A model generated the notes under the pieces. It saw nothing but the letters and a program-made list of their open reading frames with translations, was not told the origin of the DNA and made no database searches. From Thermodesulfobacteriota bacterium (GTDB lineage Bacteria > Desulfobacterota > Desulfobacteria > Desulfobacterales > C00003060), in assembly GCA_034189385.1 (NCBI GenBank), contig JAXHVD010000012.1, positions 1-64,000 on the forward strand: a stretch of DNA of 64,000 bases, read 5' to 3'. Positions 1-64,000 of this stretch are shown here, in pieces (positions within the stretch are counted from its first letter, which is position 1; each line of letters begins with the position of its first letter). The translations under genes were made by a program, and so were the position numbers.

Positions 1-334
1 TAAGACAAATCGGCTACCCCACAGAAAGGGCTTGACAGAGACTAGAACCTGGGGCAGAATAACATTATCTAACCCACCTAAAGAACTAGAAAAACCAGCC
101 TTTGTTACGTATAGCCTGCCCCTGTCTATAATTGTCAAGGAATAACGATATCCAATGGGATATCACAAGCTCTGGGAATTGCAAAGCGAGTATGGTTTGA
201 CCTGTGAGAGCTTACTGGAGCCTGGTGCAGAATTGGTGTAAGTTCTCTTCATATTGACAGAACGATCGAGACCAATAGAGGCTGGAGAAAATAGGCCTAG
301 AATTGTCGGGTTCTGGGCCTCTCTTCGGCGGCAG

Positions 335-357
335 CTGTGTGAGAATCTGTGTGAGAA
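335..357. repeat. Tandem direct repeat CTGTGTGAGAA x2, putative integrase arm-type site at the right end of an integrated element
   Basis: Exact 11-bp repeat with 12-bp period, about 130 bp upstream of the tRNA 3' fragment. Confidence 0.5.
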
Positions 358-484
358 AAACTTTCCGAAATCCGTCAAAATCTGCCATTATATCCAAAAT
401 GCGTTGAAATTGACCAAACCATAAAACTAACTATTTCAAAAGGTTGCAATGTTTTGAGGAGGTTAGGAAACTCAGGGGCCTTGT

Positions 485-529
485 CTTCGAATCCGTAGGT
501 CGCCCGTTCGAGTCGGGCCGGGCGTGCCA
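485..529 (+). mobile_element. 3' fragment of tRNA-Arg(UCG), att site of an integrative element (not a complete tRNA)
   Basis: Anticodon loop CTTCGAA, 3' stem TCCGT, T-arm GCCCG-TTCGAGT-CGGGC, acceptor 3' strand CGGGCGT-G-CCA. Upstream sequence has no D-arm and no complement to TCCGT or CGGGCGT. Confidence 0.85.
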
Positions 530-574
530 ATAAAATTAACACCTTACGGATTCCAAAACCGCCCCCCCCTCCCC

Positions 575-718
575 TTCTGCTACCAAATTGCTACCAGTTG
601 TCTCAGAATCCCCCAAAATCGCCTTTCCAACCCTGCTGACTGCCTCTTGATTTTGGGTCTGTATCAAGTGCCCAGTGATGGAATGTGCCCACCGTCATCT
701 TGTAAAAGACCCTTGGCC
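575..718 (-). pseudogene. Decayed C-terminal remnant of a tyrosine integrase
   Basis: Across two frames reads GQGSF/KMTVGTF/GHLIQTQNQEAVSRVGKAILGDSETTGSNLVAE, resembling box II GHSSIxxTxDxYGHL plus the tail. Points toward the att site and overlaps TGCTACCA x2 (578-585, 589-596). Confidence 0.5.
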
Positions 719-861
719 CGCCGATTCCTTCGACTCCTTCCGCAGTTATCCAAAAGATGTGGGCCTCTAAGAGTTCGACACTCGGGGACAAGTATGCTAT
801 AAGATGCGTGTAAGTGTTCCCGGTACTGGATTTGACCGTATAAGAACAGGAGACAAGAAAG

Positions 862-1083
862 ATGGCAGACATTGTAATCAAAGATCTCGATATGAGCGAG
901 GAACTCGACAGGAAGGCCATGGAGAAAGTGGTTGGTGGTTGGTGGTTTAGCCAGCATACCAGTATGGGGTGGTGGTCTGGCCCATTTGGAGGCGGCGGTT
1001 ATAGCAACAGTTCCACCTCCTGGGGCACCGGCTTCTGGAACCCCTGGGGTGGGGGCCCCGGTTGGTGGGGAGGGGCCATGTGA
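862..1083 (+). CDS. Double-glycine leader peptide precursor (RiPP/bacteriocin-like) with Trp/Gly-rich core
   Basis: AGGAG RBS at 848-852; leader MADIVIKDLDMSEELDRKAMEKVVGG fits ELxxxxL/MxxVxGG; 47-aa core with 9 Trp and 14 Gly. Confidence 0.8.
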   Translation: MADIVIKDLDMSEELDRKAMEKVVGGWWFSQHTSMGWWSGPFGGGGYSNSSTSWGTGFWNPWGGGPGWWGGAM

Positions 1084-1152
1084 CGCAAGATAATGCCCCC
1101 CCAACACGGAAAGAGCAGGGCCTGATGGGTTGCCGAGAAAACCCCCTTGGGC

Positions 1153-3069
1153 TCACTCGGCAGACGACCAGAGTTCAGGCCCAATTTCCCTTACCTCGTG
1201 CAAGGGAGACGGCGTATCCAGACACCGACCAGGAAAACCCTTGCCCCGCCGGCTGCACATCCGGTGGAAGACTGAGATTGCCATAACATGAAGGAGGAGG
1301 TTCATCCAATTCCTGCGATCTCCTTCAGGCCCTGAACGCCTCAAGACCTCTCTTAGGGCACTTTCAGAAAAGGGGCCCTCTCCCTTGCTCAGATACTCGG
1401 AACAGAAATCCGGAAAGACCGCCTTCAGGATCTTGTAGTTCACGCTGTCGATGATCTCCGAATCCTCTGTGTAGAGGGGCACTTTTCGGCGATGGGCCAC
1501 CTCCCTTGGCAGCCACTGCTCGGCGGCCCTTCGGATAATCTTCTTGTTCCAAAAGAGTTCTTGATGCAAAGGTTCAGGGACGCTGCACAGGAGTTCTATC
1601 AGGCGATGATCCAGAAAGGGAACCCGCGCTTCCACGCCCTGAGCAGAGGAGGTTCGGTCTTCGTGCCAGAGATTGTATATCTGAAGGGATTGACTGCTGC
1701 ACATCTGCTCAAATCCAAAAACAGACCAGTCTTCGTCAGGGGCAGACAGAAAACCGTCGGCAAAGAGCCTATACCACTCTGTGGGCAGGTGAGAGGATTC
1801 AACCCTGAAATAGAGGCGCTTGTCCTTTAGAACCGAGCAGAACTGATACCAAGTGCGCCAGGAGGCCGGTCTCATGGCTGAGTAGCCCCCGGCAAATTCG
1901 TCGCCTCCCTGTCCCAGGAGGATCACCTTTAAATCTGGCAGTAAGGTCTTAGCATACCGGTGCAGTTCGTGTTTGAGGATCCACTCAAATTGATACTGGG
2001 GCATCTCCATGGCCCACACAAAATATTCGAACGCAGCAAGATCGTAGTTGATTTGACTTACCATGCGCTCGTCGTCAAAAAAGACCGGATGGAATAACAG
2101 CCCGAATCGCTCGCACAGATCCTCGGCGCTTTTTGTGTCCCCGCTTTTGTAGATCGCCTGCTCACAGATATGGAAAGCGTGCAAACAGCCAATTTCTTCC
2201 TTGGCCATGAGCGCTACAGCAGCCGAATCGACGCCACCACTCAAGAAACAGCCCAGGGGGACATCACTCATCAATCGCTTCTTGATGCTGTCCCTAAGGA
2301 GAGAACCATAGGCCTCGACGAACTCCTGAGCAGTCTTGAGGTACGAATACTTGGGGTTGCCAATGGCATGTGCAACCGACCAGTATTCCCTTGGCTCAGA
2401 AACACTGCCACCCTCGATCTCCATGAAATGGCCTCCTGGAAGAAAGCGGACCTCCTTAAGAAAGGTGGGAAGGCCGGCCAGTGGCCTTGGATTTCGGGGG
2501 ACCAACGGGCTGGGTACAAAGGTAAGGGATGGCCAATCCAGTTCCGTGGGGCAGGCTGGGTGGACGATCAAAGACTTGAGCTCCGACCCAAAGAGGAAAA
2601 GGTCCTGTGTGTGGCAATAGTAGAGGGGCTTGATGCCAAGTCGGTCACGGGCCAGAAAGAGCTTTCTGCGCCTTTGGTCCCAGAGAGCAATGGTAAACAT
2701 TCCGTTTAGAGCAGATAGGGCCTTGGCCCCGCATTCTTCATACAGGTGGAGGACCACCTCAGAATCGGAACGGGTGCGGAAGCGGTGGTGTTGGTCTAGT
2801 TGAGACCGAAGCTCCAAGTGGTTGTAAATCTCTCCGTTGACCAGGACGCAGAGGCTGTGATCTTCGTTCCATATTGGCTGACGTCCCCCTGGCAGGTCCA
2901 CGATGGAGAGTCGACGAAAAACAAAGGAGATATCGGCAGTGTCGTAGAACGTCTCGTCGTCAGGGCCGCGCCTAGAGAGTTGCGTTGCCATGGCCTGAAG
3001 CATGGCCATGCGCCTGTCCGGAGGATCCGGCAAGGATGTCAGGTAAATGAAACCAGCGAATCCGCACAT
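1153..3069 (-). CDS. asnB: Asparagine synthetase (glutamine-hydrolysing)-like amidotransferase
   Basis: N-terminal MCG, RRGPD, RRLSIVDL, NGEIYNH, RDRLGIKPLYY, LSGGVDS, GGDEFAGGY, EARVPFLD; AGGAG RBS. Confidence 0.92.
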   Translation of the reverse strand: MCGFAGFIYLTSLPDPPDRRMAMLQAMATQLSRRGPDDETFYDTADISFVFRRLSIVDLPGGRQPIWNEDHSLCVLVNGEIYNHLELRSQLDQHHRFRTRSDSEVVLHLYEECGAKALSALNGMFTIALWDQRRRKLFLARDRLGIKPLYYCHTQDLFLFGSELKSLIVHPACPTELDWPSLTFVPSPLVPRNPRPLAGLPTFLKEVRFLPGGHFMEIEGGSVSEPREYWSVAHAIGNPKYSYLKTAQEFVEAYGSLLRDSIKKRLMSDVPLGCFLSGGVDSAAVALMAKEEIGCLHAFHICEQAIYKSGDTKSAEDLCERFGLLFHPVFFDDERMVSQINYDLAAFEYFVWAMEMPQYQFEWILKHELHRYAKTLLPDLKVILLGQGGDEFAGGYSAMRPASWRTWYQFCSVLKDKRLYFRVESSHLPTEWYRLFADGFLSAPDEDWSVFGFEQMCSSQSLQIYNLWHEDRTSSAQGVEARVPFLDHRLIELLCSVPEPLHQELFWNKKIIRRAAEQWLPREVAHRRKVPLYTEDSEIIDSVNYKILKAVFPDFCSEYLSKGEGPFSESALREVLRRSGPEGDRRNWMNLLLHVMAISVFHRMCSRRGKGFPGRCLDTPSPLHEVREIGPELWSSAE

Positions 3070-3367
3070 CGTTTCTCATCTCCTGGGATGGGACTAGGCT
3101 CCTTCGACGCATTGGATGCCGAGTAGAAGCGATGGCCCCCATCGTGAATGCTCGTTTAGAAGCAGGCGATGCCACCTTCAGAACGCGACTAAAAGGTTTG
3201 ATCTAATCTACTTTCTAGTGTATTATATATGTTAACTATCTTTGAGTCCATTGCTGGCTGTATAGCCCTCTTGTTCTGGCTTTGCTTGTATCCATTGCGA
3301 ACCGAATCTCGCTGGGGGGCCAACCGTTGAAAGCCTCTCCGGGAAGTAGGCACGGGAAGTAGGCACT

Positions 3368-3802
3368 ATGAAACATTCGGCCCCAACATCCCACAAGGAG
3401 ACTCTTAACACACGTTTAAAAGAACTCCTCAAGGAGGTCTCTCCCCTAATCGACCAGGCCTCTGAAGACCAAAAGGGGAGGCTCTTGAGCTTGCTGGAAG
3501 ATTTGCGCGGGAGGGACCGACGAGAGTATCCCAGAAAACCATGCTTAACCAGCGTAACTTATGCCACCTTGGATCGCATCTTTAAGGCTTTTATCCGGAA
3601 CATAGGCAATGGTGGTGTCTTCATCGAGACGAGTGAACCCTTGTTAAAGGAAAAAGACATTACTCTGACCTTCTCCTTCCCCAACCACGAAGAACCGCTC
3701 AAACTCGCAGGCGAAATTGTGTGGACGGTGGAAAACAAGGGAATTGGAGTAAAGTTCACAACAGCGGACTACAGCCTTGCGGCCGCCGTAAAATCCCTTT
3801 AG
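3368..3802 (+). CDS. PilZ domain protein
   Basis: RREYPR (RxxxR) and NIGNGG motifs, GEIVW...GIGVKF. Confidence 0.88.
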   Translation: MKHSAPTSHKETLNTRLKELLKEVSPLIDQASEDQKGRLLSLLEDLRGRDRREYPRKPCLTSVTYATLDRIFKAFIRNIGNGGVFIETSEPLLKEKDITLTFSFPNHEEPLKLAGEIVWTVENKGIGVKFTTADYSLAAAVKSL

Positions 3803-4044
3803 CCCCTTCCTCTGACCCTCTCCCGTGGGGCCGTCGTTTGGATCGCCCTCTCTCTTGCGGCAAAGACGTTAGCTCAAATTCGCTCAATGTGGACCTATTT
3901 TCCCATTGGTGGCGCTATAATTCCCATTCCTCTGAGGATACATTTTTATTGAAAGACGGCGTAACCATTTGAAGTTGATATTAATATGTCAATTGATCTC
4001 TCTTTGCATGGTTTTTGCATAGATAACACATTAGATTCTCTCTG

Positions 4045-4275
4045 TTGCTCTTATACCACCTTCGTCGAGGACAAGACAGATTGCTTGAAAGACTCTTCAA
4101 AATCCAACACGGTTTCAATCCCCTTCACATTTATTGCCGTTTGATGGAAAGGGGACTGGGTAAAGGTCTGTCCCTGTCAATATGCAGGTATTACGAAGTC
4201 CTCGTCTTTCGTTGGCTTGCCCGGTTCATCGCCGTTGCCATACACATTTGCAGGCTTACACGACGCATCACCTAG
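4045..4275 (+). CDS. Small hypothetical protein
   Basis: 76-aa ORF with protein-like NPLHIYCRL...ICRYYE segment; TTG start uncertain. Confidence 0.5.
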   Translation: MLLYHLRRGQDRLLERLFKIQHGFNPLHIYCRLMERGLGKGLSLSICRYYEVLVFRWLARFIAVAIHICRLTRRIT

Positions 4276-4579
4276 CCTCCGCCTGCCATTTTGCCCCGAC
4301 TTGCTGCTGGCTTGTGCTCTGGTCGCGTCAAGGGCCAAAGAAGGCATCTGAAAGGTGATGGCGTTGAGTGGAGAAGAAAGGAGGTAAACCGGCAAGGGGT
4401 GTCGTGGCCTCCTCTTTTTGTCTGTTCCTATGGCCTGTCACCCTTGTCAAGCCTCAGCCCCCCCCAACCCTAACCTTGTTTGCGCAACCGTAGACGGGCA
4501 ACCAGATCTGTTCAAATCAAGGCTACGGTGTTGGTTTTTCACAAACCCTTTTCTTTTTCCTTCCATTGCTTTTAACAGA

Positions 4580-4608
4580 TTGACTTTTCAGCTTTCTCGC
4601 TGTAGTCT
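4580..4608 (+). promoter_or_regulatory. Putative sigma70 promoter of the PilZ gene at 4649
   Basis: TTGACT-N17-TAGTCT, about 40 bp upstream of ATG. Confidence 0.4.
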
Positions 4609-4648
4609 ACAAAAAAGTGCAGGGTTGCACTAGTGGGAGTGAAATGCC

Positions 4649-5107
4649 ATGAAAAAAGTGGTCGAACAATCAGATGATGCCTCTGTTACAGCTCGATTGA
4701 AACAGGCCATGGGAAACATATCTAACCTGATCACCAATGGATCAGAAGAGCAAAAGCGTACCATATTGGAGGTCTTGGAAAACCACCGGCTGCTAGAATT
4801 GCTCGAAGATTGGCGGCACGGAGAGCGGAGAAAAACAGACAGAAAACCCTTTTCGCTCTCTGTTCAATACGCGACGGAGCATGAGATCCTCACCGATTTT
4901 CCAAGGGACATTAGCAGTGGCGGTATGTTTATTGAAACCTCTGCCTCCCTGCCGGTGGGACAGCAGATCACACTGACCTTAACCCCTCCCAATGAGGGAA
5001 AAACCATCAAGGCCGCTGCGGAAGTCGTCTGGACGGGCCCAGGGGGAGTTGGCGTGAGATTTACGGCGATGAGCAAGGAGTTGGAAAGGATGATCAAGAA
5101 GCTTTAG
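4649..5107 (+). CDS. PilZ domain protein
   Basis: RRKTDR and DISSGGMF motifs, AEVVW...GVGVRF. Confidence 0.88.
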   Translation: MKKVVEQSDDASVTARLKQAMGNISNLITNGSEEQKRTILEVLENHRLLELLEDWRHGERRKTDRKPFSLSVQYATEHEILTDFPRDISSGGMFIETSASLPVGQQITLTLTPPNEGKTIKAAAEVVWTGPGGVGVRFTAMSKELERMIKKL

Positions 5108-5451
5108 TCTGTTGGTTCTTCCGTTCTGGTCCTGTGACCATTGCAGCTTCTGCTCATAGGTGTTTCCTTTTCCCTCCCCCAGTTGGTGTCGGGCTGTTCT
5201 CTTTTTTTGTCATTCTCGCCATGAGTCTGATCGAAAGGGTTCGAGGATTCAGCGGGTCCAGCGTTTTATCCCTCTTCACAAATCGTCCTCATTGTCAGGC
5301 CCCTCTGGTCTTTCACATAGACGTGCACCTGACCAGGTACTGTTGGGGCCAACAGATTCGGACATGATCCTGCGGTACGAGCCGGGGCCTTGCCAGCTCT
5401 TTCGAAATGGAGAATCTCCATGGTCCTGTTGGTTCGTGGATGGGCACCAGA

Positions 5452-6678
5452 TTAGGCTATCCCTGAAAAATGGCTATATTGGTCGCCATCCGTATCCATG
5501 GCAAGCCCGTACAGATCTTTACCCTTAAACTGGAATTGTATATGTGAGGGGTCAATGGTGCCGTTAGCCGATGCGTTTTGACGAACGGTGAACTTGACAG
5601 TGGCCGTCCAAGATTCCGAATCGTAGTAAATGCTATCTGGGATGGATGCGATCCTCACTTCCGTAGAGGGGATAGGAAGGCCGAAATTGTAAGCCTCTCC
5701 CGGCCCAGCGCCAGAGGCCCTGCTAATCTGCCAATTGGCCCTGTTCTCTACAGACGACCTGTCCATCTCTTTGTCAAAGGCGATCGTCATAGTGAACGTC
5801 TTGGAGGCATCAGGGGCTGCAAGGTAGGCATGTAGGGAGGAAACAGGGGTTTTGGGGGGTTGGGGCCCGAAGCCCTCGGTGGAGTAGGCGACAGTGAAGT
5901 TTGGCCGGTCAGCGGTGTATATGTACCGACTCAGCGTATTGGCCAGGGCCAGATCTCTGTGCACCAGAAATGCCAGCATTTCCTGGGCTTCTCCCTTTTG
6001 GCCCTGATCGGCACGGGCATACCCTATTTCCGCGTAAGCGTCATAGAAGTCTTTGTCCAACCCTATGGCCTCTTCAAACTCTCTGATGGCCTCCTCATAA
6101 CGGCCCTCCTTGCTGTAGACAAGTCCCAGCCCGTAGGAGCCATTGGGCTTGTCAGGGGTCAAGCGCCGGACCTCATTGAATTGGGCCTGTGCCTCGCTCA
6201 AGCGGTCTGTGCTCAAATAGACCTGCCCAAGGGCAAAGTGATTGTTCGCACTGGGGTTCAGTTGCACGGCCACCTCATATTGTCTCTCCGCCTCTGCGTA
6301 TCGTCCCAGGCTGAAATAGAGGTTTCCCAGTGAGACGCGCACGTCGTCGCGCATAGGGTCGAGCCTGATCGATTCCCGGTAGGCACCGATAGCCTTCTCA
6401 GCTTCGTTCAGCTGGAGGTATGCAGTTGCCATGTAGTTTGATGCATCGACCGAATTCGCTGAAGTCGGTGACAGGGCTACGGACCTCTTGAATTCCCTGA
6501 GGGCCCCCTGATAATCTCTCTTGACCAATAGATCTATGCCAGTCCTTAAGGCCCCTTCTGCCAGACTGTCGAGCTGTTGGATTTGCCCGTAGGTAGCACT
6601 AAAAAGAGCATCAGACTGAGCCGCAGATATGGCTTCCATGTGGTGTGGGCCTGCCTTTCGATCTTTCTTCCACTTCAA
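5452..6678 (-). CDS. Tetratricopeptide repeat protein with beta-rich C-terminal domain (start may be ATG 6639)
   Basis: Several TPR repeats (LGNLYFSLGRYAEA, LGLVYSKEGRYEEA). Confidence 0.85.
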   Translation of the reverse strand: MKWKKDRKAGPHHMEAISAAQSDALFSATYGQIQQLDSLAEGALRTGIDLLVKRDYQGALREFKRSVALSPTSANSVDASNYMATAYLQLNEAEKAIGAYRESIRLDPMRDDVRVSLGNLYFSLGRYAEAERQYEVAVQLNPSANNHFALGQVYLSTDRLSEAQAQFNEVRRLTPDKPNGSYGLGLVYSKEGRYEEAIREFEEAIGLDKDFYDAYAEIGYARADQGQKGEAQEMLAFLVHRDLALANTLSRYIYTADRPNFTVAYSTEGFGPQPPKTPVSSLHAYLAAPDASKTFTMTIAFDKEMDRSSVENRANWQISRASGAGPGEAYNFGLPIPSTEVRIASIPDSIYYDSESWTATVKFTVRQNASANGTIDPSHIQFQFKGKDLYGLAMDTDGDQYSHFSGIA

Positions 6679-6817
6679 CTCCCGCGCAAGGGGCCCTTGA
6701 ACAGCCAGCTTGTTGACCCGATCCTGATGGCCAGGCCCGGCCGTACATCTTGAATCGAATCACCAAGCTGATCCGCACGGGACCGGTTCGGTCTCCCTAA
6801 CGGGGAGTCCATAGCAT

Positions 6818-6844
6818 ATATCGCCCGATTTCTGCATCTCTTGA
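6818..6844 (-). promoter_or_regulatory. Possible sigma28 (FliA)-type promoter for the TPR gene
   Basis: Minus strand TCAA-N15-GGCGATAT versus consensus TAAA-N15-GCCGATAA. Confidence 0.35.
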
Positions 6845-7127
6845 GCCTTTTTGGCGCCTTTAGTTGCTGTTCCAATAAGTCAGATTTCGCTGCTCCTGGC
6901 ATTGAATGGCGTCTTTCGCCTCCCTCGGAGGATGCGAACTGGGGTTGCTCACAAACTGTTAACATGGGCTATTAGGCATAACAGACGTCAATGGCCGGCA
7001 GTTTCTCGCTGGGCCTACGTTACTTCTCCCTTCACACAGGAGCCCCTGGCTCATCAGGACAAAACGGGCTTTGACTGGATATGCAATCTCTTTAAACAAG
7101 TTCGAGCCTCACGGCTTGAAAAGAGAC

Positions 7128-7378
7128 GTCTCCTTATCAACCGTTAGAAATAACAACTAAAAGTGTGCTGAGGTTTAGAAAATGGAAGAACCCTGGTTTG
7201 AACCTTTCTGATGCGATGGGAGCCTCGGGGGTAGGAAATCCGCTTCTCTTCGGCCTCCAATGCCTTAAGTAGCTGTGCGAAGATTCTGGGTTGCAATGGC
7301 TGTAGGTCTTCGTTCAGCGAATTTCCCACCCCCTCTGTTTGCACATCCCCGGGGGGGTACAAGTCTTGACAGACCTAC
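7128..7378. mobile_element. MITE-like dispersed repeat, copy 1
   Basis: Colinear similarity to 55406-55655, including the shared block CGCTTCTCTTCGGCCTCCAATGCCTT; ends CCTTATCAAC and GTCTTGACAGACCTAC. Confidence 0.7.
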
Positions 7379-7679
7379 TATTACTGGAAACGGGGCCTGC
7401 GAAACTTGAGCTCTTTACATTCCACTTGGGTTAGAGCGCAGAGAAAGGTCTGGGTTTTGGTCGTGTTTTTTGAAATCGACTGTGGGTGTTTGGCTGTAAA
7501 TGAGATGATTTTAAGTCATACACGAGAGGAACTGTAGAAGGAATCTAAGGAAAAGCTGTTTCAAGGATTGTCATTTTAGGATTTTGGTGCTATAATAAAT
7601 ACTTGTTTGAAAGAATCAGCGATCCAGTGATATTTTCTCACGCTCTGATGGCAACAGATTCAATAAAGGGAGAGGCTTT

Positions 7680-8042
7680 GTGAGTGCCCATGTAGCACCT
7701 CGATGTGATGCTTCTGACAATAGGCGCAGTGGAAAGGACCGACGTAGGCACATCGATCCCCGCTATCGAAATGCCGCCTACCTTGGATTTATTGATAGGA
7801 GAAAGGGCCAAAGACGACAGCCGGTTTATGAGGATACATATCCTTTAATAAGGGAACATCCCGTAAGAAGATGGACGACGCGGATCGGCGCTGTGGTGGC
7901 ACTTTTGTTTGTGTATTTGTTGCTCTTCACAAACGTCATCGTCTGCAAGAGGGTAGCTGAGGGAACAGATCGGAAATGCACTATCACGATCGGCTGCGGT
8001 GAATACGACGGTCACCATGAGCGCAGCACTTCTGCCACTTAG
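7680..8042 (+). CDS. Hypothetical membrane protein with Arg-rich DRR repeats
   Basis: RRSGKDRRR...YLGFIDRRKGQRR followed by one hydrophobic helix; GGGAGAGG RBS. Confidence 0.6.
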   Translation: MSAHVAPRCDASDNRRSGKDRRRHIDPRYRNAAYLGFIDRRKGQRRQPVYEDTYPLIREHPVRRWTTRIGAVVALLFVYLLLFTNVIVCKRVAEGTDRKCTITIGCGEYDGHHERSTSAT

Positions 8043-8267
8043 CCGACGGTGATGGTCTGGGCCTTTTCTTTTTCCAACAGTGACCGCTCCAGTTCATTGG
8101 CCAAGATGTCCTTAAGCTCTTCTCTTTTCTCTTCCTGACATCATACTCCACACCCTTCGGGAACCAGTCGTTTTGGGCGTTCACCAGAAGCCAGGCTTTT
8201 TCCTTTTAACACCGTAACACTTCCATGGACAAGAGGCGCAAAAAACCCAAGTCCGGAGAACATAGCT

Positions 8268-9206
8268 TTGCTCACCACATTTGAAAAGGGCGGCCGGAAA
8301 AGCCATGGGCGGGGTGGGACAGATCCCACGAAAGGGTTTCTTTATTCGTTGGGAGGGGTAATCCTTCTGTCCACGAACTTCGTGACCGCTAAGTATGGCT
8401 TGCAAGGATTCAATCCCGAAACATTCAGCCTTGTGTGGACATCTGCTGCAGCCATATACGCTTTTGCCATTGCCCTGGCTGGCCCTTCAAGCCGAGACCA
8501 GGTCTTTCCCGCAGGTAGTCTGAAGGCCATGTTATCATTGGGAATTGCCACTGGCGTCGGGATGCTTCTGGCGTGGCAGGGTCTTGCTCGCCTTGATCCC
8601 GCATTTGCTTCTTTCCTATGGCGATTCTTCCCTGTTATAACCATTCTTGCTGGCGTTCTTTTCCTAAAGGAGCGCTTGTCCAAACCAGAAGTGCTTTCAA
8701 TGACCATCATGCTCCTTGGCAGCCTGTGGGGCGTAGCCGACAGGTGGGAGATCGTCGGCATGGGTGCCCTTCTGACGGTTCTAGCCGGATGTGCCGGCAC
8801 TGTGCAACTGTTGATTGCCAAGTTGCAGACACATCGGGTGCACCCGAACGTGCTCGTTGCATACAGGGTCGGAATCGGGTCAGTGATCATAGCTTGTTGG
8901 ACAGTAGTCACAGGCACAGCCGATTTTTCTGTTGGATTTCGTTATTGGTGTGTCACCCTTTTGGGTGCTTTCCTGGGGCCATGTGCCAGTTTTCTCCTCA
9001 CCTTTCGTGCTTACAAGTATTGGTCCCTGTCCCAGTCCACTATCGTGCTTACGGCCCAACCATTGCTGGTTCTACCGATGACATACATGTTCCTGGGAAC
9101 CCTGCCTACGGCGAGAGAGTTGGTGGGGGGCTGCATGATTCTCACCGGAGCATTCTGGCTTGCCTTCTTGCAGGTAGCCACCAGAAAAACCAGGAGGCAG
9201 CCTTAA
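8268..9206 (+). CDS. DMT/EamA family transporter
   Basis: About 10 hydrophobic helices, FLKERL motif, two-repeat EamA architecture; start uncertain. Confidence 0.85.
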   Translation: MLTTFEKGGRKSHGRGGTDPTKGFLYSLGGVILLSTNFVTAKYGLQGFNPETFSLVWTSAAAIYAFAIALAGPSSRDQVFPAGSLKAMLSLGIATGVGMLLAWQGLARLDPAFASFLWRFFPVITILAGVLFLKERLSKPEVLSMTIMLLGSLWGVADRWEIVGMGALLTVLAGCAGTVQLLIAKLQTHRVHPNVLVAYRVGIGSVIIACWTVVTGTADFSVGFRYWCVTLLGAFLGPCASFLLTFRAYKYWSLSQSTIVLTAQPLLVLPMTYMFLGTLPTARELVGGCMILTGAFWLAFLQVATRKTRRQP

Positions 9207-9343
9207 GGCATAAGGAAATGAGCGTCCATAGGATGTCTCTTTGTCTATCAAAGGGGCCACAACTTCCATCATGATCTATTTGCTGGCATCATCACATGGT
9301 CATCGAGCCATGAAGGGAGACAACCTGCCAGGAGCTGAAACAC

Positions 9344-9733
9344 ATGAAGGTAATTCGTTCAACAGCATTGCAATATATTCCCGCCAGCCACGAAGACCCG
9401 ATATCACCTGGAGTCCTGAAAAAGGTCTTGTTGCGCAAAGAGGACCTCATAGAAGGTAGGGTGCAGATGATCAATTGGGCATTGCTCCCTGTGGGCAAAG
9501 CCTTCAGATCTCACTACCACCAGGACATGGAGGAAGTCTTCATCGTCATCCATGGCAATGCCAAGATCACAGTGGGAAAAGAACAAGCAAAGATAGGGCC
9601 AGGAGACGTGGTCGTGATCCCTGTGGGGACTGTTCACAAGATGGAAAACACGGGAAAGGAAAACCTTGAATACCTTGTTATGGGTGTATCCCTAGGACAG
9701 AAGGGCAAGACTGTAACCGTTCGCCCCCCGTAG
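9344..9733 (+). CDS. Cupin domain protein
   Basis: HYHQDMEE...GDVVVIPVGTVHKMENTG cupin motifs. Confidence 0.88.
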   Translation: MKVIRSTALQYIPASHEDPISPGVLKKVLLRKEDLIEGRVQMINWALLPVGKAFRSHYHQDMEEVFIVIHGNAKITVGKEQAKIGPGDVVVIPVGTVHKMENTGKENLEYLVMGVSLGQKGKTVTVRPP

Positions 9734-9807
9734 GCGGACCACCAGTTTAAGACTAAGCCATCCCATGGGAACGTTGGGGAAGGCAACGCAAGGGATAGGC
9801 TTTGCCT

Positions 9808-10224
9808 TCAGGCCTCGGGATCTGCTGTGGTGTGGGATTGGATGAAATACCTCAGATGAGACTGCTGCTCCTCCGTGAGGTTTCTAAATTGGATACCACA
9901 TCGTCTCGTCCCAAGACTGACACCGGTGGCAGGGTCTGACACGACATCTGAAATGGCCCTGACCGGCACCTTATGCAGACAAAACTCACTATTGCTCAGT
10001 AATACGTCCAAGTAGCTTGACCTTGATGACTGTTTTTCTGCTCCCATGTAATGGAATGAAAGCCCACCCATGCCGATGTCAATAATGTCCCCCATGACAG
10101 GAGAAGGCGGCCAGTGTCGCCTGACCATGGCATAAGCCCTAATGCCGATGACATTGAAACGTGCATGCTGTCTTCGTTCCAGCCATACCTCTTTCTTCTT
10201 CATGGTGGGAATCATGGTCTTCAC
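9808..10224 (-). CDS. PilZ domain protein
   Basis: ERRQHARF and DIGMGGLSF motifs, RRCGIQF; AGGAGAGG RBS. Confidence 0.85.
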   Translation of the reverse strand: MKTMIPTMKKKEVWLERRQHARFNVIGIRAYAMVRRHWPPSPVMGDIIDIGMGGLSFHYMGAEKQSSRSSYLDVLLSNSEFCLHKVPVRAISDVVSDPATGVSLGTRRCGIQFRNLTEEQQSHLRYFIQSHTTADPEA

Positions 10225-10786
10225 CTCTCCTTTGCAGAAAAAAGGTCACTTCCTGATTGGAACTCTCCTGCGCCACCTGTCCGGTGCCAAGAGTCTTGCA
10301 AATTCGAGGCCACATGACGCAACAGATCCATATGCCCCCACAATGGCATGGTCGTAACTGAAAAACTGTTGTGATCAGGGGCTCACGAAGAAACGTCAAC
10401 GGTTGAAAAGGCAAGGAATTCGGACAAAAAAGACCCACCGGAATGTTCTTCATCGTCAAAAACTTGACGCCCAAAAAGAGCAAAGGTTGTATCCAGACAC
10501 GTTCTTAGGCCAGGCAAATTACGGGCGCACCTCATACACGTGAGGTGAGAGGCAACCCAAGGAGATTCTGCTGGGATGCTTAAAGCCAGCCACCGCTGGC
10601 CATTGCCCCTATTTTCTTGACCTTAGTACAACTATTAGGATACGTATGCCCCCACAGGGGCCACAGGGTATTTTACAGGTTCCACGCAACGCCCATGGGG
10701 CATGGCCTTTGCGCATCGACCTCATTCACCCTTGCGTCAAGGTCGATTCTTGCCTCATGAAGGGGCCAACAATAGGAGAATGATCT

Positions 10787-11782
10787 TTGAGCAAGCACCA
10801 GTGGACTGCTGGTAAGCTTCTGAGTCTGTCCGGCGGCTATTGGCAAACGTGTGTCTTGCATGCAGGCATTCAGATAAAGCTGTTTTCCATCATCGGCGAT
10901 GACGCCCTAACAGCCCTTGAGACTGCCAAGGAGTTGAAGGCACCAACCCGGGGTGTGGAAATGCTCCTCAACGCCCTTTGCGCCCTGGGTCTCCTTCGCA
11001 AGAGAAAGGACCTATACGCCAACACCTCGGAAAGTAAAACTTTTCTGGTGGAGAAATCTGCGCGCTACATAGGTCACATCATCACCCACCATTTTCATTT
11101 AATGCCTGCTTGGTCCCAATTGCCTCATGCAGTCATGACTGGACAGCCTGTCAGAAAGAGGTCCTCTTTTGGCGAGGCAGAAGAGCGGGAAGGCTTTCTC
11201 ATGGGCATGTACAACCTTGCCATGCAGATTGCTCCTGGGCTGTCAAAGGAAATAAGCCTTAAGGGCCGACGTCACTTACTTGATCTGGGTGGAGGTCCCG
11301 GCACTTATGCCATTCATTTCTGTCTGGCAAATCCACGCCTCAAAGCCACTGTGTATGATCTTCCGACTACGGAGCCTTTTGCCGCCAAAACGATCAAGCG
11401 CTTTGGCCTGAGCCACCGAATAGATTTTACAGCCGGGAATTACTTGGAACAACAGATAAAAGGGCTGTACGATATTGCATGGCTATCCCATGTTCTTCAC
11501 GGCGAAGGGCCTGAAGACTGTGAAAGGATCCTCATGAATGTGGTATCGACTATGGAAAGTGGCGGACTAATCCTGATCCACGATTTTATCCTTGACGAAA
11601 ACTCTGATGGCCCTCTTTTCCCCGCCCTCTTCTCTCTCAATATGCTCATTAATACAGATGAAGGTCGGTCTTACACGGAGACTCAGCTCAAGGAGATGTT
11701 GGAAAGGGCTGGGGTGAGGGAAGCACGTCGCTTGGCTTTCCGGGGCCCCAATGACTCAGGCATTGTTTCTGGTGTCATCTGA
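10787..11782 (+). CDS. SAM-dependent O-methyltransferase (methyltransf_2 with dimerisation domain)
   Basis: LLDLGGGPG, VYDLP, SHVLH, FSLNML motifs. Confidence 0.9.
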   Translation: MSKHQWTAGKLLSLSGGYWQTCVLHAGIQIKLFSIIGDDALTALETAKELKAPTRGVEMLLNALCALGLLRKRKDLYANTSESKTFLVEKSARYIGHIITHHFHLMPAWSQLPHAVMTGQPVRKRSSFGEAEEREGFLMGMYNLAMQIAPGLSKEISLKGRRHLLDLGGGPGTYAIHFCLANPRLKATVYDLPTTEPFAAKTIKRFGLSHRIDFTAGNYLEQQIKGLYDIAWLSHVLHGEGPEDCERILMNVVSTMESGGLILIHDFILDENSDGPLFPALFSLNMLINTDEGRSYTETQLKEMLERAGVREARRLAFRGPNDSGIVSGVI

Positions 11783-11954
11783 ATCCCTTCCCGGAAGGCT
11801 TGCATAGGGGCAGTGTATCCCTGCATACATGGTCTTGAGAAAAAGGCCATTCTTTTTGGAACCGAAACCGAGCCGAAAGCCAAGTGCCAAGGCCTGTGGC
11901 CTTGCTCGAAGGAAAACCCTTAGCACGTAACCACATAAGAATATAATCCCTGCA

Positions 11955-12683
11955 ATGGTAATCGTAGAAAAGCAGCAGACGCTGCGCCATATATATGACA
12001 TTTATGAGGACTTCTCAAAAGGTATTACCACAGCATGCAAGCGAGGATGTGCCACCTGCTGTACTCAAAACGTAACGCTGACCACCTTAGAAGGTTACTA
12101 TATCCTCCAGCACCTCACTACCAGTGGAAAGATGGATCTTTTACGTGCTGTCCATCGTACAAAACAGCAAAGACGTTTTCAACCGACCCTCAGTGTCAAT
12201 GCGTTGGCAGCCCTTTGCTCCCGAGGCGAAGAACCCCAGGAAGAACACATGAACTGTCCTCCTGTGGCCTGTCCGTTTCTCTATCGTAACGAATGTCTTA
12301 TATATGAGAAGCGGCCTTTTGGCTGCAGGTGTTTCTTTTCTACCAGACTATGCACAGATGAGGCATGCGCAGTGGTGGACCCATTTCTTATGACAGTAAA
12401 CACTGTCTTTCTGCAGCTTATTGAGCACATCGACGCAAGAGGCCTCTTCGGCAACATGAGCGATGTGATCCTCTTCCTGGAGCCTCGGGCTCGACGTTCG
12501 CGATATGAGATCCATGGCGCCTTTGATCGGCTGGAGGACCACCGTGGCGGCGATGATCCTCATCACTTCGGCCCACTTTCCCAGAACAGGCCCATACCAG
12601 TCCTCTTGGCCCCACCAGAACATCAGGAGCAATTACAACCTATACTGCAGGCACTGGAAAAAATCAGAATAAAACACACCTGA
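11955..12683 (+). CDS. YkgJ-family CxxCxxCC cysteine cluster protein
   Basis: CKRGCATCC, CPFL, CLIYEKRPFGCR. Confidence 0.82.
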   Translation: MVIVEKQQTLRHIYDIYEDFSKGITTACKRGCATCCTQNVTLTTLEGYYILQHLTTSGKMDLLRAVHRTKQQRRFQPTLSVNALAALCSRGEEPQEEHMNCPPVACPFLYRNECLIYEKRPFGCRCFFSTRLCTDEACAVVDPFLMTVNTVFLQLIEHIDARGLFGNMSDVILFLEPRARRSRYEIHGAFDRLEDHRGGDDPHHFGPLSQNRPIPVLLAPPEHQEQLQPILQALEKIRIKHT

Positions 12684-12751
12684 TTTGTAGACAGGGAAAG
12701 GGCCTGTAAAGCGCTAGGATCGAAATGCTGCAGGCAACGGAGACGTACCCG

Positions 12752-13168
12752 TTAGGAGAGAAAAACCAGCCGGCTTTCTGCCGTGGCGATGACCGTTCCA
12801 TTCTCCACTCCTCGGATCTCGCCCCTTGCCACAGCACCCCGGCTCTTTTTCTGAATGACATAACCCTCTGCTTGAATCTCTTGCCCCACTGGTAATGGCT
12901 CTCGGTAGGTAATCTGAAGGAAGGTGGTGACGGCTTTGCCCACATAGTGCATCACGGCGTGGGCCATAATTTCATCAAGGACCGTGGCCACCACACCCCC
13001 GTGGACGATATCTTTCCACCCTTGGAATTCTCGCTTAAGAGAGAGTCGGCTTATCGCTTTGTTCTTAACATAAATAACCTCCATACGGAGCCCTATGGGA
13101 TTATGGGGCCCGCAAGCAAAGCAATACTTGTCGTCGGCAAGTCTGTTCTTTGACTCTTTGCCCGTCAC
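12752..13168 (-). CDS. PaaI family thioesterase
   Basis: CFACGPHNPIGL and HGGVVATVLDE motifs. Confidence 0.9.
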   Translation of the reverse strand: MTGKESKNRLADDKYCFACGPHNPIGLRMEVIYVKNKAISRLSLKREFQGWKDIVHGGVVATVLDEIMAHAVMHYVGKAVTTFLQITYREPLPVGQEIQAEGYVIQKKSRGAVARGEIRGVENGTVIATAESRLVFLS

Positions 13169-13171
13169 CGA

Positions 13172-13558
13172 TCACTGAATGGCGTAAACTCCCCGGCCAA
13201 CCCTCTTGATGATACCCTTTTTGGAGAGCCTAAAGATGATGTTGCGAATCTTCTTGTCTTCAAACCTGGATTTTGCCTTAAGTCCCCCCACATCTACTCC
13301 CTTGGGGTACCTTCTCAAAATGGTCAAAATCGTCTCAGTAGCTGTTGTTTTTGCCGCACCCTTGAAGGCCTTTTTCCCTTTCGCTGCATCTGTTCCCCCA
13401 GTTGTCTTCCTAGATCCTTTGTGTGCCTTAAGGGCTGCTTCAAGATGATCCATTTTCACCCAAAGTCTTTCAATGTCTTGTTTCGTGGCGATACCGTATT
13501 GCTGAAGAAAGAATCTAATCATCACATCAAAGCTCGGGTCTTTTCGCTTCCTCTTCAT
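13172..13558 (-). CDS. Hypothetical protein with C-terminal winged-helix-like segment
   Basis: GGGAGGGAG RBS; KKIRNIIFRLSKKGIIKRVGRGVY. Confidence 0.7.
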   Translation of the reverse strand: MKRKRKDPSFDVMIRFFLQQYGIATKQDIERLWVKMDHLEAALKAHKGSRKTTGGTDAAKGKKAFKGAAKTTATETILTILRRYPKGVDVGGLKAKSRFEDKKIRNIIFRLSKKGIIKRVGRGVYAIQ

Positions 13559-13636
13559 ATTCTCCCTCCCATAATAATGTGATATAGAGGCAATCTCTTG
13601 GTTCTGCCAAAACTTACGAAAAGTGAAACGGATTTT

Positions 13637-16027
13637 CTAGGGTTTTACCTTTGCCTTCTTTCGCGACGATTTTTTCTTTTCAGGTTGGCTGAAGATCATT
13701 TTGCTCATTTCTATCTCATCTTCGTCAACTTTGACTTTCTCTATTTCCGCAATGGCTTCAACAAAGCGTTGCCCCTCTGCTGCAGAGACCCATTTCAGCA
13801 TCAGCCTATCAGGATTGATTCCCCGACTCTCCAGTTTTTCCTTAAAATTTGTAATCCTATCTCTGGTAAACAGGTTGTTGTCAAGGTAATGACAGTCTCC
13901 CGGGTGACATCCTGAAACCATGACCTTGGAAGCCCCTAGAAGGAAGGCGTATTTGATAAGGCCTGTTGTCACCCGACAAGAACACATTGTCTTTATGATT
14001 CTGACCTTTGCACTGTATTGCAATCTGCTGGTCCCTGCAAAATCTGCTCCTGCATAGGAACACCAATGGCAGGCAAAGACAATAATTTTGTCTTCTGGGC
14101 GCTTCAGGGCTGCCCTCAACTGGGCCCGCAGATGCTCTTCTGTGTGGTTGACTATAGAGATGGCGTCAAACTTACAAGAGCTAAGACAGTTGCCACATCC
14201 ACGGCACATGGCCTGCTCAATAACAGCCACTTTGTCTTCTATTCGAATGGCGCCAAAAAGACATTGTTTGCTACATTTTCCGCAGCCGGTGCATTTTTCC
14301 TTGTCCACTTTTGCTATGATGGGAGAAAGTTCGGCCATGTCTTTCTGAAAGTGTTTAGATACCTGAATTGCCGCGTTACCGGCTTGCTCGATACACTGCT
14401 TTACATCAGAAGGACTACCCACAGCTCCAGCGAAATAAATGCCCTTTGTTGGCGTAGAGTTTGGAGACAATTGGTTGTCTTCCTTAATGAAACCTCTTTT
14501 CCCCATAGGGACGCCCAGAGTGACTGACATCTCCTTCGCCGTTGGGACTATGCCCACTGCCAGCACCACGAGGTCAAAGTGCTTTCTCATGAGCTTCTGT
14601 TCCCCCAAAAAGGGATCAGAGAAAACCAGGACATGGTCTTGGGTTACTTCTGGAAAGGAGTTGACAAAAATGACGCCTTGTCTCCTTGCCTCCTGAAACA
14701 TCTTTTCCTGCCTGTTGCCGGAAGTTCGAATGCCATTGTGAAAAACGAATATATCCAGATCGGGCAAATGCTCTTTCAAGAGGAGAGTATTCTTCACAGT
14801 ATTAGGGCAACATAGTTTTGAGCAGTAGGGAAGCTGTCCCTCTTTCATTGACCTGGAACCTGCACACTGAATAAAGGCAATGCTCTCTGGTAGCTGGCCT
14901 GTGGAGGGCCGGATAATCCGTCCATTCGTTGGACCCTCAGCTGACATCATCCTTTCAAGTTCCATCGAAGTGATGACATCAGGAAAGCGCTCTTCACCGT
15001 AGCCATATAATCCCACTGGCTCGTAAGGCCTTGCACCGGTGGCCGCTACGATGGTGCCCACACGCACCGTCTCCTCCTCAACACTTTGTGAAAAATCGAT
15101 TGCATGTTTCTTGCAGTCTTCAAGACATTTCTGGCACCCTTCCTCTGTAAAATGGATGCACACCTTGTCATCAATGACATACTGCCTGGGAACAGACTGA
15201 AGGAAGGGAGTATATATGGCCTTTCTCAGAGCGCGGCCCGCGTTGAACTCATCTTCAGTAAAGACATTGCACCGTTGCAAACAGTCACCGCAAAAAGTAC
15301 AATCTTCAGTAATATACCGTGGGTGTTTTCTCAGCGTGACTTCAAAGTTACCAACATAGCCCTTGGTTTCGATTACCTCAGACATGGTGAGTAACTCAAT
15401 TTTTGGATGTCGACCGACATCCACCATCTTCGGCCCCAGAATTCAGGGGCTGCAGTTTTGATCAGGAAATATCTTGTTGAGCTGTGCCATTTTCCCGCCA
15501 ATGGTAGGGCCCTTTTCCACGAGAATCACCTGGTGCTCGAGGTCGGCAAGTTGAAGGCTTGCTTCAATGCCAGTGATGCCTCCGCCTACGACCAGGGTCC
15601 TTTTGGTCATGGGAACCTGAAGGGGGGTTAGCGGTTCGTTGAGCTTGACCCTCTCTATTCCCATGAGCACGAGATCTATGGCCTTTTCCGTTGCCTCATC
15701 GGGCTCGTGCGTATGACACCATGAACACTGCTCACGAATATTGACCATCTCCATGAGGTAAGGATTTAAACCGGCCACTGTGCAAAGGGTTCGAAATGTC
15801 TCCTCATGAATCCTAGGGGAACAGGCTGCCACGACGATCCTCTCCAGCCCATATTCCTCAATATCACTAAGGATCTGTGCCTGTCCTCCTGTACACATGT
15901 AAGGATGCTCTCTGACGAGAGCAACTTCTGCCCGGGCTATGGCCTCGCTGACCTTGTAGCAATCTACAGGACCTGCAATATTCGTCCCACAATGACAAAT
16001 AAAAACTCCTATGCGATCATTCGACAT
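13637..16027 (-). CDS. hdrA: Selenocysteine-containing heterodisulfide reductase subunit A fused to MvhD (796 aa, Sec195)
   Basis: ORFs 15443-16027 and 13637-15427 are in frame across TGA 15443-15445 (FPDQNCSP-U-ILGPKM, the HdrA CxxC). GVFICHCG, GGGITG, IQCAGSR, YCSKLCC, ferredoxin motifs; C-terminal MvhD motifs CHWCSY and GCHPGDCHY. Confidence 0.9.
15404..15423 (-). promoter_or_regulatory. Bacterial SECIS hairpin
   Basis: Minus strand TGGATGTC-GGTC-GACATCCA, a perfect 8-bp stem with a GGUC loop, starting 19 nt after the in-frame UGA. Confidence 0.8.
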
Positions 16028-16354
16028 CTATTCTCCATTCTCCTCTCTCAATGCTATCTCTTCGGCTGTGACACTCCGTTCGCCTACCTTTTCAACAAAA
16101 ATGGCGTTCTCGCTGCAGTACAGCTGGCATCTACCGCACACCGTGCACCTACCTTCTTCAACGACTACAGGTGGGAAAAACCCCTTTTCGTTTGGCTCAG
16201 CCCCTCGCTGCAACACCTTCTCAGGGCAAAAGCGGATGCAGTCGTCACAGTCGTCACCACCTTTACAAAAGCTGGCTATGATGGTGACCTTGCCAACCGG
16301 TATAGTACACTGCTCAATATTCCAATATTGCGATGCTGGGACCTCGTGTTTCAT
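16028..16354 (-). CDS. 2[4Fe-4S] ferredoxin, OFOR delta subunit
   Basis: CKGGDDCDDCIRFCP and CTVCGRCQLYC; ATG 16354 preceded by GGAAGG (ORF extends to 16432). Confidence 0.85.
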   Translation of the reverse strand: MKHEVPASQYWNIEQCTIPVGKVTIIASFCKGGDDCDDCIRFCPEKVLQRGAEPNEKGFFPPVVVEEGRCTVCGRCQLYCSENAIFVEKVGERSVTAEEIALREENGE

Positions 16355-16461
16355 GACTTGCCTTCCGTGTTGTTTGTCATTTGTTGTCTCATAAGCCTTT
16401 CTGTCGGTCTCCCAATGAAGGTATCCATTCATTGGAATCTAAACTACGATTTATCTGTTGC

Positions 16462-17877
16462 CTACTGCATTTTGCCATACTCATAACCTTTGTCAAAGGC
16501 AGCCAAGTTCATCTCCTCGGTCCCCGGAGGCGCAGACTTCAAGATGGCTGCCTTGAGGCAGCTCTTGTCGATGATTGAGGTGACCTTGCAAACGAAGCCC
16601 ATCAAGACATTATTAGCCACGACCACCCTGAAATTCTCCCGAGCGATCTGGGTGGCAGGCACCTTGAAAACCTTTGCCGTCTTGGGGACTTTTTCAAGTA
16701 CACTGACGTTGACCATGGATTCATCGACGACAATCGTACCCTTCTTGTTGATAACCACCTCGCCACCTCGCTCCTTGGTCACAATGTCAGACATCATCAG
16801 GAGATAGTCGGGAATCTCCACAAAGGGGTAGTCAATGGGTTGAGACGACAGGAGCACATCAGTCAGACAGCTTCCCCCCTTCATCTCCGGCCCGTATCGC
16901 TTGGTCACGGTGCTGTTCAGTCTCGGATCCATATTCATGGCCGCATGAATCAAGGTTTTGCCACCTTGGACAATACCCTGCCCCCCTGTCCCCTCCATCC
17001 GGATTTGGAGATATTTTATGCCACTAGGCCTTGATTTGAAATGCACGTGAGGCTTCTTGGCACCACTCTTCTTCTTGGCCTTGACGAGGCTCAGCTGAGG
17101 CTTTTCCTGAACGCGGGCGTCTCTAAAGACTCCAAGGCTGATTTCCTTCGCGAAATCCGTTTGATTGACGTCTTCTTGGCTAAGGGTCTCTTTTATTTTG
17201 GCCTTTTCCAAAAATAAGGCCTCCAACGATTTGATCTTGTTGCGTCTCTCAAAGAGCATACAGGGTAGGAGGATCTCGACAAAACTGGGGCCCTCGTTTT
17301 GCATGGCAGAGATCATACAATCGACGAGATGGTAGGGATGAGATGAGGTAGACCGAGCCACAAAGGTGTACTGGGAAGCAAGGGCCACAGCAACAGGATT
17401 GACCGGCCTATAGGGGCTGCCCCCCGAGGTGGTGGCCGTTCGCGCCCCGAGAGGTGTGGTGGGACCGTGCTGAAAACCGGTCATGCTGTATCCGTAGTTG
17501 TTCATACAGAATACATTCACGTTATACCCGTGTCGGCCCAAGGCAAGAAAATGGTTGCCACCGATCCCCAGTATGTCTCCATCGCCTCCCATGACAGAGA
17601 CCTTGAGCTCGGGATTGGCCAACTTCACGCCAAGGGCCGTTGGGATGGCCCTGCCGTGTGTGGAATGGATGCTATCGAGGTTAAGGTACCCTGCTACACG
17701 GGATGAGCATCCGATGCCGGAGACCACTGTGCACTTGTCAGGGTCATATCCAAGGTGTTGAATAGTTTCAATAAAGGCGTTCTTGATCCTCCCAATCCGG
17801 CATCCCGAACACCAGATGTTGGGCATCATCTCCTTCCTCAGCAAATCAGCATAGGGATGCTGGCTAATATCTTCCAT
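16462..17877 (-). CDS. 2-oxoacid:ferredoxin oxidoreductase beta-gamma fusion subunit
   Basis: Beta motifs WCSGC, SGIGCSS, HGRA, GDGD...NN; gamma motifs GTGGQG, YGPEMKGG; ATG 17877 with AAGGAG (ORF extends to 17922). Confidence 0.9.
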   Translation of the reverse strand: MEDISQHPYADLLRKEMMPNIWCSGCRIGRIKNAFIETIQHLGYDPDKCTVVSGIGCSSRVAGYLNLDSIHSTHGRAIPTALGVKLANPELKVSVMGGDGDILGIGGNHFLALGRHGYNVNVFCMNNYGYSMTGFQHGPTTPLGARTATTSGGSPYRPVNPVAVALASQYTFVARSTSSHPYHLVDCMISAMQNEGPSFVEILLPCMLFERRNKIKSLEALFLEKAKIKETLSQEDVNQTDFAKEISLGVFRDARVQEKPQLSLVKAKKKSGAKKPHVHFKSRPSGIKYLQIRMEGTGGQGIVQGGKTLIHAAMNMDPRLNSTVTKRYGPEMKGGSCLTDVLLSSQPIDYPFVEIPDYLLMMSDIVTKERGGEVVINKKGTIVVDESMVNVSVLEKVPKTAKVFKVPATQIARENFRVVVANNVLMGFVCKVTSIIDKSCLKAAILKSAPPGTEEMNLAAFDKGYEYGKMQ

Positions 17878-17922
17878 TGTAGACTCCTTTGGGGTCGCTC
17901 TTTTCCCAGTCGTCAGTGGCAC

Positions 17923-19020
17923 CTAGTGCACTGTGTTCTCCTTGATAACCTCCAGAATCTCTTTGGGGGTGTGAATTCTGCCTCCCATGAGATTCAAGCC
18001 TTTGACGATCCCTTTCTTGATGTAACGCTCAACTTCCACCCGTATCTGCCCTGCGTTGACCTCTGCGACGAGAAACACCTTTCCCTTTTTGTCCAACTCC
18101 TGAAGAAGGTCCTTTGGAAAGGGCCACGCCGTAATCAGTCGGATCATGGCCACCTTGAGCCTTCTCCTTCGGGCCTGTTTTATGGCAGCCTTCACAGCCC
18201 GCGATTCAGACCCGTAACAAATAACGACTACATCGGCATCTTCTGGATCTGCGTAGGTTTCATACTTGACAATCTTGTGGGCGTTTTTCTTGACCTTGTC
18301 AAGGAGGTGCCGAACCAGATGCTCCTCAGTGTCTGGATTGATCCTGGGGAGATGGTTTTCAAGATCATGGGTCAGGCCAGTCGTGTGGAAACGGTGCCCC
18401 TTGCCTATAATCCTGACGTCACGGGACAGTGGCACTGGAGGAAGGTCAGGGATGGTGATCGGCTCATCCATGTGGCCTATGATTTCGTCCAGCATCAATA
18501 CTACCGGCATCAAGTATTCTTGCGAAAGCCTGCATGCCTCATAGGTCAGAAATAAGGTCTCCTGAACGGAGTTTGGCACAAGGACGATAACAGGCCTTTC
18601 TCCGTGGCTTCCCCATCTGGCCTGCATCATGTCGCCTTGTCCCATCCATGTGGGCATGCCGGTGGAAGGTCCCCCCCGCTGGACGTTTACGCAAACGACC
18701 GGCGATTCGATCATGGCCGCAAACCCCAGGCCCTCTGACATCAAGCTAAAGCCAGGGCCCGAGGTGGCAGTGACGGCAATGGCTCCAGTCAGGCCTGCTC
18801 CTGCAATCGCCTGCACGGAGCCAATCTCATCTTCCATCTGTATGAACGCACTGCCCCGTTTTGGCAGGACCACCGAAGCGCGGGTAGCAATCTCAGAGGC
18901 AGGAGTGATGGGATAACCGGCATAGACAACACGCCTTTTTTTCCCCGCAGCGCAACACAGTCCTTCAACCACCGCATCATTTCCGCTAAGCAACATCCTG
19001 TTCTTATCCTCAGTCATCAT
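17923..19020 (-). CDS. korA: 2-oxoacid:ferredoxin oxidoreductase alpha subunit (KorA-like)
   Basis: AGYPITPASE, QMEDE, TATSGPGFSLM, QRGGPSTGMPT. Confidence 0.9.
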   Translation of the reverse strand: MMTEDKNRMLLSGNDAVVEGLCCAAGKKRRVVYAGYPITPASEIATRASVVLPKRGSAFIQMEDEIGSVQAIAGAGLTGAIAVTATSGPGFSLMSEGLGFAAMIESPVVCVNVQRGGPSTGMPTWMGQGDMMQARWGSHGERPVIVLVPNSVQETLFLTYEACRLSQEYLMPVVLMLDEIIGHMDEPITIPDLPPVPLSRDVRIIGKGHRFHTTGLTHDLENHLPRINPDTEEHLVRHLLDKVKKNAHKIVKYETYADPEDADVVVICYGSESRAVKAAIKQARRRRLKVAMIRLITAWPFPKDLLQELDKKGKVFLVAEVNAGQIRVEVERYIKKGIVKGLNLMGGRIHTPKEILEVIKENTVH

Positions 19021-19379
19021 GAAACTCCAAAAAAGAGATTTTGTCAGAAAAGGTGACTCTTAACAAAAAATCCTACCAACTGTCAATCTCTTCACCTCTT
19101 TACTCTGGATCATGGGGTCCTCAATTGAATCATCCTTGTCTGCATGCTATGCTTTTATGGGTGTCACACAATGTGCTTCCCATGGGACTTGGCTCACCCT
19201 GGAAGCACTGCAGGTAGAAAGGCAAGCGTTCCTTTGGAACCGTTTTCCGGGCTCAGCCGACCTGAAATCAGGGCCGAAGATAGGGCCCCATCTGAGACTT
19301 CCTAAAGGGGGCCCGTTCACGCAAGGCCAGGGCGGAGTGGGCGCTGGCCACAAATCTGGACATCTATGAAAGGTCTTCT

Positions 19380-20198
19380 GTGCCTCAAGTAACAAAGGCG
19401 ATCATCCCAGCAGCCGGCTTAGGAACCAGGCTGAAGCCACTGACAACGTACACGCCCAAAGAGCTTCTCCCGATAGGAGAGAAGCCCATGATCCAATATA
19501 CCCTTGAGATGTACATGGCATCTGGGATATCTGAACTCTGTATCATAACGAGTCCTGAAAAACGGCTGATAAAGGATTTCGTGACCGGTGACTGGTTGCC
19601 CCCTACCCTCCCCTTTTCCAGGGACGAGGGCCTTTACAGAGACCTGGAAGGGTGTTGCACGGTTTTTCTGACTCAAAAAGAGCCCAGAGGGGTTGCAGAC
19701 GCCATCTCCCTGGCAAGAGATTTCGTGGGCAATGAACCTTTTGCATGCGTGATGCCGGACTGTCTTCTTTTCTCCAATGAACCAATGGTAAAACAGTTGA
19801 TGAGGGGCTTTAGGAGGTGCAAGACCAATGTTATGGGCACTACCTTCATCAGAGGCGAAGATATCCGTCGTTTTGGAAATGTCGGGGTCTTGCAGACTCA
19901 AAGGGCTTATGACGACTGCCCCGCCATCATCTCCCTTTCTGATAAGAAGAAGGAACCCCTGTCTAACAACGCGGACGCCATTATTCACAAGGGCTTTGGG
20001 GGGGGGATATATTTTTCAGAGTATTTTCATCTGTTGGAGGCCACGCGCCCCCATGCCAAAGGAGAGGTAGATGACGTGCCTATCCATCAGATCCTTGCAA
20101 GAGAGGGCACGCTGGTGGGCATTCCCCTGCATGGCGTGGCCTTTGATGCGGGTCATCCTCTAGGCTATCGTGCTGCAGCCCGTTTCGCAGGAAGGTGA
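19380..20198 (+). CDS. Sugar-phosphate nucleotidyltransferase (GalU-like)
   Basis: KAIIPAAGLGTRL...PKELLP, QKEPRGVADA. Confidence 0.85.
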   Translation: MPQVTKAIIPAAGLGTRLKPLTTYTPKELLPIGEKPMIQYTLEMYMASGISELCIITSPEKRLIKDFVTGDWLPPTLPFSRDEGLYRDLEGCCTVFLTQKEPRGVADAISLARDFVGNEPFACVMPDCLLFSNEPMVKQLMRGFRRCKTNVMGTTFIRGEDIRRFGNVGVLQTQRAYDDCPAIISLSDKKKEPLSNNADAIIHKGFGGGIYFSEYFHLLEATRPHAKGEVDDVPIHQILAREGTLVGIPLHGVAFDAGHPLGYRAAARFAGR

Positions 20199-20211
20199 GG
20201 ACAGGGCGGAC

Positions 20212-21057
20212 GTGACGTCTCCAAGCTCACTTCTAAAGGCCTGGCAAATTCGTCCCCGCAAGTCTATGGGGCAGCATTTCCTGGCAGATCCCAATGTGGC
20301 ATCGATGATTGTGAGGCACGGAGATGTTGACGAACAAGATGTCATCCTTGAGATAGGCGCTGGATTAGGGGCCCTTACCGTTCCTCTCGCCCGCAAAGCA
20401 AGACATGTCCTGGCCGTGGAGCCAGACAGCAAGATCGCAGCCCTCCTGGGCAATGAGCTCTTGGCCGCAGGTGTGTCCAATGTTACCATTATCCAGGAAG
20501 ACATCCTGCGTTGTGATATGAAGGCGCTGACTGACGTTGCGGCCTCAGATAGGCCCGTAACGGCCGTGGGCAATCTTCCGTATCACATCTCTTCTCAGGT
20601 GCTGATATATTTGATCAGCTGGCGTTCATATATCGATCGTGCCATCCTCATGTTCCAAAGAGAGCTTGCAGAACGTCTCTTAGCCGGGCCAGGAACCAAG
20701 GTCTATGGAAGGCTCTCTGTATTGGTTCAATACTGTGCCAAGATTGACACCATCGCCCAAGTGGCGGCCCCATCCTTCTACCCGCAGCCCAAAGTCGATT
20801 CAACGGTTGTGCGCGCTATATTTGTGAATCCTCCTCCTTTTCCTGCCGCAGATGAGGGCCTCTTTCTTCAGATCGTCCGGGCGGCATTCGCAAAAAGACG
20901 GAAGACACTGAAAAACGCGCTTATAAGAAGTGACCTTGGATTCAACGAAGGCCAAGTCTTAGAGGCGCTCCGTGTAACAGGCATCGATCCCAAAAGACGA
21001 GCAGAGACCTTGAGCGTGACAGACTTCGTCGCCCTAGCGAACCGTCTTGGGGGCTAG
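20212..21057 (+). CDS. rsmA: 16S rRNA m6,2A dimethyltransferase
   Basis: KSMGQHFL, LEIGAGLGALT, GNLPY, YGRLSV, PKVDS, RRKTL. Confidence 0.95.
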   Translation: MTSPSSLLKAWQIRPRKSMGQHFLADPNVASMIVRHGDVDEQDVILEIGAGLGALTVPLARKARHVLAVEPDSKIAALLGNELLAAGVSNVTIIQEDILRCDMKALTDVAASDRPVTAVGNLPYHISSQVLIYLISWRSYIDRAILMFQRELAERLLAGPGTKVYGRLSVLVQYCAKIDTIAQVAAPSFYPQPKVDSTVVRAIFVNPPPFPAADEGLFLQIVRAAFAKRRKTLKNALIRSDLGFNEGQVLEALRVTGIDPKRRAETLSVTDFVALANRLGG

Positions 21058-21084
21058 ATGAGCGCTATTTTAGAAGCAAACCGA

Positions 21085-21112
21085 TTGACATCACGGGGAA
21101 ACGCATTATATT
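21085..21112 (+). promoter_or_regulatory. Putative sigma70 promoter of panC-panD-metK
   Basis: TTGACA-N16-TATATT. Confidence 0.45.
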
Positions 21113-21164
21113 GTGGTTTCTGTTGTTTACATGGGCCTAACGAGCCTGTGCATAGGGATGGGGA

Positions 21165-22022
21165 TTGGAGAGAATCATCAAGATCGTTAAAGACAGCTAC
21201 ACCATGCAGCAAGCTGCTAATCGCCTGCTACAAGAGGGGAAGACCATTGTCTTTGTTCCCACCATGGGATACCTTCACGAGGGACATCTTGCCCTAATGC
21301 GCGAAGGGCAAGAACATGGAGACACCCTCATTGTCAGCATCTTTGTCAACCCCACGCAGTTTTCCCCAACAGAAGATTTTCTGGATTATCCAAGGGATCT
21401 GAATCGGGATGCCAATTTGGCTGAGGGTGTAGGCGTAGACATGATCTTTGCCCCTGAAGCAGAGACCATGTTCAACAAAGGGTTTCAGACATATGTTGAT
21501 CTAGAACGGCTCCCTTTGCATCTGTGCGGTCCGTCAAGGCCGGGCCATTTTCGTGGTGTAGCCACTGTAGTAACCAAGCTCTTTCACATCGTCAAACCAC
21601 ATGTGGCCGTGTTCGGGGAAAAGGATTATCAACAGCTGGCAGTGGTCCGCCGTTTGGTTCAAGATTTGAGCTTCGATGTTCGCATTATTGGGGTTCCCAC
21701 TGAAAGGGAAAGGGATGGCCTGGCCATGAGTTCCCGAAACGCCTATCTGTCTGCTGATGAGAGGTCCTCTGCCTCGTCTCTATTTCAGTCCCTTCAATTG
21801 GCCCGTGAAAGGCTTGGGCAGGGCATCACGGATGCCGAGTCCCTTGTTGAAGAGGTATCGGGGTTGATTCTCTCCTATCCATGCACAAAGATCGATTATG
21901 TTACCCTGTGTCACCCAGAAACCCTTGAGGATGTAAAACGGGTTGAAGAACCGAGCCTCTTGGCCCTTGCGGTATGGGTAGGCAAAACCCGTTTGATAGA
22001 TAATGCTGTGCTGACTCCATAG
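21165..22022 (+). CDS. panC: Pantoate--beta-alanine ligase
   Basis: VPTMGYLHEGH, SIFVNPTQF, FGEKDYQQ, AMSSRN, TRLIDN. Confidence 0.96.
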   Translation: MERIIKIVKDSYTMQQAANRLLQEGKTIVFVPTMGYLHEGHLALMREGQEHGDTLIVSIFVNPTQFSPTEDFLDYPRDLNRDANLAEGVGVDMIFAPEAETMFNKGFQTYVDLERLPLHLCGPSRPGHFRGVATVVTKLFHIVKPHVAVFGEKDYQQLAVVRRLVQDLSFDVRIIGVPTERERDGLAMSSRNAYLSADERSSASSLFQSLQLARERLGQGITDAESLVEEVSGLILSYPCTKIDYVTLCHPETLEDVKRVEEPSLLALAVWVGKTRLIDNAVLTP

Positions 22023-22075
22023 ACGATGTTATTTGTAACCCAACTTAAGATGATGTCACACGATGGGAACTTGAC

Positions 22076-22432
22076 ATGATTCGCACTATCCTGAAATCAA
22101 AGATACACGGTGCTACTGTTACTGATGTCGATGTACGCTACGAGGGCAGCTTAGGGATCGATGCCATCCTTATGAAAGCAGCAAACATCTTCCCTTACGA
22201 GCTGGTCCAAGTTTACAGTGTCAGCAACGGAGAACGATTTGAAACATATGCCATAGAGGAGGCGCCTGGCTCAGGAGCCATTGTGTTGAAAGGCGCTGCC
22301 GCCCGCAAAGGGGTACCAGGGGACGTGATCATCATCACCTGTTTCACGACCATGGACGATACAAGTCTGGACGAATTCAAGCCTGCTATTGTGTTTGTGG
22401 ATGAAGACAATAGGGTCAAGGAGGAAAGATGA
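22076..22432 (+). CDS. panD: Aspartate 1-decarboxylase
   Basis: KSKIH, YEGS cleavage site, GERFETY, GAAAR. Confidence 0.93.
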
Positions 22433-23640
22433 GTAAGAAGAATTACCTATTTACTTCAGAATCCGTAACAGAAGGCCACCCTGACAAGGTGGCGGACAGG
22501 ATATCAGATACCATTTTAGACAGTATATTGGCGCAAGACAAGAAGGCCCGAGTGGCCTGTGAGACCCTTGTGACTACAGGCCTTGCATTTATCGCCGGGG
22601 AGATTACAACAGAATGCTACGTGGACATCCCGCACCTCGTCCGTGACACTATTCGAAACATCGGATACCATTCTTCGGCTATGGGTTTTGACTGGGAGAC
22701 TTGCGCGGTGATCACCAGTATTGATCAGCAATCTCCAGATATTGCCCAGGGCGTTAATGGCAAGGGCCTGTCCAAGGAACAGGGGGCGGGGGACCAGGGC
22801 CTCATGTTTGGCTATGCCTGTGACGAAACCCCAGAACTGATGCCCATGCCTATATGCTACGCCCACAAACTGGCCATGCGTCTCACAGAGGTGCGCAAGA
22901 ATGGATCCCTGGATTTTCTTCGGCCTGACGGAAAGTCCCAGATTACGATTGAATACGTTAATGGCGACCCCAAGCGGGTTGAGGCCGTTGTCGTTGCAGC
23001 CCAGCACAGCCCAGAGGTCTCTTATGCGGAGTTGAAAGGGGCCATTATCAATGAAGTGATTAAGAAAGTGGTGCCCAAAAAGATGATCGATGGCGACACG
23101 AAGTATTTCATCAATACAACGGGCAGGTTCGTGGTGGGGGGACCCATGGGAGATGCTGGTCTGACGGGCCGAAAAATCATCGTAGACACCTACGGTGGCC
23201 AAGGAAGTCATGGCGGAGGGTGTTTCTCGGGGAAAGATCCCTCCAAAGTGGACCGAAGCGCTTCCTACATGGCAAGGCACATTGCCAAGAACATCGTGGC
23301 AGCAAGGTTAGCCAGGAAATGCGAAGTCCAGTTGGCCTATTCCATTGGTGTGGCACAGCCGGTTTCCGTACTCGTGGACACGTTCGGCACCGAGGAGATT
23401 CCTAGAGACAGGCTTGCCGAGATGGTGCGCGAAACCTTTGACCTGAGACCAGCGGCCATCATTGAGTATCTGGACCTCCTGCGACCCATTTACAGAAAGA
23501 CGTCCGCCTACGGCCACTTTGGACGCAATGATCCAGACTTCACGTGGGAAAAGACCAATATGGCCGAGGTGCTGGCAGAAAAGGCAGGTCTTAAGAAACC
23601 GGGCAGAAAGGCGTCACCGAAGAAACCACGCAAGGCCTAG
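22429..23640 (+). CDS. metK: S-adenosylmethionine synthetase
   Basis: [35 protein letters not shown]. Confidence 0.98.
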
Positions 23641-23758
23641 CTCCAATCCATCATGGATAGGTTTTCAGGATTATACTCTGAACAGAGAGGCGAACGTGGG
23701 CCTTGGCCCAGGGAAAGGGCCCAAAGGCCAGTTCCCCGAGCAATAAAAATAGAGCTAA

Positions 23759-25039
<1,281 letters not shown>

Positions 25040-25132
25040 AGAAGGTGACAAGAAAACCTGTGGGCTGTGGCGGTTTCTTTATCACTGCACGGCCTATTGG
25101 GGCAATGAGGGGATGAAGGGACTTCAGTCCCT

Positions 25133-25999
25133 TCATCCCAGATTTTTCCCGCTCTTCAAAGCGTTGAGAATACTTGCTGCTGCCTCCTCAATGGCCTTGG
25201 CAGACATATCAATGATCCGCCATCGTGGATTCTCTTCGTAAATCCGCTCACACCAATCGATCTCATCTGCTATCTTAAGGGGGTCTGCGTACTTTGCATA
25301 GGGGGTAAGACCCAAGTGCTTCAATCTCGACTCTCTAACCTTGACTAGGCTCTCAACGCTTATGAGGAGGCCAAGAACCTTACTCTGATCTACCTCAAAC
25401 AGCTGCTCCGGGGGATCCAGGTCCGGATGAAGGGGCACATTGGCCACCTTCCATCCCTGGTTGGCCAGGTAGGTAGAGAGAGGCGTTTTGCCTGTTCGAG
25501 AAAGACCTACCAGGATCAGGTCAGCATGTTTTAGACCCTGGGGCATCTTCCCGTCGTCGTGTTTCACCGCAAAATTAATCGCGTCAATCCGGCAATAGTA
25601 GTCTTCGTCTAGGATATATTGTCTTCCAGGAATCGCCATCGGCTTTTCGCCCAAAAACATGGACAGCTGCACAATGAAATCGCCAATCACATCAATAGCC
25701 TTTATCCCTCGGCGTTCGGCTTCCCCTATCAAGAAATCCCTCGAACGTGACCGGAGCACGGTAAAGGCCACCAAGGCTTTGTCTTCTGCTGCCTTCTTCG
25801 CAATACTCTCCAGCTGCTGTTTGTTTCTCACCTGGAAGAATGTCTTGACCTCGATGTTTCCCCCGCTAAACTGCGCTAGAGATGCCCTGGCAATCTTGCT
25901 GATGGTCTCTCCGGTCATTTCTCCTACCAGGTAAATGATCTTGGATTTGGAAGGACGCTTCTTTGGTGTGCCCCTTTTTCTTTTCATACGCCCTCCCAC
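25133..25999 (-). CDS. PEP synthase/PPDK regulatory kinase-pyrophosphorylase (DUF299)
   Basis: AINFAVKHDDG, GLSRTGKTPLSTYLA, ANVPL. Confidence 0.92.
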   Translation of the reverse strand: MGGRMKRKRGTPKKRPSKSKIIYLVGEMTGETISKIARASLAQFSGGNIEVKTFFQVRNKQQLESIAKKAAEDKALVAFTVLRSRSRDFLIGEAERRGIKAIDVIGDFIVQLSMFLGEKPMAIPGRQYILDEDYYCRIDAINFAVKHDDGKMPQGLKHADLILVGLSRTGKTPLSTYLANQGWKVANVPLHPDLDPPEQLFEVDQSKVLGLLISVESLVKVRESRLKHLGLTPYAKYADPLKIADEIDWCERIYEENPRWRIIDMSAKAIEEAAASILNALKSGKNLG

Positions 26000-26367
26000 A
26001 AGAAAAATGTGCTCTTCCCTTGGCGGACCAGTCGTCCCCCTGGGTATTCAGAAGCCAAGGGTTTTACAATGAGGCAAGCCCCCATCTCTTTCGCCAGTCT
26101 TTTCATATAAGGAACCAGCTCAACAGGTGGCCGCAAGGCGTAGATCAACTCCACTCCGGCATATATCGGCTTGTTCGGCTCTGTGATATCATCTACGATT
26201 ACCTTTAGCCCCCTGTATTGAAACGGCTTGATGTCAGTAGCAAAAACCCGCAATCCCCCATCCACAAGGGCCAAGGCCAAATCCGGGAAATGGCCGATTC
26301 CGACTTCCACGCCATACTTGTATCTGTGAACGATGTAGTCCACGAGCCCCTTGCAACTGCTTCGCAC
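25984..26367 (-). CDS. UPF0146 family protein
   Basis: VEVGIG, DDITEP, LIYALRPPVEL, LIVKPL. Confidence 0.75.
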   Translation of the reverse strand: MRSSCKGLVDYIVHRYKYGVEVGIGHFPDLALALVDGGLRVFATDIKPFQYRGLKVIVDDITEPNKPIYAGVELIYALRPPVELVPYMKRLAKEMGACLIVKPLASEYPGGRLVRQGKSTFFLWEGV

Positions 26368-26370
26368 AGA

Positions 26371-28758
26371 TCAATCCTCCACAAACCGCCAGAAAAAGAT
26401 ATCCTTCATGGGAATCTTGGCGATCCTGGGATTCGTTACCATGCCCAGGGCATTTTCCATCTGAATCTTTTTTTCCACCATGGCCACGCCTCGTCTGGAT
26501 GATACGACAGTGTCAGGGAGTACGGATATGGACGTACAGCCGCATCGAATCATGAACTCAAGATAGTCGGGATACACGCTGGGGGCCTGCCCGCAGATCG
26601 ACGTTGTCACACCATGCTTTTTGCACACGGCAATGGTATATGCGATGGCCCGAAGCACACCCAGGTTTCGCTCATCGTAGAGGTCCTGAACAGAGACATC
26701 GTTTCTATCCACGCCAAGGACGAGCATGGTCAAATCGTTGGTTCCGAAACTGATGCCGTCTATACCCTCCTTGCAGAATTCTTCTATCATGAAGCAGGCA
26801 CTGGGAACCTCCACCATGATCCAGAGCTGAAAATCAGCGTTCGCGCGGTGATCCAATCCCTCTTCACGCATGATCTGAACGGCCTGCCTGAAAACCCGGC
26901 GTGTTCGCACAAACGGGAGCATGACCCAGACGTTGTTGAGCCCCATGGTGTCTCTGACCTTTTGTATGGCCTGCAATTCAAGCCTGAAGATATCATCCTC
27001 CTTTATGTACCTGTGTTGCCCCCTGTAGCCGATCATGGGATTGGGGCCCACGTGGTCTCGTTCATATTTCTCACCGCCAGGCAATTCGAGAAATTCGTCC
27101 GGTTTGAAATCCAGGAATCTATATATCACGGGCTTGGGGAAAAAAGCCTCGGCCACTTGTCCGATCCCGCGGGCAAAGGTGTCGATCATGACCTGATTCC
27201 CACCCTCTTCCAACAGGAGTCTGGGGTGCTTGCCGATACTCAACATCAAGTGTTCCGCACGGAGTAAGCCCACGCCATCGGCATTGGTTTCCCGTGCAAC
27301 CTTTTCGGCGATTTCAGGAACCGCCAGATTTACATACACCTTGGTGCCTGTAGTCATCTGAGCCGAAAAGTCGACAGGAACAACGGCTGTCTTTTCAGCC
27401 TCTCTCTGAGCAATGGCCCCCTTGAAAACAAGGCCTCTCTGGCCTTCCACCGTCACCGTCTGTCCATCTTTTAAAACCTTTGTCGCGTTCTCGCATCCAA
27501 CCACAGCCGGAACGCCCAGTTCCCTGCTCACGATGGCCGCATGGCAGGTCTTGCCGCCCAGATCGGTGACCACGGCCGAGGCGATCTTCATGGCCGGGAC
27601 CCAATCTGGCGTCGTCATCTCTGTGACCAGAATGTCGCCTTCTTGAAAGGATGAAATCTCCTTCACATCCAGGATAACCTTGACCTTGCCCGACCCTCTG
27701 CCCGGGCTGACGCCCATTCCCCGCACCAGTATATCTTCTTCCATGAAAGCGCCCCCTTCCTCTTGCTTCACTGTCCCTTGGTCTCCATGAACGGTCTCAG
27801 GCCTAGCTTGAAGAATAAAGGTCCGTCCATCAGCGTCCACAGCCCACTCTATGTCCTGGGCAACCCCGTAATGCTTCTCAATCTGAAGGCCGTATTCTGC
27901 TATCCGCTGAATAGCATCATCGCTCAACGCCGGCCTTTCTTGCAGTTTCTTTGGAACGGTGAGCCACTTGGTGCTGCCCTTTTTGTCAGACACAATCTGT
28001 CTATCTTTCTTCACCACATGTTTGTCCACTATGCCCAGGGACGCCTTATCCACCACAAACTCATCCGGTGTGACCTGGCCGCTGACAACGGCTTCACCTA
28101 GGCCCCAGGAGGCATTGATGATCATCTTGTCTGTTTCACCGCTTACGGGCTCAATAGTAAACATCACGCCCGATGCCTCAGAAAAGACCAGCTCCTGCAC
28201 GGCCACACTGATCAGGACTTCTTCGTGGGAAAAGCCCTTTTCTTGTCGATAGACAATCGCCCTGGGTGTGAAGAGAGAACTCCAACACTGTTTCACGCTC
28301 TTAAGAAGGCTTTTTCGGGTCACATTTAAAAAGGTATCCTGCTGGCCTGCGAAGCTGGCCCCTGGAAGATCCTCAGCCGTTGCCGAAGACCGTACGGCCA
28401 CGGCCACGCTCTTCTTTCCGACTTGTTTGCAGAGGGCCTGATAGGCGTCCAATATGGCCTTTTCCATCTTCTTTGGCATGGATTGGCCTTCCACGTATTT
28501 TCTGATTTTTCGGGACACCTCCTGCAGTAATTCCATGTCCCCTACGTCAACACCTGAAAGCATTTCCTGAATCTTCTTGCCTGCCCCTGTCTTTTCTAGA
28601 AAGAACTGGTATGCTTGGGCAGACACGGCAAAACCATTGGGGACAGGCACTCCGATCTTTCCCAATAGCTCACCTAGGTTAGCGCATTTACCACCAACGA
28701 GCGGGATATCTCCTTTCCCCAGATCCTTAAACCACAGTACGAAACCGTTCTTCCTCAT
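26371..28758 (-). CDS. ppsA: Phosphoenolpyruvate synthase (pyruvate, water dikinase)
   Basis: VRSSATAEDLP, SFAGQQDT, QARPETV, GGKTCHAAIVSRE, SFGTNDLT, SICGQAPS. Confidence 0.95.
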   Translation of the reverse strand: MRKNGFVLWFKDLGKGDIPLVGGKCANLGELLGKIGVPVPNGFAVSAQAYQFFLEKTGAGKKIQEMLSGVDVGDMELLQEVSRKIRKYVEGQSMPKKMEKAILDAYQALCKQVGKKSVAVAVRSSATAEDLPGASFAGQQDTFLNVTRKSLLKSVKQCWSSLFTPRAIVYRQEKGFSHEEVLISVAVQELVFSEASGVMFTIEPVSGETDKMIINASWGLGEAVVSGQVTPDEFVVDKASLGIVDKHVVKKDRQIVSDKKGSTKWLTVPKKLQERPALSDDAIQRIAEYGLQIEKHYGVAQDIEWAVDADGRTFILQARPETVHGDQGTVKQEEGGAFMEEDILVRGMGVSPGRGSGKVKVILDVKEISSFQEGDILVTEMTTPDWVPAMKIASAVVTDLGGKTCHAAIVSRELGVPAVVGCENATKVLKDGQTVTVEGQRGLVFKGAIAQREAEKTAVVPVDFSAQMTTGTKVYVNLAVPEIAEKVARETNADGVGLLRAEHLMLSIGKHPRLLLEEGGNQVMIDTFARGIGQVAEAFFPKPVIYRFLDFKPDEFLELPGGEKYERDHVGPNPMIGYRGQHRYIKEDDIFRLELQAIQKVRDTMGLNNVWVMLPFVRTRRVFRQAVQIMREEGLDHRANADFQLWIMVEVPSACFMIEEFCKEGIDGISFGTNDLTMLVLGVDRNDVSVQDLYDERNLGVLRAIAYTIAVCKKHGVTTSICGQAPSVYPDYLEFMIRCGCTSISVLPDTVVSSRRGVAMVEKKIQMENALGMVTNPRIAKIPMKDIFFWRFVED

Positions 28759-28793
28759 GGCCTCATCATCTCCTTTTCCCTATTTGCCATTCA

Positions 28794-29585
28794 TCACACG
28801 ATTTTGTTTGCAATTTCCTCTATAGAGGCGTTCGTCACGTCCACGACCTGAATACCATCTATCTGTTTGAATATGCCCTGGCAGTGTGCCAGCTCCTCCC
28901 TGATACGGTTTATGTCCGTGTAATCCGTTGCCCCTGCATATTTGAGCCTCTTCTCCCTGATAAAGGCCAACCTTTCGGGCGCAATGGTAAGGCCTACCTT
29001 TCGCCGTTTCAGCGTAAAGATCTTTTTTGGAGGATTCACCTCTGGAATGATGGGGACATTGGCAACCTTAAGGCTGTTGTTGCATGACAGGTAAAGGCTT
29101 GTTGGTGTCTTTGAAGTCCTGGAAACGCCAAGGAGAATGAGATCGGCCTTGCCGAGGCTCTTTATCCCTTGACCGTCGTCATGTCGTAACGTGAAGTCGA
29201 TGGCCTCAGCAAGACGGATGGATTCCTCTCCCAACCCTTTAAACAAGCCCGGACGAAAAGCGGGAAGCATGTTCCAGAGTCTCCCCATCCGTTCCAAAAG
29301 GGGGCCAAGAAGATCGATGGTGTAGACCTGTCTTTTGACTTTTTCTTCAGAAATCCATGTGCGGAGCTCTTGAGAGACCAAGGAGTAGATGACGATAGCC
29401 TCAAGCTTCTCAGCTCTGGCCAAGACATTTTCTATTTGATCTTTCCTCTTGATGTAGGGGAATCTCTTGAAGATGGGGCTGATGGGCTTAAACTGCACCA
29501 AGACGGCGCTGATGACTCTTTCAGCGGTAAGGCCGGTAGCGTCAGAAACGATGAAGACGTAGACCTTTCTCTTGGGCGGGCTCAT
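28794..29585 (-). CDS. Second PEP synthase/PPDK regulatory protein (DUF299)
   Basis: VSDATGLTAE, AIDFTLRHDDG, GVSRTSKTPTSLYLS. Confidence 0.92.
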   Translation of the reverse strand: MSPPKRKVYVFIVSDATGLTAERVISAVLVQFKPISPIFKRFPYIKRKDQIENVLARAEKLEAIVIYSLVSQELRTWISEEKVKRQVYTIDLLGPLLERMGRLWNMLPAFRPGLFKGLGEESIRLAEAIDFTLRHDDGQGIKSLGKADLILLGVSRTSKTPTSLYLSCNNSLKVANVPIIPEVNPPKKIFTLKRRKVGLTIAPERLAFIREKRLKYAGATDYTDINRIREELAHCQGIFKQIDGIQVVDVTNASIEEIANKIV

Positions 29586-29936
29586 GGAATCGCGAAGCTT
29601 ACCTCCCCGAAAAGGCTATGACAGGCCCTTTCAATAAGGACATCCCACCAAAAGAACACCACGAAGGCATCTGCACAAACCGTTTGTGGCAGAGCGAAAA
29701 ACGTAATAGGTAGTAGTTCCCCTATCACGACAGTGAATAGTTATCAACAGTTTTCGGACAAACCTTCAGGTTAGAAGGGTCCGAGCCTCTTGCGCCTTTG
29801 GCGAGGCCGTTATCAGCTTCTTAGTGCTTGATTTGTTAGCAGTCCTATGCTATTAGGAGGCCCGGATCAGACGTTACTCGCAGTTGATCCAGACGGCCAA
29901 CAGTGCCTCAAATTTTTCTGGAAAGGAGCGTCAGCC

Positions 29937-32675
29937 ATGAAAGCCGGTCATAAGTACGTCTATTTCTTCGGAGGTGGCAAAGCGGATGGGACTGCCAAGA
30001 TGAAGAATCTCCTGGGTGGGAAGGGTGCCAACATAGCTGAGATGGTTAACCTCGGCATGCCTGTTCCGCCCGGATTCACCCTTACAACAGAGGCGTGCAA
30101 CGAGTTCTACGCCAGGAAACGCAAATACCCGCCAGGCCTAAAGAAGCAGGTTGATGCCAACCTGACGAAAGTCGAGAGGCTCATGAAGCAGAGATTCGGA
30201 GACCCCAAAGATCCGCTTCTTTTCAGCGTCCGCTCCGGCGCCCGGGCTTCCATGCCCGGTATGATGGAAACGGTGCTCAACGTAGGGCTGACTTCAAAGA
30301 CAATTCCGACGCTCATCAAGAAAACAGGAAATCCTCGATTTGTTTATGACGCCTACCGACGGCTCATTGCTATGTACTCTGACGTGGTCATGGAAAAGGC
30401 GGCAGGCATAGAACCGGAAGAAGGCAAGGGAATCCGGGCCCAGTTGGAGGGTCTCATCGACAAGGTGAAAGCAAAGAAGGGGTATGACACGGACCTGGAC
30501 CTTACTGCCGACGACTGGAAATCGCTCTGCACGCAGTTTAAGAAAACCGTCAAGAAAGTCCTTGGGAAACCCTTTCCAGATGATCCCATGGCACAAATGT
30601 GGGGTGCTATTGATGCGGTTTTCCTGTCATGGTTCGGCAAACGGGCTGTGTCATACCGGCGCATTGAGGGACTCCCTGATGATTGGGGAACTGCCGTAAA
30701 TGTCCAGACCATGGTCTTTGGCAACATGGGCGACGACTGTGCCACAGGGGTTGCCTTCACTCGCAACCCGGCCACGGGAGATAATAACTTTTACGGAGAA
30801 TGGCTCATCAACGCCCAGGGCGAAGATGTGGTGGCCGGTATTCGTACCCCCTTTGCCATCAACAATGTTTCTAAAGTGGCCACGAACAAACATTTGCCAA
30901 CGCTGCAAGGTTCCATGCCCAAGCTTTACAAGCAACTTGACGGCTTCAGACGCAAGCTGGACAAGCATTACAGGGACATGCAAGATATAGAATTCACCAT
31001 TCAACATGGCGTTCTCTACATGCTTCAGACTAGGGTTGGAAAACGAAACGGTCCGGCGGCCATCAAAATGGCTGTCGATATGGTGAAGGAACGTCTTATC
31101 ACCAAAAAGGTGGCGGTCTCCCGCGTGAAGCCCGAACAGGTCGATGAATTGCTTCATCCCATGCTGGATATCAAGGCGGAAAAGACCGCCAAAAAGCTAG
31201 GCACCGGCCTTCCTGCCGGTCCCGGCGGCGGAGTTGGCCAGATTGTGCTTACCGCTGACAGGGCCGAGCAATTGGGAAACCAGGGGGAGAAGGTCATCTT
31301 GGTCCGAGAAGAGACGTCGCCGGAAGATGTGCACGGCATGAAGCCTTCTCAGGCCATTTTGACTTCCAAGGGCGGCATGACCAGTCACGCGGCCCTGGTA
31401 GCCAGAGGCTGGGGCAAGTGTTGTATTGTGGGCTGCGGTGACATCGGCCACATTGACATAAAGAACAAGACCGTCAAATTCGGTAACAAGACCCTCAAAG
31501 AAGGGGACTGGATTAGTATGAACGGTACCAAGGGCGTCATCTACGAAGGCAGGCTGCCCATGGTAGCCACGGGCCCGGAAAAGAATCAGAGCTACAAGAA
31601 ACTGATGACCTGGGCGGATCAGATCCGACGTCTCAACGTTCGGACCAATGCAGATACCCCTGAGGATTCCAAGGTGGCCATCGCCTTGGGGGCCGAGGGC
31701 ATTGGGCTGACAAGAACGGAGCACATGTTCTTTGGTGAACGCATCTGGGCCATGCGGGAGATGATCATGGCGGAAGACAAGAAAGGGCGCGAAAAGGCCC
31801 TGGCCAAGCTGTTGCCCATGCAGCGCAAAGACTTCTTTGGCATCTTCAAGGCTATGAAGGGGCGACCGGTCACCATCAGGCTTTTGGACCCGCCTTTGCA
31901 CGAGTTCATCCCCCACGAGAAGGCCACACAAAAAGAGATGGCCAAGCGTTTGGGCGTTTCTGCCAAGGCCGTAGCTGCCAAGGCCGATTTTTTATCGGAG
32001 TTCAACCCCATGTTGGGCCACCGGGGTTGCCGGTTGGGCATCACCTATCCTGAGATTACGGCCATGCAGGCCCGCGCCATCTTTCAAGCGGTGGTCAAAT
32101 GCCGAAAGCAGAAGATCAAGGTGTCTCCGGAAATCATGGTACCCCTTGTGGGCACCTCCGAAGAGTTCAACAATCAGAAGGCTGTCATAGACGCAGTGGC
32201 AGCAGAGGTCATGGCCAAATCGAAGATGAAGTTCCCGTACATGGTAGGCACCATGATTGAAATCCCTCGGGCTGTCTTGGTGGCTGACAAAATCGCTGAG
32301 ACAGCGGAGTTCTTCTCCTTTGGCACCAACGACCTGACGCAGATGGCTTTCGGGTATTCCCGGGATGATGCAGGGGTTTTCCTGCCTGAATATGTGGGGA
32401 ACAAGATCCTTGCAGATGATCCTTTCCAGGCCATTGACGAGGGCGGTGTAGGACAACTCATGAAAATGGGAGTGGAAAGAGGTCGTTCCGCGCGCAAGAG
32501 GCTCAAGATTGGGATCTGCGGTGAGCACGGTGGAGAGCCGAACTCGGTGGCATTCTGCCACAAGATCGGTCTGGATTACGTGAGCTGCTCACCTTTCCGC
32601 GTGCCTATTGCCAGGCTGGCAGCGGCCCACGCCGTTCTGGCCGAAAAGGCAAAAAAGAGAAAGCAGAAGAAATAG
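29937..32675 (+). CDS. ppdK: Pyruvate, phosphate dikinase
   Basis: LLGGKGANIAEM, SVRSGARASMPGMM, GGMTSHAA, SFGTNDLTQ, GICGEHGG; ATG 29937 after GAAAGGAG. Confidence 0.97.
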   Translation: MKAGHKYVYFFGGGKADGTAKMKNLLGGKGANIAEMVNLGMPVPPGFTLTTEACNEFYARKRKYPPGLKKQVDANLTKVERLMKQRFGDPKDPLLFSVRSGARASMPGMMETVLNVGLTSKTIPTLIKKTGNPRFVYDAYRRLIAMYSDVVMEKAAGIEPEEGKGIRAQLEGLIDKVKAKKGYDTDLDLTADDWKSLCTQFKKTVKKVLGKPFPDDPMAQMWGAIDAVFLSWFGKRAVSYRRIEGLPDDWGTAVNVQTMVFGNMGDDCATGVAFTRNPATGDNNFYGEWLINAQGEDVVAGIRTPFAINNVSKVATNKHLPTLQGSMPKLYKQLDGFRRKLDKHYRDMQDIEFTIQHGVLYMLQTRVGKRNGPAAIKMAVDMVKERLITKKVAVSRVKPEQVDELLHPMLDIKAEKTAKKLGTGLPAGPGGGVGQIVLTADRAEQLGNQGEKVILVREETSPEDVHGMKPSQAILTSKGGMTSHAALVARGWGKCCIVGCGDIGHIDIKNKTVKFGNKTLKEGDWISMNGTKGVIYEGRLPMVATGPEKNQSYKKLMTWADQIRRLNVRTNADTPEDSKVAIALGAEGIGLTRTEHMFFGERIWAMREMIMAEDKKGREKALAKLLPMQRKDFFGIFKAMKGRPVTIRLLDPPLHEFIPHEKATQKEMAKRLGVSAKAVAAKADFLSEFNPMLGHRGCRLGITYPEITAMQARAIFQAVVKCRKQKIKVSPEIMVPLVGTSEEFNNQKAVIDAVAAEVMAKSKMKFPYMVGTMIEIPRAVLVADKIAETAEFFSFGTNDLTQMAFGYSRDDAGVFLPEYVGNKILADDPFQAIDEGGVGQLMKMGVERGRSARKRLKIGICGEHGGEPNSVAFCHKIGLDYVSCSPFRVPIARLAAAHAVLAEKAKKRKQKK

Positions 32676-32709
32676 GATTTGCAACGGCCCAAGACACGAC
32701 ACAGACTGA

Positions 32710-32735
32710 AAGCCTCGGTCTTCAAGACGGGGCTT
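32710..32735 (+). terminator. Possible hairpin terminator after ppdK
   Basis: AAGCCTCGGTC-TTCAA-GACGGGGCTT imperfect stem; weak U tract. Confidence 0.3.
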
Positions 32736-32749
32736 CATACTTTGAGCAG

Positions 32750-33877
32750 ATGATCTATCTGGACCACAATGCCACCACCCCCATAGCCCCGGAGGTGGCA
32801 GAGGCCATGAGGCCGCACGTAGGCAAGGCGTATGGGAACCCCAGTAGCAGCCATGGACTGGGGCGTGAGGCCAAACAAACCTTGGAAGGGGCTCGGGCCG
32901 AGGTGGCAAAGCTCATCGGCTGCCAGCCACGGGAAGTGGTGTTCACGAGCGGCGGCACTGAGTCCAACAACATGGCTATAAAGGGGGTGGCTTACAGCTT
33001 TGCGCGCAAAGGTCGGCATATTGTTACCACGGAAATTGAACACCCTGCTGTAACAAATCCCTGCCTTTTCTTGATGTATCAAGGCTATGAAGTTACCTTT
33101 TTGCCGGTCGACCGATTTGGGTTGGTAGATCCTTTGGCCGTGCGGGATGCCATCAAGCCAACGACCACATTGGTTTCCGTCATGCATGCCAACAATGAGA
33201 CAGGGGCCGTGCAGCCCATCGAGCAGATCGGCGAACTGGCGCAGGCTGCTGGCGTCCTTTTTCATGTTGACGCGGCCCAGTCTGCAGGTAAGATACCTGT
33301 GGATGTCTCAGAATTGCGGGTGGACTTTCTCTCCCTGGCAGGCCACAAGATGTACGCACCAAAGGGCATCGGAGCCCTATTCGTAAGGGATGGATTGGAA
33401 ATCGAGCCCTTTATGCACGGAGCGGGCCAGGAATCGGGCCGCAGAGCGGGCACAGAGAACGTGATGTTTGCAGTGGCCTTGGCAAGGGCCTGTGCTCTGG
33501 CCCGTATGAAGATGTCAGAAGAGGCTGAGCGCATAAGGGATTTGCGGGATCGATTCCACGAGCTTCTTACCGGGCATATTCCCGGACTTGTCTTGAACGG
33601 ACATGCACATGCGCGTCTTCCCAACACTCTCAATGTCTCCCTGCCCGGTGTCAACGGTGCCACTCTCCTTGATGCCATTCCCAAGATCTGTGCATCCACT
33701 GGCGCGGCCTGTCATGACCATTCAGTAAGCCTCTCTCACGTCCTTGCAGCCATGCAGATCCCAGAAGAAATAGGACGAGGGGCCATTCGGTTGACTCTCG
33801 GCAGGGAGAATACTGAAGCGGAAATCGAGACAGCTGCAGAAATGATTGTACAAGCGTACAATAGGCTAAAAGGGTGA
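32750..33877 (+). CDS. Cysteine desulfurase (IscS/NifS group I)
   Basis: YLDHNATTP, FTSGGTESNN, MHANNETG, GHKMYAPKG, STGAACH. Confidence 0.93.
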   Translation: MIYLDHNATTPIAPEVAEAMRPHVGKAYGNPSSSHGLGREAKQTLEGARAEVAKLIGCQPREVVFTSGGTESNNMAIKGVAYSFARKGRHIVTTEIEHPAVTNPCLFLMYQGYEVTFLPVDRFGLVDPLAVRDAIKPTTTLVSVMHANNETGAVQPIEQIGELAQAAGVLFHVDAAQSAGKIPVDVSELRVDFLSLAGHKMYAPKGIGALFVRDGLEIEPFMHGAGQESGRRAGTENVMFAVALARACALARMKMSEEAERIRDLRDRFHELLTGHIPGLVLNGHAHARLPNTLNVSLPGVNGATLLDAIPKICASTGAACHDHSVSLSHVLAAMQIPEEIGRGAIRLTLGRENTEAEIETAAEMIVQAYNRLKG

Positions 33878-34138
33878 CACACTCGCCTCTTTTGTAGAAG
33901 TCACTCCACCTTGGCATCATCATGGCTATTAACGCCACAAAAGAAATCTGGCGATGTAATCAATTGACAGCGCAGGCATGTCTTGTAAGGCAAATCATCC
34001 CATGGGAGACGGAGAGATCCATGACTGACGTTATCCCAAGATGCCTATCCTGCGCTGCAATAGCGCACAGTGTCTCATGGCAGCGGGATTGAAAAAACCG
34101 AAGATTGAAAAGAAGATGACCCCCATACCGAAGAAGCA

Positions 34139-37100
34139 TTGAAAAGGAGGTATGGATTTCCTGTGGGTAGACAAAGAAGGATATGGGGCCGGGTGGCTGG
34201 AGGGCTGGGGGCTCTTTTTTTCCTCTTTATAGTCGTTGCGCTTGCCTTGCCCAAGCTCATCAACCTTTCACCCGTGAGAGAGAAGATCCTCGCCAATATC
34301 TCCCAGGCAGTGGGAGGCGAGGTGGCATGTGGAAAGGTTGCTCTCTCGTTACTGCCCCGCCCTAAAGTGCTGATCCACGAAGGAAGCATATCGATTCCCG
34401 CAAGACTCGCCGGTTCCGTCGAGTCCATAACGGTTTACCCCAGAGTTTTACCTCTTCTCAGGGCGGACGTTCGGCCTGCTAAGCTCCTACTTGAAGGACC
34501 CGCTCTCAGAGTGACAATCCCGCAAAGTCTCCAAAAGCACAGGGAGGGACAAAAAGAAGGCTCTGGCCCAACCCTTGAAGAGAAAATGGCGGCTCCTTTG
34601 GCTGTCATTGCATCCAAAGCACCCGGCATTGTCGTGCAGTTAAAAAGGGGGACGCTAAATCTACGACAAGAGGACCAGTCCCTTCTGAGCCTTCAGGATG
34701 TTGACGGATGGCTCACCCTCCAGCCAAGTAAAATGGCCTGCCAGCTTACCTGTAAATCCCATTTTTGGGAGAGCCTTTACCTGGAGGCACAGATGTCTCC
34801 GCAGGTCCGCTTGGAGCTGGAGGCCAGAAGGGTGGATGTGCGTTCCACACGGAAAGCAGCCCTGGCGTTGGCAGGCAACATTCGCGAGATCCAAAACATT
34901 TTTGATATTCTTCAAGATGGCGAGGCGACGGTGATCACGTTCCGAACCCATGGGAGTTCTCTGATTGATCTGGCAAAACTCCAGAACATGTCTATTGAGG
35001 GCAGCCTGAGAGGAGGGAAGATCTCTATTGCCCGGGTTGACATGGCTCTTGAGGAAGTCAATGGGAATGTGGTCATTTCGCAGGGCATCTTGGAGGGACA
35101 CAATCTTGAAGCACGGTTGGGTGACGCCCAGGGGCGCAAAGGATTGTTGAAATTGGGCCTCAGGGGAAAAGACGCCCCTTTCCATCTTGAAATAGACATA
35201 GAGACCGATCTGGTTCAACTTAGGTCAACCCTGCGACAGTTTGTGAAGAATGAAGCCTTTCTAAGAGAAGTGAATGGCATACAGGACATCAGAGGCAACG
35301 CTGTGGGAAGGTTGATCCTGGGAGAAAGCATGAAGACCATCACGGCAAGGGTCGATGTGTCCAGGTTTCACCTGTCCGGCGATTACCAACGCATTCCTTA
35401 TCCGGTGGAGGTTCATGGAGGGCACTTCGCCTATGAAAAATCGGGCGTCTGCGTAGAAAACGTGAGGGGCATGTTGGGGAAGTCTACTTTTTCCGATCTT
35501 TCTGCGGATCTCAAGTGGGAAATAGAGCCCCACCTTGAGGTCACATCCGGGAAGCTCAGGCTCGTACTAGACGAGATCTGTCCATGGCTTGCCTCATTTG
35601 AAGAAGTGCGCAACGCAGCAACAGATATAGGCAGTGTGGCTGGCAGCCTCACCCTATCTCACTTGAGCGGGAAAGGACCACTTCACAGGCTCAAAGAATG
35701 GCACTTCAACATCACTGGTGAAGTTGAGGGGCTGGCTGTTGAAAGCAGTCTCCTTTCAGGGCCAATAAAGGTGACGAGGGGGGGCTTTCACGCCCTTGAG
35801 AATGGAAAGAGGCAAGAACTCTCTCTCGCAGAGGTTCAATTGACCGTGCTGGATGCCTCGCTCAAGGTCTCGGGGGTTTTGAGGGACTACCTGGCAGGCC
35901 TCAATGGGGCAGACCTAAGACTTGAAGGCGAACTGGGTTCAGAATCTACTGAATGGTTTTCAAGGGCTATTGGCATGTCGCCTTTGCTGAGACCTGGGTC
36001 TCCTCTGAGCATTTCGAAGGGCCATCTCGCCTATTCCAGGAATGCCGCAGCATCTTTTCGAGGAGACTTGGTCGTGCAAGGGGGTCCTAAAGTCACCATC
36101 GACATTATTAAAGAGGACAAAAAGCTGTGCATCCGGAACATACATGTTCAAGATCAGGACACCAGCGCCACCCTAAAACTTGATGTCACGAGAGAAGCGT
36201 TCAACCTGGAATTTTCGGGCAACTTGACAAAGACGACCATGAACAGGCTCTTCGAAGAAGCGAAAGCTGCCCAAGGGTGGGTGGAAGGAAATATGCTCAT
36301 CCATTTTCAGAGGGATGAGCCGGCAAAATCAAAAGCCCATGGAAGACTCAAGGGCGGAGATCTTCTCCTACCTTTGGGTGTGAAAGCGCCTTTGGAGATC
36401 GACAGCATTTCTCTAGACGTGAAAGAGAATGCTCTCCGGGTGCATTCCGCAGTTTGCATGTGGGAAAACAACCGGATGGCTGCCAAAGGTGGTGTCCACT
36501 TTACCGACGAAGGGCTTCAAGTCGACATGGACCTTTCCACAAAAGACCTAGACTGGAAGACCATAGCAAATGCCCTTGGTCGGGGAAGTGAAACAGAGAA
36601 AGGGGAAGGACATTTGTGGGCCCTTCCTTTCTGCGGGAAGGTCAGGCTTAATGCAGAGCGTTTCACCTATGACCGCTTTGTGTGGACCCCTTTCCATGCA
36701 GACGTGGCCTTTACCCCGGACGAAATAGACGTGGCGATTTTAGAGGCAAATCTATGCAGCATTGCGACTCCAGGGACTCTGAGGGTAACGCCTCATCAGA
36801 TATCACTGGATTTCAAACCCGCTTCTACGAATCAGGATCTGGGCGCAGCCTTCACGTGCTTCCTGGAAGAGAAGAAGCAGATGACGGGAACCTTTTCTTT
36901 CGCAGGGCAAATCAGGGCCCAAGAAAAGCCTGAAGCGCTTCTTGAATCAACCTGGGGCGCTCTGGAATTCATGGCCAAGGACGGGCGGATTTACCGTTAC
37001 GGACTGCTGGCAAAGGTCCTGGCCTTTGTCAATCTCACTGAGGTCTTTAGGGGCAAGGTTCCGGGCTTTGCTGAAAAGGGGCTCCCCTACGATTCCGTGG

Positions 37101-37477
37101 AGGTTGAGGCCCTTGTAGAGGACGGCAGACTTGCACTGAAAAAGGGATTGATGATGGGCCCATCAGTAGAAATTGCCTGCACTGGTGCGGTGGATCTCAT
37201 GAACAAGAAGTATGATCTCACGTATCTGGTAGCCCCTTTAAAGACTGTGGATTCTCTGGCAAAAAAGATTCCTGTACTGGGCCGTATCCTGGGGGGGACT
37301 GTTGTCTCCATTCCGGTCAAGGTCACGGGCGATTGGTCCAATCCCACCGTCAAACCCCTTTCGGCTTCAGCAGTTGGATCCGGGGTTTTGGGAATCATGG
37401 AAAGGGCTCTTAAGCTTCCCGTTGAGGTCATGGAATCAATACCTATCAGAGAGAGGCGGGAACACGGCGTTGACTAA
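34139..37477 (+). CDS. AsmA-like large envelope protein
   Basis: N-terminal TM helix, long beta-rich body, AsmA-like C-terminus (VAPLKTVD...KIPVLGRIL...VTGDWSNP). Confidence 0.8.
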   Translation: MKRRYGFPVGRQRRIWGRVAGGLGALFFLFIVVALALPKLINLSPVREKILANISQAVGGEVACGKVALSLLPRPKVLIHEGSISIPARLAGSVESITVYPRVLPLLRADVRPAKLLLEGPALRVTIPQSLQKHREGQKEGSGPTLEEKMAAPLAVIASKAPGIVVQLKRGTLNLRQEDQSLLSLQDVDGWLTLQPSKMACQLTCKSHFWESLYLEAQMSPQVRLELEARRVDVRSTRKAALALAGNIREIQNIFDILQDGEATVITFRTHGSSLIDLAKLQNMSIEGSLRGGKISIARVDMALEEVNGNVVISQGILEGHNLEARLGDAQGRKGLLKLGLRGKDAPFHLEIDIETDLVQLRSTLRQFVKNEAFLREVNGIQDIRGNAVGRLILGESMKTITARVDVSRFHLSGDYQRIPYPVEVHGGHFAYEKSGVCVENVRGMLGKSTFSDLSADLKWEIEPHLEVTSGKLRLVLDEICPWLASFEEVRNAATDIGSVAGSLTLSHLSGKGPLHRLKEWHFNITGEVEGLAVESSLLSGPIKVTRGGFHALENGKRQELSLAEVQLTVLDASLKVSGVLRDYLAGLNGADLRLEGELGSESTEWFSRAIGMSPLLRPGSPLSISKGHLAYSRNAAASFRGDLVVQGGPKVTIDIIKEDKKLCIRNIHVQDQDTSATLKLDVTREAFNLEFSGNLTKTTMNRLFEEAKAAQGWVEGNMLIHFQRDEPAKSKAHGRLKGGDLLLPLGVKAPLEIDSISLDVKENALRVHSAVCMWENNRMAAKGGVHFTDEGLQVDMDLSTKDLDWKTIANALGRGSETEKGEGHLWALPFCGKVRLNAERFTYDRFVWTPFHADVAFTPDEIDVAILEANLCSIATPGTLRVTPHQISLDFKPASTNQDLGAAFTCFLEEKKQMTGTFSFAGQIRAQEKPEALLESTWGALEFMAKDGRIYRYGLLAKVLAFVNLTEVFRGKVPGFAEKGLPYDSVEVEALVEDGRLALKKGLMMGPSVEIACTGAVDLMNKKYDLTYLVAPLKTVDSLAKKIPVLGRILGGTVVSIPVKVTGDWSNPTVKPLSASAVGSGVLGIMERALKLPVEVMESIPIRERREHGVD

Positions 37478-37503
37478 GAAGCAAGGCTCTTTTCTAGGAT
37501 GGG

Positions 37504-38439
37504 GTGAGGATTATGAATCGGCAAGCATGGCCCATCAATGCAAAGGGAAACCGTTGGAGCATAGTCTTTTTCCTAAGCTCTCTGCTTGTTCTATGTTGCT
37601 TGCTGTCGTGCACGCCAAACGTGGGCATAAAGGATGGGCAAGATCATTTTGTGGAGCTTGATGGTCTTCGTCTTCACTACGTGCGTTATGGAAAAGGCCA
37701 AGAAGCTGTTGTTTTTATCCATGGGTGGACCTGCGACTCCAGTTTTTGGCGGTTTCAGATTCCTGCCTTTAAGAAAGGCAGCAACCTGATCGTTGTGGAT
37801 CTTCCTGGCCACGGCCAGAGCGACAAGCCTCCAATCGTATACACACAAGACCTGTTCGCAAGGGCGGTGAACGCTACGCTCGTGGACGCGGGAATTGAGC
37901 GTGTCGTGCTCGTGGGCCACAGCATGGGGATGTCTGTTGCCAGGCAGTTCATTAGGAAGTACCCAGACAAGGCAAGAGCCCTTGTCAATGTGGATGGTGC
38001 CTTCTATCGTATGCCAAAGGATCAGCTCAAACTCAGGGTATGGATGAAGGGCAACGCTAGATTTGTTCAGCGTTTCAAAGGGCCGGACTACAAGGCCTTT
38101 GCCGGAGGCTTCATTGATTCCATGTTTGTGGAAGAAACGCCTGTCCAGCTTCGCGAACAGATAAAGTCCGTCATGCTGAGCACGCCACAGCATGTGGCAG
38201 TTAGCGCCTTGGAAGCCTTTGGCGATCCAAGGCTGTGGCAAGAAGATGCCGTGACTCTGCCGACCCTTGCCATCTATGCACAAACGTCGGACCTTCCTGA
38301 GGACTCTGGATCCTATCTTAGAAGGCTCTTTCCCGATTTGGAATTCCAACAATGGGAAGGTTGCGGTCACTTTCTGTTTATGGAGCAGCCGGCAAGGTTC
38401 AATAAGACACTCCTGGAATTCTTGGCCGAACAGGGGTAA
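37504..38439 (+). CDS. Alpha/beta hydrolase, possible lipoprotein
   Basis: FIHGW, DLPGHGQS, GHSMG, GHFLFME; LLSC lipobox-like. Confidence 0.9.
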   Translation: MRIMNRQAWPINAKGNRWSIVFFLSSLLVLCCLLSCTPNVGIKDGQDHFVELDGLRLHYVRYGKGQEAVVFIHGWTCDSSFWRFQIPAFKKGSNLIVVDLPGHGQSDKPPIVYTQDLFARAVNATLVDAGIERVVLVGHSMGMSVARQFIRKYPDKARALVNVDGAFYRMPKDQLKLRVWMKGNARFVQRFKGPDYKAFAGGFIDSMFVEETPVQLREQIKSVMLSTPQHVAVSALEAFGDPRLWQEDAVTLPTLAIYAQTSDLPEDSGSYLRRLFPDLEFQQWEGCGHFLFMEQPARFNKTLLEFLAEQG

Positions 38440-38724
38440 GGGACGGGGCTGCTTTTTTCCTCTTTCGTCCCTCGCAAGCACTGCTTCTCTCACCATTTCT
38501 TATTCCGCTTTTCCGTGTGCACGGAACACAGAAACTTGCTGGGCACTTTTGTTGTTTATAGAAGCAAAGAGGGCTTTTCAGGCAATTGGCACATGGCACT
38601 GACTCTAGGCAGAACTATCTCAACAAGGACAAGTTCAGACTGGAGGGCATTGAGGGAGAAAGGGTCACCGTGAGGCTGGAACCAGACCCAGGAGGAAATT
38701 GGAAATAGCGGCCTTTGAGGCAAA

Positions 38725-39738
38725 TCAAATCCCCAGGCCGTCTATCACTGCATCACACTTCGGGCACTTGCCATCTTTTATGACATTCTTGGATATGTGA
38801 TAGCCCCACCGTTGAATCAAGATTTCGCCGCAATGGTAACAAATCGTATTCTCCCCTTCGTCTCCGGGAAGATTTCCGCTGTATACATAGCGAAGCCCAG
38901 CAGCAAGGCCGATTGTCCTGGCCTCGTGAATGCTTTCCGCCGAGGTCGCCGGACGGTCGGTGAGCCTATGGGTCGGATGAAACCGGCTAATGTGCCATGG
39001 CGTGTCACGGCCAAGTGCGTCGCCAATAAAGGTGGCCAATTGTCCCAATTCTTGCCTGTCGTCATTGAGACCAGGAATAAGCAACGTTGTCACCTCTACA
39101 AAGATACCAGCTGATTTCATGACTCGCAGTGTTTCCATCACATGTTTTCGCTTCGCGCCACACTGTTCTCTGTAGAACTTATCGTTAAAAGCCTTTAAAT
39201 CCACGTTGGCTGCATCTAGATACGGCGTAATCATGTGGACGGCCTCTGGGGTCATGTATCCATTAGTCACAAACACATTAACGATGCCCTTTTCATGGGC
39301 AAGCTTGGCAGTATTATATGCGAATTCAAAAAAGACCGTTGGCTCCGTATAGGTATAAGCAATGCTCCGACAGCCAGCCTGCGCTGCAGCCGTCACCACA
39401 TCTTCAGGGCTGTAATGGTCCCCGATGATGGCGCCCTTGCGGTCTGCCGGGAACTGGGCGATATCAGCGTTCTGACAAAAACGGCATCTGAAATTGCAGC
39501 CCACTGTGGCAATGGAATAAGAAAGGGTGCTGGGAAACACGTGATAGAGGGGCTTCTTCTCAATGGGATCGACATGCCGGGCGATAAGCCTTCCATATAC
39601 GAGTGTCCTCAGGACCCCTTTCTGGTTTTCTCGAACTCCGCACAGGCCCAGCTTTCCCTCTTTGATGATACATCGGTGATGACAAAGATCGCATCGGACT
39701 TTTCTTCCGTCCAGTCTTTGGTACAGATAGGCCTCCAT
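38725..39738 (-). CDS. amrS: AmmeMemoRadiSam system radical SAM enzyme
   Basis: CDLCHHRC, DPIEKKPLYH, GCNFRCRFCQN, YTYTEP, SRFHP. Confidence 0.92.
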   Translation of the reverse strand: MEAYLYQRLDGRKVRCDLCHHRCIIKEGKLGLCGVRENQKGVLRTLVYGRLIARHVDPIEKKPLYHVFPSTLSYSIATVGCNFRCRFCQNADIAQFPADRKGAIIGDHYSPEDVVTAAAQAGCRSIAYTYTEPTVFFEFAYNTAKLAHEKGIVNVFVTNGYMTPEAVHMITPYLDAANVDLKAFNDKFYREQCGAKRKHVMETLRVMKSAGIFVEVTTLLIPGLNDDRQELGQLATFIGDALGRDTPWHISRFHPTHRLTDRPATSAESIHEARTIGLAAGLRYVYSGNLPGDEGENTICYHCGEILIQRWGYHISKNVIKDGKCPKCDAVIDGLGI

Positions 39739-39769
39739 ACGGCGAGCCTCCCAAGTGCCTACTTCCTTC

Positions 39770-40564
39770 TTAGGTTTTCGCAGGTGGACACTGACTTGAA
39801 TGTGTTGGGGTCTGCATGAGGCTTGGCGCGGCCTTTGTCGGCTGGCGAACATACTCGTCTATGGGAATGTTCTTGGTTCGATACCGGGGTACCAGGGTGA
39901 CCGCCATGCCGATGAAGGTCCCAAAGGGAGACTTCTGAACCAGGAAGTACCTTTCAAGGTACTGAGTGTACTTCTTCAAACTGCCAGGAAACTGAGGGGC
40001 CGTACCCCAACGTACAGGTGTTTTTCCCAGGATTTCCCGGACGTATCTTTTCAGTTCCCAGACACTAAAGAAGCTTGCCCGATTGTAGACGCTTTGTGAA
40101 AACATGCCCTTCACCCTTCGCTCAATCGCCTTGACGGAATATCGGTTTAAAGCACCCAGAAAAACGCGGTCCTTGGCTACACGACAGGCCTCCTGAAGGG
40201 CCTTGTAGGGATCGTCTACAAACTCAAGGGTGGTCACCAGGGTAGCAATGTCGAAACTGTTATCTTCAAAAGGGAGAGCCTCAGCCAAACCCTGCCGCAA
40301 TTCCCCTCGATGGCCTAGCCTCTTTTTTGCCACTTCGAGCATGTGAGGGGAAGCGTCCAAACCTGTGACGTCCAGGCCCATTTCAAGAAACATGAAAAGG
40401 TCTCTTCCCGTGCCACACCCGATATCCAATACACGCTCCCCTCGGACGGGACGGAGCAATCTTAGCATCACGTGATCTTCAAGGTCAGCAACAAAGCGGT
40501 TCTGCGGGTTCACATACCAGTCGTCGTATCTCTGGGCCTCTTTGAAACCGAAAATATATCCCAT
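39770..40564 (-). CDS. Class I SAM-dependent methyltransferase (methyltransf_11)
   Basis: VLDIGCGTG, AEALPFEDNSFD; start uncertain (ORF extends to 40687). Confidence 0.88.
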   Translation of the reverse strand: MGYIFGFKEAQRYDDWYVNPQNRFVADLEDHVMLRLLRPVRGERVLDIGCGTGRDLFMFLEMGLDVTGLDASPHMLEVAKKRLGHRGELRQGLAEALPFEDNSFDIATLVTTLEFVDDPYKALQEACRVAKDRVFLGALNRYSVKAIERRVKGMFSQSVYNRASFFSVWELKRYVREILGKTPVRWGTAPQFPGSLKKYTQYLERYFLVQKSPFGTFIGMAVTLVPRYRTKNIPIDEYVRQPTKAAPSLMQTPTHSSQCPPAKT

Positions 40565-40962
40565 GACCATCACATCATGCCAAGCGCAGTAAGTCCCACC
40601 CTTGAGGTGGGCGTGGTTCCCTTGGTTCAAGCCTGCTCCCCATGCATAGCACGGGATTTCATCGCAGACAATCGATAACGATTCCATTATATTGAAAGCG
40701 GCCTGTTAATCAAGGAGAAATCAGAGAGGAAAGAGGCTTTGGAAGGTTCTCATCTCTTGGACAGGATTTGACTTGATTTTACACCCTTCATCGATTATGG
40801 TCCCCCGCAGTTTAGCCAGACAGCTCGGGACTTTTGGCAGCCCATCCTATAGAGATCCCAATGTCGTTGGAGCGGCTACAAGAGGCGTTTTGGGGAAGCT
40901 GCTAGCGCGAAGTTGGGCCCGACGGTCTACAAACATATACCTGTTGCCCAAAGGGGGTGCCC

Positions 40963-41382
40963 ATGGCTAGTGTCAACAAAGTGATCTTGATCGGAAACCT
41001 TGGCAGGGACCCAGAGGTTCGCTACACGCCTAGCGGAACTGCCGTTGCCAATTTCAGTGTTGCCACTACAGAAAACTGGACCAATAGGGAAGGCGAGAAG
41101 CAGTCTCGCACAGAATGGCACCGTGTGGTGGCATGGGGTCGGCTGGGAGAAACGTGCGGAGAATATCTTTCAAAGGGGAGCCCGGTCTATATTGAGGGCA
41201 GCATTCAGACAAACGAATGGGAAGATAAAGAAGGCAATAAACGACAGACCACAGAGATCAGGGCCTGGCGCATGCAAATGCTCGGATCACGGGGCTCAGC
41301 CAATGTCCCGCCCGAAGCGAACCTGGGTGGGGACGTGGAGCCAGCATCAAAAGAGCCCTCAGACGACGACATCCCGTTCTAA
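40963..41382 (+). CDS. ssb: Single-stranded DNA-binding protein
   Basis: [26 protein letters not shown]-terminal DDDIPF. Confidence 0.97.
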
Positions 41383-41464
41383 CCAGAAGGACTTCCCTTG
41401 ACTGTGAGGGGTATAGGAGACACTCGCGGGGACGCCGATGGTGTGGGCAGAAACGACAGTGGCT

Positions 41465-41662
41465 TTAAGTCTTGTTTTCCTCTTCTAGCCTTTCGGGCTC
41501 TTCAGACTTGGGATCTTCCTCCAACTCTCCAGAGGTGGCTTTCTTGAAGTTCTTGATCCCCTTTCCGATACCGCTTCCAATCTCAGGCAATTTTCCGGCC
41601 CCAAAAATGATCAAGATAATCACAAGAATGATGATCAACTCTGGCATACCGATTCCGAACAT
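41465..41662 (-). CDS. tatA: Twin-arginine translocase TatA/E
   Basis: [29 protein letters not shown]...GIKNFKKA. Confidence 0.95.
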
Positions 41663-41727
41663 AGAATCTCTCCCTTATTCTCAGTCCCCTTGATATAATG
41701 AATGTGAAAAGTGATATCCAGCTAACC

Positions 41728-41928
41728 AGTTTCCATCCATAAGTGGCCCTTTTCCGCGCTCTCGGAGCCTGCCCTGTACAATGCCAAGCCCATTTCTCGG
41801 GGGTCAATCAGCCGAAGGCTAAGAAATCTGGGGGATCGCTTGTGCCATCCGCCGCGGCGGACTGCCGCGCAATCCTTTGGTTTTCTTGACCTTGCGAAGC
41901 CCGCTGCCGCAGGACTGAATTGGAGACT
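41728..41928. repeat. Possible MITE-like element
   Basis: Imperfect inverted ends AGTTTCCATCCA and TGAATTGGAGACT, with internal palindrome TCCGCCGCGGCGGA; non-coding. Confidence 0.35.
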
Positions 41929-42408
41929 AACGCCACTGCCTATTGATTCATAAGCACTTAATGGATGGGGACTAACTACGTAACGTTTTAACAATACCAA
42001 GAGAATTGCGGCCTGTCAATGGCCGCCCGAGGCATCCATCATACCTCCACTAGCTCTGGCAAAACCCCCTTGGCCTGAGGCATCTCCCCCCCTGCTACGC
42101 CCTGACCGGCTGAATTTGTATGCACAAATCTCTTCCCGACAGCCCTCAACAGTGGGTTACGAAAAAAGAAAGGCGTCAAGTAAAACTATGTATCATTTTA
42201 CAGGTCCAGTCAAGGAGAATAGCCCCCGGCACAAGAGTCTTCTTGCCTCAAGGTGCTAGACTGTGCTAGTCAGTGCCGATCTATACATGACCCATAATGA
42301 TAGAGCCTGGCCCAGAGGACCTGTTTTTCGAAAACTGGATGAGGATGTTGTCTATTCTCACCTTCTAACGCCTTATCGTTGTACCATGTTTCGATAAAAG
42401 GACTTGGC

Positions 42409-43476
42409 ATGGACCGATTTGAAGCTAACAGATTACCCGTACTCATTGGGAGCCTCCCCATTGCCGACCATGGGGCGGCCATCCGTATGGTCTTCGAATA
42501 CACGCCGGAAATCCCTCTTTGGGTGCAACTCCCAGCCTACCCAGAAGAGGGCATGATGGTTCAGTTCCTCCCCGGAATGCCAGGCGTTGTCCGCAAAGAA
42601 GGGCGGGCTTTTGTAGATACCATGGCATCGGGTTATGAGGAAGAGTTGCTGACATTTTATGAAGATTATCTGCTGGTTACAGAAGGCAATGCCCCCTTGG
42701 ACAGCACCCGATTTATCCTCACAGAGGACACTGCCAAGGGCTTTTTTGCTTTTCTTGATGCCCTGAAGAATACTTCCCAGATCCCTGTGGCCCTGAAGGG
42801 GCAGATTACCGGACCTGTAACCTTGGCCACAGCGTTGACCGATCAGGACAAACGAGCCCTTTTTTATGATGAACGGCTCCTGGACGTAGTGGTCAAGACC
42901 CTTGCCCTGAAGGCCCGGTGGCAGGTTGAGAAACTGAGTCAATGGGGCCTGCCGGCCATAGTCTTTATAGACGAGCCAGGCTTGGCAGGATTTGGCACCT
43001 CTGCCTTCATCAGCATCTCCCGTGAAGATGTTGGCAGGGTCCTTTCAGACGTGATTGAGGCTATCCATCTTGCCGGCGGCCTTGCCGGGGTTCACGTGTG
43101 TGCAAATACGGACTGGTCGCTCATCTTGGATTCTTCGGCAGACATACTCAGTTTTGATGCCTATGGTTTTTTTGACCGGTTAGCCCTTTTCCAGGAAGGT
43201 CTTAGGCGTTTCTTTGATCAGGGTCGGATCCTCGCCTGGGGGATTGTCCCAACCTCAGACGGCCATGACATCGAAAAAGAGACAGGCCCCAGCCTGGTAG
43301 CAAAATGGCAAGCCCAGGTGGCGCACCTAGAAAGCCTTGGAATAGACCATGACAGGATCTTGGCCCAGTGCCTCATCACGCCCAGCTGTGGGACCGGGTC
43401 CCTTACCGTCGATCAGGCCATGAAGGTCCTGGAAATGACCCAGCAGGTCTCTCAACTCCTCCGCTCCCAGTCCTGA
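42409..43476 (+). CDS. Short cobalamin-independent methionine synthase-like protein (core-MetE/MesB-like)
   Basis: IGSLP, WVQLP, KGQITGPVT, FIDEP, Zn-ligand pattern GVHVC...SFDAY...ITPSCG. Confidence 0.75.
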   Translation: MDRFEANRLPVLIGSLPIADHGAAIRMVFEYTPEIPLWVQLPAYPEEGMMVQFLPGMPGVVRKEGRAFVDTMASGYEEELLTFYEDYLLVTEGNAPLDSTRFILTEDTAKGFFAFLDALKNTSQIPVALKGQITGPVTLATALTDQDKRALFYDERLLDVVVKTLALKARWQVEKLSQWGLPAIVFIDEPGLAGFGTSAFISISREDVGRVLSDVIEAIHLAGGLAGVHVCANTDWSLILDSSADILSFDAYGFFDRLALFQEGLRRFFDQGRILAWGIVPTSDGHDIEKETGPSLVAKWQAQVAHLESLGIDHDRILAQCLITPSCGTGSLTVDQAMKVLEMTQQVSQLLRSQS

Positions 43477-43637
43477 GGTCCCAAGTCTGATGCATCAATT
43501 TCTTCTGGAACTAAGCCTGGAATGCGGTTAAATGGACGGGGGGGTAAAACCTTGAGCAGTCTCCATGCCTTTATTGAGGCCATGGGACTCCGGACGTGTG
43601 CAGCAAGCTCGGAACAGGCCCTACGGCAAAGAAGCCA

Positions 43638-44066
43638 TTACAGGATAGCCAGTAGATCTATCTCAAAAAAGAGGTTCATGCCTGCCAGAGGATGGTTGGC
43701 ATCGAGCGTTACGTTCTGGTCTGAGATGTCTTTTACGGTAACTGGGGTCGTGTGACCGTCTGGCCGCACCATGTCGAATTGCTGTCCAATGGCGATTTCC
43801 ATGCCTGCAGGCACCTCTCTCCGGTCAATCTTGTGTACCTTCCGTTCCTGGTATGGCCCGAATCCCTCCTTTGCGGTGATGGTGGTAAATCTCGATTCAC
43901 CGGGACGCATGCCAAGGACAGCCCTTTCAAGCCCGGAGACAACTTGCGAGCCGCCTATCTCAAACTGGACGGGAGCAAGGTCCTCAGAACTATCCAGTAC
44001 AGTGCCGTCTGCAAGTCTCCTTGTGTAGTGAACTCTGACAGTGTCTCCTCTCTCTACCCTTTTCAT
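43638..44066 (-). CDS. slyD: FKBP-type peptidyl-prolyl isomerase (SlyD-like, no His-rich tail)
   Basis: GDTVRVHY, GTVLDSS, GLERAVLGM, LDANHPLAG; AGGAGAGG RBS. Confidence 0.9.
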   Translation of the reverse strand: MKRVERGDTVRVHYTRRLADGTVLDSSEDLAPVQFEIGGSQVVSGLERAVLGMRPGESRFTTITAKEGFGPYQERKVHKIDRREVPAGMEIAIGQQFDMVRPDGHTTPVTVKDISDQNVTLDANHPLAGMNLFFEIDLLAIL

Positions 44067-44719
44067 GTCCTCTCCTGAATTCCACGCAAGGCCTCTCCGC
44101 GAAGGTGTCATCTGTTGAGCCAATCGAGTTGCCTAGGCGTCCGTTTCGGGTGATACACAGGGGTCAAGACTGCGCAATTGACTTGATTTAAGGTGGGAAG
44201 ACAGGCTATTCCAAACTTAACTTCCAGCACCAATTGTCCGAACGCAGATTATTTTAGCTGAAACTATTATACCAACGAGGCGGCTTTGTCAAGCCGTCAA
44301 GGGCATATGGTACCTTTATGCAGCGGATTATCGCCGGAACAAGAGGGTATTTAGCTTCAAACCTTATTTATATTAACAGGTTGTTGGGTCGCGTATATCT
44401 GGATAGATGTTGGCAATAGGGGAAACAGCTTTTTGGGGCGTACAATCCCTCTTGGTGGCCTGTGGGTGGTGTAGATAGAAATGGCTAAGTGGGTGCTACC
44501 ATCACTATGGCGACAACGAGACCCCTTCTGTGGAGACCAGTTCTGCCACGAAATGCCCGACTATTACCTTGCTCTTGGCCTTTACCACTAGCCGGCGGGG
44601 GTCTGCCGTAACCCAACGGCAGAATAACGCTGCATTTACCACTTGTTGACATTTTGTCCCATACTTGACAACGTGTGGGAAGTCAAGATCGGAAGGCCGT
44701 CAGGCTGGGAAGGAGACCT

Positions 44720-44914
44720 ATGATGATTATTCCTCAGGACCAAGCGCGAGAGAAAATCTGCCCGCTCATGACTGCTATGAGAAGTAAGGATGAGAAAGAA
44801 AAGTATGGGCCGGTCTACTGTGTGGGACGGGATTGTATGCTTTGGTGCTGGGTTCGACAGAAAAGCGAATCCGATTTCGGTTACTGTGGCCTGGCCGGGA
44901 AATCAGAAGCATAG
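44720..44914 (+). CDS. Small Cys-rich hypothetical protein
   Basis: AAGGAG RBS; CPLM...CVGRDCMLWCW...GYCGLAG. Confidence 0.7.
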   Translation: MMIIPQDQAREKICPLMTAMRSKDEKEKYGPVYCVGRDCMLWCWVRQKSESDFGYCGLAGKSEA

Positions 44915-45114
44915 GCTCTCACCAACAGAAGCCAAGAGATTGCTAAACCATCTCCAAGCACGCCATTTGATCATCTCAAAAATCACTTTCCACCCACCTC
45001 TTCACCGAGGCCGAAGTCGCCATCCCACGAATTTGGACGTCCTTCTCCGACCCCACAGAAATCGGTAACATGCCGAAAAGACATCTACACGGGTGCACAA
45101 AACTGCCTGCACCC

Positions 45115-45142
45115 TTGACAAGCGGCAAAATGTGTTTATTAT
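45115..45142 (+). promoter_or_regulatory. Putative sigma70 promoter of the ABC/MoxR/bat operon
   Basis: TTGACA-N16-TATTAT. Confidence 0.4.
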
Positions 45143-45365
45143 GTCTTCCAATTACACATATGTCTGTAAAATAAGCGGCTTAACCATCATACTCCCATGC
45201 TTTTTGTCAAAACGCTTGACATGATGACCGGGGAACCGGGTACAACTGTCCTTGAACGTGTCATAGCGCCTATTCCCATAACAATTGAAGCAAAGCGGCC
45301 TCGGCCTGATCTACTGATTCTATTCCTAACCCCCTGAGATGAGGGGGAAAGACAAGGAGAAAGAC

Positions 45366-46313
45366 ATGATCCATGTTGAGAACTTGACCAAGAACTTCCA
45401 TGATCTGTGCGCGGTGGATCAAATCAACTTCGATGTCCGCAAGGGGGAAATCCTGGGGCTCCTAGGGCCTAATGGGGCCGGAAAGACAACTACCCTTCGC
45501 ATGCTCACCTGCTTTTTGAAACCTACTTCAGGCAGTGTCCGGGTCAAGGACTTTACCATTGACGAGCATGCCCTTGAGATCAAAAAGCTTCTCGGATATC
45601 TCCCTGAATCCGCGCCCCTCTATCATGACATGTTGGTCTACGACTATTTGAACTACGTGGCTAATATCCGGGGACTCAAGGGAGATGAGAAGCTCTCGCG
45701 AATCCGAAGGTTAGCCGATCTTTGCGGTGTCAACGAGGTCATGCACCAGCCCATTAATGAACTGTCCAAGGGGTACAAACAAAGGGTCGGCCTGGCCCAT
45801 GCCATGATGAACGACCCTGAGATACTGGTCTTAGACGAGCCAACCTCCGGCCTGGATCCCAACCAAATCGTTGAGATTCGGGACATTATCAGACAGATCG
45901 GCAAGGAAAAGACCGTTATCTTGTCGACCCATATCCTCAGTGAAGCCGAGGCCACCTGTGACCGTGTGGTCATCATCAATCGGGGAAAAATCGCGGCAGA
46001 CAGCAGCATGGAAACGCTCAAGCAGTCGGCCAGTGGAGAATACTTCATTAACCTTTGCCTTCAGAATACCCGGTTTGAGCCGGTGAAGGAGGCCTTCGGT
46101 GCCGTGGGCGGCATTGGAGACATCTCCTTGACCCATGTGGACCAGGGCGATGATGGCGACACCCTACAGGTGAGACTTACCTGCCAGTGCACTGAAGACC
46201 TTCGAGGAAAGATCTACCAAAAGGTCAAACAGACCGACTGGGTCCTTTTGGAGCTTCAGCGGGAAAGCAAGACCCTTGAAAACGTGTTCCGAGAACTTAC
46301 CAGGGAGAGCTGA
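45366..46313 (+). CDS. ABC transporter ATP-binding protein (GldA-like)
   Basis: GPNGAGKTT, LSKGYKQRVG, LDEPTSGLDP, STH. Confidence 0.93.
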   Translation: MIHVENLTKNFHDLCAVDQINFDVRKGEILGLLGPNGAGKTTTLRMLTCFLKPTSGSVRVKDFTIDEHALEIKKLLGYLPESAPLYHDMLVYDYLNYVANIRGLKGDEKLSRIRRLADLCGVNEVMHQPINELSKGYKQRVGLAHAMMNDPEILVLDEPTSGLDPNQIVEIRDIIRQIGKEKTVILSTHILSEAEATCDRVVIINRGKIAADSSMETLKQSASGEYFINLCLQNTRFEPVKEAFGAVGGIGDISLTHVDQGDDGDTLQVRLTCQCTEDLRGKIYQKVKQTDWVLLELQRESKTLENVFRELTRES

Positions 46314-46314
46314 T

Positions 46315-47019
46315 ATGCAACAGGTTTTACATGTCCTGAACAAGGAGTTTCGTGTCTATTTCGTCTCCCCCATTGCCTATATTGTCATCTCCATATTCCT
46401 TCTGGTGACGGGGTGGTTCTTCTTCACTACTTTCTTTCTCCACAATCAGGCCAATGTGCGTAACTTCTTTGCCATGCTGCCCATTATTTTCTCTTTTGTT
46501 GTGCCGGCCATTACCATGCGGCTCTTTTCAGAAGAGCTGAATGTGGGGTCCTACGAAACCCTTCTCACCATGCCGTTGACCTTCGTCGATGTGATCCTGG
46601 GCAAGTTTTTGGCTGCCGTGGCATTTGTGGGGGCTGCGCTGATCCCAACCCTTTCCTATCCCATTACGGTGGCCTGCCTCGGCCAACTCGATTGGGGTCC
46701 GGTCGTAGGCGGATACCTCGGGGCCGTTCTGCTGGCCGGGGCCTTTTCTGCCGTTGGGCTCTTTGCGTCATCTCTGACCCGCAACCAGATCATCGCCTTC
46801 ATTATCGGCGTTGCTATCTGCTTCAGTCTGACCCTAGTAGACAAGATGCTCTTCTTTCTTCCCCAATCACTGGTGGGGATCTTGGAGTATATAGGAGCAG
46901 ATTTTCACTTTCACAACATCTCAAAAGGCATCATTGATTCACGGGACGTCCTCTACTTCTTAAGCGTGAGCTTTGTCGGCCTCTATGGTGCGCATCTGGC
47001 CATGGAAGAGAAGAATTAA
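46315..47019 (+). CDS. ABC-2 permease (GldF-like)
   Basis: KEFRVYFVSPIAY, PAITMRLFSEE, SSLTRNQIIA, GIIDSRD. Confidence 0.9.
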   Translation: MQQVLHVLNKEFRVYFVSPIAYIVISIFLLVTGWFFFTTFFLHNQANVRNFFAMLPIIFSFVVPAITMRLFSEELNVGSYETLLTMPLTFVDVILGKFLAAVAFVGAALIPTLSYPITVACLGQLDWGPVVGGYLGAVLLAGAFSAVGLFASSLTRNQIIAFIIGVAICFSLTLVDKMLFFLPQSLVGILEYIGADFHFHNISKGIIDSRDVLYFLSVSFVGLYGAHLAMEEKN

Positions 47020-47030
47020 GGAGAACTAGA

Positions 47031-49244
47031 ATGGGCCTCAAAGACCGATCGGCAAAATATGTTAGATTCTTCGCCTACCTGGCGGTCATCGTCTTAGTCA
47101 ACGTGGCCGGCATCACCCTGTTTTTCAGGTGGGACCTGACGGGCAACAAGATCTACTCCATCTCCAAGGCCAGCCAAGAGGTCGTGTCCACCCTTTCTGA
47201 GCCTTTGACCATCAACGTTTTTTTCACCAAGAACCTTCCTGCACCCCACAATAATACAGAGCGGTATCTCCATGACCTGCTTCAAGAATACGCCATCTAC
47301 GGCAACCAGTACTTCAACTACCGTTTTTATGATGTGAGCCCAGACGAGGGAGACATCGACGAAAAAGCAAAGGTCAACCAGGAGCTGGCAAGAAACTATG
47401 GGATTCACCCTGTCCAGATGCAGGTCATCGAAGAAGACGAAGTCAAATTTCAAAAGGCGTACATGGGCCTTGTGTTGATCCATGGGGATCTCATTGAACG
47501 AATTCCCGCCATCACGTCCACCGATGGCCTCGAGTACCAGGTCACAACGGCGATTCAGAAACTCAACAACAAGATTAGTGCACTGCTGCGGCTACGGGAG
47601 AAAATACAGGTGAAGCTGTATCTCTCCTCCTCCCTTAAGATCGTGGCCCCATACATGCGGCTGAACCAGCTTTCCGATTTTCCGAAACAGCTTGAAGGCA
47701 TTGTGGAAAAGCTAAATAACAAAAACTATGGGAAGCTGGAATTTCAGTACATCGATCCTGCGCAGGATGAAGACCTAGAACCTGTTCTAAAAGAACACAA
47801 CATCATGAAGATCAAGTGGCCTGCCCTGTCTAACGGGAAGATCCAACCGGGTGAAGGCGCCATTGGCCTAGTCATGGAGTACGGGGAAAAGGCAGTGGAG
47901 ATTCCCCTCATTCACGTGATCAGGATTCCTCTCCTTGGCAAGCACTATGAACTGGTGGATTTGAACAGCATGGAAGAGATTGTCAATGAAAGCGTGGAAT
48001 CGCTCATCGACATCAACGAAGATCTAGGCTATCTGGCAAGCCATGACACCCTGAAGCGCTTTGATGCCTCACCTGCGGACCCTATGGCCCAACAGGATGC
48101 CCTGTCCAACTTCCAGGCCCTTGCGTCGCGGGGCTACACCATCAAAGATGTGGATCTTAAAGACGGCCCTATCCCTGAAAGCGTCAATTGTCTCGTTGTT
48201 TCCCGGCCAACAGAGACATTTACCGACTATGAACTCTTCCAGCTGGATCAGTTCTTGATGCGCGGCAAAAACCTCGCCTTGTTTCTGGATACCTTCAAGG
48301 AAGTCATGCCTCCCATGGACAGGGGGATGTCCTTCCGCCAGGGCCCAACCTATGAGCCCTTGGACACAGGACTGGAGAAGCTATTAGAACACTATGGTGT
48401 CCGTATCAAAAAGTCCTACGTCCTGGATGAAAATTGCTACAAGCAGAGAATGCCCGAAAGATTTGGAGGGGGAGAACAGGCCATCTATTTTGCCCCTATC
48501 ATCAAGAACCAGGCCATCAACCACGATTTGGCCTTCGTCAACAATATTAAAGGCCTCATTGCCATGAAGATTTCTCCTTTGGAGCTGGACACGGAACGGA
48601 TTAAGGAAAACGGCCTGACTGCGCGGCGGGTCTTTTCCTCTTCCGATCAAGCTTGGGAGATGAAGGGCAGAATCAATCTGAACCCCATGTTTATCCGCCC
48701 GCCCCAATCGGATGATGAAAAGAAGAGTCTCCCCCTGGCCTACGTCCTGGAAGGGGAATTTCCCAGCTATTTTGCCGGAAAGCCGATTCCTGAGAAGGAA
48801 GCCAAAAAGGATGATTCTGAAGATGATTCTGAAAAGGGTAAAAAGGAAAAAGAGAAGAAGCCGGCAGACGAGAAGCCTGATGTGGACCTGTCCGAGATCA
48901 AGGACGAAGGGGCCTTTGTCTCCAAGGGCAAGGCGGGGAAAGTCTTTTTGATTGCCACGTCCGAGATCCTAAAAGACAATATGCTGGATGAAACAGGAAG
49001 AACTCCCAACGCCATGTTCGTCATGAACGTGTTGGACTTTTTGAACAACCGGGAAGAGATTGCCGACATGCGGAGCAAGGAGCAGCTTTTCAACCCCCTG
49101 GACGACACGGCACCGGGGACAAAGACCTTTGTCAAGTCCTTTAATATTATAGGATTGCCAGTTCTTGTGGTCCTCTTCGGGCTCATGGTCTGGTTCCGCC
49201 GGCATTCCAGGAAGAAGCGTATCCAGATGATGTTTCAGAAATAG
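47031..49244 (+). CDS. GldG-like ABC auxiliary component
   Basis: RWDLTGNKIYSISKAS, LEYQVTTAIQKL, LDQFLMRG, C-terminal TM helix. Confidence 0.88.
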   Translation: MGLKDRSAKYVRFFAYLAVIVLVNVAGITLFFRWDLTGNKIYSISKASQEVVSTLSEPLTINVFFTKNLPAPHNNTERYLHDLLQEYAIYGNQYFNYRFYDVSPDEGDIDEKAKVNQELARNYGIHPVQMQVIEEDEVKFQKAYMGLVLIHGDLIERIPAITSTDGLEYQVTTAIQKLNNKISALLRLREKIQVKLYLSSSLKIVAPYMRLNQLSDFPKQLEGIVEKLNNKNYGKLEFQYIDPAQDEDLEPVLKEHNIMKIKWPALSNGKIQPGEGAIGLVMEYGEKAVEIPLIHVIRIPLLGKHYELVDLNSMEEIVNESVESLIDINEDLGYLASHDTLKRFDASPADPMAQQDALSNFQALASRGYTIKDVDLKDGPIPESVNCLVVSRPTETFTDYELFQLDQFLMRGKNLALFLDTFKEVMPPMDRGMSFRQGPTYEPLDTGLEKLLEHYGVRIKKSYVLDENCYKQRMPERFGGGEQAIYFAPIIKNQAINHDLAFVNNIKGLIAMKISPLELDTERIKENGLTARRVFSSSDQAWEMKGRINLNPMFIRPPQSDDEKKSLPLAYVLEGEFPSYFAGKPIPEKEAKKDDSEDDSEKGKKEKEKKPADEKPDVDLSEIKDEGAFVSKGKAGKVFLIATSEILKDNMLDETGRTPNAMFVMNVLDFLNNREEIADMRSKEQLFNPLDDTAPGTKTFVKSFNIIGLPVLVVLFGLMVWFRRHSRKKRIQMMFQK

Positions 49245-49266
49245 AAGAGAATTGGGGAGAGCACTC

Positions 49267-50244
49267 ATGAAGGTGAAAAAAGAGTATATCATCCTTGGGG
49301 CCGTGATTGTGGCCCTGTCTGTGTATCTGGTTTTTCACGATCCTGACAGAACCCATTATGAGCTGCCCACGATCCCTGAGATGGCTGAAGTGGACATCTC
49401 CAAAATCGAGATCTCCAAGGCAGGCACCACCATCGTTTTGAACAAAAAAGACGATCAATGGTACATTGCCCCAGAGGGATATCTTGTTGATACCCATAGG
49501 GTAGAGGCCATGCTTGACGGCATGGAAACCCTTACAGTGACGGCCCTGGTGTCGGAATCAGAAAGCTTCGGCAGGTACGATCTGGACAGCGACAAGAAGA
49601 TTGCGGTGAAGGCCTGGCAGGGAGAAACACTGAAAAGGAGCTTTGACGTGGGAAAGACGGCCAGCTCCTTTCAACACACCTTTGTAAAGCTGTCTGGCGA
49701 TGACCGCGTCTATCACGGCAGGGGAAACTTCAGGGACCAATTCGACCAGACGGTTGATGGCTTAAGGGACAAGACTGTTATGGCTTTTGATCAAAAAGAC
49801 ATCCAGGAAATACAGATGACCAAGGGAAAAGAAACTTTTGCTTTCAAGCGTACCGAGATCCCAGTGGAAGTAACCGCCGGTGAGAAGGATGCCGAGGCTG
49901 CTCCATCCTCTGAAGGGGAGGCCAAAATGATCTGGCAGACCGCCGACGGCAAAGAGGGCGATGAAGCCAAGATCGACAGATTCCTCAACACCCTTTCCAA
50001 CCTTCGCTGTGAGAAATACATTGACGACAAGAAGAAAGAGGACTTCACTGACCCTATTTGCACGGCTCAGCTAAAGGGCATGGAAGAATATACCCTTTCC
50101 ATCTTCACCAAAAAGGATAAAGACGCCAATCAGTACCCAGCCATATCTTCTGAAAATGACTATCCTTTTCTGCTCCCGAAATGGCAGGCTGACAACCTGA
50201 TGAAAAAACCTGACGACATGCTCAAGAAGCCTGACGAATCATAA
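49267..50244 (+). CDS. DUF4340 domain protein
   Basis: N-terminal anchor and repeated ...W...D...V..L..L pattern; usual partner of GldG-like genes. Confidence 0.75.
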   Translation: MKVKKEYIILGAVIVALSVYLVFHDPDRTHYELPTIPEMAEVDISKIEISKAGTTIVLNKKDDQWYIAPEGYLVDTHRVEAMLDGMETLTVTALVSESESFGRYDLDSDKKIAVKAWQGETLKRSFDVGKTASSFQHTFVKLSGDDRVYHGRGNFRDQFDQTVDGLRDKTVMAFDQKDIQEIQMTKGKETFAFKRTEIPVEVTAGEKDAEAAPSSEGEAKMIWQTADGKEGDEAKIDRFLNTLSNLRCEKYIDDKKKEDFTDPICTAQLKGMEEYTLSIFTKKDKDANQYPAISSENDYPFLLPKWQADNLMKKPDDMLKKPDES

Positions 50245-50322
50245 TCCTGCCAAGAGACGGTCTTTGTCCAGACCATACCGAGCCCCAAAGATGCACGTCC
50301 AATAGTGAAGAGGAGAGCGCTG

Positions 50323-51303
50323 ATGGATATACAGGAAACCACCCAGAGGGTCGAAAAGCAGAGCGTCATCTTTCGTCACATCATGGCGGAGATAGAAAAG
50401 GTCGTGGTGGGACAGAAAAACCTTGTGGAAAGAATGTTGATCGGCCTCATGTGCGACGGCCATCTCCTTTTAGAGGGCCTTCCAGGGCTGGCCAAGACAA
50501 CGGCTGTCAAGACCTTGGCAGCGGCTATCAAAACCACCTTTCAAAGAATCCAGTTCACGCCCGATCTCCTGCCAGCAGACATCCTGGGCACCCAAATTTA
50601 CAGGCCGGACAGGGCGACCTTTGAAATCAAGAAAGGCCCCATCTTCCATAATATCATCCTGGCAGACGAGATCAACCGGGCACCGGCCAAGGTCCAGAGC
50701 GCCCTCTTGGAAGCCATGCAGGAGCGGCAGGTCACGATCGGGGAGACCACCTTTGTCCTTGAAAAACCCTTTCTGGTTCTGGCTACACAGAACCCCATAG
50801 AACAAGAAGGTACCTATCCCCTTCCCGAGGCCCAGATAGATCGGTTCATGATGAAGATCAAGGTCGATTATCCCACGGCTCAGGAAGAAAAAGAGATCAT
50901 GGCACGGGTAAACAGTGGGGCAGCCGAAAACGTCACCGGTGTGGTGGAGGTCTCCCAGATGGAATCGGCCAGGCAGACCTTGCAGTCCATCCACATGGAA
51001 GAGAAGATTGCAGACTACATTATCCGTATTACCAGGGCCACCCGAAATCCTCAGGAGGCTGGCCTGGAATTGGGCTTCATGATCAGCTATGGGGCCTCAC
51101 CCAGGGCCTCCATATGGCTCGCCCAGGCTTCCCGTGCCCATGCATTCCTGAGCGGACGGGGCTATGTCACACCCCAGGACGTGAAGTCCATGGCCCCGGA
51201 CGTACTTCGGCATCGGCTCATATTGAGCTATGAGGCAGAAGCAGAAGGAAAGACCAGCGATGACCTGATCGACATCCTTCTGGAACGTATTGAGGTCCCT
51301 TAG
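50323..51303 (+). CDS. moxR: MoxR family AAA ATPase
   Basis: LEGLPGLAKT, RIQFTPDLLPAD, DEINRAPAKVQSALLE, ATQNPIEQEGTYPLPEAQ. Confidence 0.95.
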   Translation: MDIQETTQRVEKQSVIFRHIMAEIEKVVVGQKNLVERMLIGLMCDGHLLLEGLPGLAKTTAVKTLAAAIKTTFQRIQFTPDLLPADILGTQIYRPDRATFEIKKGPIFHNIILADEINRAPAKVQSALLEAMQERQVTIGETTFVLEKPFLVLATQNPIEQEGTYPLPEAQIDRFMMKIKVDYPTAQEEKEIMARVNSGAAENVTGVVEVSQMESARQTLQSIHMEEKIADYIIRITRATRNPQEAGLELGFMISYGASPRASIWLAQASRAHAFLSGRGYVTPQDVKSMAPDVLRHRLILSYEAEAEGKTSDDLIDILLERIEVP

Positions 51304-51304
51304 T

Positions 51305-52180
51305 ATGCTCTCTCAGGAGCTCCTGAAAAAGATCCAAAGGTTCCACTTTAAGACCGCCCATCTGGCTAGCGATCTTTTTGCCGGCCAGTACGAGAGCGCC
51401 TTCAAAGGCCGGGGCATGGAGTTTGCCGAGGTCCGGGAGTACCAGCCGGGAGATGACATACGGACCATCGACTGGAACGTCTCAGCCCGTTTCGGCCACC
51501 CCTTTGTGAAGGTCTTTCACGAAGAAAGAGAGCTCACCGTCATGCTCCTTTTGGATCTTTCCGGTTCCCACCTTTTTGGCACCAAGAACAGGTTCAAGCG
51601 GGAACTCCTGGCTGAAGTGGCCGGTATGCTGGCCTTTCTGGCCATACGGACCAATGACAAAGTGGGCGCCATCCTGTTCAGCTCCGGCGTAGAAAAATAC
51701 ATTCCTCCTAAGAAGGGAGCATCCCATGTATGGCGGCTGATCAAGGAGATCTTCACTTACGAGCCCCGGGACCTGACAACCGATGTCGATGCCGTGCTCA
51801 CCTATCTGAATCGGGTAACAAAGCGGCACGCCATTGTTTTTCTGATCTCTGATTGCATGGACACCGGTTTTGAGAAGTCCCTCAGGCTGACGGCCAAGAA
51901 GCATGACCTCACCGTCATTCGCATCTCCGACCCGGCCGAACAGGAGCTTCCTGATGTGGGCCTCATTACCCTTCGCGATCCGGAGACAGGAGAGGTGGCA
52001 GTGGTCAATACGAAAAGCAAGACCCTGAGAAGAAGGTGGCATGACTACCAATCAGAGCAGGCCGCCTACATCTCCCACCTCCTCAGCAGGGCGGGCATTG
52101 ACCTGGTAGACCTGTCCACAGACGGACCGGTGGTCGAACCTCTGACCGGCCTCTTTGATAGAAGAAGAAGGAGGATGTAG
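51305..52180 (+). CDS. DUF58 domain protein
   Basis: FKGRGMEFAEVREYQPGDDIRTIDWNV, EERE. Confidence 0.93.
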   Translation: MLSQELLKKIQRFHFKTAHLASDLFAGQYESAFKGRGMEFAEVREYQPGDDIRTIDWNVSARFGHPFVKVFHEERELTVMLLLDLSGSHLFGTKNRFKRELLAEVAGMLAFLAIRTNDKVGAILFSSGVEKYIPPKKGASHVWRLIKEIFTYEPRDLTTDVDAVLTYLNRVTKRHAIVFLISDCMDTGFEKSLRLTAKKHDLTVIRISDPAEQELPDVGLITLRDPETGEVAVVNTKSKTLRRRWHDYQSEQAAYISHLLSRAGIDLVDLSTDGPVVEPLTGLFDRRRRRM

Positions 52181-52199
52181 AATAACTGTCTAGAGTTCG

Positions 52200-52420
52200 A
52201 AGTGTCTAAAATGACTAAAGTTGGGAATGAAATAGGATCGGATTCCGAAGGTTCGAGGGTTCAAGGATTTGGGGTTCAAGTGGAGTGCCTGGCATTTAGA
52301 ACTCCGTGAGACCTTATTCCTAACTGAATCATAGAAGAATCGCATTTCACTTTCGGCCACTCTGGACGCTTTAGTCCACTCTAGGCACTTCCTTTTACTT
52401 TAGATCATTTTAGGTCACTT
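52200..52420. repeat. Intergenic short-unit inverted-repeat cassette
   Basis: AAGTGTCTAAAATGACTAAAGT (52200-52221) is nearly the reverse complement of ACTTTAGATCATTTTAGGTCACTT (52397-52420). Confidence 0.7.
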
Positions 52421-52427
52421 TTTTCTC

Positions 52428-53381
52428 ATGAAAAAGACCCACCAAATTTCTCATTCGCTCATCGCAACAATCCTATTGCTTCTATTCTGGCCGGCTCTTT
52501 CTTTGACCCAGGACCAATCCGGGTCTCCCAGCACAAACCTTAGGGCCTCCCTGGCACCAGACCCGGCCCCCTTCGGCAGCCTGGCAGTGCTTACCCTGGA
52601 CTATGATTTGCCGGAGCAAGGTCGCCTACTGGAGGGCCTGGAGATTGACGGTCTCCAAGGTTTGACCGTTGTAGAACGACAAATGGAGCCCGGCCGCATC
52701 ACCATCAATCTCCTCGTAGACCAGGTAGGTTCTCTTAAGACCGAACCACTGGCCCTGGCTTACGTGGACAAAGACGGCAACACACAAACCCTCACATCCG
52801 ATCTGGTCTCCATTTCCGTGGTCTCCGCCCTGGGGCAGCGGCCTGAGGAAGCTGAGCTACGGCCCATTCAAGGGATCATTCCCACGAAGGCTCCGTGGCT
52901 CAGATACGCGCCCTGGGTAGCCGGCCTGCTGTTTGTCTTGCTGGCTGGGGCAGGAATTCTGTGGTGGCTCAAAAAGGGACGCTTTCAGACCCTTTCTGCG
53001 GAAGTGATGGACCCGCCTCACATAAGGGCCAGAAAGGCAATCGAGGAACTGGAAAGGCAGGCCATTTTTGAAAAGGGTGAGATCAAGGGATTTTACTTCC
53101 GCTTCTCTGAGATTCTTAAGCGATATCTGGAAGGCCTGAGGGGCTATCCGGCGGCTGAGTTTACCACGGAAGAGATAGCCCTTCGCATAGACAACGAAGA
53201 AGACCGTCGGCTCCTGGGTTTGCTCCGCCACGCCGATCTTGTGAAATTCGCAGACACGGTCCCAACGCCTGCCAGAAAAGAAGAAGAAGTAAAAGCTGCC
53301 CTTTCTTACATCCAAGAGACCAGCATGGTCCTGGAGAGCGATCTCTCAGCAGACAGTAGCACCCAAAAGGGGGGGCCATGA
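52428..53381 (+). CDS. Bat-operon-associated membrane protein
   Basis: Signal peptide, central TM helix, FSEILKRYLE...EFTTEE...ADLVKFA. Confidence 0.8.
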   Translation: MKKTHQISHSLIATILLLLFWPALSLTQDQSGSPSTNLRASLAPDPAPFGSLAVLTLDYDLPEQGRLLEGLEIDGLQGLTVVERQMEPGRITINLLVDQVGSLKTEPLALAYVDKDGNTQTLTSDLVSISVVSALGQRPEEAELRPIQGIIPTKAPWLRYAPWVAGLLFVLLAGAGILWWLKKGRFQTLSAEVMDPPHIRARKAIEELERQAIFEKGEIKGFYFRFSEILKRYLEGLRGYPAAEFTTEEIALRIDNEEDRRLLGLLRHADLVKFADTVPTPARKEEEVKAALSYIQETSMVLESDLSADSSTQKGGP

Positions 53382-54373
53382 CCTTCCAGTTTGCATACCC
53401 CGTCCTCCTGGCTCTTATTTTGCCGGTTCTGGGATGGGTCCTTTTTTCCCTTTGGAGAAAACCGGACGGCATGACCTATTCCATGACGTCAAGACTGGCC
53501 CTTCTAGCCGGTGGCACCAGGCGGCTCTGGGACAAGGTGCCTTTGGCCTTAAGGACCGCCTGCCTAGTATTGTTGGTTCTTGCCGCGGCCCGGCCCCAAC
53601 TCTTTAATGTGTCCAGGGAAGCAAAATCTCCAGGGGTAGACATCATGCTCTGTCTAGACACTTCAGGCTCCATGCAGGCCCTGGATTTTCAGTTGAATGA
53701 AAAACCGGTCTCCCGCCTCACGGCCGTGAAAAAGGTGGTCAGCGAGTTTATCCGAAAAAGGGAAATGGACAGGATCGGCCTTGTGGTCTTTGGAGCAGAG
53801 GCCTTTACCCAGTCCCCCCTCACGGTGGACAAGGGCCTCCTGCTGGGTCTGGTGGAAAAAATGGAGGTCGGCATGGCCGGAGACCGCACTGCCATCGGTT
53901 CTGCCATCGCCGTGGGAGGGAAGAGACTCAAGGACCTGGAGGCCAAGTCCAAGGTGCTCATTATCCTCACAGACGGCAGACACAATGCCGGCGACATTAC
54001 ACCGGAAGAAGCAGCCCAGGCAGTGGGAGCCCTGAATATCAAGATATATGCCATCGGTGTGGGAGGAAAAGGCCCTGCGCCTTTTCCCGTCAATACGTTC
54101 TTTGGCCGTCGTGTGGTCCATCGAGAAGTTGACCTGGACGAGACAACCCTCAAAAAGGTGGCAAACGTGGGGGGAGGAGAATATTTCAGGGCAGCGGACA
54201 GCGAGCGGCTGTCGGAGATATACGATATCATAGACCGGCAGGAAAAGACGGAGGTAAAGGTAAAAGAGTTTCTTCATTTCCGGGAACTTTACCATCTCTT
54301 CCTTATTCCCGCTCTGGCTTTTCTCGGCTTGGAAATCCTTTTGACGTCCACATTCTTGAGGGTTATCCCATGA
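53378..54373 (+). CDS. batA: VWA domain protein BatA
   Basis: AARPQ, LDTSGSM (MIDAS), TAIGSA, LTDG. Confidence 0.9.
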   Translation: MTFQFAYPVLLALILPVLGWVLFSLWRKPDGMTYSMTSRLALLAGGTRRLWDKVPLALRTACLVLLVLAAARPQLFNVSREAKSPGVDIMLCLDTSGSMQALDFQLNEKPVSRLTAVKKVVSEFIRKREMDRIGLVVFGAEAFTQSPLTVDKGLLLGLVEKMEVGMAGDRTAIGSAIAVGGKRLKDLEAKSKVLIILTDGRHNAGDITPEEAAQAVGALNIKIYAIGVGGKGPAPFPVNTFFGRRVVHREVDLDETTLKKVANVGGGEYFRAADSERLSEIYDIIDRQEKTEVKVKEFLHFRELYHLFLIPALAFLGLEILLTSTFLRVIP

Positions 54374-55368
54374 CCATGGCCCATGTCTGGGTACTCCATC
54401 TCCTATGGCTTCTGCCCTTGGTTGCCCTGGCCCTTGTGTTTCATGGCAGGCAAAGAAAAAGGGCCATGGAGCAATTTGCCGATCCAGAGCTTCTGACCAG
54501 GCTGGCCGGCGAAGATCGGAAGCGGACCCGCTTTTTCAAGGGGCTGTTCTTGCTCACTGCCCTGGGCCTCATGTTCTTTGCCCTGGCAGGACCACGGTGG
54601 GGAAGTCATTTTCAGGAAGTCCATCAAAAGGGCGTGGACATCATGATCCTGGTGGACGTGTCCCCTAGCATGCTGGTAGAAGATGTGGAGCCTAATCGAC
54701 TTGAGCGGGCCAGAAGGGAAATCCTGGATTTCCTGAAAGTCGTCCAGGGAGACCGGGTGGGCATGGTGGCCTTTTCCGGAGCGGCCTTTGTCCAGTGTCC
54801 CTTGACGCTCGACTATGGGGCCTTGGAGATGTTCCTTGGCGCTTTGGAGCCGGACCTGATACCCGTGCCCGGCACAGACCTGGGCGCGGCCATCGAAACA
54901 GGAATCTCTTCTTTTGACTCCAAATCAGAGACAGACAAGGTCATCCTCCTGATCACGGACGGTGAGGATAACGAAGACAAAGGACTTGAATGGGCCCGCA
55001 AAGCAGCGGCTGGGAGGGTGAAAATCTTCGTCTTTGGTATAGGAGAGGTCTCGGGGGGGCCTATTCCGGCTGGAGACGGCAAAGGGGGGTTTAAGCAAGA
55101 CGAGAAAGGTCAACTGATCTTGTCCAAGCTCGAAGAACAGGGCCTCCGGGACATCGCTGCCGTGACCGGAGGGACCTATGTCCGGTCCGTAGGAGGCGAC
55201 CTGGACCTGGATATCCTCTACTTTGAAGGAATCAAATCCAGGACAGAGGCGGAGACGCTGAAAAGCGGCAAGGTCAAGGTCTACGAAGAACGTTTCCCAG
55301 TCTTCCTTTTGGCCGCCCTTGTGTTCCTGTTTCTTGAAGGACTGATTCGTGAAAGGACAGTTCGTTGA
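54370..55368 (+). CDS. batB: VWA domain protein BatB
   Basis: LAGPRWG, VDVSPSM, PNRLERA, CPLTLDY, ITDGED. Confidence 0.9.
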   Translation: MTMAHVWVLHLLWLLPLVALALVFHGRQRKRAMEQFADPELLTRLAGEDRKRTRFFKGLFLLTALGLMFFALAGPRWGSHFQEVHQKGVDIMILVDVSPSMLVEDVEPNRLERARREILDFLKVVQGDRVGMVAFSGAAFVQCPLTLDYGALEMFLGALEPDLIPVPGTDLGAAIETGISSFDSKSETDKVILLITDGEDNEDKGLEWARKAAAGRVKIFVFGIGEVSGGPIPAGDGKGGFKQDEKGQLILSKLEEQGLRDIAAVTGGTYVRSVGGDLDLDILYFEGIKSRTEAETLKSGKVKVYEERFPVFLLAALVFLFLEGLIRERTVR

Positions 55369-55405
55369 TTAGTCGATTGGTCAAATTGGTTCGCTACTGA
55401 AGTCT

Positions 55406-55655
55406 CATGCCTTTGTCAACTGTTTGAAATAACAGCTAGAAGCGTGCTGAGGTTTCCAGAAAATGGAAGATCCCCGGTTTGGGCCTTTTCTATGGAATTG
55501 AAGCCTCGGGATGGGGAAATTCGCTTCTCTTCGGCCTCCAATGCCTTGAGTAGCTGTGCGAAGGTTGTATGTTGCAATGGCTGTAGGCCTTTGTTCAGCA
55601 AATCTCCCCATCCCTCTGTTGCCAAATCAAGGGGGAGAAGTCTTGACAAGGCTAC
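55406..55655. mobile_element. MITE-like dispersed repeat, copy 2, between batB and batC
   Basis: Colinear with 7128-7378; imperfect terminal inverted repeats CATGCCTTTGTCAAC and GTCTTGACAAGGCTAC. Confidence 0.7.
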
Positions 55656-55759
55656 CATTTGTAGAAAATAGGAATACGAAACTTGGTTCCCTCTTAATCC
55701 GTTCAAGAACCCAACGACTTGACCATTCGACTGCTGAACGATCCAACGAAAAGACAACC

Positions 55760-56671
55760 ATGAACCCAAAAGTTGCTCTCTTGAAGACCGTTATGGGCAT
55801 CCTCCTCCTGGGAGTCCTGTGGTCTCCTCCCTCCCTGGCCGCTGAGGATCCTGACGCGCTTTACGAGCAAGGCCGGTTTGCTGAAGCTGAAAAGGCCTAT
55901 GCCGAGGCAGATATGGATCATCCAAAAGACGTCCGGTACCGGTTTAACCGGGGATGTGCCGCCTTTCAGAACGGTGATTTTCAGGGAGCCACGGCCGCCT
56001 TTTCCAGTGTCTTAAGAAGGGCTGAGGATGACGAGACACGGTTCAAAGCGGTCTATAATCTGGCCAATGCGGCCTTCAAGCAGGGTGATTTTCAACACGC
56101 AGCAGACCTCTACAGGCAAGCAATCCTTTCCAGTCCGGAGAGTAAAGATGCCAAGTACAATCTGGAACTTGCCCTTCGAGAGTTGGAAAGACTACAGCAA
56201 CAAGAAGATCAGGAGCAAGACACACAACCCCAAGGGGAGCCGGGACAGGGAGAAGATCAGCAAGATCAGGCCGGCCAAAAGAGTGAAGACCAGGACAAGT
56301 CATCCCAGCAAGAGGCCTCCCAAGAGCAGCCGTCTCAGGAGTCCTCTCAAGGTGAGGATCAGCCAACGGACAAGGACCAAGAGGAGGCCGAAGAAGAGGC
56401 CGCATCCGACGAGACCAAAGGTGCAGAACAGAATCAGGGAAAACAAGCCGGCGAAGAATCCCCTCAGGACCTTTCGGGGCAGCTTAAGGCCATGGATGCC
56501 CTGCCCCAAGACCGGGAAGACGATGAGGCCCCTGGTGCTGCCATGTCTATGGTTGACAAGAGGAAGGCTGAGGCCCTCCTTGACAACGTGGAAGAAGACC
56601 GTGCCAAATTCCTCCAGTTTCAAGTCCCCAAAGACAAGAGGCACGGCGTCTTGTCAGGGAGGGATTGGTAG
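55760..56671 (+). CDS. batC: TPR protein BatC with Gln/Glu-rich tail
   Basis: Signal peptide from ATG 55760, TPRs, DAKYNLELA, Q/E-rich linker, terminal RDW. Confidence 0.85.
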   Translation: MNPKVALLKTVMGILLLGVLWSPPSLAAEDPDALYEQGRFAEAEKAYAEADMDHPKDVRYRFNRGCAAFQNGDFQGATAAFSSVLRRAEDDETRFKAVYNLANAAFKQGDFQHAADLYRQAILSSPESKDAKYNLELALRELERLQQQEDQEQDTQPQGEPGQGEDQQDQAGQKSEDQDKSSQQEASQEQPSQESSQGEDQPTDKDQEEAEEEAASDETKGAEQNQGKQAGEESPQDLSGQLKAMDALPQDREDDEAPGAAMSMVDKRKAEALLDNVEEDRAKFLQFQVPKDKRHGVLSGRDW

Positions 56672-56708
56672 GAATGATTAGAGGCTTGAGGCTCAAGGAC
56701 ATCGTGCA

Positions 56709-58646
56709 ATGGGTCACCGTCACCACTCTGCGATTTCGGTGCTCTGGCGAATGAAGATAAGAATGATCAGCAATAGAGAAAGCCTGCAAAATCCGCAAGT
56801 CATGACCAACCCTCATAAGGGTCATATACAGGTCTTGTCCAAGAAGGCTCCGTGCCTGCTTTCAGCTTTGAGGTTTGAGCCTTCAGCCCTCTTATTCCTG
56901 CTGCTGGTAAGCGTCCTCTTTGTATTGCTCTCCAGTGCGGCGGGCGCCGCCGTGTCCGTTGCCTTGCAACTGGACCGCAAGGAGGCCACCCTTTCCGATT
57001 CCATCAGGATGATTGTCAGCGTGGCTGGTGCAAGGGAGAGTGATTCCAAACCCTCAGTGCACGGTCTGGAGGCCTTTCATGTCACAGGAGGGGGAACCTC
57101 AAGCCGCCTTGAGATCATCAACGGACAGGTCCGCACCGGGATTGACTTTACGTATTTTATTCAGCCCAAAGAGTCAGGTACCTTTAAGGTCGGGCCAGCT
57201 GAAATCACCATTGACGGCAACGTGGTGAAAAGCAACAAGGAGACACTGAAGGTTACAGAACCGTCCAGGTCCTCAGGCACGGCCCGGGGGCCTCTTTTTC
57301 TCACCGCAGCCCTTTCTCCCAAAGAAGTCTATGTGGAAGAGCAGACCATCTACACCCTGAAACTCTTTCGCCAGACCAGGATAAGCGACATCTCCCTTGA
57401 TCTTCCGGAACAGGAACACCTTTCCTTTAAGCAGCTTGGAAAGCCCCTTGAATACAATAGCGTCCATAACGGGCAATCATACCAGGTACTGGAAGTTCGC
57501 TATGCCCTTACTGCATCAAGTGAAGGGGCTTACAAGATCGGACCTTCAAGTATGAATTTCACCGTGTATCAGCCCAGGACCCGATCACGGCGAAGCCCCT
57601 TTGATGATCCCTTTTTCAACGACCCCTTTCGCTCCTTTTCCACGGGCAGACCCATGACCCTTTCCAGTGACCCTGCGCAGATGAAGGTCCTTCCCCTGCC
57701 TGCCCAAGGAAGGCCTGCTGATTTCAGCGGTCTGGTGGGGACCTTTCAGTTGGAATCTGCGCTGGAGCCCACGGAGATGCAGACCGGCGAATCGGCCACG
57801 CTCACTGTCTTCCTCAGAGGTCGTGGGAATGTACACCGCATCCCTGACCTGGAGATGCCCGAGGTGGATCATACCAAGGTCTATGCCGATCAACCGGTCC
57901 TCGAAGTGGAGACGGACCAACAGGGCATTAGGGGCTCAAAGACCATGAAGTGGGCCCTTGTGCCTGAAAAGGAAGGGTTCTATCACATTCCTCCTTTGAC
58001 GGTGAGCTTCTTTGATACCAAAAGCCGGCAGTATCGCTCCATAGGCACGTCACCTTTCTCTTTTTCCGTTTTACCCGGCCAGGACAAGGAGGTACAAGCC
58101 ACAGCAGACTCTGTGGCCGGCCAGGGAGCTGAAGACCCCGCAAAAAAGGCCGTCAAGGAATTGGGCCGGGACATCCTGCCAGTCCACACGTCGGTCAAGG
58201 ACCTGGAACCCGCCCTTGGTGCCACACCGCAGGGCTTACTCCTCTGGGTCCTGCTGGCAGCGCCTTTTCTTATTTACGGGATGGCATTTTGCGGAAAGAA
58301 AATGAGGAACGATTCAGATAAGGCATCGGCCCTGGCAAAGACCAAAAAGGCAGCCGGCCAACTCATCAAGAAATGTGGGGACGCTGAGCTCAACTCGACC
58401 GATCTCAACGAAGCCATCAGGGTCTATTTCAATGATCGATTGCGCCTCTCCCTTGGCTCCCTCACACCAGGAGAAGCATTTGAGATCCTTCAATCAAGCG
58501 GCGTCAGGCCTTCTCTAGCCGGGAAGCTTCAGGCCTTCCTCCAGAAACTGGAAGATCACGTTTATTCGGGCAGAGGGCAGGATGTCTGTCATATGGGAGA
58601 AGACCTCCCCGCCCTCATCAAGGAAATAGACAAGGAAATCCGATGA
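56709..58646 (+). CDS. batD: BatD family protein (start uncertain)
   Basis: PKESGTFKVGP, EVYVEEQ, VLPLP...FSGLVG, GESATLTV, LVPEKEGFYHIPP. Confidence 0.85.
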   Translation: MGHRHHSAISVLWRMKIRMISNRESLQNPQVMTNPHKGHIQVLSKKAPCLLSALRFEPSALLFLLLVSVLFVLLSSAAGAAVSVALQLDRKEATLSDSIRMIVSVAGARESDSKPSVHGLEAFHVTGGGTSSRLEIINGQVRTGIDFTYFIQPKESGTFKVGPAEITIDGNVVKSNKETLKVTEPSRSSGTARGPLFLTAALSPKEVYVEEQTIYTLKLFRQTRISDISLDLPEQEHLSFKQLGKPLEYNSVHNGQSYQVLEVRYALTASSEGAYKIGPSSMNFTVYQPRTRSRRSPFDDPFFNDPFRSFSTGRPMTLSSDPAQMKVLPLPAQGRPADFSGLVGTFQLESALEPTEMQTGESATLTVFLRGRGNVHRIPDLEMPEVDHTKVYADQPVLEVETDQQGIRGSKTMKWALVPEKEGFYHIPPLTVSFFDTKSRQYRSIGTSPFSFSVLPGQDKEVQATADSVAGQGAEDPAKKAVKELGRDILPVHTSVKDLEPALGATPQGLLLWVLLAAPFLIYGMAFCGKKMRNDSDKASALAKTKKAAGQLIKKCGDAELNSTDLNEAIRVYFNDRLRLSLGSLTPGEAFEILQSSGVRPSLAGKLQAFLQKLEDHVYSGRGQDVCHMGEDLPALIKEIDKEIR

Positions 58647-59437
58647 GACCCTCCCCTACAAGCCATCACGTGCACTTATTCTGGATTCCCTTGGCCCTTC
58701 TCGCAGCAGTTTTATTCCTAACGTTTCGCAGTGATGCCAGGGCCAACGGATGGGAGGAGGTTTTTTTCAAGGCCAATCAAGCCTACAAGGAAGGGCGTTT
58801 TCAAGAGGCCATTGACGCGTATGGCCGGCTACTCGACTCAGGACATGAAAATGGGCACATTTACTACAATCTGGGCAACGCCCACTTTCGTCTCAACCAG
58901 ATCGGGCAGGCTATTTTGAACTACGAGCGGGCCGATGTCCTTATGCCCCGAGATGCAGACCTGAATTTCAACCTGGGCTATGCCCGTGATCAGACACAGG
59001 ATGCAATTTCCCAACCCAAGGGCTTTATGGACACCACCTTTTTTTGGCTCCACACCATGACCCTTCATGAACTGTCTTGGGCCTTTGTAGTCCTAAATCT
59101 TGTCTTCTGGACCGTCTTTCTTATAAGACTATTTCGCCCGTCGGAGTGGACCTTCTACACTGCTCTCATACTCCTGGTCCTCTGGTTCCTTGCCGGGGCC
59201 TCCTTTGGTGTGAAGTACTTTCAGCAACAAACCGATGACCGTGCTGTTATTCTGGCAAAAGAAGCGGATGCCCTAGCCGGCCCAGACACGGAAGACACCC
59301 TCCTTTTCAAGCTCCACGAAGGCGCAATCGTCCTCCTTGAGAGATCAGAGGATGGGTGGTCCCTGGTAAGTCTGCCGGACAATAAAAGGGGCTGGGTGAA
59401 GAAGGAGACCATTGAGAGAATAAACCAGAGGACATAG
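58643..59437 (+). CDS. batE: BatE-like TPR/SH3 protein
   Basis: ANQAYKEG, YYNLGNA, AILNYERA, two TM helices, LHEG...GWV SH3-like end. Confidence 0.88.
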   Translation: MRPSPTSHHVHLFWIPLALLAAVLFLTFRSDARANGWEEVFFKANQAYKEGRFQEAIDAYGRLLDSGHENGHIYYNLGNAHFRLNQIGQAILNYERADVLMPRDADLNFNLGYARDQTQDAISQPKGFMDTTFFWLHTMTLHELSWAFVVLNLVFWTVFLIRLFRPSEWTFYTALILLVLWFLAGASFGVKYFQQQTDDRAVILAKEADALAGPDTEDTLLFKLHEGAIVLLERSEDGWSLVSLPDNKRGWVKKETIERINQRT

Positions 59438-59595
59438 TAGGAGCCTGAAAGCATCCGACTCTTTTCAAGCCCACAGGCACACGTACTGAGGAAAGAGGCA
59501 TGGATGACAGGCTCAAGGTGTAGGGCATGAGGCTTAAGGGAAAGCGACATGTCTGCAATCTCCCTGAGCCTTGCGCCTGCACCCTGCGCCGCAAG

Positions 59596-59625
59596 AAAGG
59601 CTGGGCCGAAACGACCCAGCCTTTT
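59596..59625. terminator. Hairpin terminator between convergent batE and the Ig-repeat gene
   Basis: AAAGGCTGGG-CCGAAACGA-CCCAGCCTTTT. Confidence 0.7.
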
Positions 59626-59651
59626 CCATGCTCGGTAGTAGCATCATACCA

Positions 59652-62294
59652 TTAAGAACTACTCGATATCCCAAAGCCCTGTGGCGCCGAAGGTGGCACA
59701 GTGTCAGGCGACACCGTGATGGTCACGTCTTCAGAGTCACTCTGCACGGGCGTGCCATCGTCTGTCACCGTAAAGGTCACTACAAAGTCGCCTGCAACGC
59801 CATATTCCGGCGTCCAGGTAAAGGTCTGCGTGGCCTCGTCAAAGCTGGCCCCTGTGGGAACATTGTCCGCAGAATAGGTCAGACCATCGTTATCAGGATC
59901 GCTTCCTGTCACCGTGAAGGTCAGCGCCTGGCCTTCGTCTATGCTCCTTGCGCCTATGGTGGTGAGCACAGGAGGACGGTTCACGTTGCCTACCGTGATC
60001 GTCACATCTTCAGAATCACTCTGAATGGGCGTGCCACTATCGGTGACCGTAAAGGTTACAATGTAATTGCCCCCATCTCCGTAATCAGGCGTCCACGTAA
60101 AGGTCTGCGTCATCTCGTCAAAGCTCGCACCCGTGGGCACATTACCCGCACTGTAGGTCAGAGCGTCATTGTCTGGATCGCTTCCTGTCACCGTAAACGT
60201 AAGCTCCTGGCCCTCGTCTACGCTCTTAGCTCCTATAGCATTTAGCACAGGAGGACGATTCACGTCACCCACTGTGATCGTCACATCTTCAGAATCGCTC
60301 TGAATGGGCGTGCCACTATCGGTTACCGTAAAGGTTACAATGTAATTGCCCCCATCTCCGTAATCAGGCGTCCACGTAAAGGTCTGCGTCATCTCGTCAA
60401 AGCTCGCACCCGTGGGCACATTACCCGCACTGTAGGTCAGAGCGTCATTGTCTGGATCGCTTCCTGTCACCGTAAACGTAAGCTCCTGGCCCTCGTCTAC
60501 GCTCTTAGCTCCTATAGCATTTAGCACAGGAGGACGGTTCACGTCACCCACTGTGATCGTCACATCTTCAGAATCGCTCTGAACGGGCGTGCCGCTATCG
60601 GTTACCGTAAAGGTTACAATGTAATTGCCCGCATCTCCGTAATCAGGCGTCCACGTAAAGGTCTGCGTCACCTCGTCAAAGCTCGCACCTGTGGGCACAT
60701 TACCCGCACTGTAGGCCAGAGCGTCATTGTCTGGATCGCTTCCTGTCACCGTAAACGTAAGCTCCTGGCCCTCGTCTACGCTCTTAGCTCCTATAGCATT
60801 TAGCACAGGAGGACGGTTCACGTCACCCACTGTGATCGTCACATCTTCAGAATCGCTCTGAACGGGCGTGCCGCTATCGGTTACCGTAAAGGTTACAATG
60901 TAATTGCCCGCATCTCCGTAATCAGGCGTCCATGTAAAGGTCTGCGTCATCTCGTCAAAGCTCGCACCTGTGGGCACATTACCCGCACTGTAGGCCAGAG
61001 CGTCATTGTCTGGATCGCTTCCTGTCACCGTGAATGTCAGCGCCTGGCCCTCGTCTACGCTCTTAGCTCCTATAGCATTTAGCACAGGAGGACGATTCAC
61101 GTTGCCTACCGTGATCGTCACATCTTCAGAATCACTCTGAATCGGCGTGCCACTATCGGTTACCGTAAAGGTTACAATGTAATTGCCCGCATCTCCGTAA
61201 TCAGGCGTCCACGTAAAGGTCTGCGTAGTCTCGTTAAAGCTGGAACCTGTGGGCACATTACCCGCACTGTAGGCCAGAGCGTCATTGTCTGGATCGCTCG
61301 CTGTCACCGCGAATGTCAGCTCTTGGCCCTCGTCTACGCTTTTTGCGCCAATAGTGACTAGTACGGGCGGCCGATTTACATTACTTACGGTGATGGTCAC
61401 CTCTTCAGAATCAGTCTTCACTGGCGACCCGTCGTCCGTCACTGTAAAGGTCACCGTGTGATCTCCTGAGGCATTATAATCGGGCGTCCATGTAAACGTC
61501 CGCGTGGCTCCATCAAAGCTCCCACCGGAAGGAACATTCTCCGCAGCATAGGTCAGAGCGTCATTGTCTGGATCGCTTCCCGCGATAGTGAACTGAAGCA
61601 GCTGGCCTTCATCGACGCCCTTGGCGCCAATCGCGTCGAGCACGGGCGACCGGTTTACATTACTTATGGTAATCAATACATCTTCTGAGTCGTTCTTGAC
61701 AGGGGTGCCGTTGTCAGTGACCGTAAAGGTAACCGTGTAATTACCCGAAGCGGCATAGTCAGGCGTCCACGTGAAGGTCTGGGTGACCCCATCAAAGCTG
61801 GCCCCTGTGGGCACGTTGCCTGCGGTGTAGGTCAGATCATCATTATCAGGATCACTTGCCGATATAGTAAACTGAAGGGTCTGGCCTTCCTGCCCGCTTT
61901 TTGAACCTATGGTGTCAAGGACCGGCGGACGGTTAGGTATGAACATTTCTTCTACTGAATCGTCACTTTCGTTTCCTGCCAGATCAAAGGCCTTGGCCAC
62001 AAAGTAGTGCGTGACCGTGTCATCCAGATCTTCTATGGTGCAAGTCGTCTCAGTCCCTTCCCAGGCAGGGGTGCTGTAATTGAAGCTTTGCCCTTCTTCT
62101 CGATGATAGACCCTGTAACCTGCAAGATCCTCTTCGCCATTAGGATTCCAGGCAAGCGTCACGTTAACGACGGCATGGGCAGTCTGGGGAAAAAGAAAGA
62201 CCAATAAGGCCAACATCACTACGGCTGGGGACCTGAAAAAGGACCGACGACAAGTAAAGATTTCAGACAGATGTGACATGGTGGGTCGAACCAT
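59652..62294 (-). CDS. Secreted protein: signal peptide, FN3-like domain, 8 tandem 93-aa Ig/cadherin-like repeats
   Basis: AHA signal cleavage site, VTLAWNPN...LAGYRVY...AFDLAGNES, then repeats NRPPVL...SDPDND.L.Y...FTWTPDY...VTD. Confidence 0.9.
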   Translation of the reverse strand: MVRPTMSHLSEIFTCRRSFFRSPAVVMLALLVFLFPQTAHAVVNVTLAWNPNGEEDLAGYRVYHREEGQSFNYSTPAWEGTETTCTIEDLDDTVTHYFVAKAFDLAGNESDDSVEEMFIPNRPPVLDTIGSKSGQEGQTLQFTISASDPDNDDLTYTAGNVPTGASFDGVTQTFTWTPDYAASGNYTVTFTVTDNGTPVKNDSEDVLITISNVNRSPVLDAIGAKGVDEGQLLQFTIAGSDPDNDALTYAAENVPSGGSFDGATRTFTWTPDYNASGDHTVTFTVTDDGSPVKTDSEEVTITVSNVNRPPVLVTIGAKSVDEGQELTFAVTASDPDNDALAYSAGNVPTGSSFNETTQTFTWTPDYGDAGNYIVTFTVTDSGTPIQSDSEDVTITVGNVNRPPVLNAIGAKSVDEGQALTFTVTGSDPDNDALAYSAGNVPTGASFDEMTQTFTWTPDYGDAGNYIVTFTVTDSGTPVQSDSEDVTITVGDVNRPPVLNAIGAKSVDEGQELTFTVTGSDPDNDALAYSAGNVPTGASFDEVTQTFTWTPDYGDAGNYIVTFTVTDSGTPVQSDSEDVTITVGDVNRPPVLNAIGAKSVDEGQELTFTVTGSDPDNDALTYSAGNVPTGASFDEMTQTFTWTPDYGDGGNYIVTFTVTDSGTPIQSDSEDVTITVGDVNRPPVLNAIGAKSVDEGQELTFTVTGSDPDNDALTYSAGNVPTGASFDEMTQTFTWTPDYGDGGNYIVTFTVTDSGTPIQSDSEDVTITVGNVNRPPVLTTIGARSIDEGQALTFTVTGSDPDNDGLTYSADNVPTGASFDEATQTFTWTPEYGVAGDFVVTFTVTDDGTPVQSDSEDVTITVSPDTVPPSAPQGFGISSSS
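59712..61935 (-). repeat. 279-bp tandem repeat x8 inside the CDS
   Basis: AGCACAGGAGGACG recurs at 59965, 60244, 60523, 60802 and 61081 (period 279). Confidence 0.92.
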
Positions 62295-62364
62295 TGCTGC
62301 ACCCCCTGCTTTTCTTCAACCACCCAAAGTTGGTCTCCCGGAGGCGCCGCATGAGCCCAGAAGA

Positions 62365-62440
62365 TCCCCGGCCCGTCCATACCTCTACACAGAGGTGCCG
62401 GGTGTTGGCTCCGCCCCCTTCGACGTGAAGGTTTTATCCC
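62365..62440 (-). ncRNA. Possible degenerate GEMM-I (c-di-GMP/cGAMP) riboswitch-like leader
   Basis: ATAAAA-CCTTC(ACGTC)GAAGG-GGGCGGAGCC...ACCTCT(GTGT)AGAGGT...GCCGGG in the 5' UTR; lacks a canonical GNRA loop. Confidence 0.35.
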
Positions 62441-62502
62441 AGTTCGAAGCAAATATGATTTTACTAGTTTTACAAAAAAGCAAGCAGCCAATTTGACCGG
62501 CA

Positions 62503-62518
62503 AGCAAAATTTGCGCCA
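62503..62518 (-). promoter_or_regulatory. Sigma54 (-24/-12) promoter of the Ig-repeat gene
   Basis: TGGCGC-AAATT-TTGCT matches TGGCAC-N5-TTGCW. Confidence 0.75.
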
Positions 62519-62904
62519 AGCGAGGAGTAAATAGAGGAAGGTTTTAGCAATCTAATGGCAGCAAGATAAGTGTGTTATAGCCCCAAAAAGATTCCTCGGC
62601 ACTGTACCGTTTCACAGCAGAATGGAGATTTGATTGGAAACCACGACTGTCAAAAGGGGGTTTGACGTTACAAAACTGTAATTACCGTTTCAGTAATCCA
62701 GAAAAGCCGTACACAGGTGAATTCATCGTGTGTCGAGCCCGAACTCGAAAAAGCAATCCGTCTCCGATTTCCGAAGGCTTTTGTATCTTGCCATCTTGAA
62801 ATCCCTCCCGTCCTTGATTAACACGAGTATGGCTAACACGAGCTAAAAAAATCAGTGAAGCATTTTTCTGGTAACATAGGGCGCTGTTACATTGCCCTGT
62901 AAGC

Positions 62905-62920
62905 TGGCAAGAATTTTGCA
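62905..62920 (+). promoter_or_regulatory. Sigma54 (-24/-12) promoter facing the PilZ gene
   Basis: TGGCAA-GAATT-TTGCA. Confidence 0.65.
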
Positions 62921-63122
62921 GAACCCATCCTCACTTGGTTCGGCGAGCCTTTTGGCCCGTCTTCCGCGTTGTTTGCCGAATCGTGCGATACGTAGTGCCT
63001 CTGTTCGAGCCGTCCTGCGCGATCTTGCGCTGATCCTCGCCCCGAAGCAGCTTCAAGCACTACGCTTTGCCTACTGCTGTGAGCTCCTCACAGCAGCCGG
63101 ATGGACACCTCAGGAACCTCAC

Positions 63123-63200
63123 AACGAAGCTCCCCGCGGAAAGTCGCGGGGTACCTGACAAAGACATTTGAATTTCAACGCAGCAAGCTGGCGGGTATTA
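63123..63200. repeat. REP-like palindromic element
   Basis: CCCCGCG-GAAAGT-CGCGGGG hairpin followed by related AACGCAGCAAGCTGGCGGGTATT. Confidence 0.4.
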
Positions 63201-63288
63201 GGTCCTAAGACAAAATGAGAGCTCGAAGGCCTTATGCGAAGGTTTCCGGTCATCATGATTAACACGATTTGTAACAGGGTTTTATGCC

Positions 63289-63774
63289 ATGACAAATTCC
63301 GTCCGTCTATGCACCGAAGCATCTTGTGTCAGGGTCCGCCTAAAAGAGCTCGTCGCGGGCATTTCCCTCATCATTGACAAAGCGTCTGAAGACGAGCACC
63401 GAAAGCTGTTGGGCTTTCTGCAAAGGCCCGGCCTTGTGAGCATGCTGGAAGCTTGGCAAAAAAGGGAACGAAGAAAAGCATCTAGAAAACCCTGCTCTGA
63501 CGCCATAACCTGCACCGCAAAGGACGGCGCATTCAAGGGCTTTATCAAAAACATAAGCAACGGCGGTGTCTTTATTGAAACGCCCAGAACCTTCTCTATT
63601 GGTCAGCAGCTTTCGCTAATCTTCTCCCCTACCAGCCAGAAAGGTTCTTCATCCGTCGATCAGGAGGGACCGATCAAGATTACCGGGAAAATTCTCTGGC
63701 GCGTCCCAAGAGGAATCGGCGTAAGATTTGAGACTGCAAGCGACGACTTAGAAGAAATACTGAGATCCCTGTAG
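63289..63774 (+). CDS. PilZ domain protein
   Basis: RRKASR and NISNGGVF motifs, GKILW...GIGVRF. Confidence 0.88.
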   Translation: MTNSVRLCTEASCVRVRLKELVAGISLIIDKASEDEHRKLLGFLQRPGLVSMLEAWQKRERRKASRKPCSDAITCTAKDGAFKGFIKNISNGGVFIETPRTFSIGQQLSLIFSPTSQKGSSSVDQEGPIKITGKILWRVPRGIGVRFETASDDLEEILRSL

Positions 63775-64000
63775 TCTGGTCTACAAGGATTATGGAACCG
63801 GATCAATTGAGGGGAGTCGCTACATTGCAGCCATTACGTTTCAGGGAACCAAGACAATCATATCAGTAGGACTTAACTTATGAGGGGCAGTCACTGTGGG
63901 GCGTCCCTGCCCAGGGGATAGCTCATGAGGTGACTATTCCAGTGTCAGGTCTTCCTCTGTTAAGTCTATCGTTTTCCCTTGCGCATGACGATCATGGCTG

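Follow-up and report, generated by a model that had tools for sequence, protein, structure and literature searches.

Bacteriocin and microcin families usually combine a conserved leader with hypervariable cores and many paralogues per genome, and the rule for double-glycine (GG) leaders places hydrophobic residues at positions -4, -7 and -12. The C-terminal amidotransferases of thiopeptides are AsnB-fold tailoring enzymes, and lasso cyclases likewise have an AsnB-type synthetase domain. Class II microcins have been reported as widespread in Gram-negative bacteria (PMC12219008), and a developmental signal is the presumed cargo of HetC of Nostoc, a cNMP-binding C39 peptidase-containing ABC transporter (PCAT) (PMC10986499).

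Here we analyzed a stretch of 64,000 nucleotides from a Thermodesulfobacteriota genome (hereafter the window), which begins at the first base of its contig, C4, with upstream sequence outside the readable range. In this window a small peptide gene converges on a gene for an AsnB-like enzyme, and an initial annotation had proposed that the enzyme modifies the peptide. We instead favor, with a probability of about 0.7, an exported and unmodified microcin-like peptide that would be served in trans by a PCAT, next to an AsnB-like gene that would be a separate unit with another substrate and a neighbor by chance.

The peptide gene and its leader family

The double-glycine-leader peptide gene lies on the forward strand at positions 862-1083, stop codon included, and encodes 73 aa, comprising a 26-aa leader that ends in VVGG (862-939) and a Trp/Gly-rich core of 47 aa (940-1080). 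The gene for the AsnB-fold glutamine amidotransferase (1153-3069, reverse strand) is monocistronic and encodes a protein of 638 aa that starts with MCGFAG. The two genes converge, their stop codons separated by a 69-bp spacer (1084-1152), confirming the coordinates initially given for a 73-aa ORF beside a complete AsnB homolog. The peptide shows the features by which GG-leader precursors are recognized (at most 150 aa, a G-G/A/S end, and -4, -7 and -12 positions that are hydrophobic), its leader ending in L(-12)DRKAM(-7)EKV(-4)VGG.

Comparison with the orthologue in a relative whose AsnB shares 86% identity (locus L026) revealed seven synonymous and one non-synonymous codon change in the leader, as opposed to seven synonymous and seven non-synonymous changes plus an in-frame indel in the core. 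Purifying selection acts on the leader, and because of these leader changes and the existence of paralogues with the same leader, the ORF that had been called precursor-like is a genuine double-glycine-leader precursor of a secreted peptide. No Pfam or NCBIfam model matched the peptide or its three database relatives. The earlier description of a core without Asp or Glu holds for the window peptide, but the core of its orthologue P0123 contains one Asp. P0123 is encoded on a contig of 107 kb and P0122 on one of 25 kb. Look-alikes in the ESM Atlas scored 0.79-0.81, a range also reached by shuffled proteins, and were treated as no more than leads.

The same 26-aa leader is carried by eight peptides of this genome, seven of them located outside the window locus. 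Their leaders share the consensus M..I.IKDLE...ELD.KAM...GG and their cores are unrelated, three being Trp/Gly-rich and five starting with Cys. A sigma-54-type promoter (TGGCAY-N5-xTGCA) and the same ribosome-binding site precede seven of the eight genes; the copy adjacent to AsnB is the sole one without the -24/-12 element, so its regulation differs from that of the other seven. By eye, we noted a possible sigma-70-type promoter for this copy at 775-803 on the forward strand (TCGACA, 17 nt, TATAAG), which is also kept in L026 and which the consensus scan omitted because its second hexamer ends in G.

The other seven peptide genes adjoin unrelated genes (RNase J-like, Asx-tRNA synthetase, hybrid kinase, PPIases, CheR, binding protein and HAD), and no immunity-like gene was recognized beside the window peptide or any paralogue. 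The Trp/Gly peptides show no conservation at their C-termini, which change through repeat expansion (...GGAM, ...GGPAM, ...GGGGW, ...GWGA and ...GFWW).

Beyond this genome, the leader profile matched 199 clusters among 1.84 billion proteins and, within the order, five of the 200 other genomes, in which sigma-54 promoters once more precede the genes; Trp/Gly cores were found in at least seven of the 27 leader-family clusters inspected. A word-index search for the peptide had yielded just three relatives, so the profile search showed that the size of the family had thereby been understated. Within the class, the window peptide was matched in one of 400 other genomes, weakly and in the leader only. 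The result is a secreted-peptide family in which a single 26-aa leader is conserved while the cores vary widely, some of them having an unusual Trp/Gly composition.

A single C39 transporter on another contig

The genome contains one match to the C39 peptidase model PF03412 (137 bits), on contig C45, and none in the window, in agreement with the initial annotation. It belongs to the sole C39 transporter of the genome, a PCAT of 1019 aa (C45:41776-44835) with two cNMP-binding domains followed by the C39, ABC_membrane and ABC_tran domains. Its C39 domain retains the Cys of DCGAAC and the His of GYHYIVV, which we take to be the catalytic residues. The locus reads, in gene order, an outer-membrane efflux protein (OEP), an FHA protein, an HlyD adaptor, a PpiC-type isomerase, the PCAT and a sigma-54 activator. 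The adaptor resembles HlyD_3/TIGR01843 but, at 182 bits, falls short of the cut-off of 209; the outer-membrane channel, of NodT/TolC type, scored 368 bits against TIGR01845 (cut-off 210). Only one paralogue is adjacent to the PCAT locus, a Trp/Gly peptide gene at C45:46140-46364, within 1.4 kb.

Since the sole C39 transporter is encoded on another contig, cleavage and export of the window peptide would take place in trans, as the initial annotation had considered. We propose that the leader is cut after Gly26 and that the peptide would be exported by this PCAT together with the HlyD-type adaptor and the NodT/TolC-type channel, the window gene being presumably one of eight scattered PCAT substrates with a common leader. 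The released 47-residue core would most likely act outside the cell, unmodified, in the manner of a class II microcin or bacteriocin.

Comparison with microcins and with HetC-type export

Several features are shared with class II microcins and GG bacteriocins, namely a small precursor, a GG leader with hydrophobic residues at -4, -7 and -12, a Gly-rich core, numerous paralogues in which the leader is conserved and the core hypervariable, and a genome that encodes a C39-ABC transporter with intact motifs as well as HlyD-type and outer-membrane partners. Other features differ. The leader measures 26 aa, compared with the 15-18 aa given for enterobacterial microcins in PMC12219008; the window copy adjoins neither a recognizable immunity gene nor the exporter, which is on a different contig; and the cores are very Trp-rich, in an uncultured Thermodesulfobacteriota host, with sigma-54 promoters on seven of the eight genes. 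The family would extend the picture of class II microcins to uncultured relatives of sulfate reducers.

The system resembles the HetC-type PCAT of Nostoc PCC 7120 and the NHLP/Nif11-type export systems, with cNMP-binding domains ahead of the C39, transmembrane and ABC domains, an HlyD adaptor that adjoins the PCAT, and substrates scattered in the genome. However, the PCAT scored 545 bits against TIGR03796 (cut-off 853) and the adaptor 74 bits against TIGR03794 (cut-off 156), and because both scores are below the curated cut-offs the two proteins are not members of these equivalogs. The system also departs from HetC and NHLP systems in its two cNMP domains and in the FHA and PpiC-like proteins of the PCAT locus, the latter scoring 107 bits against TIGR04500, below the cut-off of 180. 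Its substrates, unlike those of NHLP/Nif11 systems, have short GG leaders and no NHLP or Nif11 domains. The eight peptides would thus give a HetC-like transporter with nucleotide-binding domains a concrete set of substrates.

The same evidence could be read differently, with the Trp/Gly cores serving as signals outside the cell, or as peptides that self-associate on the surface or in a matrix, switched on by a sigma-54 activator and released through a nucleotide-gated exporter, rather than as antibacterial toxins. The sigma-54 promoters and the activator beside the PCAT, the cNMP-binding domains shared with HetC, the lack of a recognized immunity gene beside every copy and the low-complexity, repeat-expanding cores are consistent with such a role. 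On the other hand, hypervariable cores behind a conserved leader in many paralogues are the usual picture of bacteriocins and microcins, and a receptor or sensor gene is linked to none of the peptides. We therefore consider a non-toxin role doubtful.

An AsnB subfamily with a non-canonical synthetase pocket

The AsnB-like protein matched GATase_7 (3.5e-45) and Asn_synthase (7.9e-52) in Pfam and scored 349 bits against TIGR01536, above its curated cut-off of 267; this model is evidently broad. As initially annotated, Cys2 is intact and a synthetase domain is present. In an alignment of the subfamily, Cys2 and the glutamine-site residues R53, N78, G79, E80 and D102 are invariant, as are S277, G278, G279, D281 and S282 of the PP-loop SGGVDS (277-282). 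The protein thus shares with AsnB and ASNS (1ct9, 6gq3) the two-domain layout, Cys2, the glutamine site, the SGGxDS loop and a passing TIGR01536 score.

It differs in the synthetase pocket. Gln387, within LLGQGGDEF, and Asn466 and His469, within YNLWHEDR, align with Glu-364, Asp-400 and Arg-403 of human ASNS (phmmer against 6gq3 and 1ct9; positions 348, 384 and 387 of the E. coli chain), and the human E364Q variant is described as inactive with aspartate (PMC6748925). All three residues are invariant among 32 subfamily sequences, down to 41% identity, bearing out the earlier suggestion that YNLWHEDRTS marks a distinct AsnB subfamily. The enzyme also has approximately 100 extra C-terminal residues and a patchy rather than universal distribution. 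From its sequence, the protein belongs to a distinct subfamily whose synthetase pocket appears not to be built for aspartate, and such a non-canonical pocket implies that aspartate is not the substrate, so that a peptide could be.

The best match among solved structures was the hydroxyamidotransferase TsnB9 (7ylz; E 2.8e-46, residues 1-542). The two share the fold, and the pocket of the window enzyme appears not to be adapted to aspartate; TsnB9, unlike the window enzyme, keeps the Glu of the SGE motif. In contrast to natural-product amidotransferases located inside biosynthetic clusters, the window enzyme has no cluster and only a convergent peptide gene. Initially, lasso chemistry had been excluded, and this stands, given that the enzyme keeps the glutaminase Cys2 and scored 187 bits against the McjC-like model NF033535 (cut-off 525), that there is no Asp or Glu at core positions 7-9, and that no leader peptidase or PqqD-like gene occurs among the neighbors examined.

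The subfamily extends over cyanobacteria (up to 47% identity) and gammaproteobacteria, with the active-site signature invariant across both. In eight gammaproteobacterial or metagenomic subfamily loci, the gene is accompanied by an MFS transporter in the same orientation (four loci) or by an amidohydrolase and a beta-lactamase-fold protein (four loci), and none of the eight contains a PCAT or peptide gene. Public sources name all relatives of the protein asparagine synthase, so that a widespread subfamily is automatically annotated as such although it is without residues needed for aspartate. In our favored reading, the gene would be a separate transcription unit encoding a glutamine- and ATP-dependent amidotransferase, whose target is probably a different carboxylate.

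Conservation of the peptide-AsnB adjacency

The adjacency of the two genes is kept only in close relatives, at AsnB identities of at least 83%. In L026, the peptide gene is convergent downstream of an AsnB with 86% identity, and a variant contig in run X2 shows the two genes arranged as in the window. The AsnB-side flank is syntenic in a further relative (L035) at 81-82% nucleotide identity over more than 6 kb, so simple vertical descent can account for the retained adjacency. For AsnB clusters with more than 80% identity (P0002-P0004), the longest recorded contigs do not exceed 5,890 bases.

Further afield, no such pairing was found. A leader HMM applied to small ORFs from 163 loci with an AsnB homolog matched in L026 only, and a generic scan for Trp/Gly peptides with a GG leader (1240 small ORFs, 22 loci) likewise matched L026 and none of the 21 others. 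Subfamily members at 41-49% identity had no such peptide nearby in the loci examined. Conversely, the five other genomes that carry the leader had no AsnB homolog reaching the subfamily score or adjoining a peptide, their best match (E 5e-65) covering the N-terminal domain only and lying on other contigs or megabases away. Across the distant, non-cyanobacterial genomes compared, enzyme and precursor did not co-occur. Within the genome itself, the other AsnB homologs are located on C33, C12, C9 and C1:22 kb, with no peptide gene closer than 190 kb. Complex prediction for the enzyme and the peptide gave a score of 0.01, which we counted neither for nor against binding. Our limited literature search found no description of a GG-leader Trp/Gly peptide that has an AsnB-type enzyme as its partner.

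Some observations count against chance adjacency. Two or more diverged lineages retain the pair, the AsnB-adjacent copy is the one with different regulation, and two genes rare in the class lie side by side, which is suggestive.

These data bear on the proposal that AsnB is a dedicated tailoring enzyme which adenylates the peptide C-terminus and then uses glutamine-derived ammonia to amidate it, or else cyclizes the peptide head to tail, in a new two-gene RiPP system with the PCAT in trans. The 69-bp adjacency kept in relatives at 83-86% AsnB identity, the intact Cys2 and PP-loop, a pocket lacking the aspartate-binding Glu, Asp and Arg, and the rarity of both genes in the class all speak for it. 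So do AsnB-fold enzymes that amidate non-amino-acid carboxylates in natural-product pathways, including the top solved relative 7ylz; Amm20 has been put forward as the amidotransferase for ammosamide, as a proposal only (PMC12715798). Nonetheless, the two genes are convergent and therefore share no transcript, AsnB is missing from the vicinity of both other Trp/Gly paralogues and of the remaining five peptides with this leader, the C-termini to be modified are unconserved, and vertical inheritance could explain the adjacency. The invariant active-site signature of the subfamily, together with the lack of such a peptide in the subfamily loci examined, also points to a shared, non-peptide substrate. 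Such a tailoring role is improbable.

A broader version, in which the Gln/Asn/His-pocket subfamily consists of peptide C-terminal amidotransferases and one of them has been recruited in this lineage for the window peptide and, in trans, for its two Trp/Gly paralogues, would amount to a minimal two-gene RiPP class with leader removal by a nucleotide-gated PCAT. This version is improbable as well. That the gene is a housekeeping asparagine synthetase B converting aspartate to asparagine beside an unrelated peptide agrees with the TIGR01536 score and the public annotations, but is highly improbable given the Gln in place of the Glu that human ASNS requires with aspartate, the Asn and His in place of Asp-400 and Arg-403, the five other AsnB-family loci of the genome, and the absence of the gene from 36 other genomes of the genus and of the subfamily from all 400 other genomes of the class (E <= 1e-100), a distribution unlike that expected for housekeeping functions.

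Collectively, the RiPP pairing of the peptide with AsnB is unsupported. It had been anticipated that AsnB homologs without a linked peptide would speak against it, and this is what we found in all but the closest relatives, the adjacency persisting at identities of 83% and above. If true, a RiPP class founded on an enzyme of AsnB type would be new and would matter to the discovery of natural products, but that claim goes beyond the evidence. The locus offers a worked example of how little an adjacency limited to close relatives says about a biosynthetic pairing. The reading as an exported, unmodified peptide served in trans draws on gene structure, paralogy, selection on the leader, an exporter with intact catalytic motifs and the unlinked AsnB loci examined, all of which were observed directly, whereas processing by this particular PCAT, antibacterial activity, the lack of modification and the substrate of AsnB are inferred. 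The adjacency itself would then have arisen by chance on the chromosome of this lineage, where it borders a tRNA-Arg insertion site.

The insertion site and flanks

The att site reported initially was verified. A 55-bp att-type repeat on the forward strand (485-539) is a 100% copy of C10:82429-82483, corresponding to the last 45 nt of a tRNA-Arg(TCG) gene (C10:82397-82473) plus 10 nt beyond, and it marks the edge of an inserted element. By contrast, the integrase remnant reported with it was not recovered, as a six-frame PF00589 search of the genome (E <= 10) gave 13 matches, none of them on C4:1-1000. With ARAGORN, the window yielded no tRNA. From the way the att copy is oriented, the peptide and AsnB genes would be on the chromosomal side of the junction and not within the inserted element.

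In the spacer, the terminator scan reported a weak terminator-like hairpin on the reverse strand (1117-1094); terminator-like sites in this region are no commoner than in shuffles, so the hairpin is no evidence of function. The spacer of L026 is longer and diverged. On its other side, the AsnB-like gene is divergent from a PilZ gene (3368-3802), its neighbors being two PilZ genes and a TPR protein gene, and the promoter scan placed a promoter-like site for it at 3250-3222 on the reverse strand. A xanthine-riboswitch candidate at 3116-3158 (Rfam, window positions 1-6000) reached 20.5 bits against a threshold of 36 (E 0.56) and was taken as a chance match. In relatives of the same genus, just the gene at 8268-9206 is recognizable, and synteny is scrambled. 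A contig from a public run bridges positions 510-1311 and thereby connects the 3' part of the att copy with the peptide gene and the 3' end of AsnB.

Peptide gene and leader family

Two convergent genes lie near the start of the window, the opening 64 kb of contig C4 in a genome of 4.13 Mb and 64 contigs: a peptide gene at 862-1083 on the plus strand and an AsnB-like gene at 1153-3069 on the minus strand, with 69 bp between their facing stop codons. The initial annotation had described this pair as a precursor-like ORF facing a complete AsnB homologue, and its ORFs, domains and coordinates were all confirmed. The peptide comprises 73 aa, with a 26-residue leader ending in VVGG followed by a 47-residue Trp/Gly-rich core devoid of Asp and Glu, whereas the 638-aa enzyme starts with MCGFAG and harbors GATase_7 and Asn_synthase domains. 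The closest relatives of both genes are labelled Thermodesulfobacteriota in public sources. Judged from sequence, the 73-aa product is a genuine double-glycine-leader exported peptide adjoining an enzyme with the AsnB fold, whose subfamily is widespread and mis-named.

Searching the genome with the peptide, and then scanning every stop-to-stop frame with a leader HMM, identified exactly eight genes with the leader M..I.IKDLE...ELD.KAM...GG. Three of them (C4, C45:46140-46364 and C7:6660-6854) encode Trp/Gly-rich cores with a common SSTS motif, and the other five carry unrelated cores starting with Cys. Comparison with the orthologue on the metagenome contig L026 revealed seven synonymous and one non-synonymous codon changes in the leader, against seven of each in the first 36 core codons together with an in-frame indel, which is the usual pattern for a conserved, putative export signal joined to a fast-evolving core. 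The 73-aa ORF is thus, by its codon pattern and paralogues, a genuine gene and a member of a family.

With a family profile built from ten members, leader matches came from five of the 200 other genomes surveyed in the order. The same profile retrieved 199 clusters from a library of 1.84 billion proteins, 10 of them at E <= 1e-10. Trp/Gly cores were present in at least seven of the 27 library clusters inspected. In several, GNPWGG-type repeats are expanded and the C-termini differ considerably. In P0124, P0135 and P0136, database relatives of the peptide, two to four tandem copies of such repeats extend the C-terminal part of the core; the SSTS motif and a Pro are fixed across six aligned Trp/Gly members. 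This peptide gene gave no hits in 36 further genomes from the genus, and 400 genomes of the class yielded one weak match, to the leader only.

Promoters and predicted exporter

A sigma-54-type element, TGGCAY-N5-xTGCA, was observed 70-90 nt upstream of seven of the eight peptide genes (degenerate in the C2 copy), which start at C45:46364, C7:6854, C18:55771, C2:13804, C45:34172, C20:50345 and C1:214057 and have the ribosome-binding site GAAAGGAGAA in common. Homologues from elsewhere in the order (L199, L201, L202, L205 and L206) likewise carry this element upstream. The AsnB-adjacent peptide gene is the exception, lacking the -12 GC element and displaying instead a TCGACA-17-TATAAG pair that is kept in L026.

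The sole C39 peptidase domain of the genome resides in a 1019-aa protein (PCAT) comprising two cNMP-binding domains, C39, an ABC membrane domain and an ATPase, with the C39 Cys in DCGAAC and the His in GYHYIVV. Its location on C45, a different contig from that of the window peptide, agrees with the earlier expectation of processing in trans. The export locus (G000:C45:35603-46100, equivalent to L018:5604-16101) encodes, in order, a NodT-type outer-membrane subunit, a 690-aa FHA-domain protein, an HlyD-type adaptor, a PpiC-like protein (107 bits to TIGR04500, 'peptide maturation', under the cut-off of 180), the PCAT and a sigma-54 activator. The Trp/Gly paralogue at C45:46140-46364 follows directly, with a Ser/Thr kinase beyond it. 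The C45 PCAT would cleave and export the leader-sharing peptides, and these genes, together with the activator after the PCAT, resemble a regulon of secreted peptides under sigma-54 control. Of the exporters with this domain build that have been studied, HetC of Nostoc is the nearest (PMC10986499), and the nearest peptide class is the class II microcins (PMC12219008). We regard this leader family, most of whose copies have sigma-54 promoters, and its predicted nucleotide-gated exporter as more interesting than the gene pair from which the analysis set out.

AsnB-like enzyme and its proposed link to the peptide

The AsnB-like protein scores above the cut-off of the broad NCBI asparagine synthase model. 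Alignment by phmmer with E. coli AsnB (1ct9) and human ASNS (6gq3) placed Gln387 at the Glu of SGEGSDE (E. coli chain position 348; human Glu-364), and Asn466 and His469 at human Asp-400 and Arg-403 (E. coli 384 and 387). [quoted passage not shown] Because of these substitutions, the inactivity of E364Q and the relation to its best solved relative, 7ylz, a hydroxyamidotransferase of a natural-product pathway, we read the enzyme as a predicted amidotransferase for a carboxylate other than aspartate.

Whether this non-canonical pocket acts on the adjoining Trp/Gly peptide, forming the new RiPP system originally proposed, was weighed against its distribution, and we consider such a pairing improbable. 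Besides the non-canonical pocket, three observations speak in favor of the pairing. Within the class, neither gene is common: searches for the AsnB gave no hit in 36 further genomes from the genus, and its subfamily was not found in 400 genomes of the class. The AsnB-adjacent copy alone has lost its sigma-54 promoter. Moreover, the pair survives in diverged strains, with the peptide gene still convergent in L026 (AsnB 86%) and the layout repeated on a Logan contig of sequencing run X2. A contig of run X1 spans window 510-1311 with no differences. However, on the metagenome contig L035 (AsnB 87%) the other flank of AsnB is syntenic over >6 kb at 81-82% nucleotide identity, so the conserved adjacency is what vertical descent alone would give. 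The two paralogous PilZ-domain genes upstream of AsnB (window 3368-3802 and 4649-5107; TIGR02266-like, score under cut-off) are also kept in L035.

The other seven peptide genes neighbor unrelated genes (RNase J-like, Asx-tRNA synthetase, hybrid kinase, PPIases, deacetylase-like, CheR, binding protein and HAD), and the five other AsnB-family loci of the genome lie on different contigs from peptide genes or 190 kb off. In the five other leader-carrying genomes of the order, AsnB homologues were distant (best E 5e-65, N-terminal domain only), with none near the leader peptides. GG-leader ORFs beside further AsnB homologues, which the initial annotation had envisaged, were confined to L026, the single match both for the leader HMM in small ORFs of 163 AsnB-homologue loci and for a generic search of 1240 small ORFs from 22 subfamily loci for Trp/Gly richness or a GG leader. 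The closest peptide relatives, on contigs of 107 kb and 25 kb, fall outside this adjacency comparison.

AsnB relatives at 83-98% identity occur only on short metagenome contigs and in one Thermodesulfobacteriota MAG; the next, at <=47%, belong to cyanobacteria, gammaproteobacteria and others. The subfamily, which also reaches Actinomycetota, is annotated everywhere as asparagine synthase. Across 32 sequences, with identity down to 41%, Gln387, Asn466 and His469 do not vary, nor do the motifs GQG.DEF and NLWHEDR. Genomic context was examined in non-cyanobacterial loci. Eleven loci with AsnB at 41-47% contained 90 ORFs, and no PCAT or peptide gene was found among the 51 scanned (AsnB genes, one duplicate locus and short or nested frames omitted). 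Four of these loci encode an MFS transporter directly downstream of AsnB in the same orientation, and in another four AsnB is flanked by an amidohydrolase gene in divergent orientation and a beta-lactamase-fold gene in convergent orientation. The invariance of the pocket across phyla, in peptide-free settings, favors a shared small substrate over a lineage-specific peptide. Collectively, a functional link between peptide and AsnB is not supported.

Att site and surrounding repeats

The att site reported earlier was recovered at window 485-539, an exact match to the last 45 nt of tRNA-Arg(TCG) on contig C10 plus 10 nt; the tRNA gene with these 10 nt occupies G000:C10:82397-82483. An inserted element has its edge at this 55-bp 3' copy. 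An accompanying integrase remnant was not found: a six-frame search with PF00589 at E <= 10 gave 13 matches genome-wide and none in C4:1-1000. The orientation of the att repeat places the peptide and AsnB genes, we infer, outside the element, on the chromosomal side of the insertion. Window 338-365 resembles sequence immediately 3' of the true tRNA-Arg on C10.

Window 1-121 exactly repeats the end of contig C6 (G000:C6:123929-124049), an assembly overlap, and diverged copies of window 6-190 occur on C20 and C22. A repeat of ~280-315 bp at window 7096-7410 is also present, at 83-91% identity, on C12 (three copies), C64, C2, C11, C15 and C59, and more weakly in many genomes across the genus; another of ~95 bp (L026:1232-1326) recurs in >40 places in the source genome. 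Between the two PilZ genes, ~160 bp at window 4094-4256 show 71-75% nucleotide identity in seven other genus genomes, with unmatched flanks, and may represent a small conserved gene or RNA.
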